Source: Octopus vulgaris (lineage: Eukaryota). From it: a stretch of DNA of 64,000 nucleotides. The position numbers were made by a program, and so were the translations under genes. The notes under the pieces are model-generated. The model did no database searches, was not told where the DNA came from, and saw nothing but the letters and a program-made list of their open reading frames with translations. Positions 1 through 64,000 of this stretch are shown piece after piece. The stretch covers positions 79,856,001 through 79,920,000 of the forward strand of contig OX597822.1 in the NCBI GenBank assembly GCA_951406725.2, read 5' to 3'. The first letter of the stretch is position 1, and every line of letters begins with the position of its first letter.

Positions 1-428
1 TATTTATATATATATATATACACGTCACTATTAGTGACGACTGAATTTTTCTTTTTTTGGTTTAGTATTACGTATAGCTGCCTACATTATTTTCTAATTT
101 TCACATTAGCATTTCGCTAAGTAACCCATGAACTTATATAATAAATATTTATACTGATAGTCTGGATTTAGCCAAACCATTCAGCGATGGAGTAGACACT
201 GCTAACGAGTCTTCAATTTTACAAATGAAACTAGTCTAGTCCAAAGATCTATCTTCGCTTATGGGGCGGTTATCTCCCCTCTCAGTGTATGAAAATGTGC
301 TTCTCTGTAGTTCTAAGAGTTTTAACTTTTATTTCTAGCAATATAGGCGCTACCCAGCACCCTCAGCTGCAATTAATGACGGTTGAATATTTCCTTTTTG
401 GTTTTATACAGATTATGGCTACCTACGT

Positions 429-526
<98 letters not shown>

Positions 527-2081
527 CGGGTTTCCACGAGTGTCTTCCAGCCAAGTTCACTCAGAAAGCTATTAACCGGTCCGGAGATGTTGATAGACAC
601 TTGCCCAAGCGCAATGGGATTGAAATCGAAACCATGTGATTGCAAGGCGAGCCACGCAGCTATCCTTGTTTTAAGTATGTATTGTATCACAATAGCTTGA
701 GTTATTGTAGCAGTGTATATAAGCGTATATATGTTGGTATTCATACACCTTCGTAGATATATGCTTCAGTGCGTTTGTGAGCGTTTAAGTATTTGTTTGT
801 GCTTAGGTATGCATCGTTGGGAAAAAACGCGTAGCGACATGTAGCTTTTGTAGAAATATATTGGTGCGTTTGTCTTTATGCAAAAGGTTATGTGTCTATA
901 GTTTGCGTATGGAGTTTTCTACCTGGTTGGTGCATGAGTTCCAGTACCTATTAATAAGTGACTTGAAATGCATTTTCGGTGACGTTTTTATCGGAGCATC
1001 GCCATTGCCACTACCACTGACCAACTAATATTAGTCAGACTCAAGAGAATGGCACACTGAATATTACATAATGTGACAATACAAACTGGTAGAGAGCCAT
1101 TTTGGCTCAGCCCTTTTGGCACCTCATCTTAGCCGTTAATGATTCAGCGTTGACTTATTTGACATCTAACAGTTTAATGCCTCTCTCCTTTTGTGAGCCT
1201 CTCATTAAGTTTACATGTATGTGTAATGTCTCTGTTACATAACCTCCCTCTCTCTTTTTCCCTCTCTTTCTGTATGTGAATATTTCTGCACGTGCATGAG
1301 TGCATAAGTCTGACTCCAGTAACGACAGTTTCTGTCACAAAAACAGGCTGATACTCCAGTCAGTCGTGGCAAATTGTCAGCGACAAACAACCGCGCCACT
1401 TGTCTCCTTTCGATTCAAAACAATGCATTTTGAGAATTGTTTTCTTTGGGCATCGAAGAATTGTGTTTCATAATTTCTAAGACTGTATAAATACAGCTGA
1501 TTGCTACCTTTACGCCTCTGATAATAAATATCTAGAGATGCAGATCAAACCACTGATAGATTCTATGTAGTCAAGCAACCTGCTAGAAATAGTAACCAAC
1601 ATCCCTACAGATTGCATCCTACCATTTTAAAAATGTAAGAAGGAAACGAAGGGAAAGTGTAAATGATGTTTATATTAAAGGACCCTTAACAGACTAAGAG
1701 GTCACGGCTGAAATACATTTGACTCTAGAACAGCTCATTTAAACCACGTAACACTTTGGGCAAGTATCTTCTACTTTTGTCCCAGACTGACCAATACCTT
1801 GTGAGTGAATTTGAAAGAAGGAAAATCATGAAACCTTGTTGTGTGTGTGTGTGTGTGTGTGTGTGTCCACCCCAACATCGGTAGACAACCGGTGTAGATT
1901 TGGTTACGTCCCTGTAGCTTAGTTGTGTGGCATAAGAGACGATAGTGTAAATGCTAACTTGTTCTGTTCGACAAAATCCTTCAAAAACGCCCCAGCATGG
2001 TCGTAGTCGAATGACTGAAACAAATAAAAGATAAAAAGAAAACAGGCTTTACTTTTTATTCATATATTCATTTATTTGCAG

Positions 2082-2166
2082 AACAAAGCCACCGTTCCGA
2101 ATCTGGTTTGTTTCCCCAAAATCCGTAAACGTCGAAAAAAGAAAAGGAAGAAAAAGAAAGATAAAA
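2082..2166 (+). CDS. Chitin synthase-like gene copy A, penultimate 85-nt exon (NKATVPNLVCFPKIRKRRKKKRKKKKDK)
   Basis: tttatttgcAG acceptor and GTAAGT donor. Phase 0 in, phase 1 out, matching the next exon. A paralogous exon of identical length lies at 58065-58149 (-). Upstream exons are not seen in 1-2081. Confidence 0.8.
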
Positions 2167-2506
2167 GTAAGTTAATCCATGTTTCATCCTCACGATGTTG
2201 CCACAAGGGAAACATTTCATCCTCACGATGTTGCCACAAGGGAAACAGAAACTATAAGAAACTCTCCCTTTGTGGCTTTGCTTCAATTCAGTGGCTACAG
2301 CTCACAATAGAAAAAAATAATTCATTTCTTCTAGTTGTTATATTTTTCTTTTTTACATTTCTTGTATCTTTTAGACTGCGGCCATGCTGAAGCACCACTT
2401 TGTAAGGCTTAGTCGAATAAATTGACACCAGGACTTTTTCTTTTAATGTCTCATTCTAGCTGCACAACCACAAAAAAATTAATTAATTAATTTTCTTTTA
2501 TTTCAG

Positions 2507-2958
2507 TTCCCGCAAGTTTGAATTCTCCCCCTCTTAATTGTGAAGATGAGTGTGAAGATGATGTCGAATACAAATTCTGGGAGTTTCTACTAGAATCCAC
2601 CATAGGTGCAAAGGCGAGGATGGGTACACCAAAGCCGGTAATAGAAAAAAAACTCCGGAGGTTTCGCCTCAAATGTATTATCGGATTTTTGGTGTGTAAT
2701 ACGATCTGGATGGCCATCCTTGGATACCTCTTCGCAAGCGCTCCAAGCGAAGTGTCTAGCTTTAATTTATTTGGCATAATCAATACGTCTCTATTCGGGA
2801 TTTCGCTCACCGTTCAACTAACTGGATTGACGGTTCATCGAACCCAAGACACTATCGAAAGTGTTATACGCAAATCGAATATACACTCAAACCGACCCGA
2901 ATGGATAATTACAAAAGACGAAAAACTTGATGATGCAAGAAAGGAAAGTGAAAAGTAA
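2507..2958 (+). CDS. Chitin synthase-like gene copy A, last coding exon (C-terminal TM region)
   Basis: ttttcttttatttcAG acceptor at 2505-2506 and phase-1 join into ORF 2518..2958. E..FW..L / LR..R...N.IW / LF...L.VQ..G...HR pattern of the metazoan chitin synthase C-terminus. Paralog at 57001-57458. Confidence 0.8.
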
Positions 2959-4189
2959 ATTAAAGAAAACAAAAAGTAGATAGAAAACAAATAAAAGAAA
3001 AAAAATCTTGGAAAAAATTGCATAAAGTTTTTAAATAAATAAAATAAGACTATTCTAAAACGAGGTAGCAGCGCCCTGGGCTGCGCCCATGTCGGAGCAC
3101 TGTCTCCAAAAGTTTCAGTCGATCACATCAACCTTATTACTCGTTCCAGTCAAGTATTTATTTCAGAGATCTTTATTGGTTGGAAGACTAAATAAGGTAT
3201 TTTAAAACGACACCTTTTAGTACACCGGGAGCTTATGACTGCGAATCCAAATTTGTAAGCACATTCTCACATGCTTCCCTCAATTTACATGCAAACACAT
3301 AAATTATACATATTATGCTATTCTTTTATACGTTTTAGCGATGCTGTTGCGATCATTCTAGAGCACCATCGTAAATTTGTACCCTTTCCACAGACCTCCT
3401 CTGTGGCTGGTTTCTACTGGGGTGGGTGGGATTTCATATTAACTTTTGTATGTGCTTTTTACCTGGTGATTAGAGCATTAGGTGTATAATGGAGTTTGAT
3501 ACCACTGCCCTCGTCTATACTTCCTGCCGGGACCGTCGACTCGTCTGGGAACGGGGATAGGAGAATGTCCAATTCCGTTTTCATCCACATCCACATTGTA
3601 TAGGTTTCTTGTATAGCCTGTCATGTTTAGAGAAAATGACAGTGTCACAAGCAGCCTTTGACTTTCTCTATTCAAGGGTTTTTAAACCAATATTTACAAG
3701 CTATTATTTATAGCTCAATCTACTTCGAGTTCCACCATGTTCCTGTTTATATTCTTTTGTGAAAAACAAGTTGACACACACAATTTCTAAGGGTTTATAT
3801 ACCGGAATTGTACCATTGTCAAAGCAGAAGTTACAAATCCAATAATAACAAATGTAGCAAAAAAACTGTCACACCTTGGGCCTACTTAACAAAAGAGAAA
3901 CACCTTCAACCTTGTTTACAAAGTTCTACATGCATTGATAAATTCTAAACAATAACACAACCCCAAATTTAATCAAAATTTCTCCAAAAGACCTCTCCTG
4001 AACAACGAGTCCTGAATTACCACTCCTCTCAAATGCACACAGATATGTGATTGCATGTATGTATTTATATGTGTGTATAAATATAAGTGTATATGAATAT
4101 TTATATACGTATGTATATACATATATGTATAGGAATGTAAGTATATATATGTATATTTGTGCATGGATGTGTGTATGTATAATAAAATA

Positions 4190-4660
4190 ATAAATAAAAC
4201 ATATGCATATATACATACATATATGTACGTACCTACATCTATATGTATATATACATGCATATAAGGGTACAGGACACCAAAAAAACGTCGAACACAATGA
4301 GAAACGAAAACATAAAAACAAAACCAAGGAAATGGACATTTTTCTTAAACAACGAAAAATAGAGTACAAGACATACAACACAAGGAAAATTCCCATTCTT
4401 CAGCTGCCTCTGTTTCATCTACTCCGCATTTCGAAGGTAATGGCGAGACACGACTTCATTGAAACAATCCTTCCCGCAAAGAAAATTAAATAAAATTTGA
4501 GATTTTTTGCGGAGGGGTAAAAATGGTAACACAAACAGAACAGTAAAAACAATATAAATAAAAACAGTAAAAGACAGGACAAGGAGAATAACAGTAACAC
4601 AAATATTAAGGGCTGTTAAGCCTTATCGATGAAAAAATATTTTGAACGCTTTGAGATAGG
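4190..4660 (-). mobile_element. Dispersed repeat family X (probable Penelope pseudo-LTR), copy 1
   Basis: Near-identical to 7900-8430, 8700-8882 and inverted 8895-9245. Carries a permuted hammerhead-like motif. Confidence 0.6.
4392..4454 (-). ncRNA. Non-circularly permuted (S-G-C) hammerhead-like motif, degenerate copy
   Basis: Minus strand: CGTGTC-tcgcc...cttc-GAAATGCG...ggcag-CTGAAGA. Stems I and II are partly decayed. Confidence 0.4.
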
Positions 4661-5482
4661 TGACGTCGCATATGCGGCCTTCTGAAACCACTTACAACAC
4701 AACAGTCTGTGTCCGGTATCCCAGAAGACCGCCTCGGCGAACCTCAGCAAACCAACCTGCTTAGAGCGGAAGAAACAGAAGTCGAAGAACTCAGAAGAGT
4801 TGAAACTAACAAACAGAACCGTTGAGTGTAACCAAAATGCAAGAACTTTAATTCAGAGTCCATAACAATTATGGAATAAATAAACAGTTCTTTAGAGAGT
4901 TCTTTCATTTACCTCTGAAATGTGTAGACTTCTTTTGGCGAGTTCTTTTATTCACCAATCTAATGATTTATTTTCTATCTTTTTTTTATCTCTTTTTTTT
5001 TCCCAACTGGACTCTATTGTTAGTTCCGAATTCACGGTACCAACTTCACTCTCTCTACCAAATACTGTGTCAACTGTTCCGTACGAATTTTGTTCGGCAC
5101 CAACGCTTACATCGAGTGTCTCACATCGACTGCATAACACCGACTACTACATAAAACCATTCACGACAACTTTCATCACGTAGTCCGTTGCACATCGTCT
5201 TCCAGCACGAACTTCGAACCACATGTTCACATTGGCTTCCAATGAGAACTGGCAACGTGGGCAAATATTCTTTATACTTCGTCCACACCTTAAAAGTGCA
5301 CCAAAATCATACCGCCTATGCTTTAAACTGTCACGTGACCACAAAGAATTTTTTTTCGTCTTCGCTTGCAAAACCAGAGTGCGGTGTTCTAATTAGCATA
5401 GTACGAATGAAAAATTATCTGGGTATAACTTTTTAAGTTTGTACCAATATATATATAAAGTAAATGTGTGTTTATATATGTG

Positions 5483-5516
<34 letters not shown>

Positions 5517-5629
5517 TGTATGTATGTATGTATGCATGTATGTATGTATGTATGTATGTATGTATGTATGTATGTATGTATGTATATGTGTGTGTATGAG
5601 TGTGTATCTGTGTATATGTCTGGCTTGGC

Positions 5630-5964
5630 TTCAAGCTCTTGATGAGGCTGAAGTCATTCCAAGTCAGTGGTCACAGAAGCATCATCGTGCGTAGAGCCGA
5701 CCAGGTCCACCAATCCTCTCCATCGCTGGCGGTCCCGTGCCAGACCCTTCGCACCTGCCAAGGTGGCGTCGAGCCTCCAGAAATCTTCCTGAACCACGTC
5801 CAGCCATCTTGTGTGGGGCCTGCCACGAGGCCCCTTCCAGCAATCAGCTGGTGCGTCAAATGAGAGTAAACCCTGGTAGGATGATCTAGCGGGAGACGGA
5901 GGATATGTCCGTAGCAGCGCATGCGAGAAATAGCCATGAGGTGTACGTGCATGTGTGTGTGTGT

Positions 5965-6005
<41 letters not shown>

Positions 6006-6740
6006 TGTGAGTGGTGGGGGTGCTGCGGGCTGATGAGTGCGCTCTTACAGTTCTTTGATGAAAACGTGATGGAACCTTCTGATGTTCTCAGTTATTCTCT
6101 GCTATTGGAAACATCAGTCGTTTTTGCCAGAACCTTCGAAAGGGGCGTCGTTTCTGCTCCACAGAAGAGAGTGAAGAGGACCGATGCGTTGTAGACGCGG
6201 AGCTTCGTTTGCGGGGGATAGAAACGTAATGCCAAAAGGGCTTCCATTGATAGTACATGACCCTAACGGTCTGATCACATCTGTGGTTGATTGCCAGGGT
6301 CAGGATTCCGTTGCTAGTGACTGTGGAGCCAAGCTAGATGAAGGAACTAACGATTTCCACGACGCCGAGAGAGGAGTGGGTCTGGGCCATCTCCGACATA
6401 CATCAGCTTGGTTTTTGCCCAATTCTCGTGAATGTCAAGGTTTGTTGATTCTTGTCTGTAAATGGTTGGTACTTCCCTTAGCTGGTCGACCGAGTTACTG
6501 AACAGTGTGGCATTATCTGCAATAACGTGACTAAGGGCAAAAATACGGTCGGTGGTAGATAAATTCGGCATGAATCCGGCTTGTTGTGGGCGGCGTCTGC
6601 TTCTAATGGCAGGAAAAGCACGTTTGACGAACTTGCTTGTGATGGAGAGGAGGATGACACCCTTGTGGTTGTGCATTCGAGTTTCTCGCCCTTCCGTTTC
6701 CAGAAGGGGATGATGATACCTCGGATCCTGTCATCTCTGT
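5630..6740 (-). mobile_element. Degraded RTE-like LINE remnant, interrupted by (GT)n
   Basis: RT fragments LLSITSK..., PQQAGFMPNLSTTDRIFAL and NWAKTKLM, plus C-terminal YGHILRLPLDHP...GRPHTRWLDVV with frameshifts. Confidence 0.75.
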
Positions 6741-6844
6741 ATATGTGTATATTACATATCTATGTATATCTATATCCACTATCTATGAATGTATATATAT
6801 ATATACATATATATATACACACACATATATATACACATATATAT

Positions 6845-7010
<166 letters not shown>

Positions 7011-7520
7011 GTATGTGTGTGTTTGTGTGCATGGATGTGTGTGTATATGTATGACTTTCTCTTTTCGCTTCTGTAATATTTTATTTGTTCTTCGTACCTC
7101 TACCTCAACTATCTATACTTCCCCTGATTATTAACTAAATGCAAACTCTCCATCCAGATGTAAAAATGGCATAATTTAATTTCTCTGTCTGAAGGAATTC
7201 TCATAGGAAATTCCTTACATGTCTACCTAACAATACAAAATTCTGTAATTCCTATTAGTAATGAAACACGTGTAACGGTGAATAAATGATACCAATAAAT
7301 TTTCCAACTTCCTGTTTTGTTATACAATAGCTCTGCAAATAATATTTCCTTATTTTTGAACTTTATGTAGTTTGCACATATACTGCAACAACAGAACCAA
7401 AATATTGAATTTTAGCAAAGGGAATAATAAGATGTGTTTAAAGAGGGAACGGCTGAGGTTTTACCCTACTACCTTAGCCAGCTAGCTACCTACCTACCTA
7501 CCTACCTACCTACCTACCTA

Positions 7521-7602
<82 letters not shown>

Positions 7603-7805
7603 AGATCTGGGTTTCAGTGAGAAAAAATCCACAACCTTCCGTCTCAATAACCCACAATTCTCCCTGAATGTTGTTTTTTTTATATATTTACTACGGAGTG
7701 CTTGAAGCTAACCTTCTTCCTACCCCTTGATCCTTGCACATTATACATACATACATACATATATATATATGTATGTATATATATATGTATATATATATAT
7801 GTATA

Positions 7806-7900
<95 letters not shown>

Positions 7901-8144
7901 CTTACTTGGAAGAGGACACGTGGCATTCAATCATATAATAACAATTTAATAAATAAAACATATGCATACATACATATATGTACATACCTACATCTATATG
8001 TATATATACATGCATATATGGATACAGGACACCACAAAAAAACGTAGAACACAACGAGAAACGAAAACATAAAAACAAAACATGGAAACGGACTTTGTTT
8101 AACAACGAAAAACAGAGTACAAAACATACAACACAAGGAACATT

Positions 8145-8208
8145 CTCCTTCTTCAGCTGCCCCTCTTTCGATTTATTCCGTATTTCGAAGGTAAGGGCAT
8201 GACACGAC
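8145..8208 (-). ncRNA. Non-circularly permuted (S-G-C) hammerhead-like motif
   Basis: Minus strand: CGTGTC-atgccc-ttac-cttc-GAAATACG...gggcag-CTGAAGA-a-ggag. Stem II GGAG/CUUC, stem III AUACG/CGUGU. Confidence 0.5.
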
Positions 8209-8971
8209 TTCATTTGAAACAGTTCTTCCCGCGAAGCAAATTAAATAAAATTTGGGATCTTTTGCGGAGGGGTAAAAAAGGTGACTAGAACATGACAGTA
8301 AAAGCAATACAAATAAAGCGAAAAACAGTAGAAATAAAGATAAAAGCAGTAAAAGACAGGACAAAGAGAAACAAACGTAAGGGCTTTTTAAGCCTAGACG
8401 GTGGAAAAATTAATTTGAATGCATTGAGAAAAACGGCTTACGAGGACAGGAGAAGCAGTTGTTGACTTGTTGAAGGCAGTAATCAGAAATAAAGTTAGTA
8501 GCCCCCTGGTCAGCGACGAGAGGGAGGAGGAGGAGCGAGAGAGAGAGAGAGAGAGGGGAACGGGGAAAGGGAGAGGAGAAGAAAACAGAAAGGATGAAAA
8601 ATAAGAGAGGGAGAGAGACAAGTAGAGAGGAAGACAGACAGGCAGGGAGGAAAGGTCAAGTAAAGAGTTAAGAGTGCGCGTCATAATTATTGAAATAAAA
8701 TTTACTTGGAAGAGGACGCGTGGCGTTCAATCATATAATAACAATGTAATAAGTAAAACATATGCATACATATATACATCTATGTACATACCTACATTTA
8801 TATGTGTATATACATGCATTTATGAGTACAGGACACCACAAAAAAAACGTAGAACACAACGAGAAACGAAAACATAAAAACAGTCCTGTTCTTGTCACCT
8901 TTTTTACCCCTCCGCAAAAAAATCCCAAATTTTATTTAATTTGCTTTGCGAGAAGGATTGTTTCAATGAAG

Positions 8972-9035
8972 TCGTGTCCTGCCCTTACCTTCGAAACACG
9001 CAATAAGTCGAAAGAAGGGCAGCTGAAGAAGGGGA
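8972..9035 (+). ncRNA. Non-circularly permuted (S-G-C) hammerhead-like motif
   Basis: CGTGT-C(8978)-CTGCCC...CTTC-GAAACACG...GGGCAG-CTGAAGA-A-GGGG. Stem III ACACG/CGTGT and stem I CTGCCC/GGGCAG are perfect; stem II is 4 bp with G-U pairs. Confidence 0.6.
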
Positions 9036-9257
9036 ATGTTCCTTGTGTTGTATGTGTTGTACACTGTTTGATCGTTGTTAAAAAAAGTCCGTTTCCATGT
9101 TTTGTTTTTATGTTTTCGTTTCTCATTGTGTTCTACGTTCTTTTGTGGTGTCCTGTACCCATATATGCATGTATATATACATATAGATGTAGGTATGTAC
9201 ATATATGTATGTATGCATATGTTTTATTTATTAAATTGTTATTATATATATATATAT

Positions 9258-9910
9258 AACTTATAAACAAGGGCTAAAGAAAATTATTTCTATGCCAATA
9301 TGCTGATAACAGACTTTTAAATCGTCAATTTCCACATATTATTTACTCGCTACAGAAAACACGTAGAGCTGAAATCGAGGAAAGCTGGCCAACAGAATTT
9401 TTTTTAATGTTCGTTATTTCTATATTGAATCAATTTCGGAAGTAATCTCATAATAGATTTTTTCCTCTTCAGTAGAAAATACGTAAAGGCATAAATGAAA
9501 TACTTACAAGCGCCCATAGAAAAAAGCCGAAGCAAACATCATGAGTACATATAAATACCCCAGATATATCTAAATATAAAATCCTTTGGTCAGCCTCATC
9601 ACACGTGTGAACTGTTCCCCACTACAGCTTATAGTGGTTACCAGTCCCTATAGCGAATGGTAATACGTTTACTACTAATATAGGATGAAGCTTTTTTACA
9701 GAAAAAATTTCATCAGAAAATGTGGCGGGCATATTAAAATACCTTTAAGGTTAAAATTATAAACAACTTATAAACAAGCGCTACAGAAAATTATTTCTAT
9801 GCCAATATGCTGATAACAGACTTTTAAATCGTCAATTTCCACATATTATTTACTCGCTACAGAAAACACGTAGAGCTGAAATCGAGGAAAGCTGGCCAAC
9901 AGAATTTTTT
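9258..9910. repeat. About 150-bp direct repeats (9258-9405 and 9765-9910) in a TA-flanked element
   Basis: aacttataaacaag...gaaaattatttctatgccaatatgctgataacagac...gctggccaacagaatttttt occurs twice. Confidence 0.8.
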
Positions 9911-9973
9911 GAAAAAGTTTTGGATCATAAAAGAAATTACTAAAATTTGGAAGTTAAGGCTCCCATTAGGGTG

Positions 9974-10048
<75 letters not shown>

Positions 10049-10398
10049 TAGATACATAGATAGATAGATGGATAGATACATTGATAGATACATAGATATA
10101 GATATATATACACACACACACACGCATACAAAGATAAATTGATAGATACAACTGAGTGGGCAAACAAAATATGAGACACAGCCTAGTGCTTTTTTTATGT
10201 TGATAAGCCTGGTATTTATTCTATTAGTTTGTTCTTGTGAAACCAGTAAGTTATGTGGATGTAAATAGATGAACAGCAGTTGTGAAGCAGGGATAAGGGC
10301 GAAACACAGAGACAAAGACACACAGATACACTTACATATATACATACATATATATACGATTGATTTCTTTAAGTTTCTGTCTACGAAATCCATATATA

Positions 10399-13090
10399 TT
10401 GTTGTTGGCATCCCTTTTGTCTCGGGATACAATGGAGTTGCACATAAAATAATCTAGTCCGGCTTTTACATTTCATGTTCTAATATATCTCTTGCTGTGG
10501 CTGTGTAGTCATATCCTGGACAAACACTCCCTCTGGCAGGTGCCACAAAAGTAGCGAAGACTTTACCTGCCTAGTTTTAATGTCATAGTTTTTTGTTGAC
10601 GTCTTTTCTTGTCTTTCCATTTCTCCTCTTTCTCTATGTCACTCCTTTGTGTTCCCTCTTTTACGGTACATCGCCAATCTCCACGGTTGCTGGCAACTGC
10701 TTCCCAGTTGGTAATATTGATGTTGCAGGCATTCATGTCCCTTTTGCAAACATCCTTGTATCGTAAGAACGGTCTTCCCACAGACCTAGTGCCATTAGCA
10801 AGCTCTCCGTAGAGTATGTCCTTGGGGATTCTGCCATCTTCCATACGGCTAACATGTCCAAGCCTTCTCATATGTCTTTGTGTGAGGAGTGCAAACATAC
10901 TTGGTATTCCTGCTTGCTTGAAGACATCTTTGTTGGGGATATGATTCTGCCATTTGATGCGAAGGATTTTCTGGAGGCAGCGCAGGTGAAAGATATTTAG
11001 GCGACGCTCTTGGCGTGTGTATGGCGTCCGAGTCTCACTTCCACACAGTAGCATGCTAAGTACACATGCCTGGTAAATCTTCATTTTTGTGGTCTTGGTC
11101 AGCTTATTTTTGTCCCATGCCCGTTTGGAGAGTTGGGCCATCACAGCAACTGCCTTGCCAATGCGTATATTGAGCTCAGCATCAAGGGATAGGTTGCAGG
11201 TGACGGTAGAGCCAAGATAGGTAAACTTCTCCACCTCCTGTAGTCTGTGGTCTCCAATATATATGTTTGGGATGTCCGATGTAGCCTGACCCATGATGTT
11301 GGTCTTCTTGAGGCTGATAACTAAGTCAAAGTCGCTACATGCTTGCTCAAAACAGTTGATGAACCTTTGTAGGGCTTCTTCTGTGTGTGATACCAGAGCG
11401 GTATCATCAGCAAATAGCATCTACTTGATCAGGACGCTTCTGATTTTGGTCTTGGCATGAATACGCGAGAGATTGAACAGTTTCCTGTCACTTCTACTGC
11501 GCAGAAACGCTCCATCATCTGATGTCTCAAAGGCATGTGACAGCAGCAGCGAGACGAAGATGCCAAATAATGTAGGATCAAGGACACAACCTTGCTTTAC
11601 CCCGTTTTTTATTTGGAAGGCGGCTGATGTTGAACCATTGTGCTGTATGGTGCCTTGCATATCATCATGGAAAGATTTGATGAACCTCAGCAGCTTTGGT
11701 GGATATCCGATTTTTTGGAGCAGGATGAAGAGGCCTTTTCTACTTACCAAGTCAAAGGCCTTTATCTGATCAATGAAGGCCATATATAATGGCATTTTCT
11801 GCTCTCTGGACTTCTGAAGTTGACGTATGGAGAATATCATGTCAATAGTTGATCTGCTTCTTCTAAAGCCACACTGCGATTCTGGATAATATTCGAGAAG
11901 CAAGCAGTTGTAACCTGGACAGGATAACGCGAGCAAAGGCCTTTCCAACAGTGCTTAGAAGAGATATTCCACGGTAATTGTTACAATCAACACGGTCACC
12001 TTTGTTTTTGTAAAGCGTAATGATGTTAGCATCCCGCATATCCTGAGGGACTGTACTCTCTTCCCAGCACTGACACAGAAGCTCATGAAGATACCGAAGC
12101 AGGATGGTGTTTTTGCCGGTTTTGATGATCTCTAAGGGGATGCCATCTTTTCCCGGAGCCTTGTTACTTGCTAGGGAGTCAATAGCCTTGGTGAGCTCTG
12201 CTACAGATGGCAGACTGTCAAGTTCACACATGACTGGCAAGATCTTGACACCCTCGATTGCAGCCTCAGCTACCGTGGTCTCCCGTGAGTAGAGATCCTG
12301 GTAGTACTCCAACCATCTATCCATTTGCTTGCTTTGGTCCTTGATGAGCTCTCCAGTAGTTGATTTCAAAGGGGCTGACTTGGTTGCGGATGGACCGAGG
12401 GCCTTCTTCAAACTGGCATACATCCCACGGGTGTCGCCACTGTTAGCAGCTGACTGGATACTCTGACAGATTTCCTGCCAATACCTATTTGCACAGCGTC
12501 TGGTAGTCAGTTGGGTTTTAATCCTTGCCTTTCTGAGTTCTTCAAGTGACTTTGTAAAAGAATCACTCTTGTATTGCATCAGAGCTACATGCTTTGCTTC
12601 GATAACTGTTTCCAGCTGTGAGAGACCAGCACTGAACCAATCTGGGTTTTGCCTTTCTCTCATGCCGAAAGTATCTGTTGATGTGGTATACAAAGCTTCC
12701 CTGATATAATTCCACCTACTTTCATGAGAGGAAGTTGGGCAGCTAATGAGGGCAACCTTGATAGAAACAGCAAAACATTTTCGCAGCGTAGGGTCCGAGG
12801 TTCAGGCAGTGTTAATGCGTGGTCGGCCCATTTTCTTGGAGTGATGGACTTTGTTAGGCAGAATCCTCACCCTGTTTCATATAGTGAATGATCTTATTAG
12901 TGAATTCAGAAAGGATCTTCGTGTAATGATGAGATCCAGCTGATGCCAGTGGCGAGATCTTGGGTGTCTCCAAAATGCCTTGTGGGATGTCTTGTTGGCA
13001 AAGACTTTGTTGGTGATGTGATGCATAGGTTACGGTATGTGCAAAATTCAAGTAGTCTCTGACCATTGTCATTCATGTTGCCAATACCAA
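10399..13090 (-). mobile_element. RTE-clade (BovB-like) LINE, 5'-truncated, inactivated
   Basis: APE C-terminus (GIGNMNDNGQRLLEFC, HWHQLD) and RT (YRGISLLS, PESQCGFR, AFDLVSR, GVKQGCVL, LFADD, KDVCKRDM). Frameshift near 11900, stop at 11421-11423, 3' tail gatgccaacaacaa. Confidence 0.95.
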
Positions 13091-13159
13091 AACACATACA
13101 CTTACATATATACATACATATATATACGATTGATTTGTTTCAGTTCCTGTCTACAAAAT

Positions 13160-13219
<60 letters not shown>

Positions 13220-13227
13220 GTATGTAT

Positions 13228-13292
<65 letters not shown>

Positions 13293-13339
13293 GATAAATT
13301 GATAGATACAACTGAGTGGGCAAACAAAAATATGAGACA

Positions 13340-13675
13340 CTGCGTAGTGCTTTTTATATTTTGATAAGCCTGGTACTTATTCTATCATTTTCTTCTTGTG
13401 AAACCAGTAAGTTATGGGAATGTAAATAAACGAACACCAGTTGTGAAGCGGTGATGAGGGAGAAACACATAGACACACACATAGACTTACATATATGCAT
13501 ACATATACATATAATTGATTTCTTTCAGTTTCTGTCTACAAAATCCGCTTACAAGGCTTTGGTTGGTCTGAGGCTATAGCAGAAGAAACATGCCAAGTTA
13601 CCACACAGTGGGACTGAACTGAGGACCATGTGTTTTGGAACGAAGTTTGTTACCACACAGCCACACCTGCACCTA
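13340..13675 (-). mobile_element. tRNA-derived SINE (cephalopod OK-like), partly duplicated at about 10110-10398
   Basis: Similar to 23059-23460 and 55413-55800 (ccacacagccacacctg head, gggactgaac B-box complement). Confidence 0.7.
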
Positions 13676-14138
13676 TGTATGTGTGTATGGGTGTATATAT
13701 GTATGCATGTAAATATATGTATATATATGTGTACGTATTACATGTACATCTATATATACATATATATACATATACATCTAGACATGCATGTATATCTATA
13801 GAAATACATCTATACATATACAGCTATACATATACATGTATACATATACAGCTATATTTATACATGTATATATATATATATATATATACATATATATGGC
13901 TAATAGGTTAAATGAGATATACCTGTCTTCATGGCCGAAACAGCTGTCAGCTACAATGTAAATGTATTTTTATGTCTTGTTATATTTATTTAGTTATATT
14001 TCACCATATTGATTGTAATTATTGTACTGTATTAATGAATAATATCTTTGCTATTGTGTAGTGTTTAATAAATTATATGATGCGGTATTATCTGATAGTT
14101 GATGATTGATTTAGATATATTTCTCCATTTTCTCATTT

Positions 14139-14186
<48 letters not shown>

Positions 14187-14187
<1 letters not shown>

Positions 14188-15065
14188 TAGCTCAAGGTGA
14201 CCCGCTCTACGCGCGGGTAAGAGTGTGGTTCTCACTTTCTGTCTTTTATCACCACATTCTCCCTCTTTGTTTCTCTCTCCTTTCTCTCTCACTTTCCCAC
14301 TCTCTTACTCTTCCTTTCTCTTGGACTCTCCCTCACTTTCTCTTACTCTCAATCTTTCTCTATCTATCTCTCTCCCATTTATAAACAACAAAAGATCTTG
14401 AGTAAGTTGAGAAAGTAAAATATTTTGAAAGATCAATCATAAATATCAGGCAGTGACAACGGAAAGGTCTGCTTCAAGGCAGACAGCAAAACACTAACAT
14501 TTAAAAGAGACAGACGAACTTGCGAGCTGAATAAAAAAAAATATTGGAAACGAAACTTTGAAGGGATAGAATCTGAGGATAGTAGAGTCACCATGGCTGG
14601 CATTTCTTAACGACGGACAGCAACGTAGTGGCAGTTTAACGGCTGGCATAAAATTTTGAACTTGATGTAAAAGAAAATTCCTAAACACCAAGCTTTGAAG
14701 TGATTCTTTCTCACGACAGTAGACTCACCATGGCAAGCATTCAAAACTTCTTCATGATGGACGGCAACACATTGACGATTTAAAGGCTGGCGCAAATTTT
14801 TTAGCTTCATGTAACAAAGAATTCCTAAACACCCGCTCCTGTAAATTTTAATCCCCTTCAAGCCCCATTTAGACCTCTTTTCACATTTTGGTTAATATAA
14901 CCCGATTTCATTCGGGTCTACTCGGGTCACATTTTATAAGATGAGGAATTTTGTCCTAGAGGTCACGCCTTTCATTTGAGGAAAAAAATAGTTGCCATGC
15001 AAACTCGTCAGCACTTTTAACATAGGTGTGCATATTTTCAGCACAACCGACTACATAATGCACAC

Positions 15066-15113
<48 letters not shown>

Positions 15114-15519
15114 TTATATATATATATGTGTGTGTGTGTACGCATTATATATACAAATGCATACAAATAAATTAAATTAGAGATAAAACCACTATTAGGC
15201 AACTCAAACAGTGAAAACATAAACGAAAACATAAAAATAAAAATATAATATACAAAACATATAAAATATAAAATTAAAAAATTTAAATTATTTAAATTAA
15301 AAATTAAAATTACTAATTTATATTTATAACTTTTTAAAAAATATATATAACTATCAAAAAGTATTAAAAAGTTTAATATACATATTTATATATAGAACAC
15401 ACACACACACACACACATATATATAAATTAACCCAATAAATATCTGATTCATAATATTTGTTCTCATGATTGTGTGGTGGTGGTGGCGATGATAATTCTC
15501 TCTATGAATGCAGAACGAC

Positions 15520-15559
<40 letters not shown>

Positions 15560-15949
15560 TGAAAGCGCTGTTGAAGGCGGGGAGGGGGAGATATAGAACG
15601 CTGTTTGACGACGTTATAAAGAGAAATTGAAGGGAAGTTAGACGCTAAACGACGTTATATATAGAAAGTGATGGGAAGGGATGAAAGAGAGTGAGTGACG
15701 GAGAAAGACAGATACATAAAACAATGAGAGTAGAATTGTCAAAGTTTGTTTTTGGCCCTAGCAACGACACCTTTTAAGATGGGGATTTCTAACCTAGCTC
15801 ACTGGCATCCTCACCTAATTTTACATGTCCCTGTAAATTTTGGAGTCAATCCGACGGGATCTAGTGGCCTTTAACCTGTTCTCAATGCCAAAACCAGACA
15901 AACAAACAAACAAACAAACTTTTCGCATTTCAGATTTATAATATAGAGA
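14187..15949 (-). mobile_element. Non-autonomous Helitron
   Basis: Minus strand: 5' a|TCTCTATATTATAAA at 15949; 3' hairpin cccgcgcgtagagcggg followed by CTAG|t at 14187. Internal diverged 140-bp tandem pair at about 14550-14833. Confidence 0.7.
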
Positions 15950-15953
15950 TATA

Positions 15954-17514
15954 CTAGCATTATGACACGTCGTTGCCGGGTCATAGTGTTAGTGCATGTA
16001 TATATGTGTACATATTACATGTACATCTATATATATACATCTACACAAAATACAAAATACAAAGTTATATCTTGATATCGCTAGTGATAACAATACTCAA
16101 AATATATAACAGACTGTAATTGTAGGCCCATCTCTTGCAATTTCGATCAATTGTATCTTGGCCTCCCTCCTTCCTCTTGTGTGGCTACAATCCAGCCTAC
16201 CTCTACTTCTGGTGGGGGAGGGGGCATTTTAAATTTTTATCCGGGACGTCCTACAAAGGTATAAAGGTAAAAATAAAATATTTCCACTTTGCAAGGTTTG
16301 AGTCGAGTACTCCTTTGCACGCTCCGTTGACTCGAACCTTGCTTCTATTGTGGCGAATTTACCGCCTCTGGTTAGATATTTTTCATAGTCGCACCAAGAC
16401 ACTTTTCGATGGTGCTTTCCTCCAGGTGTTCAAATCTTTTTTTTTTCTCTACATTGTATACTGTATAGACAATAGTCTTTTCTTTAATTTAATTTTTTAT
16501 TTCGTTTGGTGGTGTTATCTTAGAGTTACCGGCTTTGTAGGTGATCAATCCGAAGTAGCTTTGTATTTCTTCCATTTTAATCTTAATGAGTTCGCGCCCG
16601 CCGACGGCTGCAGCGAAATTCATTTTTGGACTTTCTTCAATCGCAGGCATTCTAACAAAAATGCTTCCGTGTAAACGGTGAAAATATTCTCAATTTCCCC
16701 AAACAGGGACACAATTCCATTTTTAAACAATAACCAAAGCTCCTACTCCCAAAGGGGAAGGGTTACAGTTTACAATTATTTAACAAATGCAACACAACAA
16801 CGTTTCCCTTACGAGGAACCAACAAACGTGATAACAATAGTTAAACAGTAATAATAATAACAACAAATCTTACGGTGAATCAAAAAGTGGTACGCAGTTG
16901 AAGCTATAGTCCTTTATGTATAAGAAATAAACCAACAGCAGTACTCAGTAGAAGCGGCTGTTGGAGAAAACAGATATTACATACAGCCAAACTTCATATA
17001 GATACTTAATGCTAGCTAATTAGCAGATAATCTTATGTAAAAGCCGTGGTAAACGGTATGTGCACAACTCCATCTGGACTATTCCATTTCTACACGCTAA
17101 TTTTATTTTTAATATATTCCCATTCATGTAAAACCACTTATTCAAGTTCAAGTCATTGGTGTCATTTTATACCAATTGCTATTTTTACTTTTGTTATGTT
17201 ACGATTATATTATACTTTAGTTTGATTTTAATTATTATTTACTATATATAATTCAATTGTTATTATTATCTCTAATTTGTATTGTTAAAGTGAAAGTATC
17301 TGACATAAAGTAGTGAAATGTTTTTGTTTCACTTTTAACACGTAATACTGAAATAGTGGAGAAGATATGATAGGCAAGAAGTTGAACATTTTTTTGCCGA
17401 TGACACTCCCCGGACTCTAAGTAAGGCATGTATAAAATTTGAATGAAATTGGTTGTGTAGTTCTCAAGTTTTAGGGAAACACACAGAGACAGACAGGCAG
17501 ACACACATTATCAG

Positions 17515-17530
<16 letters not shown>
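15954..17530 (-). mobile_element. Second non-autonomous Helitron-like element, adjacent to the first
   Basis: CTAG at 15954-15957 next to imperfect hairpin atgac...gtcat. The 5' region (tatatgaaactgataatgtgtgtctgcctgtc...caaccaatttcattcaaatttt) merges into (TA)n. Confidence 0.55.
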
Positions 17531-17580
<50 letters not shown>

Positions 17581-17755
17581 GTTTAAATATTTGTTGTGCA
17601 AGATTTTTTATGTGAAGTCGTGTGTTGAAACAGATATTGTTATATTTCGGAATGGTCATATTGCCAGTTTAGCCAATAAAAACACACGCACTATATATTT
17701 GGTGTTATTTTGCTTCAGTGATATTTATTTTTTACATTAATCTTAATCTTATTAC

Positions 17756-17799
17756 GGCCAAAGTTCTTTCGTCACACTCCTGTGACCGCATCAGTGGTC
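17756..17799 (-). ncRNA. Type I hammerhead variant (A9C family), copy 1
   Basis: gacca-CTGATGC-G-GTCACA ggag TGTGAC-GAAA-gaac-TT-tggcc. Confidence 0.55.
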
Positions 17800-19602
17800 C
17801 TTTGTTTTCTTCTCACATACTTGTGTCTCTCTTTACTAACCGTCAGCCATTTTGTAGTTCTATTGTATGTCTTCATTTGCGCATGCTTATATCTCTATGT
17901 GCGTCTATGTTTATTTAGTGTGTGTGTGGGGGGGATGCCTGTAATATTTGTATCTTCTGGTTATATACATTCTTGTAATTTGTATTTTGTTTTTGTTGTT
18001 GTTGCTTTTGTTCTAATTTTGTTCATGTGTTTACATCCACCCATTATTATCATTACATATGCTTGTATGTATGTATAACAACAATATTAGTAATAATAAT
18101 AATAAATCTAATCGAAAAAAAAAAAAAAAGAATATACATATACATATATATATACATACATATACATATACATATATATATATATATACATATATACACA
18201 CATATATACACATATACATATACATATATATACACATACATATATATAGATATTCATTTCTATTTCTTTAATTACCTGTGTATTTATTATGTTTGCAGGA
18301 TCCACTATTGTCATATGTTGTGGTGTGCGCTATTGCTCCATTCTAGTTTTCTATTCAGGCTAGGTTTATTTTCTATTATATGTGTAGCTTCTGTAATTTG
18401 TCTAATTGTTGCATCTGTTCTATGTGTGGACAATATCTTAATCTCTATGTTATTGATTGATCCCCCGTGTTCTTGTTCGGCGTGTTTGTACAGAATCGAT
18501 GAGCTTTTACCTTCCTTGAGTTGTCTCCAATGTTCATTCACCCGCTCACCAATGCTTCTTGCAGTTTCCCCTACGTATGTTACTGTCTTGTTACTGCATC
18601 GTCCCTCTATACATCTTATACTATAGACCACATTTCTGGCTTTACAGTTCGTTTGTGGGCTAAATCTACATACAGTGCAATAGTTATCCGTACAGAGAGT
18701 TCTACTAAAAGGATAGCTTCTACCAATTATAGATCTGATAGGGTTGCCTGGCTTTTCAACAACCTTAATTCTTAGTTTAAGTTTATCTAGGGTCCTTCTA
18801 AAGCGGTACGCTAGTTCACCTCCAGGGGTGGTGTCAACGAACATGACACTCTGGTATTTATGAATGAACATTGGAGACAACTCAAGGAAGGTAAAAGCTC
18901 ATCGATTCTGTACAAACACGCCGAACAAGAACACGGGGGATCAATCAATAACATAGAGATTAAGATATTGTCCACACATAGAACAGATGCAACAATTAGA
19001 CAAATTACAGAAGCTACACATATAATAGAAAATAAACCTAGCCTGAATAGAAAACTAGAATGGAGCAATAGCGCACACCACAACATATGACAATAGTGGA
19101 TCCTGCAAACATAATAAATACACAGGTAATTAAAGAAATAGAAATGAATATCTATATATATGTATATGTGTATATATATGTATATGTATATGTGTATATA
19201 TGTGTGTATATATGTATATATATATATATGTATATGTATATGTATGTATATATATATATGTATATGTATATTCTTTTTTTTTTTTTTCGATTAGATTTAT
19301 TATTATTATTACTAATATTGTTGTTATACATACATACAAGCATATGTAATGATAATAATGGGTGGATGTAAACACATGAACAAAATTAGAACAAAAGCAA
19401 CAACAACAAAAACAAAATACAAATTACAAGAATGTATATAACCAGAAGATACAAATATTACAGGCATCCCCCCCACACACACACTAAATAAACATAGACG
19501 CACATAGAGATATAAGCATGCGCAAATGAAGACATACAATAGAAATACAAAATAGCTGACGGTTAGTAAGGAGAGACACAAGTAAGTGAGAAGAAAACAA
19601 AG

Positions 19603-19646
19603 GACCACTGATGCGGTCACAGGAGTGTGACGAAAGAACTTTGGCC
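19603..19646 (+). ncRNA. Type I hammerhead variant (A9C family), copy 2
   Basis: Same motif as 17756-17799, sense to the + arm GIY-YIG fragment. Confidence 0.55.
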
Positions 19647-19760
19647 GTAATAAGATTAAGATTAATGTAAAAAATAAATATCACTGAAGCAAAATAACAC
19701 CAAATATATAGTGCGTGTGTTTTTATTGGCTAAACTGGCAATATGACCATTCCGAAATAT

Positions 19761-20875
<1,115 letters not shown>

Positions 20876-21959
20876 CTTTATATTACTTTATTTAAAGCAG
20901 CAGAAAATTCAACAAAACCTGTTACTCTGAGTAGATAATAACCTGCACAAATGATTTGCTTATAATTATTTAAATGTTTATGTTGTACGTTAGCTAATCC
21001 TCTCAATGAAATCCAGTCCAGGAATTGAAACCACGATGAAGTGATCGTTAGTAAAACACGCTGACTACATACATACATACGTACATACATACATACATAC
21101 ATACATACATACATACATACATACATACATACATACATGCATGAACATACATACATATATACATACATGCATGAACATACATACATATGTACATACATGC
21201 ATGAACTTACCTACATACATACATACATACATACATACATACATACATACATACATACATACATACATACATACATACATACATACATACATACGTGTGT
21301 TGAAATATCTAGAATATCTGACAAATAATAATCTCAATTTCCAAGAGTTATTTCCCTTGTGTTTAAGGGAAATAACGCATGAATATTTTGAAAGAAACTG
21401 GAATCTGATGTAAATGTTTTTTTGATTAATTCTTTTATTCGATTCAGTCATTAGAACAACCGACAATGCCCTCGCACAGGCTTGAAGAATTTTAATTGAA
21501 CAATACGAACACGAATGAATCGTCCAAGAGTGGACTGCAGCTGGTAAAGGCTGTGTGAAGATAACTAAGACGGTCAGTGAATCTTTGATGATGAGAAACA
21601 AACAAAAACGTAAAGCACAAACACACACACACATACACACGCACACACACACACACACACACACGCGCACACACGCACACACACACAGACACATAGACAC
21701 ACACACACCTAACACACATACACGCATACACCTAACAGACATACACGCACACATACGCACATATACACGCAAGCGCGGTTGACGATAAAATTTTTGATGG
21801 TCACAACCAGAACGTCTTCGATAAGGGCTAACAACCAGATCAACAAAGCAACAAAAAATTGAAAAAAGAAACAGAATCGATACAAACAAACAATATGTGT
21901 ATAGGGAGAAGGTGTCAAAAATGTAGAGTCTTTGGAATTTGGGATGAGACAATGGCAGA

Positions 21960-22460
21960 CGTTGTTGCATAATGTCCCAAGTGGGTGCAGGGAAAAATAA
22001 GAAATGGCGGCTATGAGAGTTTACTCTTGAAGCTTCGTCAGAAATGGGGGATTTGAAGCTGGAGGTACATGGTGTGATCATTGGGTCGAAAGAATGCTGG
22101 AGTCGGTGAAATGTAAGATTTTATGGGATTTTCCTATTCACACGCTTAAGAAGCTAGAAAATAAAATACCAGGCATAACAATAACCGACAAGGAAAAACG
22201 AAGCTGCTTCTTATTGATTCATCATGTCCGTTTGATTCCAGGATTTTACAGAAAAAGGATAAACTACAAAGAAGCATAATCCCTTATAATTTGAAATTGC
22301 AATAATATGGAATATGAACACTCTACAGGAAGTTTGCCTTTTAAGGACAGAAAAGATTATCAAGAGGGTTTTAAGCCCTTGAAAGAGAATTGAAAGCTTG
22401 TAGCTAAGGTTACAGGTAATAAGCCGCTACCCACCTGAATTCTACAAGGGATAAGAACAA
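21960..22460 (+). mobile_element. RLE-type (R4/Dong/NeSL-like) LINE 3' remnant
   Basis: KCKILWDFPIHT...KIPGITITDKEKRSCFLL, a degenerate ILWD...RPD..DK...C.IID restriction-like endonuclease motif. Confidence 0.6.
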
Positions 22461-22772
22461 ATATTCCTCCTCCTCTTCCTTGTGTTCTTGCTCATGAACA
22501 CAACACGCCGCCCGGTCTAGGAACTGAAACCCCGATCTCGCGTTGTCAGTGCACTATCTGAACCGCTAGGTCAGGCACCCTCAATAATAATAATAATAAT
22601 CCTTTGTACTATAGCCACTAAGTTTGAAATTTTGGGGGGGGAGGATAGTCGATTACATCTCGCCCAGTACTCAACGGGTACCTATTTTAATCGACCCCGA
22701 AAATATGAAGGTCAAATCGACCTGGTGGAATTTGAACTCAGAATGTCAGGGCGAAGGAAATGCCGCTTAGCA

Positions 22773-22843
<71 letters not shown>

Positions 22844-22980
22844 TAATAATAATAATATATGTGGAGATGGAGAAGAATCAACAAATCATATTGTCTCTGG
22901 CTGCCCAGTCCTGGCTAAGAAGGAATATATTTACAGACATGACACAGTTGGCAACTATATACACTGGAAGCTATGCCTCT
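22773..22980 (+). mobile_element. (TAA)n run joined to an R4/Dong-like CCHC fragment
   Basis: ICGDGEESTNHIVSGCPVLAKKEYIYRHDTVGNYIHWKLC directly follows the (TAA)n run at 22773-22857. Confidence 0.7.
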
Positions 22981-23058
22981 ATGGAGAGGAACTTTCTAGA
23001 TGCATCCCATGGTCATTCATAACCGAAGGGTGTCTTTACCCTTTATTACTCTTTACAC

Positions 23059-23460
23059 TTTTACTTGTTTCAGTCATTTGACTGCGGCCATGCTGGAGCA
23101 CCGCCTTTAGTCGAGCAAATCGACTCCGGGGCTTATTCTTTGTAAGCCCAGTACTTATTCTATCGGTCCCTTTTGCCGAGCCGCTAAGTGACAGGGACGT
23201 AAACACACCAGCATCAGTTGTCAAGCAATGCTAAGGGGACAAACACAGACACACAAACATATACACACACATAAATATATATATATACATATATACGACA
23301 AGCTTCTTTCAGTTTCCGTCTACCAAATCCACTCACAAGGCATTGGTCGGCCCGAGGCTATAGCAGAAGACACTTGACCAAGATGCCACGCAGTGGGACT
23401 GAACCCGGAACCATGTGGTTGGTAAGCAAGCTACTTACCACACAGCCACTCCTGAGCATA
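23059..23460 (-). mobile_element. tRNA-derived SINE (OK-like), near full length
   Basis: Closely similar to 35300-35710 (-) and 55413-55800 (+). Confidence 0.85.
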
Positions 23461-23559
23461 TATATATATACATATACTCAAACATATTAGTGGTACACAG
23501 TAAATATAATAGATCCCACTTTTTATCCTCAGTTACATATCGACGCTTAAAACTGGCAT

Positions 23560-23980
23560 CTCGAGGATTTTTCCAGCAGCTGTGTGCAAATGTATACACA
23601 CGTTGAGTCTGGTCATTGTCCAGAATACTAGGAGCTTCTCGACAGCATCTGTTCGTAAGCCCGAGCTTATGGAGGTGTCGATGTTGTTTTGTGAAGGAAC
23701 AAGTTCAACCGTCGAAGCAAGAGTACTTGTGATTAGTTGTTATTTAACCATTTCAAGTGAGGCCTCATCTTCCACAACAAATGGTCACCCTGACCTCGGT
23801 TTGTCTTCGAGGCTGGTGTCACCTTCCTTTTGTGTCACACGTTCATTGATAGTTTCTGGGCCTTTCACATCATTAATTTCCTTTGCTGCTGCCCTTACTC
23901 TCAGGTTTTCTTTTTACTACGGGTAACGGAAACGGCTCTGATTGCAATTTCTCCACCACTCATTATCAAATCTGTAAAAT
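23560..23980 (-). mobile_element. Mariner transposase N-terminal remnant
   Basis: Minus strand near 23790-23815 encodes SLEDKPRSG*P, the HTH-proximal GRP motif of mariner transposases, decayed. Confidence 0.5.
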
Positions 23981-24137
23981 AAAGAATACACAGTTAATGA
24001 CAGGACAGGAGGAGACACGTGGGATGGATGGATGCTGAAAGATGTGTGACGGAAGATTTCAGACAAAGGACAGATGTATTAACCAAGTGTATTGTAAGTG
24101 TGGTTAATTAGCAAAACTGTGACTGTCTACAAATATA

Positions 24138-24194
<57 letters not shown>

Positions 24195-24440
24195 GGATGT
24201 GTGTGTACGTGATTGTAGTTTATGCACATCCACAAATTAGCACGCATGTCGCTCAAATTTTAGGAGGACATTCGTCACGATCCCAGCTGTATTTTCGTCA
24301 AATTATTTTTCCCCGAGGCACCCGCGAATAGCGGTAAATAATTTTGAGCCATAACTTCTAAATTTCTACGGCGGGGAAACCCACCATTATTTACAAAGCA
24401 AACATCAGTTAAGTCCCCTCCTAGCGACAGTGTAAAGAGA

Positions 24441-24484
<44 letters not shown>

Positions 24485-24649
24485 TAACAGATTTTTAAAA
24501 TCTAGTCTTTTTACTGGCAAAAACAGACAGACAGGTGTTGTTATGTATGTATGTATGTATGTATGTATGTGTGAATGGCTTCAGTCACACATACACACAC
24601 ACGAGCATATATGCGTAGAAAACACATGTATGCAATGTGTGTGTTGCCC

Positions 24650-24699
<50 letters not shown>

Positions 24700-24701
<2 letters not shown>

Positions 24702-24978
24702 CGGAAATGTACTCGCATAGCAAGTAATTTGATCTGAGATCGTGTGCTGAAACGAAAACAATTGCAGCGTGGAAGGTGTTTATAAGCCATTTAAGAAACA
24801 CACAAAAGCCATTCAATTCACTTCAACATTTAAGAGCACGGATTTTTGTCAGTGAACAGGTCGCGGATTTTAGCGACGAAAATATTTTGACAAATTAAAC
24901 TTAAATGTTGAAGTGAATCGAACGGCTTTTGTGTGTTTCTTAAATGGCTTATAAACACCTACCACGCTGCAATTGTTA
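24700..24978. mobile_element. Penelope-type inverted pseudo-LTR (arms about 24757-24833 and 24900-24977)
   Basis: aattgcagcgtggaaggtgtttataagccatttaagaaacacacaaaagcc and its reverse complement. TA-flanked, with a hammerhead in the spacer. Confidence 0.75.
24845..24894 (+). ncRNA. Minimal type I hammerhead with swapped G3:C8 core pair
   Basis: TTTGTCA-GTGAACA-G-GTCGC ggatttta GCGAC-GAAA-ATAT-TT-TGACAAA. 7-bp stem I, 5-bp stem II, palindromic AATATT stem III. Confidence 0.7.
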
Positions 24979-24982
24979 TATA

Positions 24983-25519
<537 letters not shown>

Positions 25520-25589
25520 TGTATATATATACAATATAAACGATATTCTCCCTTTCTCCACAACTTTCTCCACTGGGCCATTGCGCCTC

Positions 25590-25639
<50 letters not shown>

Positions 25640-25644
25640 TGTAT

Positions 25645-25760
25645 ATATATACAATATAAACGATATTCTCCCTTTCTCCACAACTTATTTCCAAATTAGC
25701 TGAATCCGTTGCTCTACTCATAGCGATATATAGCTGGTTGTGCGTGAACATGGGAGAGAT
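25645..25760 (-). pseudogene. Helitron PIF1-like helicase C-terminal remnant
   Basis: [23 protein letters not shown]...ENIVY matches helicase motif VI (F.HGQLYVA.SR) and the terminal N.VY motif of RepHel proteins. Confidence 0.7.
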
Positions 25761-26050
25761 CAGAGGTTACCAGAGCAAAAAACCTACGTGTTGACTGTAG
25801 ACACGCTCCTTCGCAAACGATCAGCTATTATTTTGTAAACAATGTTTCGAAACTGTTCATATTTTCGAAAGGAGAGATATGACTTTCACATCTCTGCGGA
25901 AGACGGTAGGCTTCTCTATTCCTGTTACAAAACGTACGTCCGGGTGCCAAATTTGCTTCAATTGATAGTGTTACTCGGGTAGGAGGTGGTAGTGGGACAG
26001 TGACAAGGGCAAAGGTGTGCAAAAACATGTATGCAATAGGTGTATGTACG

Positions 26051-26081
<31 letters not shown>

Positions 26082-26620
26082 TGCCCATATATATATAAAT
26101 ACTTAGTTGTAACCTGAACATAACCGCTTCTCACATAGAGGATCGTGGGCCCTTTTGGGCGTTCTAGTTTCCTTGCTGGAAGGGTTCTCAACCCATGGGC
26201 AAAGTGGGGCTACATGAAAAATATAACAAAAAACAATCGATGAGTGGAAAAAATCGATAAACCGATTCCTTATGGGATTTCCCAATCAAATTGTCTCCAA
26301 AATTTCAGCCAAAAGTTTACCAATTTCAACGGATTTCATTCAAATTTGACGTCGATGTTACTTAGTTTGCTTTGAAATAAAGAGCTTGATTAGACTAATA
26401 ATCCTAACTTAATCCCGAGCAAAGCCGGGCTATACTGCTAGTATATATAAAAAATGTTTGTATGTTATTTGTGAAAACATTGAATAAACGATTCAATAAT
26501 GATTGGACGGCAATTTGCATCAAATTAATGATGTAGCATGGTGATACAAGTTGCCAAAAAGATTATCGATGATAAATCCCAAAAAAACTTTTGATTCAAC
26601 CTCGTCTCTCTCTCTCTCTT

Positions 26621-26697
<77 letters not shown>

Positions 26698-26829
26698 GCC
26701 CGTGGGTTCTGACTAGATCTCGGGTTCGTATCTGGGGCCAGCGTGTTCTTGGGTTTCTCTTACGCCTGTCACCGCGGGAGCATTTTTCCATCTTTCCGTC
26801 AGTTGCAGTTTGTTTCCTTGCTTGCATAT

Positions 26830-29800
26830 ATATACACACACATATAATACCCCTACTTTTTGTACACACATGCACACACATACATACACGCACTCACACA
26901 CACACATTTGCATATATATATACAATACACTTACACACACTTACACACGTACAAACACACACAAATTCACATGCACACCGGCACATACACACACCCAACA
27001 TATACCTCCACGCGCACGCACACATACACATACGTACACACATATAAACACAGACACACACATACATACGCACACCTAAACACGCGCGCACATATATACA
27101 TGCACACAAGTATACATACACGCACATATAAGCACACACACACACCTACATATACCCTCTGTTAAGCAAATTTACTCGCCATACATACAACAAACGCACA
27201 CGGACATACATACTACAACAAAACACACACACACGGGACGTACATACGCACGCACACATTCCCTTTCTTCCTCCTTTTACTACTGACCTGTGACTGCTAC
27301 GTCCACTAGCTTTCGCCCTACGTACACACACTTACACACAGACGCACGCACTAATAGACACACATTTTTTATCTCGCACACCGTTACGACCGCTGCTCGC
27401 CACTAGCCGTCGCCTTACACACACATACACACACACACACGTACATACTCACATACACACCCTCTTCTTCTCACTCATTGTGTTTTTACCTACCTTCTTT
27501 TTCCGCTCTCCTGTCTTTGAAAACCTGTCCCCTCTCGTCTACGACTTCCTGCCTTTCAGTATGTTTACCTCGTGAAGACCAGTCGCGTTTTTTTCCCTCT
27601 GTCCTCCCACCTCGAGGTTCTTTCTTTCTCTTATGTTTCCGACGAAGAGCTCCGCTCGAAACGTCATACCCTCCTTCTTCCCTTTTTTCCTGAGCGCCTA
27701 ATAATAATACTTTAATTGTTCCACCTCTTTGCGTTGTTGTCTTTTCTGTTTTCTTGTTTGGATTAACCTTATACACCTTGTGCGCTCACACGGACACCTT
27801 GTACCTTGGATACCAATTCCCGGATTTTTGCACCTACGGATTACTGTTACCATTCTTCCGGACTTACGGATTACTTGTTACCATTCCCCCGGAGTACTGC
27901 CACTATCGTGATTGGAAATCAAAAATTAATCTGTCCGTTGACTCTCTCAAACTCTTTCCTAACTTTTTTCAAATTGTTTTCAAACTTTCTTCACCTTTTT
28001 CTTCTTTTTGTCTTCTTTTTGTCTTTCCCTTTTTTCTGTATCGCCACCACCCACACCTACACCTTTTTCACCACTTCTCATCATGCCTGACTTGCACTCC
28101 TTCGTCCAACACCTTCAATCCCTTCTTAGCCGCTATCTCGCATTCTTCCCCCCCCCCCAATGTTTAGCACCAGCTAAAAAACTCTCCCACTTACTTTTTA
28201 AAAAAACTCGCCACTCTAGCCATCTCTCCTTCCTCAGCCGTTGCCTCCGCCATCATGTCACACACCGTGGTTTCCTCTTGAAGCTCCACGCTACCCCCTA
28301 TTCCTCCCCTTCATCAAACCCACCCTCGCTCGCACCTCCCGCCTCCTCCTCCGCGCCACCATCCGCTCCACCCGCCCTCTCCTTCACTCCCTTGACCACC
28401 AACTTCCCCAGGCCTACCTCCTTCTCTCCGCCCTCTGCCCTCCACTCTTCACCCAACCTATCCTCCGCTTCATTCTTAATCTCAACCACCAACTCCACAA
28501 TTTCCTCACACACACTAAAAACAAAAAACTCCACCACCTCCTCAACCCCTCACCCCCTTCCCATCCTCCCCCTGCTCCCCAACCCCCTCCGTCGCACCCA
28601 CCCGCTCCACGGACCCCCCACCTTGACCTTCCTACGCCTAACCCATCTTCACCCAACCACCTCTACCCTCCCCTTCACACCCCTACCCTCCCCTTCATAC
28701 CCCCACCCTCCCCTTCACACCCCTACACCCCCTCTCCCTGACCCTAGTCTTCCCACCACTCCGCTTCCTCGCACTGTTGTCACTATACCCCCTAATCTCC
28801 CCCTCTCCGCTGCCGAGCGATCTCTCCTCAGTAAGGGACTCCGCTTCACGCCACTCACGCGCCACTGTGATGAGTTCGAGACTCGGACTGACGTCAACCT
28901 GTTCCAGCGCCGCCTCAAACTTTGCGCATTCTTCAACGCGTCCCCGCAGCGTCACAACAATCAGGATTGCCTTTTGGAGCTGGGGCGCCGTCCATCCAAC
29001 TGGACGCCGCCCCCAGGCCTATTCAGTAGCCTAGATTTGTTTGTGCATGACTGCAACGCGTTGGTCCACCGGTTCAACTTTGAACAAAGACCCCTCCGAG
29101 ACAACCTCACTCGGGCCGAACCGATTGCCGTTCGCCACCTCCGCCGCCGCAATGACATTGTCATCAAACCGGCGGACAAAGGCGGGGCAGTGGTGGTGTG
29201 GCGCGCGGATCTATACAGGGAGGAAGCGCTCAGCCAGCTTCAAAATCCCCTCTTCTATCGCCTCCTCCCCTCCGATCCCACCTCCTCCTACCAACAGCGA
29301 GTGTCCTCCACCATCCGCGACCTCATCTCCTCTTCTGCTCTCCCACCACCGCCACCAACCTCATCGTCCGCACACCCCGCACCTCCACCATCTACTTCCT
29401 TCCCAAGATCCATAAACCCAATAATCCTGGCCGTCCCATAGTCTCTGCCTGTAATTGCCCCACTGAACACATTTCCCTATACCTCGACCGCATCCTGTCC
29501 CACTTAGCCGCAGCCCTCACATCCCACATACACGACACCAACCACGCCCTCCGTCTCTTCAATTCCTTTTCCTTCCCTTCCAGCCCCTCACACCTCCTCT
29601 TCACTTTAGATGTAAAATCCCTGTACACAGTGATTCCCCACAATGACGGTCTCCTAGCCCTCCAGCACTTCCTCGACCGTCGTCCCGACCCCACCCCTAG
29701 CACCCCCACCCTTCTCCGCCTGGCTGAGCTCGTCATCACCCTCAACTGTTTCACGTTCGCCGGGGAAACGTACCAACAGGTGTCCGGGGTCGCGATGGGA

Positions 29801-32073
29801 ACTAGAATGGGCCCCAATTTCGCTAACCTCTTTCTTGGCTACATTGAGGCCCAAGTATTCTCCCAATTCTCCGGGCCGACCCCTGAACTATATAGACGAC
29901 TGCATAGGTGCCACATCCCTTTCCCGTGAACTTCTCTGCCAATTCATCTCTTTCCTTTCCAACTTTCACCCCTCTCTACAATTCACCTCAACCATCTCTA
30001 ACACCTCTGTCAACTTCCTTGACATCTCTCTCCGAATCGACCAGCCCTCCAACTCTCTCACCACCACCGCCTTCTTTAAACCCACGGATTCCCACCTCTA
30101 TCTCAACTTCTCCTCCTCCCACCCCTTCCACACCAAACGAGCCATCCCCTACTCCCAGTTCCTCCGCCTCCGACGTTTGTGCAGCCGCGACCAGGATTTC
30201 GAGACCCAATCTCAATACCTGGCCCGCCTGTTCAGACTCCGAGGTTACCCAGCTATACTCATCTCAAATGCCTTCGCCCGCGCCCATCGCATCGACCGCA
30301 CCACAGCCCTGTCTCCTTCCTCTCACCCACTCCCCAACCGCACCCCTTCCCCCTCCTTTTCCACCCCTCTACTCTACCCCTTCGTCGGAAGATACTACGT
30401 GCCTTCCGTCGCCTCCAGCTCGATCCCACAACCCGCCCCATTTTCCCCAACCCACCCCTGGCCTCCTTCAAACGAGCCCGGAATCTACGTGACCTCCTGG
30501 TCCACAGCACCCTCTCTCCTTCCCCCTCAGCCCCACACGGATCTTTCCCGTGCTCTAGATCCCGCTGCAACACCTGCCCCTTCATCACCAACACCACTGC
30601 TGTCACCGGATCCAACCGGCGAACTGTACGTATTAGACACTCTTTTACGTGCACCTCGTCTGGCCTCATATACTGCATTAAATGCAACCTATGCAGGATG
30701 CTGTATGTAGGACAGACGGGACGCCGGTTGTCTGACCGATTCACAGAACATTTGAGGGAAGTTCGCCTACAATCTTTTTCTCCCGTCGCACGCAACTTCC
30801 GCTCGGCCAGCCATTCCCTAGATGACATCTCAGTGTTTGGTCTCGCCCCACAGAATGGTCGTCCACTATCTAGGCTCCACTTGGAGCAACGCTACATCTT
30901 CACCCTACAAATCACTACCCCACACGGACTTAACACAGCCCCCTCCTCTTAGGTTTTTTTTCTTCCGAAAAAACACCCCCCACATACCTACCTACCTCCC
31001 ACACACCTACCTCCCACACACCTACCTCCAACTCACCACACACATACAACCTATTCACTCACTTGTACGCACACATACTTCCACACCTTACATACCAACG
31101 CGCAAACACACACGCCCGTTCACACACACACACACACATACGCATACACATCTACGTTCATACATTCACACATTTAATCACACATACTTATATACATACA
31201 TACACTAACAAACAAACATGCACATACATACACACATACATACATACACACATACACACACACATACACACTTACACACACACATACACACATAATACAT
31301 ACATACATACATACACACATACATACGCACATACATACACACATACACACACACATACATTGTACATACATACTTTACACACCTATACTTACATGCACAC
31401 ACACACACATGCACACATACACGTATGCACACACACATACATACATACATACCTACATATGCACACCTTTACACGAATGCACACACACATTCATATTTTT
31501 GCCTCCTGGCGCACCCCCTCCTTTCTGGTTTATGGTTGATGGATCTTCGGTTCTCGTGGTGTGGGCGTTCGGGGGTCCGCGCGCGCGCGTGCCTTGGCAC
31601 GGGCCTGGGGTGTGGTCGGCCCTATATGCGTGCGTTGTATTGTTTGTGTGTTGTGTGTGTGAGCGTGCTTCATGCGTGTGAGCGTGCTTCGTGTGTGTGC
31701 GTGCGTATGTATACATACATACACACACACATGCATGCATCCCTGTGCGCACACCTACATACCCACATGCATACACGCACACACAGTTACACACATACAC
31801 ACACACATACACACACACATACCCTTACACACACACATACACACACATACATACATACACACACATACATACTTAAGACATACATACACACAGACATACA
31901 CCCATACACTCATACTCTCTCACACACACACACATATACACGCACACGCACACATACATACACACACACACACCTACACTCCCACATACATACATACGCA
32001 CCTACACGCACATGCATACATACACGCACACACGCATACATACATACATTATACTGTTTTCTTGTTTGGATTA

Positions 32074-32080
<7 letters not shown>
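26830..32080 (+). mobile_element. Near full-length Penelope-like element (RT + GIY-YIG), frameshifted
   Basis: Reading frame from about 28083 (MPDLHS) to 30952: LSKGLRF, IKPADKGGAVVVW, PKIHKPNNPGRPIVS, LDVKSLYT, GVAMGTRMGP, YIDDC, NFLD, IYCIKC..C..LYVGQTGR. The end ctgttttcttgtttggattaaccttata occurs at both 27747 and 32054. Confidence 0.95.
27635..27669 (+). ncRNA. Minimal type I hammerhead in the 5' pseudo-LTR of the Penelope element
   Basis: gttt-CCGACGA-A-GAGC tcc GCTC-GAAA-CG-TC-atac. U4C substitution and one stem I mismatch. Confidence 0.6.
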
Positions 32081-32118
<38 letters not shown>

Positions 32119-32121
32119 ATA

Positions 32122-33354
32122 CAGGGGTTGGACAAAATAATCAATACACCTTTAAATTTCAAGCATATTTATTTTAATAATGGGCAGGACCACCTTTGCC
32201 AGTAATTACAGCTTGAATTCTAGAAGGTATGGACTCGTACAAACTTTGAATTGTTTCCAAAGGAATTTTTGTCCATTCTTCGGGTTAAACAGTCTCTAGC
32301 TCTTGTAATGGTGATGGTGGAGGACATAGACTCCTTACATGTTTTTCTAAAATACACTATAAATGTTCAATAATATTGAAATCTGGGGACTGTGGTGACC
32401 AGAAAAGATGTTCAACTTCACTAGAATGTAACAACATTAGCTGTGTGAATTGGTCCATTTTAATCCTGAAAGACTGCGTTCCCCTCCTTCCGCAACCATA
32501 GGATGAATTTGATCAGATAAAATGCTTAGTCTTGACTATTAATTCTGCCACGAAGGGGAACCATTGGATCGGCGGATTTCCAAGATATAGCCCCTCCAGA
32601 TCATCACGGATCCTCGTCCATGTTTAACAGTTGGAAGAAGGCAGTCTGGGCCAAATGCTTTTTTTGGCTGTCTTCACACGTATACTTGACCGATGGTTAG
32701 AAATAAGATAAAGGATGACTGTCCGAGAAAATAGCATTCTTCCACTGCTCTAGGGACCAATCGGTAGGTTTTTACACCACTCTAAACGCATTGCAACGTT
32801 TGTTTTTGAAAGTTGTGGTTTTCTGATTGCAGCCCTCCTGTGACGTCCGGTTCTGTACAGCTCCTGGCGAACAGTTTATGTGGAAACTGGGTTCTCGAGC
32901 TCGTCATTAAGCTCTATAGTAATTTGAGAGCTGTTCTTTTCTGATCCTTTCTAACAATTCACGTAAGAGTCCGATGGTTCCTATCTCAAAGCTTTGGTTT
33001 TCTTCCGGAGTTTTGTTTCAACGAGGAGGTTTCTTCTTCTTTCTCAAAGGCTGTCATTACTTTCAAGACAGTATTCTTGATACACCAAACATTTCGGCTG
33101 TTTCTGTTACGTTAGAGCCTGTCATACGAGCACCAATAATTTGACCTCATTGAAAGTTCGATAGATCTGATATTTTAATGAATTTTAACGTAATTACCTT
33201 TTTCTGATGATACCTGAAAAGAAACAGCAATTTTAGCAAAACATAATAAATAAAGGAAAACATAAAAATAAACAAGGTTTTGACGATTTTATAGACATTT
33301 CAAAATTATGATGCTATGATGCTAGGTGTTTCCATTATTTTTTCCATTATTTTG
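32122..33354 (-). mobile_element. Tc1-like DNA transposon, decayed
   Basis: ta|caggggttggacaaaataatcaatacacct and aggtgtttccattatt...tg|ta imperfect TIRs. Minus-strand WSPQSPDFNIIEHL motif near 32360-32402. Confidence 0.8.
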
Positions 33355-33359
33355 TATAT

Positions 33360-34153
33360 TTGGATCAGATGGTAACACGTCAGAAATGCGTGAAAAAGAC
33401 GGTGCAAATGGGAGTTGGGGTGTGATGGTGTGGGCGGCATTTAGAAGCTTTGGTGTTGGCCCTCTAGTTAAAGTTGATGGAAAGCTAAATAGTGTAGGTT
33501 ATATGAATCTACTAAAGGATAATGTTGTGTCATATTTGACTCACCAAATGCCTCCGGGGGCTATTTATCAGCAGGACAATAGTCCTGTGCACAAAGCCAA
33601 AAAGGTTATGGAATTTTTTGATCACCATAATATTGACGTAATCGAATGGGCTCCCCAGAGCCCGGACCTGAATCCGATCGAGAACTTGTGGAATTATGTT
33701 TCCAAAAATGTCCATGCTAAAAAAAGCATCTAATCTAAAACAATTATTCGATTATATCAATGAAAAAAACATTCCCATAGAATTTTGCAATCACTTAGCG
33801 AATTCAGTGCCGAGGCGGTTGTTCAGCCGTTATTAAGAATAAAGGCTACGGCACAAAGTACTAATATGTATTTCGTTCTTGTTGCTCATTTTAGCTACTG
33901 TCTTAAGCTTTAAATAAAATTATAATGATACGGTCTTAAACTAATTTTGCCGGTAAATTTGAAACGGTTATATAAATTTAGCATTAGAATTATTCAAGTT
34001 GTATAAGAATAGTTATTGTCTGCATCAACCGAAAGAGAAATAAATTTTGCATAAGGTGTAAAAGTTAAAATTAATTTGTATGGTGTTAATAACAAAATAT
34101 TTTGTAAGAAATAGAACTTTTATCATCGGTCTTACATTTATTTTCGCCAGTGT
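33360..34153 (+). mobile_element. Second Tc1 (DD34E) transposon, 3' half
   Basis: VMVWAAF, YQQDNSPVH, WAPQSPDLNPIENLW. Ends in ...ttcgccagtg|ta. Confidence 0.85.
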
Positions 34154-35299
34154 ATATAAATACGTGTGTGTGTGTGTGCGTGTGTGTGGGGGGAGAGGGA
34201 GACAGAGAAAGAGAGAGGGAGAGAGAAGGAGAGGAAAAGAGAAATAGAGAGAGAGAGAGAGAGGGAGAAAGAGAGAGAGAGAGCGTGTGAGTGTGTCTGT
34301 GTGCAGCCTTTATCCCTTCTTTGTTCAAGCCATAGGATTATGGCCATGCTGATGCAACGCCTTTAAGGGTTTTGTCCGACAAATGGATCCCAAGACTTAT
34401 CGTTTGAAGTTTGGAATTTATACGGTCAGTCTGTTTTGTCGAAACCGGTAAGTTACGAGGGCGTAAAAAACCCAACACCAGTTATAAAGCGGTGGTGGAG
34501 GACATACTTAACACAAATACAAAGACACACACATGCACACATCACATATATATGTATATATATATATAATATACATATGTATGTATATGTGTGTAAATAT
34601 ATATATATATATATATGAGTTTTTGTTTGTGTATGTTTGTGTGTGTGCGTGTGTAGGACGGGCGTCTTTCAAATCCCTCGAAATAAATGCATTTACAAAG
34701 CATTATTCGACGAGGGCTTATGATAGTAGACACTTTTCCAAGGTGCCGCGCATTGGACCTAATTCAAAGACAGTATCTTTGGGAAGCAATTTAGGTACTC
34801 ACATAGCCACTCATATGCCTATATATATATATATATGAATCAAACCAGTTTGATTCAAATTCGTTAGTACTCTTGAGTTTCAAACGCGATGATAGTCGTC
34901 AGTCATTTTGAATTTGAATGACAGAAGTTGAATGATATTACCGTAAGATGGGCTGCGATTGGTCGAGAGAGGTCAGACGGTGTCGTGGTTTGATGTTGGT
35001 ATATGGGTAACAGTTCGTTGGAAAATACTGCATGGCGAACAAGAATCTGACAACGTGGAGGACAGGAAATAGACTAGAAGTCAGTCAGGTTGCTGGGAGG
35101 GGTGGCATGTTTAAGTGTATAGTTGTATATGTGGGTGTGTAGATGCGCTCATATAGTTTTGCGTGCATCTATATATTGATGCGAGTGTGAGCATCTGTAC
35201 ATGTGCACGCACACGCATGTCTGCACACACATATTCACACACACGCATATGCACACACACGCATATGCACACAAGCAAGCACATTTACGTATACTCTTA

Positions 35300-35710
35300 C
35301 TCTTTTACTCTTTTACTTGTTTCAGTCATTTGACTGCGGCCATGCTGGAGCACCGCCTTTAGTCGAGCAAATCGACGCCTGGATTTATTCTTTGTAAGCC
35401 CAGTACTTATTCTATCGGACTCTTTTGCCGAACTGCTATGTGACAGGGACGTAAACACACCAGCATCGGTTGTCAAGCAATGCTAAGGGGACAAACACAG
35501 ATACACAAACATATATACACACATATATATATATATACATATATACGACAGGCTTCTTTCAGTTTCCGTCTACCAAATCCATTCACAAGGCATTGGTCGG
35601 CCCGGGGCTATAGCAGAAGACACTTGCCCAAGATGCCACGCAGTGGGACCGAACGCGGAACCATGTGATTGGTAAGCAAGCTACTTGCCACACAGCCACT
35701 CCTGCGCCTA
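35300..35710 (-). mobile_element. tRNA-derived SINE (OK-like)
   Basis: Same family as 23059-23460. Confidence 0.85.
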
Positions 35711-36247
35711 TTACCACACAGCCACTCCTGCGCCTATACACAGACGTATTCATTCATATGTGCATATGTATATTCGCATGTATGTCAACGTGCAAATCAG
35801 TGTGCGCGCACACATGTATACGCGTGCACATGTACATGCGTACGTGTGCAAGTATACACGCACAAAAAAAGCGTTGGGAGTTGATAAGTGTCGGGGGCTG
35901 GTATCCGTTGTGTCTGTGCGTATGTGTGTATGTGTGTGTGTAGGCGCAGGTGTGACTGTGTGGTAAGGAGTTTGCTTTCCAACACCATGGTTCCAGGATC
36001 AATTCCACTGTTTGGTCTCTTTACTTCCTCATGCTCTAATAACGCTGTGGTTCGGCAAAAGAGAAAGATAGAACAAGTACCAGGTTTAAAAAAATACTGG
36101 TGTCGATGCATTCAACTGAAACTTATCCGAGGCGGTGCCCCAGCATAGCTACAGTTTAATATATATGTCATTTTTTGTTCCCAACTTTGACCCTCCATAA
36201 ATCCTTAATTTTATTTTAGAATTTATGGGAGCAACTGTCTTTGAAGA

Positions 36248-36311
36248 TTCATATTGTCGTTGAATGCTCGAAATGAGGAGTAGATAGCCGACAACTGATG
36301 ATGAGTCATTC
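36248..36311 (+). ncRNA. Non-circularly permuted (S-G-C) hammerhead-like motif, second family
   Basis: TTCAT-A(36253)-TTGTCG-tt-GAATGCTC-GAAATGAG...CGACAA-CTGATGA-T-GAGTCATTC. Stem I TTGTCG/CGACAA, stem III ATGAG/TTCAT, stem II GAG(T)CATTC/GAATGCTC. Confidence 0.7.
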
Positions 36312-36344
36312 TCTGTTAACTTGTCCTGTGTTCCATGTTTTTCT

Positions 36345-36415
<71 letters not shown>

Positions 36416-36582
36416 GTGCATATTTGAAGGGCAAAACCACTAGGTGTTCGGCCGTATGCTAGAAGTAAATCACCTACGATCAAACTACAAAGAAAGGAAT
36501 GTTCTCTAGAGGAAAATTCAGCGGGCACCAGAACGAAATGCGGGCAAGACAGATGAAAATTATATAAAAAAACACAATTACT

Positions 36583-36655
36583 CACAGACCGGCGGTTTCG
36601 CCTATTAACGAATGAATCACTTATGTAATCCATTGTCCGTAGGCTCGTCAGTGTG
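36583..36655 (-). ncRNA. Canonical-core type I hammerhead ribozyme
   Basis: CACA-CTGACGA-GCCTA...TAGGC-GAAA-CCG c CGG-TC-TGTG. All core nucleotides intact, GUC cleavage triplet. Confidence 0.85.
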
Positions 36656-36689
36656 GTCGTTCCATAGGTAATGCAATTATATATATATT

Positions 36690-36985
36690 GTGGTGTCACA
36701 TGGTCTAATGTTTAGAGCAGCGGTCGAGGGATCGCAGGTTCGAATCTCAGACCAGGTGATGCGTGTGTTTATAAGCGATACATCTAAGGTCCGTACGGCT
36801 CTGCCAGAAGGTAATGGCGAACGTCTACTGACTCTTTCGCCACAACTTTTTCTCTCTCATCCTGTATCTAGCAGCTCACCTGCGACAGACCAGTGTCCCG
36901 TCCAGGTGGGGAACCTATACGCCAATGAAACCAGGGAACCAGCCCTTATGATCCGGGCGTGGCTTGCGAAGGAACAAATAAACAG
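36690..36985 (+). mobile_element. tRNA-derived SINE, degenerate
   Basis: tggtctaatg A-box-like sequence and ggttcgaatct B box. Confidence 0.6.
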
Positions 36986-37007
36986 AATACACACATATAT
37001 ACACGCA

Positions 37008-37099
<92 letters not shown>

Positions 37100-37103
37100 A
37101 AGG

Positions 37104-37154
37104 AGCTTCTACAGGACTAGAACTGTTTCATTCAAATGAAATCATCAGGCAGCT
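37104..37154 (-). ncRNA. Type I hammerhead, slightly decayed
   Basis: AGCTGC-CTGATGA-t TTC attt GAA t-GAA-ACAG ttctagtc CTGT-A-GAAGCT. One mismatch each in stems I and II. Confidence 0.55.
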
Positions 37155-37535
37155 TGCTGTCAAAATAAGATCTGGCATTTATACATTTAGGCAGATTTAA
37201 TGGGGTGGTGGTGGGGGACATTTTTTGGGTAAGCAGGGCACAAACTGTCTCTCTTAGGGGAGTGGTCAAAATAATCAGTGATAAAGTAAATAAATGAATA
37301 AATAGAATAATTGAATAGAGTTTTAGGTAAATTAGAAGACTATCACTTTTAGTCAGTTTGTTGTTGTTGTTATTAAGTGGAGGGAAGAAGTAGATATGTA
37401 TACATAAAAGAACATATAAAATAAATATACATACAAACCCACATACATACACATGCGAATATCCATACACATACATATACATATGCCCATGTATATACAT
37501 ACAAGCACACACATACATACATATAAATACACTAG

Positions 37536-37575
<40 letters not shown>

Positions 37576-37930
37576 CAGATCCACACACATACATACATAT
37601 ACATATATATACACACACATATATATTTACAAATACACATACACATACATGCAAACACGCAAACACACGCACACCTATATCTACACATATATATATAAAT
37701 ATACACACCCATACACACACACACACATATATATATATTTTTCTTCTCTCCTCATCTTCCTCCCTTATTTTATTTTTATTTTTATTTTCCCTTGACCGTC
37801 TTCCAGATCATAAAACGCAAACACTCACACACACTCACACGCACACTCATACACATACACAAACACACATGTTCTCTCACTCATTACTTCCTCATCCACT
37901 TATACATATGTATACATCTCTCTCTACATG

Positions 37931-37978
<48 letters not shown>

Positions 37979-38514
37979 CACATACATATACACACTCAAG
38001 TACTCATATGCATACATACATAAATGTACCCACTTTCACATAAACGTATACATAACTATGTACACACAAGCACACATATATAAACGTACTCCAGTACACA
38101 TAAACACACATAAATATCTGCCCGCGTATATAAACGCATATGCTCATATAAAAACATATGTGCATATAAACATACATACGCATATATACGCATCCATACG
38201 CTTATAAATACATATATGCACACATGCATGCATACATGTGCACATAAATGCATACATGCATATACATACCTACACACATATATACCTACATGCACATACA
38301 TACACATACGTACACGCACATACATATACATACCTACACACATACACATACAAAAATCTACAAGTCCATATATATATATGTATATATATACATATACATA
38401 TACGTATATACCTACACACACATACACATATATACTTACAGCCATACACCAATATATACATATATACATATCTACATACACATACATATACATATATATA
38501 TATATGCTCATAGT

Positions 38515-40870
38515 ATGTTCATAGGAGCCTTTATTCTCCATAATCTAAAAATAGAATTCCCATTTATAGATGCAGGTTTATATAGGGATGACGGCCTTAT
38601 AGCCACGCATAATCTAAACGGCCATGAATCAGATAGACTTAGGAAGGACCTCATTGCTTTCTTTCAAAGGACGGGCTTACGGGTTACAATAGATGCTAAC
38701 CTGAATAGTGTAGATTTTTTAGACGTAAATTTTAATGCAAGGTCGGATAGATTTAAACCTTTCCGTAAGCCCAATGAAAAGCTATCGTATATTAGCAAAG
38801 ATTCGAACCATCCACCAGTTATCCTTAGGAACTTAGTCAGCAATGTAGGTAGAAGAATATCTTCAATTTCTTCGGACGAGGCAGCATTCCATAATGCTGC
38901 ACCTTATTACGATAGCGCATTAAAGAATAGTGGATTCTCTGAGAAGATCCGGTACAACCAGCTTAATGCTGGTAATAATGCTGCACGAAGAACTAGGACC
39001 AGGAAAGTTTTGTGGTTCAACTCGGCTTTCAATTTGGCCGTAAAGACTAATATAGGTAAGGAATTTTTTAGATTAGTCTCTAAGCATTTTAAGCAGGGTC
39101 ATAAATTCTATAGGATATTTAATAGAAGAACCCTGAAGGTTAGCTATACTTGTTGCAGAAATTTCGCCTCTTACATTAACCAGCATAATAGGAAGCTAAT
39201 TGAGATTAGACATGGTGCCGAGCCCATGAAGAAATGCAATTTCAAAAACGAAAGCTCCTGTCCGTTAGAAGGGAAATGTCTAGTGAAAGGAGTAGTTTAT
39301 AGAGCCAAGGTGCAAGTAGAAGGCTCATCGGAATACAAGACATACACAGGGGCTTCAGAAAATTCATTTAAAACACGATTTTATTCTCATAAAAATTCAT
39401 TTAAATACCCAGAGAATAGGAAGAGGACCAGCCTAGCAAAATATGTCTGGGAACTAAAAGAAAAGGAAACCCCACCTTTCAACGTGACATGGAGCATTCT
39501 GGACAGAGCGGCACTATACAGGCATGGAGCATACAAAAATAATTTTAAGTGCAAACTTTGCCTATTAGAAAAAATGTACATTTTATTCAAAGACAATAAT
39601 TCTTTGAATCAAAGAAGTGAGCTAATGAACTTATGTAGGCACGCGGCTAAATTTAAAATGTCGAATATAAATATACCATATGGATAGAGTATATATTTTG
39701 TATTTTTGATTTTTGAAATTTTGATTTTGACTCTTGAACTAGTACGTAAACGCTACGATGGATTTTGTTTCACGCTATGCAGATTTTAATCCGTATAGCA
39801 AAGTCTTATATTTCCACATATACATTAGGAAAAACCTTCGACTTTGTTTATTTCATGTTATTGTATTGTATAGGATTACCTTGATTATTTATAGATGATC
39901 CAAAATAGGGTGTTATATTTTATTTTATGTCTTTCGTATATATTTTTATTTTTTATTATTGCACTCATTTTTTTAAAAAAAGCAATGTTGTCAAAAATTA
40001 GAATTTTGATATAAGTATGTGTATAGCCATTGATATGTATTTGTAAGCATGCGTATCTGTGTATGTGTAAGTGAGCGTATGTTTGTGCTTAAGCACACAT
40101 ATACACGACTGTATGTGTATGTATCCATTCGAACTTGTGTATTTGTATACTTGTCTCCACATATGTCAATAATGCCGTTACACAGCTTGTATACATAATT
40201 TTTTCTTATTTCGTTTTTTTCCCCACCCCTCCTTTTTCTTTTTTCCTTCCCCCTTCTTCGTTCCTTTTTCTCTCTCTTCCTTTCTTTCGTTTTTTTCTCC
40301 AACTGATACTGATGCAACTTTACGTCCCCCTTACTCAGTATATGAGAATCGCTACATAGATGATTTTAACTTGCGTGCGAGATGGATTGCGTGCATATAT
40401 GTACGCATGCATTTATGTGTATATTTTATATTTATATTTATACGTCTGTACATGTATGGCGTTTGCACGCATCCTTCTGTGTATGTTGATATATATATAT
40501 ATGTACACTTTAATATAAACATGTATTGCAGTGTAATATTTATAATAGGTTTTAATTTCTATGCTTTAATTATACTTTCTTCATTAACGTCAATATGTAT
40601 TTTATTCAATGTAAGGTTTTTTCCTCGAATTTTATAATTTTTATAAGTTTTTATATATATATACATATATTTTTGACCTTCTTGTTTATCGCTCGAAGAT
40701 TGACCGTTTTTTCTAAAGGGCCAATCAAACAAGTCCATTTTTTTTAAAGGTGTAGCGTTTGTAAGAGTCTAGATTGAATTGATATATCGGTTCCATTCTA
40801 GCAAAAACTGTCTGATGAACGGCAACGAGAAACTCAGAGTAACAGATTTTGTTGAATTTTCTGCTGCTTA
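38515..40870 (+). mobile_element. Penelope-like element, 5'-truncated (RT C-half + GIY-YIG, open frame to 39687) with 3' pseudo-LTR
   Basis: GLYRDDGL, VDFLDV, SNHPP, CPLEGKCLVKGVVYRAKV...YTGASENSFKTRFYSH, CKLCLLEK, LNQRSEL..CRH. Confidence 0.92.
40803..40850 (+). ncRNA. Type I hammerhead at the 3' end of the Penelope element
   Basis: aaaa a CTGT-CTGATGA-a CG gcaa CG a-GAA-ACTC a GAGT-A-ACAG a tttt. Confidence 0.75.
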
Positions 40871-40877
40871 AAATAAA

Positions 40878-40924
<47 letters not shown>

Positions 40925-41254
40925 CACATGCACATACAAATACACATACGCATATCTACACACATACACACACACACATATATATATATACATATATAAA
41001 TATATAAAATGTCTACAAGTCCATACATCTACACACATACATATACATATACATATAATACATATATACCTACATATATATATATATATATACATACCTA
41101 CACCCATACACAAGTATACAAGCATATATATAAATACATACAAGCATACATACATATACATATACATATACATACATGCATACACAAATAATAAATACAT
41201 ATACATGCAAATATCTATACTTACACATACACATACGCGTACATATACATATAC

Positions 41255-41307
<53 letters not shown>

Positions 41308-41489
41308 AAAACACACATGCGTACATATACACCTATACATACATACACACACATAGATACACGCACATAAGCACATACATATATATATATCCATATCCAT
41401 ATTCCTATTCATATTCATTACCATACCCGTATTCATATCCATATATATATAAAAACATATACATATATAAATATACATACATATATACT

Positions 41490-42060
41490 TTGATACTTTG
41501 ATAGGTTTCGGCCATTATTGGCCCAGGCCATGTCTAACTTAATAGCACCACCTGGTGAAGTCTTTCAAGTCAGAATTTAGGCACTATGGCCCACTCAAGT
41601 AGAGAGTTATTATTTACAGAGACATATCCGGGTGTAGGGGGTTTATCTGGGATTTCTTGAAGGAATCTGTCCAAAGACTTCTTGAACCCTATAGGGTCTG
41701 TTTCTGTTTTAATGTGTTTTGGTGTAATGTTAAAGAGAGCGGGGCCAATTGAGGTGAAATAATTGTGCCGTATTGTTGTTATGAGATGAGAGTGCGATTT
41801 TTGTTTTGGGCGGATGGCACGGGGCCCAAGCCTTGGATGTACCTTAAAGGTGATGCCAACATCATTTGGGCAATGCTGATGGAATATTTTCCACATCATG
41901 CAGATGATGTAGCGCTCACGACGACGTTGGAGATAATAAAGTTTTAGCTTTTCTAGTCGACCCCAATAGTCGAGGCCTGTCATGCCATCTATCTTTTTTG
42001 TGATTGCCCTTTGAGGTGCTTCAACTTTTATGATACTTTGTTTTGTGTGGGGAGACCACA
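41490..42060 (-). mobile_element. CR1/L2-like LINE 3' fragment
   Basis: WSPH...QRAITKKI...YWGRL..LKLY.LQRRRERY...FKKSLDRFLQEIPDKP. Confidence 0.85.
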
Positions 42061-43621
<1,561 letters not shown>

Positions 43622-43848
43622 AATATATATATATATCAAATATATATATATATATCTAATATATATATATCAAATATATATATATATCTAAAATATATAT
43701 ATATATCAAATATATATATATATCTAATATATATATATATATCAAATATATATATATATCTAATATATATATACATATATATATATATAATATATCTAAT
43801 ATATATATATATATCTAATATATATATATACATATATATATACATATA

Positions 43849-43963
<115 letters not shown>

Positions 43964-44010
43964 ATATATATATATATATATAATATATAATATATATATA
44001 TATATATATA

Positions 44011-44382
44011 TTGATTGATTGATTGATTGATTCTAGTTTCAGCTTATGAGCTGTGGCCATGCTGGGGCACCGCCATTTTGTGTTGCTACTTGGTTTCACT
44101 TCATGGAGGCTTTCTAGCAGCTGCTATTTGGTGCATGAGAGAGTTCGATACAGCTGCACTCATCTGCCCCTCCTGCCGTGAAGTTGGTTCATCTGGGACA
44201 CCTGACAGGAAGAGATCCAGCTTCATTTTAAAGACATCTGTATCCACCCCATGCAGGTCTCTCAGGTTCTTCGGGAGGATATTGAAGAGCTGTGGGCCTC
44301 GGAAGCCCAGGCTATCACAGTATCTTGTCCTACATCTTGATGGCAGGTTTGGAGTCCTAGGCACCACGCAGTGGCGCCCAGT
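44011..44382 (-). mobile_element. Short 5'-truncated copy of the adjacent CR1/L2-like LINE
   Basis: Nearly identical to 45941-46313, with the (AATC)n tail. Confidence 0.92.
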
Positions 44383-44410
44383 ATATATATATATCTAATA
44401 TATATATCTA

Positions 44411-44472
<62 letters not shown>

Positions 44473-44591
44473 AATATACATATATATAAATATATATATA
44501 TACTAATATATATATATATCAAATATATATATATATATATCAAATATATATATATATATAATATATATATATACATATATATATACATATA

Positions 44592-44755
<164 letters not shown>

Positions 44756-44761
44756 AATAAA

Positions 44762-45728
<967 letters not shown>

Positions 45729-45761
45729 AATATATATATATATATCTAATATATATATATA

Positions 45762-45860
<99 letters not shown>

Positions 45861-46032
45861 AATATATATATATATATATATATATCTAATATATATATAT
45901 ATCTAATATATATATATATATAATATATATATATATATATGATTGATTGATTGATTGATTGATTCTAGTTTCAGCTTATGAGCTGTGGCCATGCTGGGGC
46001 ACCGCCATTTGGTGTTGCTACTTGGTTTCACT

Positions 46033-49025
46033 TCATGGAGGCTTTCTAGCAACTGCTATTTGGTGCATGAGAGAGTTCGATGCAGCTGCCCTCATCTGCC
46101 CCTCCTGCCGTGAAGTTGGTTCATCTGGGACACCTGACAGGAAGAGATCCAGCTTCATTTTAAAGACATCTGTATCCACCCCATGCAGGTCTCTCAGGTT
46201 CTTCGGGAGGATATTGAAGAGCTGTGGGCCTCGGAAGCCCAGGCTATCACAGAATCTTGTCCTACATCTTGATGGCAGGTTTGGAGTCCTAGGCACCACG
46301 CAGTGGCGCCCAGTTCTGGCATTTGCGTAACTCTCGATGCCAAAGTTCAGGACACTTCCCTCCAGGATCTTCCAGATGTATATTATGGCATATCTTTCCC
46401 GCCTACGCTCCAGGGAATATAATTTTAATCTCTTGAGTCTTTCCCAGTAGCTTACATTCTGCATAGAGGCTATCTTCTTTGTGTAGCTTCGTTGGATCGC
46501 CTCAAGTTCTGTGATCAACTTGACACTGGATGGTGACCATAGCTGAGAGCAATAGTCAAAGTGGCTTAGGACAAGTGTCTTCCAGAGGACCATCATGGTT
46601 TCTTGTTCTCTTGTTCTAAAGGTTCTAAGAATCCATCCAGCCAGCCGTCTACATTTCATTGTCAGTTTAGCAACATGTACATGAAAGGTCGCGTCATCAC
46701 TCATGTGAATACCCAGGTCACGCACTGATTGTGCCTCTGGGATTGCAATCCCTCCGGGTCCAGTGTATTCATTGGGTATTGCATTCAGTTTTGCATGCTG
46801 ATAGTATAAAGCTTGAAACTTTCCAGCATTGAACTGCATGCTATTCTTTTCAGCCCACTTGTATATTTCGTCCAGCTCACATTGCAGGTGTTTAGTGTCC
46901 TCAGGGTTCTGTATTGCCTGTGAAACTTTTGTATCATCTGCATAACTTGTGATCGTGGCTCTCTGCGTGGCTGAGGGCATGTCTGAGAGGGCCATTATGA
47001 ACAGTAGTGGTCCCAGAACAGTGCCCTGCGGAACACCGCTCACTATTTGTGTGTTAATGGAGGTGGCCCCATTGGCTACTACCACCTGACTTCTATCCTT
47101 CAGAAAGTCATGAAGCCATTCTCCCAGTTTTCCAACTATGTTGAGATCACGCAGTTTGTGACATATTCCATGATCGACTTTATCAAAGGCCTTTGCAAAG
47201 TCGAGATATATCACTTCCACATTTGAGTGGTTGAGCAGCCGTTTCAGCACCCAGTCATAGTGTTGTAGGAGCTGAGTTAAACAGCTTCTCCCTGGTCGGA
47301 AACCATGTTGGGTGTCGGGCAGCAAGTCATTCTCTTCAAGGAAGGTGATCAGCTTCCTTCTGACTATTCGTTCCATGACCTTGCTGATGTGTGAGGTCAG
47401 AGAGATAGGTCTATAGTTCTTGGCTTCCGCTCTGCTACCTCCTTTATGAATGGGGCATATTTTACCTTCCTTCAGTTTTCCTGGAAGTTTGCCAGCTGCA
47501 AGGAAGCTCTGAAAGAGGAACTGCAGTGGTCTTGCTAGGACTCTCTTACATGCTTTTAGGAGGATTGCCGGGAATCCATCGGGGCCAGTAGCTGAGTCTG
47601 TTTTCATTTCATCTATAGCCTTGGTTACATCGTCTTCCTTTATATCGATGTAATCTATCGTCGCCGCCTCTGATTTTATATCTGCAGTGGTAAAAAAGTC
47701 AGTTGGATTGGTGATTTGGAGATGCCCAAGGGGTGGAGTAAAACACTCTTGAATTGCTCATTCAGTATTTCACTTACCCTCATTGGTTTTCCTGTAAGTG
47801 TGCCATCCTTTTCGAGGAGTGGCCCTATTCTACAGTGCACTGTAGCTGTTTCTTTGGCATACCTGTAGAAAGCTCTGGGGTTAGATTTTATGTTTTCTAT
47901 AGCCCAGGCTTCTTTGTCTGCTCTTTCTTTTTCATGGGAGCGTTGCAGACATTTTTCGATTTCCAACAGTTTTATTTTTAGGCGGGACTTTTCACTGCTT
48001 TCAATCTGTTTGTTTAGGCGATTTGAAAATTTCGTACGCCGTCTCATTAAAATTTTCCTCTCTCTGGGGATTTTGTTCTTGTGTACAGTGGCCTTTCTCT
48101 CTGGGACACATTTGTAGCATATGGCTTGCATTACAGACATGAATTGTTGAAGTTTCACGTCGATGTCTGGCGAGGAGAGACATTTAGGCCAGTTTTGTTT
48201 GAGGATCTCTTTCTCAATTTGTTTCCAGTTTGCCTTATGGTAGTTCAAGCTGGAAAGATTTTGAGGGTTTCTTGTAGGCTGCATGTCCGTGCTCTCTTTT
48301 GGCCCGTACATGGTCAGCTCTATCATGTTGTGATCCGAGAGTAGTGTCGGTGTCACTTTCACATTATGGATGAGATCCATGTCATTTGTGAAGCAGAGAT
48401 CCAGTGTGTTACCTGCCCTGGTTGGTTGGAGTATTACCTGCTCCATGTACAGGGTGTTGATGAGGTTCAGGAGGGACCTCGCCTGTCCTCGTTCACATCT
48501 TGTCATTCCTGGGAGAGAAAGGCCCTCGGGCCATCTGACATTGGGCAGATTGAAGTCTCCCATAAGAAGCACACCTATGTGTTGTTCTAATGTGGTTAGA
48601 ATTTCTTCTATTTTTATAAGGCAGTCTTCGAACTTGCCCACATGGCTTGGGGCATCTGGAGGGCGATATGTAGCACACACAACTACATCAAGTTGCCTAA
48701 TATGTACAATTAGTGTGTCACACACCGAGTTTGAGTATGACAAGAGGACCTGGGGTGTGAGGTCCTCACGGATGTACATAGCAACACCTCCATGACTCCT
48801 TTCTTTCCTGTCGGTCCGTAGTCCAGCATACTGTGGTATGTGTAACTCCGCATCTGCTATGTCCGGTTTCAGGTGCGTTTCTGTAAGTGCTATGCATAAG
48901 GCTTGATTGCATGCAACAAAGTCTCTCAGGAACGGAATCTTTGTCCTGTTACTGAGTGTTTGCAGTCCTCTGATGTTCAGTAGGAGTATCGAGGTGAGGT
49001 GTACGTTGTTGCCGGCGGTGTCCAT
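46033..49025 (-). CDS. LINE ORF2 (APE endonuclease + reverse transcriptase), one frameshift near 47700
   Basis: LLNIRGL, IALTETHL, GGVAMY, YRPP, MGDFNLP, LDLCFTN, SDHN; then YRPISLTS, QHGFRPGRSC, YLDFAKAFDKV, SGVPQGTVLGPLLF, YADD. Confidence 0.93.
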
Positions 49026-49887
49026 CCTGTGTCTGTTTGCTGTGGTGGTCTGGTATATAGTGGGTAGTCCCACCTGCGGGCTTGGGTTTGATGAAGCCAG
49101 GTCAGCTGCTGTACAATCTTTTGTGCCATGCACAAAAAAGATTGTTGCTCAGCAGCTGCTCTTTCGACAACATCATGTTGGCTGTTTGTGGCGCGCACAA
49201 CATCTGCGTACCTCCGCTTTGGGGCAGGTGGTGCGTGGTCCATCCCTTTTCTTTGTGTTGATGGTTTGTCCATCTGCCTCGTGTCTCTGTGGCAGGGTCC
49301 CCGATGTGCAAAGCGGCAGCCTGCACCTTCCTTTCCATGCCAGCAGGAACCTCTCAGGTAGAACATACACACCCGTGTGCGCTGTTTGGTTCCATCCTTT
49401 GCGGTTCCACTTCTATTCCTGGTTGTTTCACTCTTTGGTCCTGCTTGAGCTTTTTCTTTTCCTTTAGCTCTTCCAGTCCTTCTTTTAGTTCTTCTTCCTC
49501 CTCTACCTCTTCACCGGGTTCTCCGTCTCCATGGCCCTTGCTGCCGGTTGGAGAACTTGCACCTGGGTTCACTTCCCGGGCAGGTTTCTCATTCAAAACC
49601 TCCTCCCGGGCGTCCACCAGGTGGGGGTGACTTCTTTCATCGTCTCCATTCTTGCCATCTTTGCCCCGCTCGTTCTCAAAGATGGCATCAAGTGCGCCAA
49701 TGTGCGACCGTACAAGCGCATATGAGCGCACGAATTCCTGTCTCTTTCGCTCCATCTGAGCCGCTGTCCTCTTGTAGCCTCTGCTCTTCAGCGCAGCCGC
49801 AATCACCTCGCTAGGGCTATCTCCGCCGGCGCACTCCCATGCTCGTACGAATAAATCCAGCTCGTCACGTCTCCATGCTCTGGACAT
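48977..49887 (-). CDS. LINE ORF1 with Myb/SANT-like (trihelix) N-terminus and CCCH zinc finger, split over two frames
   Basis: WRRDELDLFVRAW...IAAALKSRGYKRTAAQMERKRQEFVRSY...LDAIF, and CMFYLRGSCWHGKEGAGCRFAH (C-x7-C-x8-C-x3-H). Confidence 0.7.
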
Positions 49888-49939
49888 GCTGGATAATCCG
49901 TCTATCCGTTTATCTATCTAATTATGTTCGAGAGAAGAC

Positions 49940-51425
49940 AGGAAGATATTAAGGCTAATTAGAAGATAGAGTACTTGAAAAAGAAATATTAACAATATTA
50001 AAGTTTGTATAAAAACGTTATTTGGGTAAAAACGTTATTTAATCTTAAGGCTAATTAGGGGATAGAGTATCTGAAAATGTATTAGCAATATTAATATTAT
50101 ATTAGAGTGTGGATAAAAACGTTGTTTAATCTTAAGGCTAATTAGGAGATAGAGTATCTGAAAATATATTAGCAATATTAATATTATATTAGAGTGTGGG
50201 TAAAAAAAACAAAAAAAAAACGTTATTTAATTTTAAGGCTAATTTGGAGATAGAGTATCTGAAAATATATTAGCAATATTAATATTATATTAGAGTGTGG
50301 GTAATATTAAACGTTATTTAATTTAATCTTAAGGCTAATTAGAAGACAGAGTATCTGAAAAATTATATATACAATATTAAGCAATATTAACCGTTATTTA
50401 ATTTAATCTTAAGGCTAATTAGACGTTATTAATATTAAACGTTATTTAATTTAATCTTAAGGCTAATTAGAAGATAGAGTATCTGAAAATATATTAGCAA
50501 TATTAATATTATATTAGAGTGTGGATAAAAACGTTATTTAATCTTAAGGCTAATCAGGAGATAGAGTATCTGAAAATATATTAGCAATGTTAATATTATA
50601 TTAGAGTGTGGGTAATATTAAACGTTATTTAATTTAATCTTAAGGCTAATTAGAAGATAGAGTATCTGAAGAATTATTAACAATATTAAAACAATATTAA
50701 ACGTTATTTAATTTAATCTTAAGGCTAATTAACACTAATTATTAACAATATTAAACAATATTAAACGTTATTTAATTTAATCCTAAGGCTAATTAACAAT
50801 AATTATTAACAATATTAAACAATATTAAACGTTATTTAATTTAATCTTAAGGCTAATTAACAGTAATTATTTACAATATTAAACAATATTAAACGTTATT
50901 TAATTTAATCCTAAGGCTAATTAACAATAATTATTAACAATATTAAACGTTATTTAATTTAATCCTAAGGCTAATGAGACGTTATTAATATTAAACGTTA
51001 TTTAATTTAATCTTAAGGCTAATTAGAAGATAGAGTATCTGAAAAATTATTAACAATATTAAAACAATATTAAACGTTATTTAATTTAATCTTAAGGCTA
51101 ATTAACAATAATTATTAACAATATTAAACAATATTAAACGTTATTTAATTTAATCCTAAGGCTAATTTGACGGTATCAATATTAAACGTTATTTAATTTA
51201 ATCTTAAGGCTAATTAGAAGATAGAGTATCTGAAAAATTATTAACAATATTAAAACAATATTAAACGTTATTTAATTTAATCTTAAGGCTAATTAACAAT
51301 AATTATTAACAATATTAAACAATATTAAACGTTATTTAATTTAATCCTAAGGCTAATTTGACGGTATCAATATTAAACGTTATTTAATTTAATCTTAAGG
51401 CTAATTAGAAGATAGAGTATCTGGA
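49940..51425. repeat. AT-rich minisatellite (about 45-75-bp monomers) in the LINE 5' UTR, with a 191-bp higher-order unit
   Basis: Core aacgttatttaatttaatc(t/c)taaggctaatt repeated more than 20 times. Marker tttgacggtatc at 51166 and 51357. Confidence 0.9.
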
Positions 51426-51889
51426 AAATTATTATATCGAGAACAGATATTGAAAATGTAAACAAACAAAATGACGATCGCAACTTTAACTAAGATGTGG
51501 GCCTAAGTGAAAGATAAAATAGAATAATAAATAAAATATGAAATAGATGAAATTGATACTTAATCCAACAATGTGGTCTGGATTATTATTTTTTTTTTTT
51601 GGTTTACGGGATTTTTTTCAGGAGAGATGCTTCTTTTTTCTTTCTTGCAGGAGATAACTTGATTCAGTTATTTTTGCACCATGTGCGTTTCGGCGAAAAT
51701 GAAAATTACTGTGTATATGTATATATTTATATATATATTTTAAAAAATATTTTTAACCAAAGTGTTGTAGTGATCTCTATGACTTAGAGTTTTACGTTTT
51801 GCAACTACAGTGGGTTATTTCGCCGTTCTATGCAAACTTTTTCACAGAGCAAAGGCAATCACGTCTTTCTCTGCTGAAAACGGAACCGG

Positions 51890-52006
<117 letters not shown>

Positions 52007-52320
52007 TATATATTGATATATATATATCTATCTAATATATATATATATCTAATATATATATATCTATCTAATATATATATATCTATCTAATATATATATA
52101 TATAATATATATATCTATCTAATATATTTAAATAATGAGGAAGATCTATTATATATATATATATCTAATATATATATATATATATATATATATCTAATAT
52201 ATATATATATATATATAATATATATATATATCTAATATATATATTTATATATATATATCTAATATATATATATATCTAATATATATATTTATATATATAT
52301 ATCTAATATATATATATATA

Positions 52321-52384
<64 letters not shown>

Positions 52385-52473
52385 AATATATATATATAAC
52401 TAATATATATATATATATATATATATCTAATATATATATATATCTAATATATATATATATCTAATATATATAT

Positions 52474-52599
<126 letters not shown>

Positions 52600-52624
52600 T
52601 ACTGAATGTAGGATGGCTGCTGCG

Positions 52625-55043
52625 CGGAAACTGTAAAAAGAAAATTTCATTCCTGAGAGACCTTGTGACATGCAATCAAGCTATATGCATGGCACTCACA
52701 GAAACGCATCTTGAACCCGATATAGGTGATGCAGAATACACATGCCGCAATATGCAGTCATACGCACAGATAGAAAAGGGAGGAGCCATGGTGGAGTTGC
52801 AATGTACATCCGAGATGACCTCACGCCCCAGGTCCTGCTGTCATATTCAAACTCATAAACAAAAACATAAGACAACTGAATATTGTCATATGCGCTACAT
52901 ATCGCCCACCAGATGCCCCCAAACACTCAGGCATGTTTGAAGACTGCCTAACAAAAATAGGAGAAGTCCTCACCAACATTGAACAGCACAACAGTGTATT
53001 CTTCATGGGTGACTTTAACCTCCCCAATGTGGAATGGCCTGGGGGGGGGGCAGATGCTCCCAGGGATGACACACCATCAGCAGGCACAGGTGGAGTCCCT
53101 GCTCCATCTCACAAATGCCTCTTTCATGGAGCAAATAGTTCTGCAACCAACAAGGGCAGATAATATACTGGATCTCTGCTTCACAAACAATATGGATATT
53201 ATCCATAATGTTAATGTGATGCCGACAATGATCTCGGATCACAACATAATAGAGCTGTCTATGTATGGAACAAAAGCCCCCGTAGACACACAGCCTATAC
53301 GAAGCATCCACCATCTCTCCAACTTAAACTTTCATAAAACCAACTGGAAGTTGATTGAGAAAGAGATCCTCATACAGGATTGGCCTGAATGTCTCTCCAC
53401 ACCGGACATAAACATGAAACACAAACACTTCATGTCCATAATACAAACCATATTTGACAAATATGTCCCAGTGTGCAAGGCCAGCACACACAAGAACAAA
53501 AACAGGATCCCTAGAGAAAGGAGGATTCTTATGAGACGACGGACAAGGATTGCAAACCGCAAGAGCAAGCATACCAAAAGTGGTGAGAAGTCTTGGCTCG
53601 AAAGAATGCTAATGGAAACTGAGAAAAGTCTACATCAGTCCCATGAAAAGGAGAGAGCAGATAAAGAAGCTTGGGTAATAGAAAATATAAAATCAAACCC
53701 TAAAGCTTTCTTTAAGTTTGCCAAAGAGACAGCCACAGTGCACCAGAGAATAGGACATCTCTTCCAAAAAGATGGCTCTCTCACAGGAAATCCCATGAGG
53801 ATAAGTGAAATACTGAACGAACAGTTCCGAAGTGTGTTCACTACACCTCTAGGACACAGGCAAGTGAACAACCCAGAAGAATTCTTTGCCACTTTACCTG
53901 CGGCCAAAGAGACAAAACTTGAGTATATCAACATCGAAGATGATGATATCACACTAGCCATTGATGAGATTGACACAAACTCAGCTGCTGGACCTGATGG
54001 ATTCCCAGCGATCCTTCTCAAATCGTGCAAACGAGCCCTTGCAAAACCGCTACAGCTTCTTTTTCAGAGCTTTCTTGAGAGTGGTAAGCTCCCAGTCAAA
54101 TTGAAAGAGGGGTTAATATGCCCTATCCATAAGCAGATGCTAAAAATTATAGGCCTATCTCTCTGACCTCACACATCAGCAAAGTCATGGAACGAATAGT
54201 CCGTAAGAAACTAATCATGTTCCTTGAAGAAAATGACTTGCTGTCTGAACCCAGCATGGATTTCGACCAGGTTGAGGCTGCCTAACACAGCTCCTGCAAC
54301 ACTATGACTGGGTGTTGAAACAGCTACTAAATGGCTCAAATGTGGATGTAATTTATCTCGACTTTGCAAAAGCCTTTGATAAAGTCGACCATGGTATGAT
54401 CTGTCACAAACTGCGTGGTCTCGGCATAGGCGGAAAACTTGGAGAGTGGCTGCACAACTTCCTAAAAGACAGAAAACAGGCAGTTGTGAGCAATGGAGCC
54501 ACCTCCAAGGAAACGCAAATAACAAGCGGTGTCCCACAGGGCACTGTCTTGGGGCCACTGATGTTCATAATGGCCCTTTCAGACATGCCTTCAGTTGCTA
54601 CGATGACCACCCTTGCTAGCTATGCAGATGACACAAAAGTCTCCCACGCAATACAAAACCCTGAAAATATTGCGCATCTGCAACATGAGCTGGACACAAT
54701 ATACAGGTGGGCTGAGGACAACAACATGCAGTTTAATGCAGGTAAGTTCCAGGCCCTGCGCTACTGGCACACAAAGGTAAATGACGTGAAGACTGGATAC
54801 ACTGGCCCAGGAAGAATTGCAATCCCTGAGTCAAAATCAGTGCGTGACCTGGGCATTGACATGAGCAATGATGCATCTTTCCAAATGCATATTGCTAATC
54901 TGGTGATAAAATGCAGACGGCTAGCTTGATGGATTCTCCGAACTTTCAGAACAAGAGAGAAGGAGACACTGATGGTCCTATGGAAAACATTCGTCCTCAG
55001 CCGCTTGGACTATTGCTCCCAACTTTGGTCACCACACAATATA
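52625..55043 (+). mobile_element. Second CR1/L2-like LINE subfamily, decayed APE + RT, truncated at both ends
   Basis: ALTETHL, MGDFNLP, LDLCFTN, SDHN, GPDGFP, YLDFAKAFDKV, SGVPQGTVLGP, YADD. Multiple frameshifts and stops; ends at WSPHNIK. Confidence 0.92.
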
Positions 55044-55405
55044 AAACAAAAACAAATTACATGAACGTATATAAGCAGGAGATACAAATATTACAGGCAT
55101 TTCCCCCCACACGCACACTAACTAAACATAGACACACATAGAGGTATACGCATGCGCAAATGAAGACACATACAATAGAAATACAAAATGACTGACCGTT
55201 AGTAAGGAGAGACACACAAATAAGAAAGAAGAAAGCAAAGGGCCACTGATGCGGTCACAGGAGTGTGACGAAAGAACTCTGGCCGAAATAAGATTAAGAT
55301 TAATGTAAAAAATAAATAACGCTGAAGCAAAGTAACACCAAATATATAGTGCGTGTGTTTTTATTGGCTAAACTGGCAAAATGACCATTCCTAAATACAA
55401 CAATA
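55044..55405 (+). mobile_element. Penelope pseudo-LTR (same family as 19405-19766)
   Basis: High similarity to 19405-19766. Confidence 0.85.
55241..55284 (+). ncRNA. Type I hammerhead variant (A9C family), best-preserved copy
   Basis: GGCCA-CTGATGC-G-GTCACA ggag TGTGAC-GAAA-GAAC-TC-TGGCC. Perfect stems I and II. Confidence 0.6.
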
Positions 55406-55412
55406 TATATAT

Positions 55413-55799
55413 AGGCGCAGGAGTGACTGTGCGGTAAGTAGCTTGCTTACCAACCACATGGTTCCGGGTTCAGTCCCACTGCGTATCATCTTGGGCAAGT
55501 GACTTCTGCTATAGCCTCGGGCCGACCAATGCCTTGTGAGTGGATTTGGTAGACGGAAACTGAAAGAAGCCTGTCGTATATATGTATATATATATGTATG
55601 TGTGTGTATGTTTGTGTGTCTGTGTTTGTCCCCCTAGCATTGCTTGACAACCGATGCTGGTGTGTTTACGTCCCCGTCACTTAGCGGTTCGGCATAAGAG
55701 ACCGATACAATAAGTACTGGGCTTACAAAGAATAAGTCCCGGGGTCGATTTGCTCGACTAAAGGCGGTCAAATGACTTAAACAAGTAAAAGAGTAAAGA

Positions 55800-55800
<1 letters not shown>
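55413..55800 (+). mobile_element. tRNA-derived SINE (OK-like)
   Basis: ggcgcaggagtgactgtgcggtaag head, ggttcagtccc B box, aagagt tail. Confidence 0.85.
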
Positions 55801-55876
<76 letters not shown>

Positions 55877-57000
55877 CTTATATATCTAATTTATATATAT
55901 ATAATGTACTGTTCCGTGATAGAAGATTCAACAAAATATTACTCCCTCTGGTGAGAGATAAATACCATTACTTAAAGGCCACAGTACATGCATTTAAACG
56001 CTTTTGATAGTTTGATGAATTTGAGTATTTCTCGACGTATAAAACTATTAGCACAATTAAATACTTGTACCGTCCCCTTTAAATAATATTGATAATAATA
56101 ATAGCTATCTACAAATATATTATTATTAATACTATTATAAGGCTTGTCAAAAGGCAGAGGACTCGTGAGTAGTTAACGGCTGTCCTATTATACGTATATA
56201 ATGATTATATATTTATATTTTTATATACTTTTTATGATAGAGCTCGAAATAGATTGAGCTATAAATAATAGCTTGGGTTAAAACACCCTGAATTGAGAAA
56301 GTCGAAGGCTTCTTGTAGGACTCTAACCCTCATTTTCTCTAAACATGACAGACGTTAGACTATACAATGTGGATAACTTAAAAACGGAATTGGACATTCT
56401 CCTAACCTCGATTCCAGACTAGCCAACGGTCCCGGTAGCAAATGCAGACAAAAGCAATGGTGTCAAACTCCGCCATGCACCTAATGCTCTAACCACGAAG
56501 TAAAAAGCATATGCGAAAGTTATTATGAAATCCTACCCACCCCAGTAAAAACCAGCCACAGAAGAGGTCTATGGAAAGGGTACTAATTTACGATGGTGGA
56601 CCAGCATAATCGCAACCTCATTGCTTAAACGTATAAAAGAATAACGGAATATGTATAATTTATGTGTTTGCATGTAAATTGATGGAAGCATGCGAGAATG
56701 TGCTTACAAAATTGGATTCGCAGTCATAAGCTCCAGGTGTATTAAAAGGTGTCGTTTTAAAATACCTTATTTGGTTTTCCAACCAATAAAGATCTCTGAA
56801 ATAAATACCTGACTGGGACGAGTAATAAGGTTGATGTGATTGACAATAACGCTTGGAGTCAGTGCACCAGAATGGGCGCAGGCCAGGGCGTTGCCACCTC
56901 GTTTTAGAATAGCTTTTATTTATTTTAAAATTTCGTACCATTTTTTCCCAAGATTTTCTCTTTTGTTTTTTTATCGTTTTTACTTTTTGTTTTCTTTGAT

Positions 57001-57458
57001 TTATTTTTCACTTTTCCTTCTTATAGCATCGAGCTTTTCGTCTTTTGTAATTATCCATTCGGGTTGCTTCGTGTGTATATTCGATTTGCGTATAAAACGT
57101 TCGATGGTGTCTTGGGTTCGATGTATCGTCATTCCAATCATTTGAACGATGAGCGAAACCCCGAACAGAGAGCCATTGATTAAACCAAATAAATTCAACT
57201 TAGACTTTTCGGCTGTAATGTTTGTGTAAATGTATCCAAGGATGATCATCCAGATCGTGTTACAAGTCAGAAATGCGAAAACACTTTTGACGCGCAACTT
57301 CCGGAGTTTTTCAGCGATTTCCGACTTTGGTGCACCCATCCTCACCGTTGAACCAATAACGAAATCTCGTAGAAACCTCCAGAATTTGTATTCGACTTCT
57401 TCTTCATACTTGTCGAAGAGGCTAAAGCTTTGAGTGGAAGAATTCAAACTGGAAGAAA
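57001..57458 (-). CDS. Chitin synthase-like gene copy B, last coding exon
   Basis: cttttatttcAG acceptor at 57460-57459, phase 1. EYKFWRFL...LRKLR...NTIW...LFGVSLIVQMIGMTIHR; TAA stop at 57003-57001. Confidence 0.85.
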
Positions 57459-58064
57459 CTGAAATAAAAGAAAATATATGAAATAATTAAAAAAATAAGG
57501 TGCAGGTGTGGTTTTTTTTTTTTGAAGTTTCATTTCCAGTCACATGGTTCTACGTTCAATCCAACTGTGTGGCACTTTCAGTATCTGTTTTCTGCTGTTC
57601 TACTAAAGCAACGAGCCGACCAAAAGTCTTGTGAATAGATTTGGTAGACTGAAGACAAAAGAACGTTTTGTGTGTGTGCTTGCGTGTGTGTGTGTGTGTG
57701 TGTGTTCTCACCGCCACTTGACCACAGATAATTTGTTAACTTTTCCGTTAATTAGCGATTTGGTAAAAATTTCCGATAAAATAAGAACGAGACATTAAAA
57801 GAAATGTCCTGGTGTCAATTTATTCGACTAGGCCTTACAAGGTGGTGCCCCAACATGGCCGCAGTCTGAAAGATACAAAAAATATAAAAAAAGAAAAATA
57901 TAACAACTAGAACAAATGAATTATTTTTCTATTGTGAGTTGTAGCCATTGGATTGAAGCAAAGCCACCAAGGGAGAGTTTCTTATAGTTTCTGTTTCCCT
58001 TGTGGCAACATCGTGAAGAGGAAATGTGAAAGAATACAAAGGAAGCAAACATGGATTAACTTAC

Positions 58065-58149
58065 TTTTATCTTTCTTTATCTTCTTTTTCTTTTTTCGAC
58101 GTTTACGGATTTTGGGGAAACAAAGCAGCTTCGGAGCGGAGGCTTTGTT
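58065..58149 (-). CDS. Chitin synthase-like gene copy B, 85-nt polybasic exon
   Basis: ttgcAG / GTAAGT boundaries; NKASAPKLLCFPKIRKRRKKKKKIKKDK. Phases 0 and 1 fit both neighbouring exons. Confidence 0.85.
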
Positions 58150-58559
58150 CTGCAAATAAATAAATACATAAATAAACAGTAAAACCCGTTTTCTTTTTAT
58201 CTTTTACTTGTTTAAGTCAATCGACTGCTGCCATACTGGAGCATTTTTTTGAAGGATTTTGTCGAACAGAACAAGTTTATAACTGTATTATTGGGTCTTT
58301 GGACGAACCACAAGTCACAGGGACATAATTAAATCCAGCTTAGTTCTTAGGGAGAATCAGCATGACACAGAATGTGACAGTGCTGACCCTTTTTTAAAAT
58401 ACAGGTACAACTCATTTTTGCCAGCAGAGTAAAATACATCAATATGAAATAAGTTTCTTAGTCAAGGACACAATGCAACTACCAAAATCAAACTCATGAC
58501 CTTACATTCTTGAGCCGAATACTTAACCACTTGTCGACTCGACCACACAGAATAGTAGG

Positions 58560-59272
58560 GTCAGTTGGGCACCGTCTGTGAAAACGACATGTACTGCGTG
58601 GAAGTCGTGCCGGACGCTCCAATACCACCATTTCAGAGAGTTAGAATGTCGATCTGAGTGTTTGCCGTGTACCCTAAACATGCACCGAGAGTGATAAAAA
58701 TCAAACTTCCAATCAAATTCATGCTGTTTGGTGTGATCACTAGTGATGGCGATGTTATGCCACAATTAATCTTCCCACTCGGCCTCACATAACATGGATG
58801 CCTCCATCAAGTGCCTGCAGGAGGTAGTGCTGCCCTGGGACAAGAGGATGGCTGCTGGAAGAGCCCATGTCAGGCTTGCAAGAAGACCCGGTCATGGCTG
58901 TCAGACAATTTCCACGACCACATCACCCCTAACATCTGGCCACCTAACTCCCCAAACTGCAAACCCCTTAATTTATTATACGTGGGACGCAGTTGAGCGA
59001 CAGACCAACAAAATTCCTTGTAACACCAAAGATGAACTGAAGGCAAGGATTATGGCAGTATTCACCAACTTATACAAGGAGACTGTCCAGAAGGGTTGCA
59101 GGAGATTCTGAAATCTGGAGGCTGTGGTTGAAGCCAATGGCGATTTTATTAAATAAATTTACTCTTTAGTATATCAAGAAATCTTTATGTAATTTTGGCA
59201 AATATATGTTAAAATTAGACGTCAGTGTTATTTCCATTTTTACGTAATTGAGACGATAATTCATTCACCTGT
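58560..59272 (+). mobile_element. maT/DD37D-like mariner remnant in the chitin synthase intron
   Basis: FGVITSDGDVMP, IKCLQEVVLPW, WLSDNFHDHITPNIWPPNSPNCKPL. Ends ...cacctg|ta. Confidence 0.75.
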
Positions 59273-59763
59273 ATATATGCGCCCTCATGTACGCGGGCGT
59301 GTGTGTGTTTTCACTTTCACCTACCACCGCTTGTCAACCGGTGCTGGTTTCTTTTTGTCCCCGTCTCTTCGGCTATGATAGAATAAATACCAAACTTAAT
59401 AAGTAATCGGGTGGAACTGTACAAGTAAAACACTTTCATGCTGGTGTCCCTGCATGGTAGTAGTTTAATGACTGGATCAAACATTGGCTTGTAAAGTTTG
59501 GCACAAGGCTAGCAAGTCTGGGGGAGGGTGTAAGTCGATTACATCGCTCTCAATGTTTGACTGGTTCTTATTTTATCGACTCCGAAAGGGATGAAAGGCA
59601 AAGTCAGACTCGATGGAAATTGAACTCAGAACATAAAGACGAACGTTATGTCGCTAAGGCCTTTTCCTGACGTACTTACCAATCTGCCACCTCACCACTA
59701 ATGAGACAAGTAAAAGATGAAACACTCAAAACATTTCGAGCGATTTCAAATAAATATACTTAC

Positions 59764-59975
59764 AGAATCCCTTGTCCCCCAGCTTTGATCTATAATGTTG
59801 CTGATGGCATATGCTGAAACCAAAATATTCATGGTTGGAACCATGAACATGGAGAAAAATCCAAGACATAACATCCAGCACTCGTGTGGGTGTAAAACGG
59901 CGGCATAGATAATACAGATCGGGAGTACGAGTAACATATACTCATCTTCAAATTCCAGAGTGCCAGCTTTATCAT
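59764..59975 (-). CDS. Chitin synthase-like gene copy B, SWGTR exon
   Basis: ttgcAG / GTAAGT boundaries; 212 nt, phase 1 to 0. AAVLHPHE...P.MNILVSAYAISNIIDQSWGTRDS matches the LHP.E and N...SWGTR signatures of chitin synthases. Confidence 0.9.
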
Positions 59976-61138
59976 CTGCAAAGGACAGAAATCAATATTT
60001 AGTTGTTGTTGTTGTTGGTGGTGGTATCTTTCTCAATTATCTCCCTTTAAGGCTGTTTAAACAGGTTTCTTTTCGTTTCTCTGTTATTAATTTTACTTGC
60101 GTTTCTATCTTAGTAGAAACTGATGAATAAAGAAATCAAACTACATAAACAAACGGCAGCAAAACCGTTCAGAAATGAAATAACACTAACATATTTTTAT
60201 AATATATATATATTATACATACATATTAAAACTTTACAGTATACTTACATATGTATATACATCTATACATCGATCTAAAACAACAGGAATACTAAAGGAA
60301 GACCGGAGTTTAAGAGAAGCGAAAGCCAAAAGGTCTCATAGTATTTATTTTAAAATTCCTGAGTACAACTTATTATTATTACCACCACCTTTGAAACTAT
60401 TTTGAATGGTGAATTTGTTGACTTTGGCTTGTATTAGATAAGGATAAACTATTTATTACAGTTACTAAATTTTCTGCAGCCAACTTCATATTCCATGTCT
60501 AACATCGGGATCGATCAGGTACCGGACAAGGATTCTGTATTATTTTTCCAGTTTTTTTTTACTTAATTTTTGAGACCCTAACCCTAACTTTAATATTCTC
60601 GTTTGTGAGAGCAGTCGAGTTTATGTCAGATATTCTCATTTTAAAAATCATCTCTCACAAATCGTTGAGAGGACGTTGGTGTTGCCTTGGCGGAGATTTG
60701 CGCTGTCTGAGTGCAATTATTATTATTGAGTGAGAGAGCAGTGCATGCGATCAAAGTGACACTGAAGCCCAGTATACCCATCACGACTACACGTCAGATA
60801 AGGGTACACCAGGCACATGCATCACAACCATATGTACGCGACACGGAGATCTCATATCAAGATAAACAGCGCAAGACATTGCAGGTGCGGCCCAGTTAGA
60901 ATTTTCTTCTGATCGAGTAACCCATCCGGCTCAAAAGGTCCCTGAATAAGGGTTGTTTAAGGATGTTAAACGAAACACTCATATTTCCAAAGGTGAATTA
61001 TCCAAACCTCTAAGAATTCCTTTCAACACACAGCTATGATGCTTCCCCACTAATTCTGCTCGTGATCAGAGATGCACATATCGTCAGACACCAGGGGACA
61101 TGCTCAACTCGTTAAGGTAAAACAACTTATTATTATTT

Positions 61139-61550
61139 AGGCGGCGAGCTGACAGAATCGGTAGTGCGCTGGACGAAATGCTTAGCGTTATTTCGCCCGT
61201 TACTACGTTCTGAGTTCAAATTCCGCCGAGGTCGACTTTGCCTTTGATCATTTCGTGGTCGATAAATTAAACACCACCTGCGTACTAAGGTCGATCTAAT
61301 CGACTGGCCCCCTCCCCGCAATTTCTGCCCTTTTGCCTACAGTAGAAAGTATTATTAAGGTGGCGAACTGGTAGAATCGTTAGCATGCTGGACGAAATGC
61401 TTAGCGATATTTCGTCCGTCGCTACATTCTACTTTGCCTTTCATCCTTTCGGGGTCGATTAAGTAAGTACCAGTTGAACACTAGGGTCGATGTAATCGAC
61501 TAGCCCCCTTACCCGAAATTTTCAAGGCCTTGTGCCTAAAGTAGAAATTT
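61139..61550 (+). mobile_element. Two tandem SINE copies
   Basis: ggcggcgagctgacagaatcg...gagttcaaattccgccgaggtcgactttgcc, repeated from about 61359. Confidence 0.75.
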
Positions 61551-62309
61551 TTATTATTATTGAAACGGTGAGCTAGCAGAATGGTTAGTGCCTGAGATCA
61601 GATCGTCACCGATATTTGTTGCTCTTATTCGCGTTCTGAGTTCAAATCCCGACTTAGCCTTTCATCTTGTGTCAATTTACTCAGCTTGCTCCCTACCCTC
61701 AAAGCTCCTGGCCTTGAACTCTGCAACCTGTCGGCGTCCCGCTCAGGAAGAACGCTGTCATCTCTGTAGAAACTTCCATGGAAACTGAGTAGTTGGTCTT
61801 ATGAGACGTCGGGCTCGAGTAAAAAAATTTTAATGGAGAAAGTGGTCTCTATACGATCGCTCAAGCTATTAGAAATAGGTCATTCTGTTGATCGGCTAAA
61901 CTGGAACCCTCGTCATCGTAACCGACGGAGTAGCAGTCTTGTTTATACTAATGTAGAAATTACTGTATTTCATTTAATTATTTAAATATATTCAATATTT
62001 GATTTATTTAAAAGTGACTCCTCCTGATTCGGAAAAATTCAATCCGGAAAGTCTTTTCAACAAAATGCTCCGGGAAAATTGATATTGTACCTGTATCTGA
62101 TTTAGGAACAAGGCAAACTTTGAGAGGAGGGTGTGTTACTTTAATTTTATCTTGGAAGGAAAAAAGGCAAAGTTGCACTCAGCGTGATCTAAACTCGAAA
62201 CGTAAAAAAATCTGAAGAAATAACCTTAAGCATTTTATTTTTGTCGTTTTGTTCTTTTGTCACGATATTGTAAAAGCTCTATCATCTGGTCGCATTTCTG
62301 CAGAACATA

Positions 62310-62705
62310 AATTCTTTTCTACTTTAGGCACAAGGCCTGAAATTTTGGGGGAGGCGGCCAGTCGATTAGATCGATTCCAATATGCACCTGGTTCTTAATC
62401 TATCGACTTCGAAAGGATGAAAGCAAAGTCGACCTCGGCGGAATTTGAACTCAGAACGTAAACACAGACGAAATACCTATTTCTTTACCACCCACAAAGG
62501 GCTAAACACAGAGATGACAAACAAGGACAGACAGATTAAGTCGATTATATCGGCCCCGTGCGTAAAAGGTACTTAATTTATCGACCCCGAAAGGATGAAA
62601 GGCAAAGTCGACCTCGGCGAAATTTGAACTCAGAACGTAACGGCAGACGAAATGCAGCTACGCATTTCGCCCGGCGTGCTAACGTTTCTGCCAGCTCGCC
62701 GCCTT
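62310..62705 (-). mobile_element. SINE of the same family with internal duplication
   Basis: gaaaggatgaaag(g)caaagtcgacctcggcg.aatttgaactcagaacgta occurs twice. Confidence 0.75.
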
Positions 62706-63298
62706 CTGCAGAACATAAATTAGAGTAAATAGACATTGCAAACACTGAAGTCCGTCGCTTCAAGGATTGAGGTCACTGGTAATACCAAACCATAGCCACA
62801 AATAACGGCAATTTTTTCTATTGTTAGCGCTTATAGTTTATTAGCACTATGCTTTTGAAGCTGGGGCATCAGTGAATTATTTGAGATTGTTCTATATTGA
62901 TTCCAACTTGCTGGAAATAATTGGTTCTGTGCATGGAGGAGAAATTTATCCATTCCATACTTATCTCAAGAGCCATTGCAAAAAAAAAATAAAAGTTGCC
63001 AATTAATTAAGATAAATAATCAAATAACATGCGGCACCCAACCACAATACTATTCTATTATAGCATATTTGTAGTAATAAAAAATATAAATTTTTGCTTT
63101 GCTTTAAATCAAGAATTAACTTAGAATCGGGTTGAATTTGGAGTTGTGTGGTCCACGATTCATCAAAATGTAGCAACAAAGTAAGCAATAAGGAATCACC
63201 AAAGCAATGAATCGACTCGACGGTAACTAACCAATAAGTCTACACTCACAAGACAGACAGACAGACAGATAAAGAGACGCATATAAATTACAACTGAC

Positions 63299-63529
63299 CT
63301 TCGATAATATCTCTGGCAACAATGATGGTAATACCTATGAAGACGCATGAAATCGCAATGCCAAATACAAATATTAAGAAGGTTGTGATATAGACTTGAA
63401 TCTTCGTCGGAACAAACATACAGATGATCATATAGCCTAAAAGTATCATACAAACTAAGACTGTAGGCGCCACAAATGTTATTTCGAATAGCAAGTCTAA
63501 CCCAGCTGTGATTAGAATAATGGTGGAAC
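63299..63529 (-). CDS. Chitin synthase-like gene copy B, multi-TM exon
   Basis: tttctctgcAG / GTCAGT boundaries; 231 nt, phase 1 to 1. STIILITAGLDLLF...YMIICMF...QVY...ARDIIE is the hydrophobic region that follows the QRRRW motif. The gene continues beyond the window. Confidence 0.8.
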
Positions 63530-64000
63530 CTGCAGAGAAATAAGAAAGACAAATTTAAAATATGTTAATGTGTGGCATGGAATTTTACTGACAATTGACT
63601 GCAATTTAGAGTAGAAAATATCATATTATTGTTCAGACGTTGATAAAGTAGGTTCATATGAACTGATAATGTGCGTAGATGAGGAATTACCTATGGGTAT
63701 ACAGAATGCCGTGAAATACACATCAAGAGCTCGAGGGATGGATGTCAACTTGCAAGGTAGGGTCGATTTAATGGTAAAACAACACCATTGATTATTGGTT
63801 CATCTGCCGGCTTTATGCTCCAAAATAATGTATAACTACTTTTATCTTTTAATTCATTTGTGTCCGGAAGTCTGGTCTCACTTAGAATTGCAACATCAAT
63901 ATTATGTGAGTCGATTACCTTTGCAATTAGTGATGTTTTTCATGTTTGTTGTCTTCTAAAGTACTTACATTCCAACAACATGTTTCTTTTATTTTCCTTA

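Follow-up and report, generated by a model that had tools for sequence, protein, structure and literature searches.

The motifs at positions 36248-36311 of the window, by which we mean the whole 64,000-nt stretch of Octopus vulgaris contig OX597822.1 analyzed here, raise two questions: whether a hammerhead ribozyme core is present in an unusual strand order, and, if it is, which strand completes its stem II. Reading of the sequence placed the 3' strand of stem III at 36248-52, with U16.1 at U36252 and H17 at A36253, stem I (UUGUCG/CGACAA) at 36254-59/36289-94, GAAA at 36270-73 and CUGAUGA at 36295-301, with stem III formed by UUCAU/AUGAG. All required core bases were present in this copy (C3 U4 G5 A6 N7 G8 A9, G12 A13 A14, A15.1-U16.1, an H17 that is not G, and G10.1-C11.1). 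A first-pass annotation of this DNA had listed the UH, stem I, GAAA, stem III and CUGAUGA in the block order S, G, C, and both the sequence and a descriptor search confirmed these positions and this order. The S-G-C descriptor matched the window twice, at this site and at 8977, and gave no match in 200 block-wise dinucleotide shuffles of the window, which served as the control. The hammerhead core at 36248-36311 is real. An Rfam scan of the window gave 252 matches, and hammerheads were absent among the 150 listed; the matches obtained were microsatellite-driven microRNA models and were set aside. The explanation that we prefer, and consider quite probable, is that the site holds a decayed hammerhead-core motif in a high-copy, non-coding Penelope-like repeat, with predicted self-cleavage by a four-block structure, likely a Naiad-type ribozyme.

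When the window copy was searched against its own genome (2.8 Gb), a first look gave 2,707 candidates, and 40 scored copies, self excluded, showed 87-90% identity. The repeat, family Y, has a non-coding monomer of ∼700-750 bp, and the window holds only 180 bp of it (36166-36345, forward strand), truncated at both ends, with the family's normal 3' end missing and 85-90% identity to sister copies. A (TA)n tract at 36346-36411 flanks the insertion, and (TA)n is described as the preferred target of Naiads in the available text of Craig et al. (2021; PMC8557442). A copy of a second family, X, with the same fold lies at 8883-9248 on the forward strand (P4 5' strand 8907-8911, T strand 8952-8956, core 9023-9029, P4 3' strand 9030-9034; the helices are defined below). 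On the reverse strand, a full-length X unit lies inverted, together with a partial second tandem unit, at 7927-8890, in a pseudo-LTR-like arrangement, and alignment identified a third X-type copy, from another subfamily, at 4178-4597. The first-pass annotation had treated the motif at 36248 as independent of family X. However, X and Y aligned end to end with 57.6% identity over ∼660 nt (E = 2e-13) and had their 5' and 3' ends in common, and on this alignment we regard them as homologous sister subfamilies. Their common 3'-end motif occurred 5,976 times in the genome (control, 0), and a gapped core pattern matched 11,320 times, compared with 118 for its reversed control. Among 70 loci fetched from the core-pattern matches, a few (L206, L316, L318, and L319) belonged to a different repeat family with GAAA 20-25 nt before CUGANGA, which slightly inflates the count of 11,320.

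Copies of X and Y ended at a fixed 3' position and were truncated to varying extents at the 5' end; partial tandems, inversion of 5'-truncated copies, tails of 30-40 bp, and (TA)n flanks and targets were also seen. These features agree with the insertion pattern described for Naiads, and for Penelope-like elements, in the parts of Craig et al. available to us (PMC8557442). Unlike the Naiads of that description (PMC8557442), the X and Y copies seen encode no protein, and none was found joined to a reverse transcriptase (RT); no single open reading frame with an N-terminal GIY-YIG and a C-terminal RT was found in the copies examined. Pieces of Penelope-type reading frames near L022, L034 and L046 sit in the flanks of the repeat. 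X and Y resemble non-LTR retrozymes in being non-coding and partly tandem, but their hammerhead is not type I.

To judge conservation of the core, 34 of 50 copies chosen by their 3' end were used, the 16 rows that did not span the region being left out. The 13 core positions averaged 91% identity, compared with 63% for 28 stem positions, and the anchors in this comparison were best matches to the core, which biases it towards core conservation. Individual core positions were conserved at 79-100%, all 13 were intact in 14 of the 34 copies, and H17 was not G in 32 of them. Copy 5' ends were then examined in 85 copies, also chosen by 3' end (90 minus 3 duplicates and 2 short regions). At +1 to +30 after the predicted cut, which falls between 36253 and 36254 in the window copy, 5' ends were found in 21 of 66 copies at risk; the adjoining 30-nt intervals had 3 of 45 (upstream; Fisher p = 0.002) and 5 of 71 (downstream; p = 0.0003). 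The excess was located at +4 to +30, with none peaking at +1. It fits templates whose 5' ends would have been made by cleavage, and could be mimicked by RT stalling inside a pseudoknot. The Naiad family itself (70 copies) had no clear 5'-end peak (8/70, 2/62, and 7/60), and upstream tandem units began at the cut site in 0 of only 5 cases. Three raw RNA runs carrying the label of a related species, ∼6 in 100 of each, contained family-like reads in either orientation (844, 748, and 586 in number), with no pile-up of read ends at the cut site, although fragmented libraries covering thousands of copies could hide one.

The location of the excess inside the structure, and the lack of a clear peak in the Naiad family, would also suit an RNA element that does not cleave, or does so only when activated by protein (an RT binding site, for example), with the pile-up produced by RT stalling in the knotted structure. 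A precedent comes from another Penelope-like element, that of Anolis, whose hammerhead, in the available text, cleaves only with protein and is unnecessary for insertion in vitro (PMC11167929). We nevertheless consider this reading improbable, since the catalytic bases and the non-G H17 are kept across subfamilies with different stems, the catalytic bases are also kept across distant Naiad RT lineages, and the sites at which stalling is most to be expected, the 3' edge or the stable P5 hairpin, have few 5' ends.

In the first-pass annotation, stem II was drawn from bases downstream of the core, as GAG.CAUUC/GAAUGCUC. Such a structure would be a three-block hammerhead of type SGC, in which stem II comes from the bases after CUGANGA and the upstream sequence is irrelevant. 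To evaluate the helices by covariation, we assembled a 38-row octopus alignment from 28 rows hand-picked from the 70 loci, nine close X/Y copies and the window copy. The five helices counted were paired in 91.9% of cells, with 180 two-sided changes compared with 66 in shuffles, a control whose significance is overstated by the kinship of the rows, and pairing fell to 38-45% when the strands were slid. Stems I and III covaried across subfamilies, as the annotation had proposed, and stem II as drawn did not: the downstream helix could be drawn (4 bp) in 96.7% of cells through an invariant G-run and G-U pairs, the second pair being U-G in 37 of 38 rows, and two-sided changes were nearly absent. 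In contrast, an upstream strand, which we call T, paired with the bases before GAAA in 97.4% of cells, with two-sided changes at three of five pairs and nearly all pairs Watson-Crick. This upstream stem II reads GAGCA/UGCUC in Y, GAAGG/CCUUC in X, GAACG/CGUUC in a third subfamily and GACAC/GUGUC in the octopus Naiad.

Additional helices accompany the T strand. The G-run after A9 pairs with a pyrimidine strand 110 nt upstream to form P4 (84.8% of cells paired; two of six pairs change on both sides), and a hairpin, P5, sits between P4 and the T strand (90.4% paired; four of six basal pairs change on both sides). A sixth helix, P6, bridges stems I and II on their free sides, as in type SGC, and had at least 5 bp in 23 of the 35 correctly anchored rows (3 mis-anchored rows were excluded) and in all 15 metagenome loci listed. 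In an earlier drawing, the linker was paired with the tail (ACAG/CUGU plus a second segment); this helix was dropped because the same linker pairs upstream, with covariation, as P6. In the window, all on the forward strand, the P4 5' strand occupies 36189-36194, the P5 hairpin 36195-36228 (pair probability 0.93, ending immediately 5' of G10.1), and the T strand 36229-36233, with G10.1 at 36229, upstream of the predicted cut. The P6 5' strand follows at 36235-36240, where pairing counts predict the stem I-stem II interaction. Sequence and covariation define block S at 36248-36259 (stem III 3' strand, U16.1, H17, and stem I 5' strand) and block G at 36265-36277 (stem II 3' strand UGCUC, G12 A13 A14 A15.1, and stem III 5' strand). 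The P6 3' strand lies at 36282-36287, where pairing survives a 4-nt deletion via one G-U, block C, read from the sequence, at 36289-36301 (stem I 3' strand and CUGAUGA), and the P4 3' strand, which in the family lies directly after A9, at 36302-36307. The original span of 36248-36311 thus misses ∼60 nt of structure upstream (36189-36247). The base after A9 that had been described as extra is where P4 starts, and no bulge, and the upstream GAAG said to be retained reads GUAG in many X copies. Covariation supports every helix of the four-block model T-S-G-C. Of the permuted, pseudoknotted hammerhead originally proposed, the non-circular permutation and the pseudoknot stand, and the three-block SGC arrangement gives way to four blocks.

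Evidence on both sides of the type-SGC reading comes from the window copy itself, in which several positions, 36302, 36304, and 36308 among them, depart from the sequence of four sister copies. The changes at 36302 and 36304 break P4 and also create the alternative downstream stem II (36303-36311), so the helix originally drawn can form here but depends on these private changes; the tail of the window copy occurs twice in the genome, compared with 1,810 times for the family tail. At this locus, a stem II strand within 1-2 nt of CUGAnGA, with block C unbroken, arises only through the private variant. The duplex energy of P4 was -1.5 kcal/mol in the window copy and -8.7 kcal/mol in copy L010, in which the same bases give -2.2 kcal/mol when paired downstream, and P4 pair probability was 0.02 and 0.95, respectively. 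With a folding program that cannot form pseudoknots, P4, P5 and stem I were recovered in an intact copy (z = -3.9) and stems II and III were not; the window copy gave z = -1.2 with P4 lost. It has kept the core and five helices, and has gained a competing helix between tail and S block (-7.3 kcal/mol). With P4 lost, the window copy is probably defective or poorly active by these fold predictions, and since its downstream stem II has a small energetic advantage over the upstream one (-6.5 compared with -5.4 kcal/mol), it might fold as an accidental SGC.

We then looked for the four-strand fold in Naiad elements. In the octopus genome, a 20-nt motif from the published Naiad_Ovul tail had 301 exact copies, and at 4 places among 56 loci, Naiad RT remnants were followed by the fold at a distance of 0.8-1.4 kb. 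The Naiad fragment matched an RT in Pfam only below threshold, and a homologue search returned 15 unnamed proteins. In the supplement of Craig et al. (PMC8557442), examined at 60 of its 62 CTGATGA sites and, for every other core variant, at the first 20 sites, T-S-G-C could be recognized by eye in Naiad_Obim, Naiad_Ovul, Naiad_Aacu, Naiad_Anas and four more consensus sequences, and type CSG in Naiad-1/-2/-3_Nbra. One further Naiad consensus there has, by eye, an apparent S-T-C-G four-block order and an extra A in GAAA.

A test independent of the shuffle control on the octopus rows was obtained from metagenomes. An RT alignment yielded 68 Naiad-RT loci, and exclusion of 13 with <300 nt downstream left 55, which were searched with a four-strand descriptor that accepted any strand order, required G10.1-C11.1, and did not require P4, P5, or P6. 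T-S-G-C was found in 16 loci, CSG in 3 and no match in 36, many of which were short and some decayed or of other forms. The antisense strands gave a match in 1 of 55 loci, and 1,100 shuffles (20 per locus) gave 4 matches, none of them T-S-G-C. P4 and P5 were present in 15 of the 16 T-S-G-C loci, with a score of at least 10 in 14 of 16 compared with 3% of 3,200 shuffles; the P4/P5 junction had no unpaired base in 9 of 15, a count that reflects a score penalizing gaps. P4 averaged 5.6 bp with its own partner and 1.7 bp with swapped partners. Helices I, II and III are supported by covariation in the 38 octopus rows and in the 16 metagenome loci. The 16 RTs are distinct and fall in several clades, some on long branches, and in 7 of the 16 loci a GIY-YIG motif precedes the RT in frame, matching the order of domains in Naiads. 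The T-S-G-C motif is likely to be the ribozyme of many Naiad elements. In three other loci (L262, L263, and L265), type-CSG hammerheads with perfect stems lie behind Naiad RTs that form one supported clade; type CSG was previously known from two unique soil sequences.

The first-pass annotation had suggested an association with Penelope RT/GIY-YIG, and this was borne out for the fold, at the four octopus places and in the seven metagenome loci, but not for X and Y, for which an autonomous partner was sought: their 3' end lay beside an RT in 0 of 56 loci of the genome. Because of this, what links X and Y to Naiads is the shared fold and the insertion pattern, from which we infer that they are non-autonomous elements mobilized by a Naiad-type protein.

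The same loci bear on the type-SGC reading, which we now consider slightly less probable than a non-cleaving element. It can claim the downstream helix of the octopus rows, the energies of the window copy, and two metagenome Naiad loci, L253 and L272, that look truly SGC by eye (cores ∼1.5 and ∼2.0 kb after the RT, in a separate Naiad clade). However, the downstream helix had no more than 1 bp in 13 of the 16 T-S-G-C loci, and in octopus it amounts to an invariant G-run whose bases pair better in P4, its extended form being a two-copy variant. Somewhat less probable still is a conformational switch, in which the T strand and P4 would hold the RNA inactive until the released downstream G-run formed an active SGC stem II: in the octopus families the UC before GAAA is open to pairing with either strand, and the G-run after A9 is retained in X, Y and the octopus Naiad, but the downstream partner is absent from most non-octopus Naiad loci, so that the upstream strand is their sole stem II, the upstream helix begins with the canonical G10.1-C11.1 in 16 of 16 loci (a condition of the descriptor), and P4 already accounts for the G-run.

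In the four-block hammerhead that we favor, the strands would run P4a - P5 hairpin - T (the stem II 5' strand) - P6a - S - G - P6b - C - P4b, with the RNA ends lying in P4. A9 would continue into P4 instead of G10.1, P4 would stack on P5, and P5 would lead to G10.1. Because A9 enters P4 and G10.1 is reached from P5, the A9/G10.1 step is predicted to be a tight four-way junction, at which the core, stem II, P4, and P5 may meet in three dimensions. Four-way junctions are known as folding scaffolds from the natural hairpin ribozyme. Catalysis would presumably be the ordinary hammerhead acid-base mechanism (G12 and G8), with the cut 3' of H17, ∼150 nt before the 3' end of the element. The A9/G10.1 position appears to tolerate insertion, since Penelope-like hammerheads often have one extra base between positions 9 and 10.1 (in the portions available of PMC4209133 and bioRxiv 10.64898/2026.07.22.740005). 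As P4 closed with a loop would give a circle of the CSG/SGC class, T-S-G-C can be viewed as that class permuted circularly, with its opening inside the inserted helix, and tandem units would make such re-cutting easy.

Eckert et al. (2023; PMC10085705), in the text available, enumerate six permutations of the hammerhead, assuming that CUGAnGA is contiguous with a stem II strand; they validated cleavage of types SGC and CSG, and report SGC from metatranscriptomes and none in genomes of known organisms. The octopus motif shares with these types the S-G-C block order, the full catalytic core, a linker of 2-3 nt from stem I to stem II, and an additional helix, here P6, that bridges stems I and II on their other sides. 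In contrast to them, it takes its stem II strand from the 5' side of the cut, P4 and P5 are inserted between A9 and G10.1, and it is found in animal retroelements, whereas type SGC came from metatranscriptome RNAs (PMC10085705). By every criterion that can be applied to sequence, the motif is a hammerhead, yet it lies outside type SGC, and its predicted wiring is a new hammerhead topology. The first-pass annotation had guessed that novelty might lie in the families and host rather than the topology; comparison with the published permutations shows this guess to have been too modest, because the topology is new as well as the host.

Craig et al. (2021), as far as their text was available, state that Naiads are without canonical hammerheads, flag unexplained 'core' and 'half core' motifs, and list Naiad_Ovul as 'HHR_half_core' (PMC8557442); the 3' UTR of Naiad_Ovul, like that of other Naiad consensus sequences there, has the same RNA fold as X and Y. 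The position of the hammerhead near the 3' end inside a pseudo-LTR, and the existence of small non-coding derivatives, recall canonical Penelope-like elements and non-LTR retrozymes. The type I or minimal hammerheads of those elements are circular permutations with a very short stem III that act as dimers, whereas the structure here has stems of 4-6 bp and two pseudoknots and is apparently monomeric (both comparisons from the available portions of PMC4209133 and bioRxiv 10.64898/2026.07.22.740005). Our reading of the wider field drew also on the accessible parts of PMC13725137, PMC10162972, PMC6765202, PMC6155905, PMC12192606 and PMC8370743. A literature search made mostly outside subscription journals returned no report of T-S-G-C wiring or of a Naiad hammerhead.

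The PK hammerhead was reportedly first found by Weinberg et al. in 2015. Like the motif described here, it is a natural variant in which an unchanged core has gained a helix and a pseudoknot, but the helix gained there is formed with the loop that A9-G12 and G10.1-C11.1 close (Zhan et al., 2024; PMC11300833, available part). Core variants and the PK form are described by Perreault et al. (2011) and Zhan et al. (2024; PMC11300833), with no helices between A9 and G10.1 in the parts of these papers available.

If the four-block reading is correct, it would account for a gap in the published record, namely that Naiads reach very high copy number and yet 'lack canonical hammerheads', and that some of their cores match no descriptor. 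It would break the assumption behind the six permutations, that nothing beyond 1-2 bases separates CUGAnGA from stem II, and would move non-circularly permuted ribozymes from unassigned metatranscriptome RNAs to animal genomes. Tandem pseudo-LTRs would offer a natural route among the CSG, SGC, and T-S-G-C orders, and current descriptor and Rfam searches would be overlooking a large class of animal ribozymes. We think it probable, though with somewhat less assurance than for the explanation of the locus itself, that Naiads of many animal lineages, together with their derived copies in this genome (more than ten thousand), employ an active hammerhead opened at A9/G10.1, that this is a seventh wiring beyond the six permutations, that the clade shuffles CSG, SGC, and T-S-G-C, and that non-circularly permuted ribozymes have in it their first known source in cellular genomes.

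Several observations were made in passing on the repeats. X and Y have a short 5' segment in common, within their first 40 nt, after which comes a GTAAG donor-like site; ∼300 nt on, Y has a pyrimidine-rich stretch with a CAG acceptor-like site (L025 and L074), an arrangement of putative splice sites that resembles the 5'-UTR intron of Penelope. Internal deletions in L349, L369, L399, and L329 remove part of the ribozyme, some of them joining strands adjacent in the fold; they are possible template jumps. More diverged families in the genome (L229 and L220) have the same or similar wiring with other stems.

Elsewhere in the window, two similar coding-looking segments on opposite strands (2491-2955, forward; 57004-57486, reverse) had no Pfam match, and may correspond to C-terminal exons of chitin synthase. 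Remnants of other mobile elements include a GIY-YIG piece at 18314-18898 (reverse), the thumb of a Penelope-like RT, identified by eye, at 42034-42672 (forward), a LINE with endonuclease and RT at 46036-49148 (reverse), another LINE RT at 10566-12801 (reverse), and a DDE transposase at 33326-33730 (forward). A near-perfect long inverted repeat with arms of ∼60 bp at 45381-45520, the source of the MIR837 match in the Rfam scan, is probably a small DNA transposon or a palindrome.
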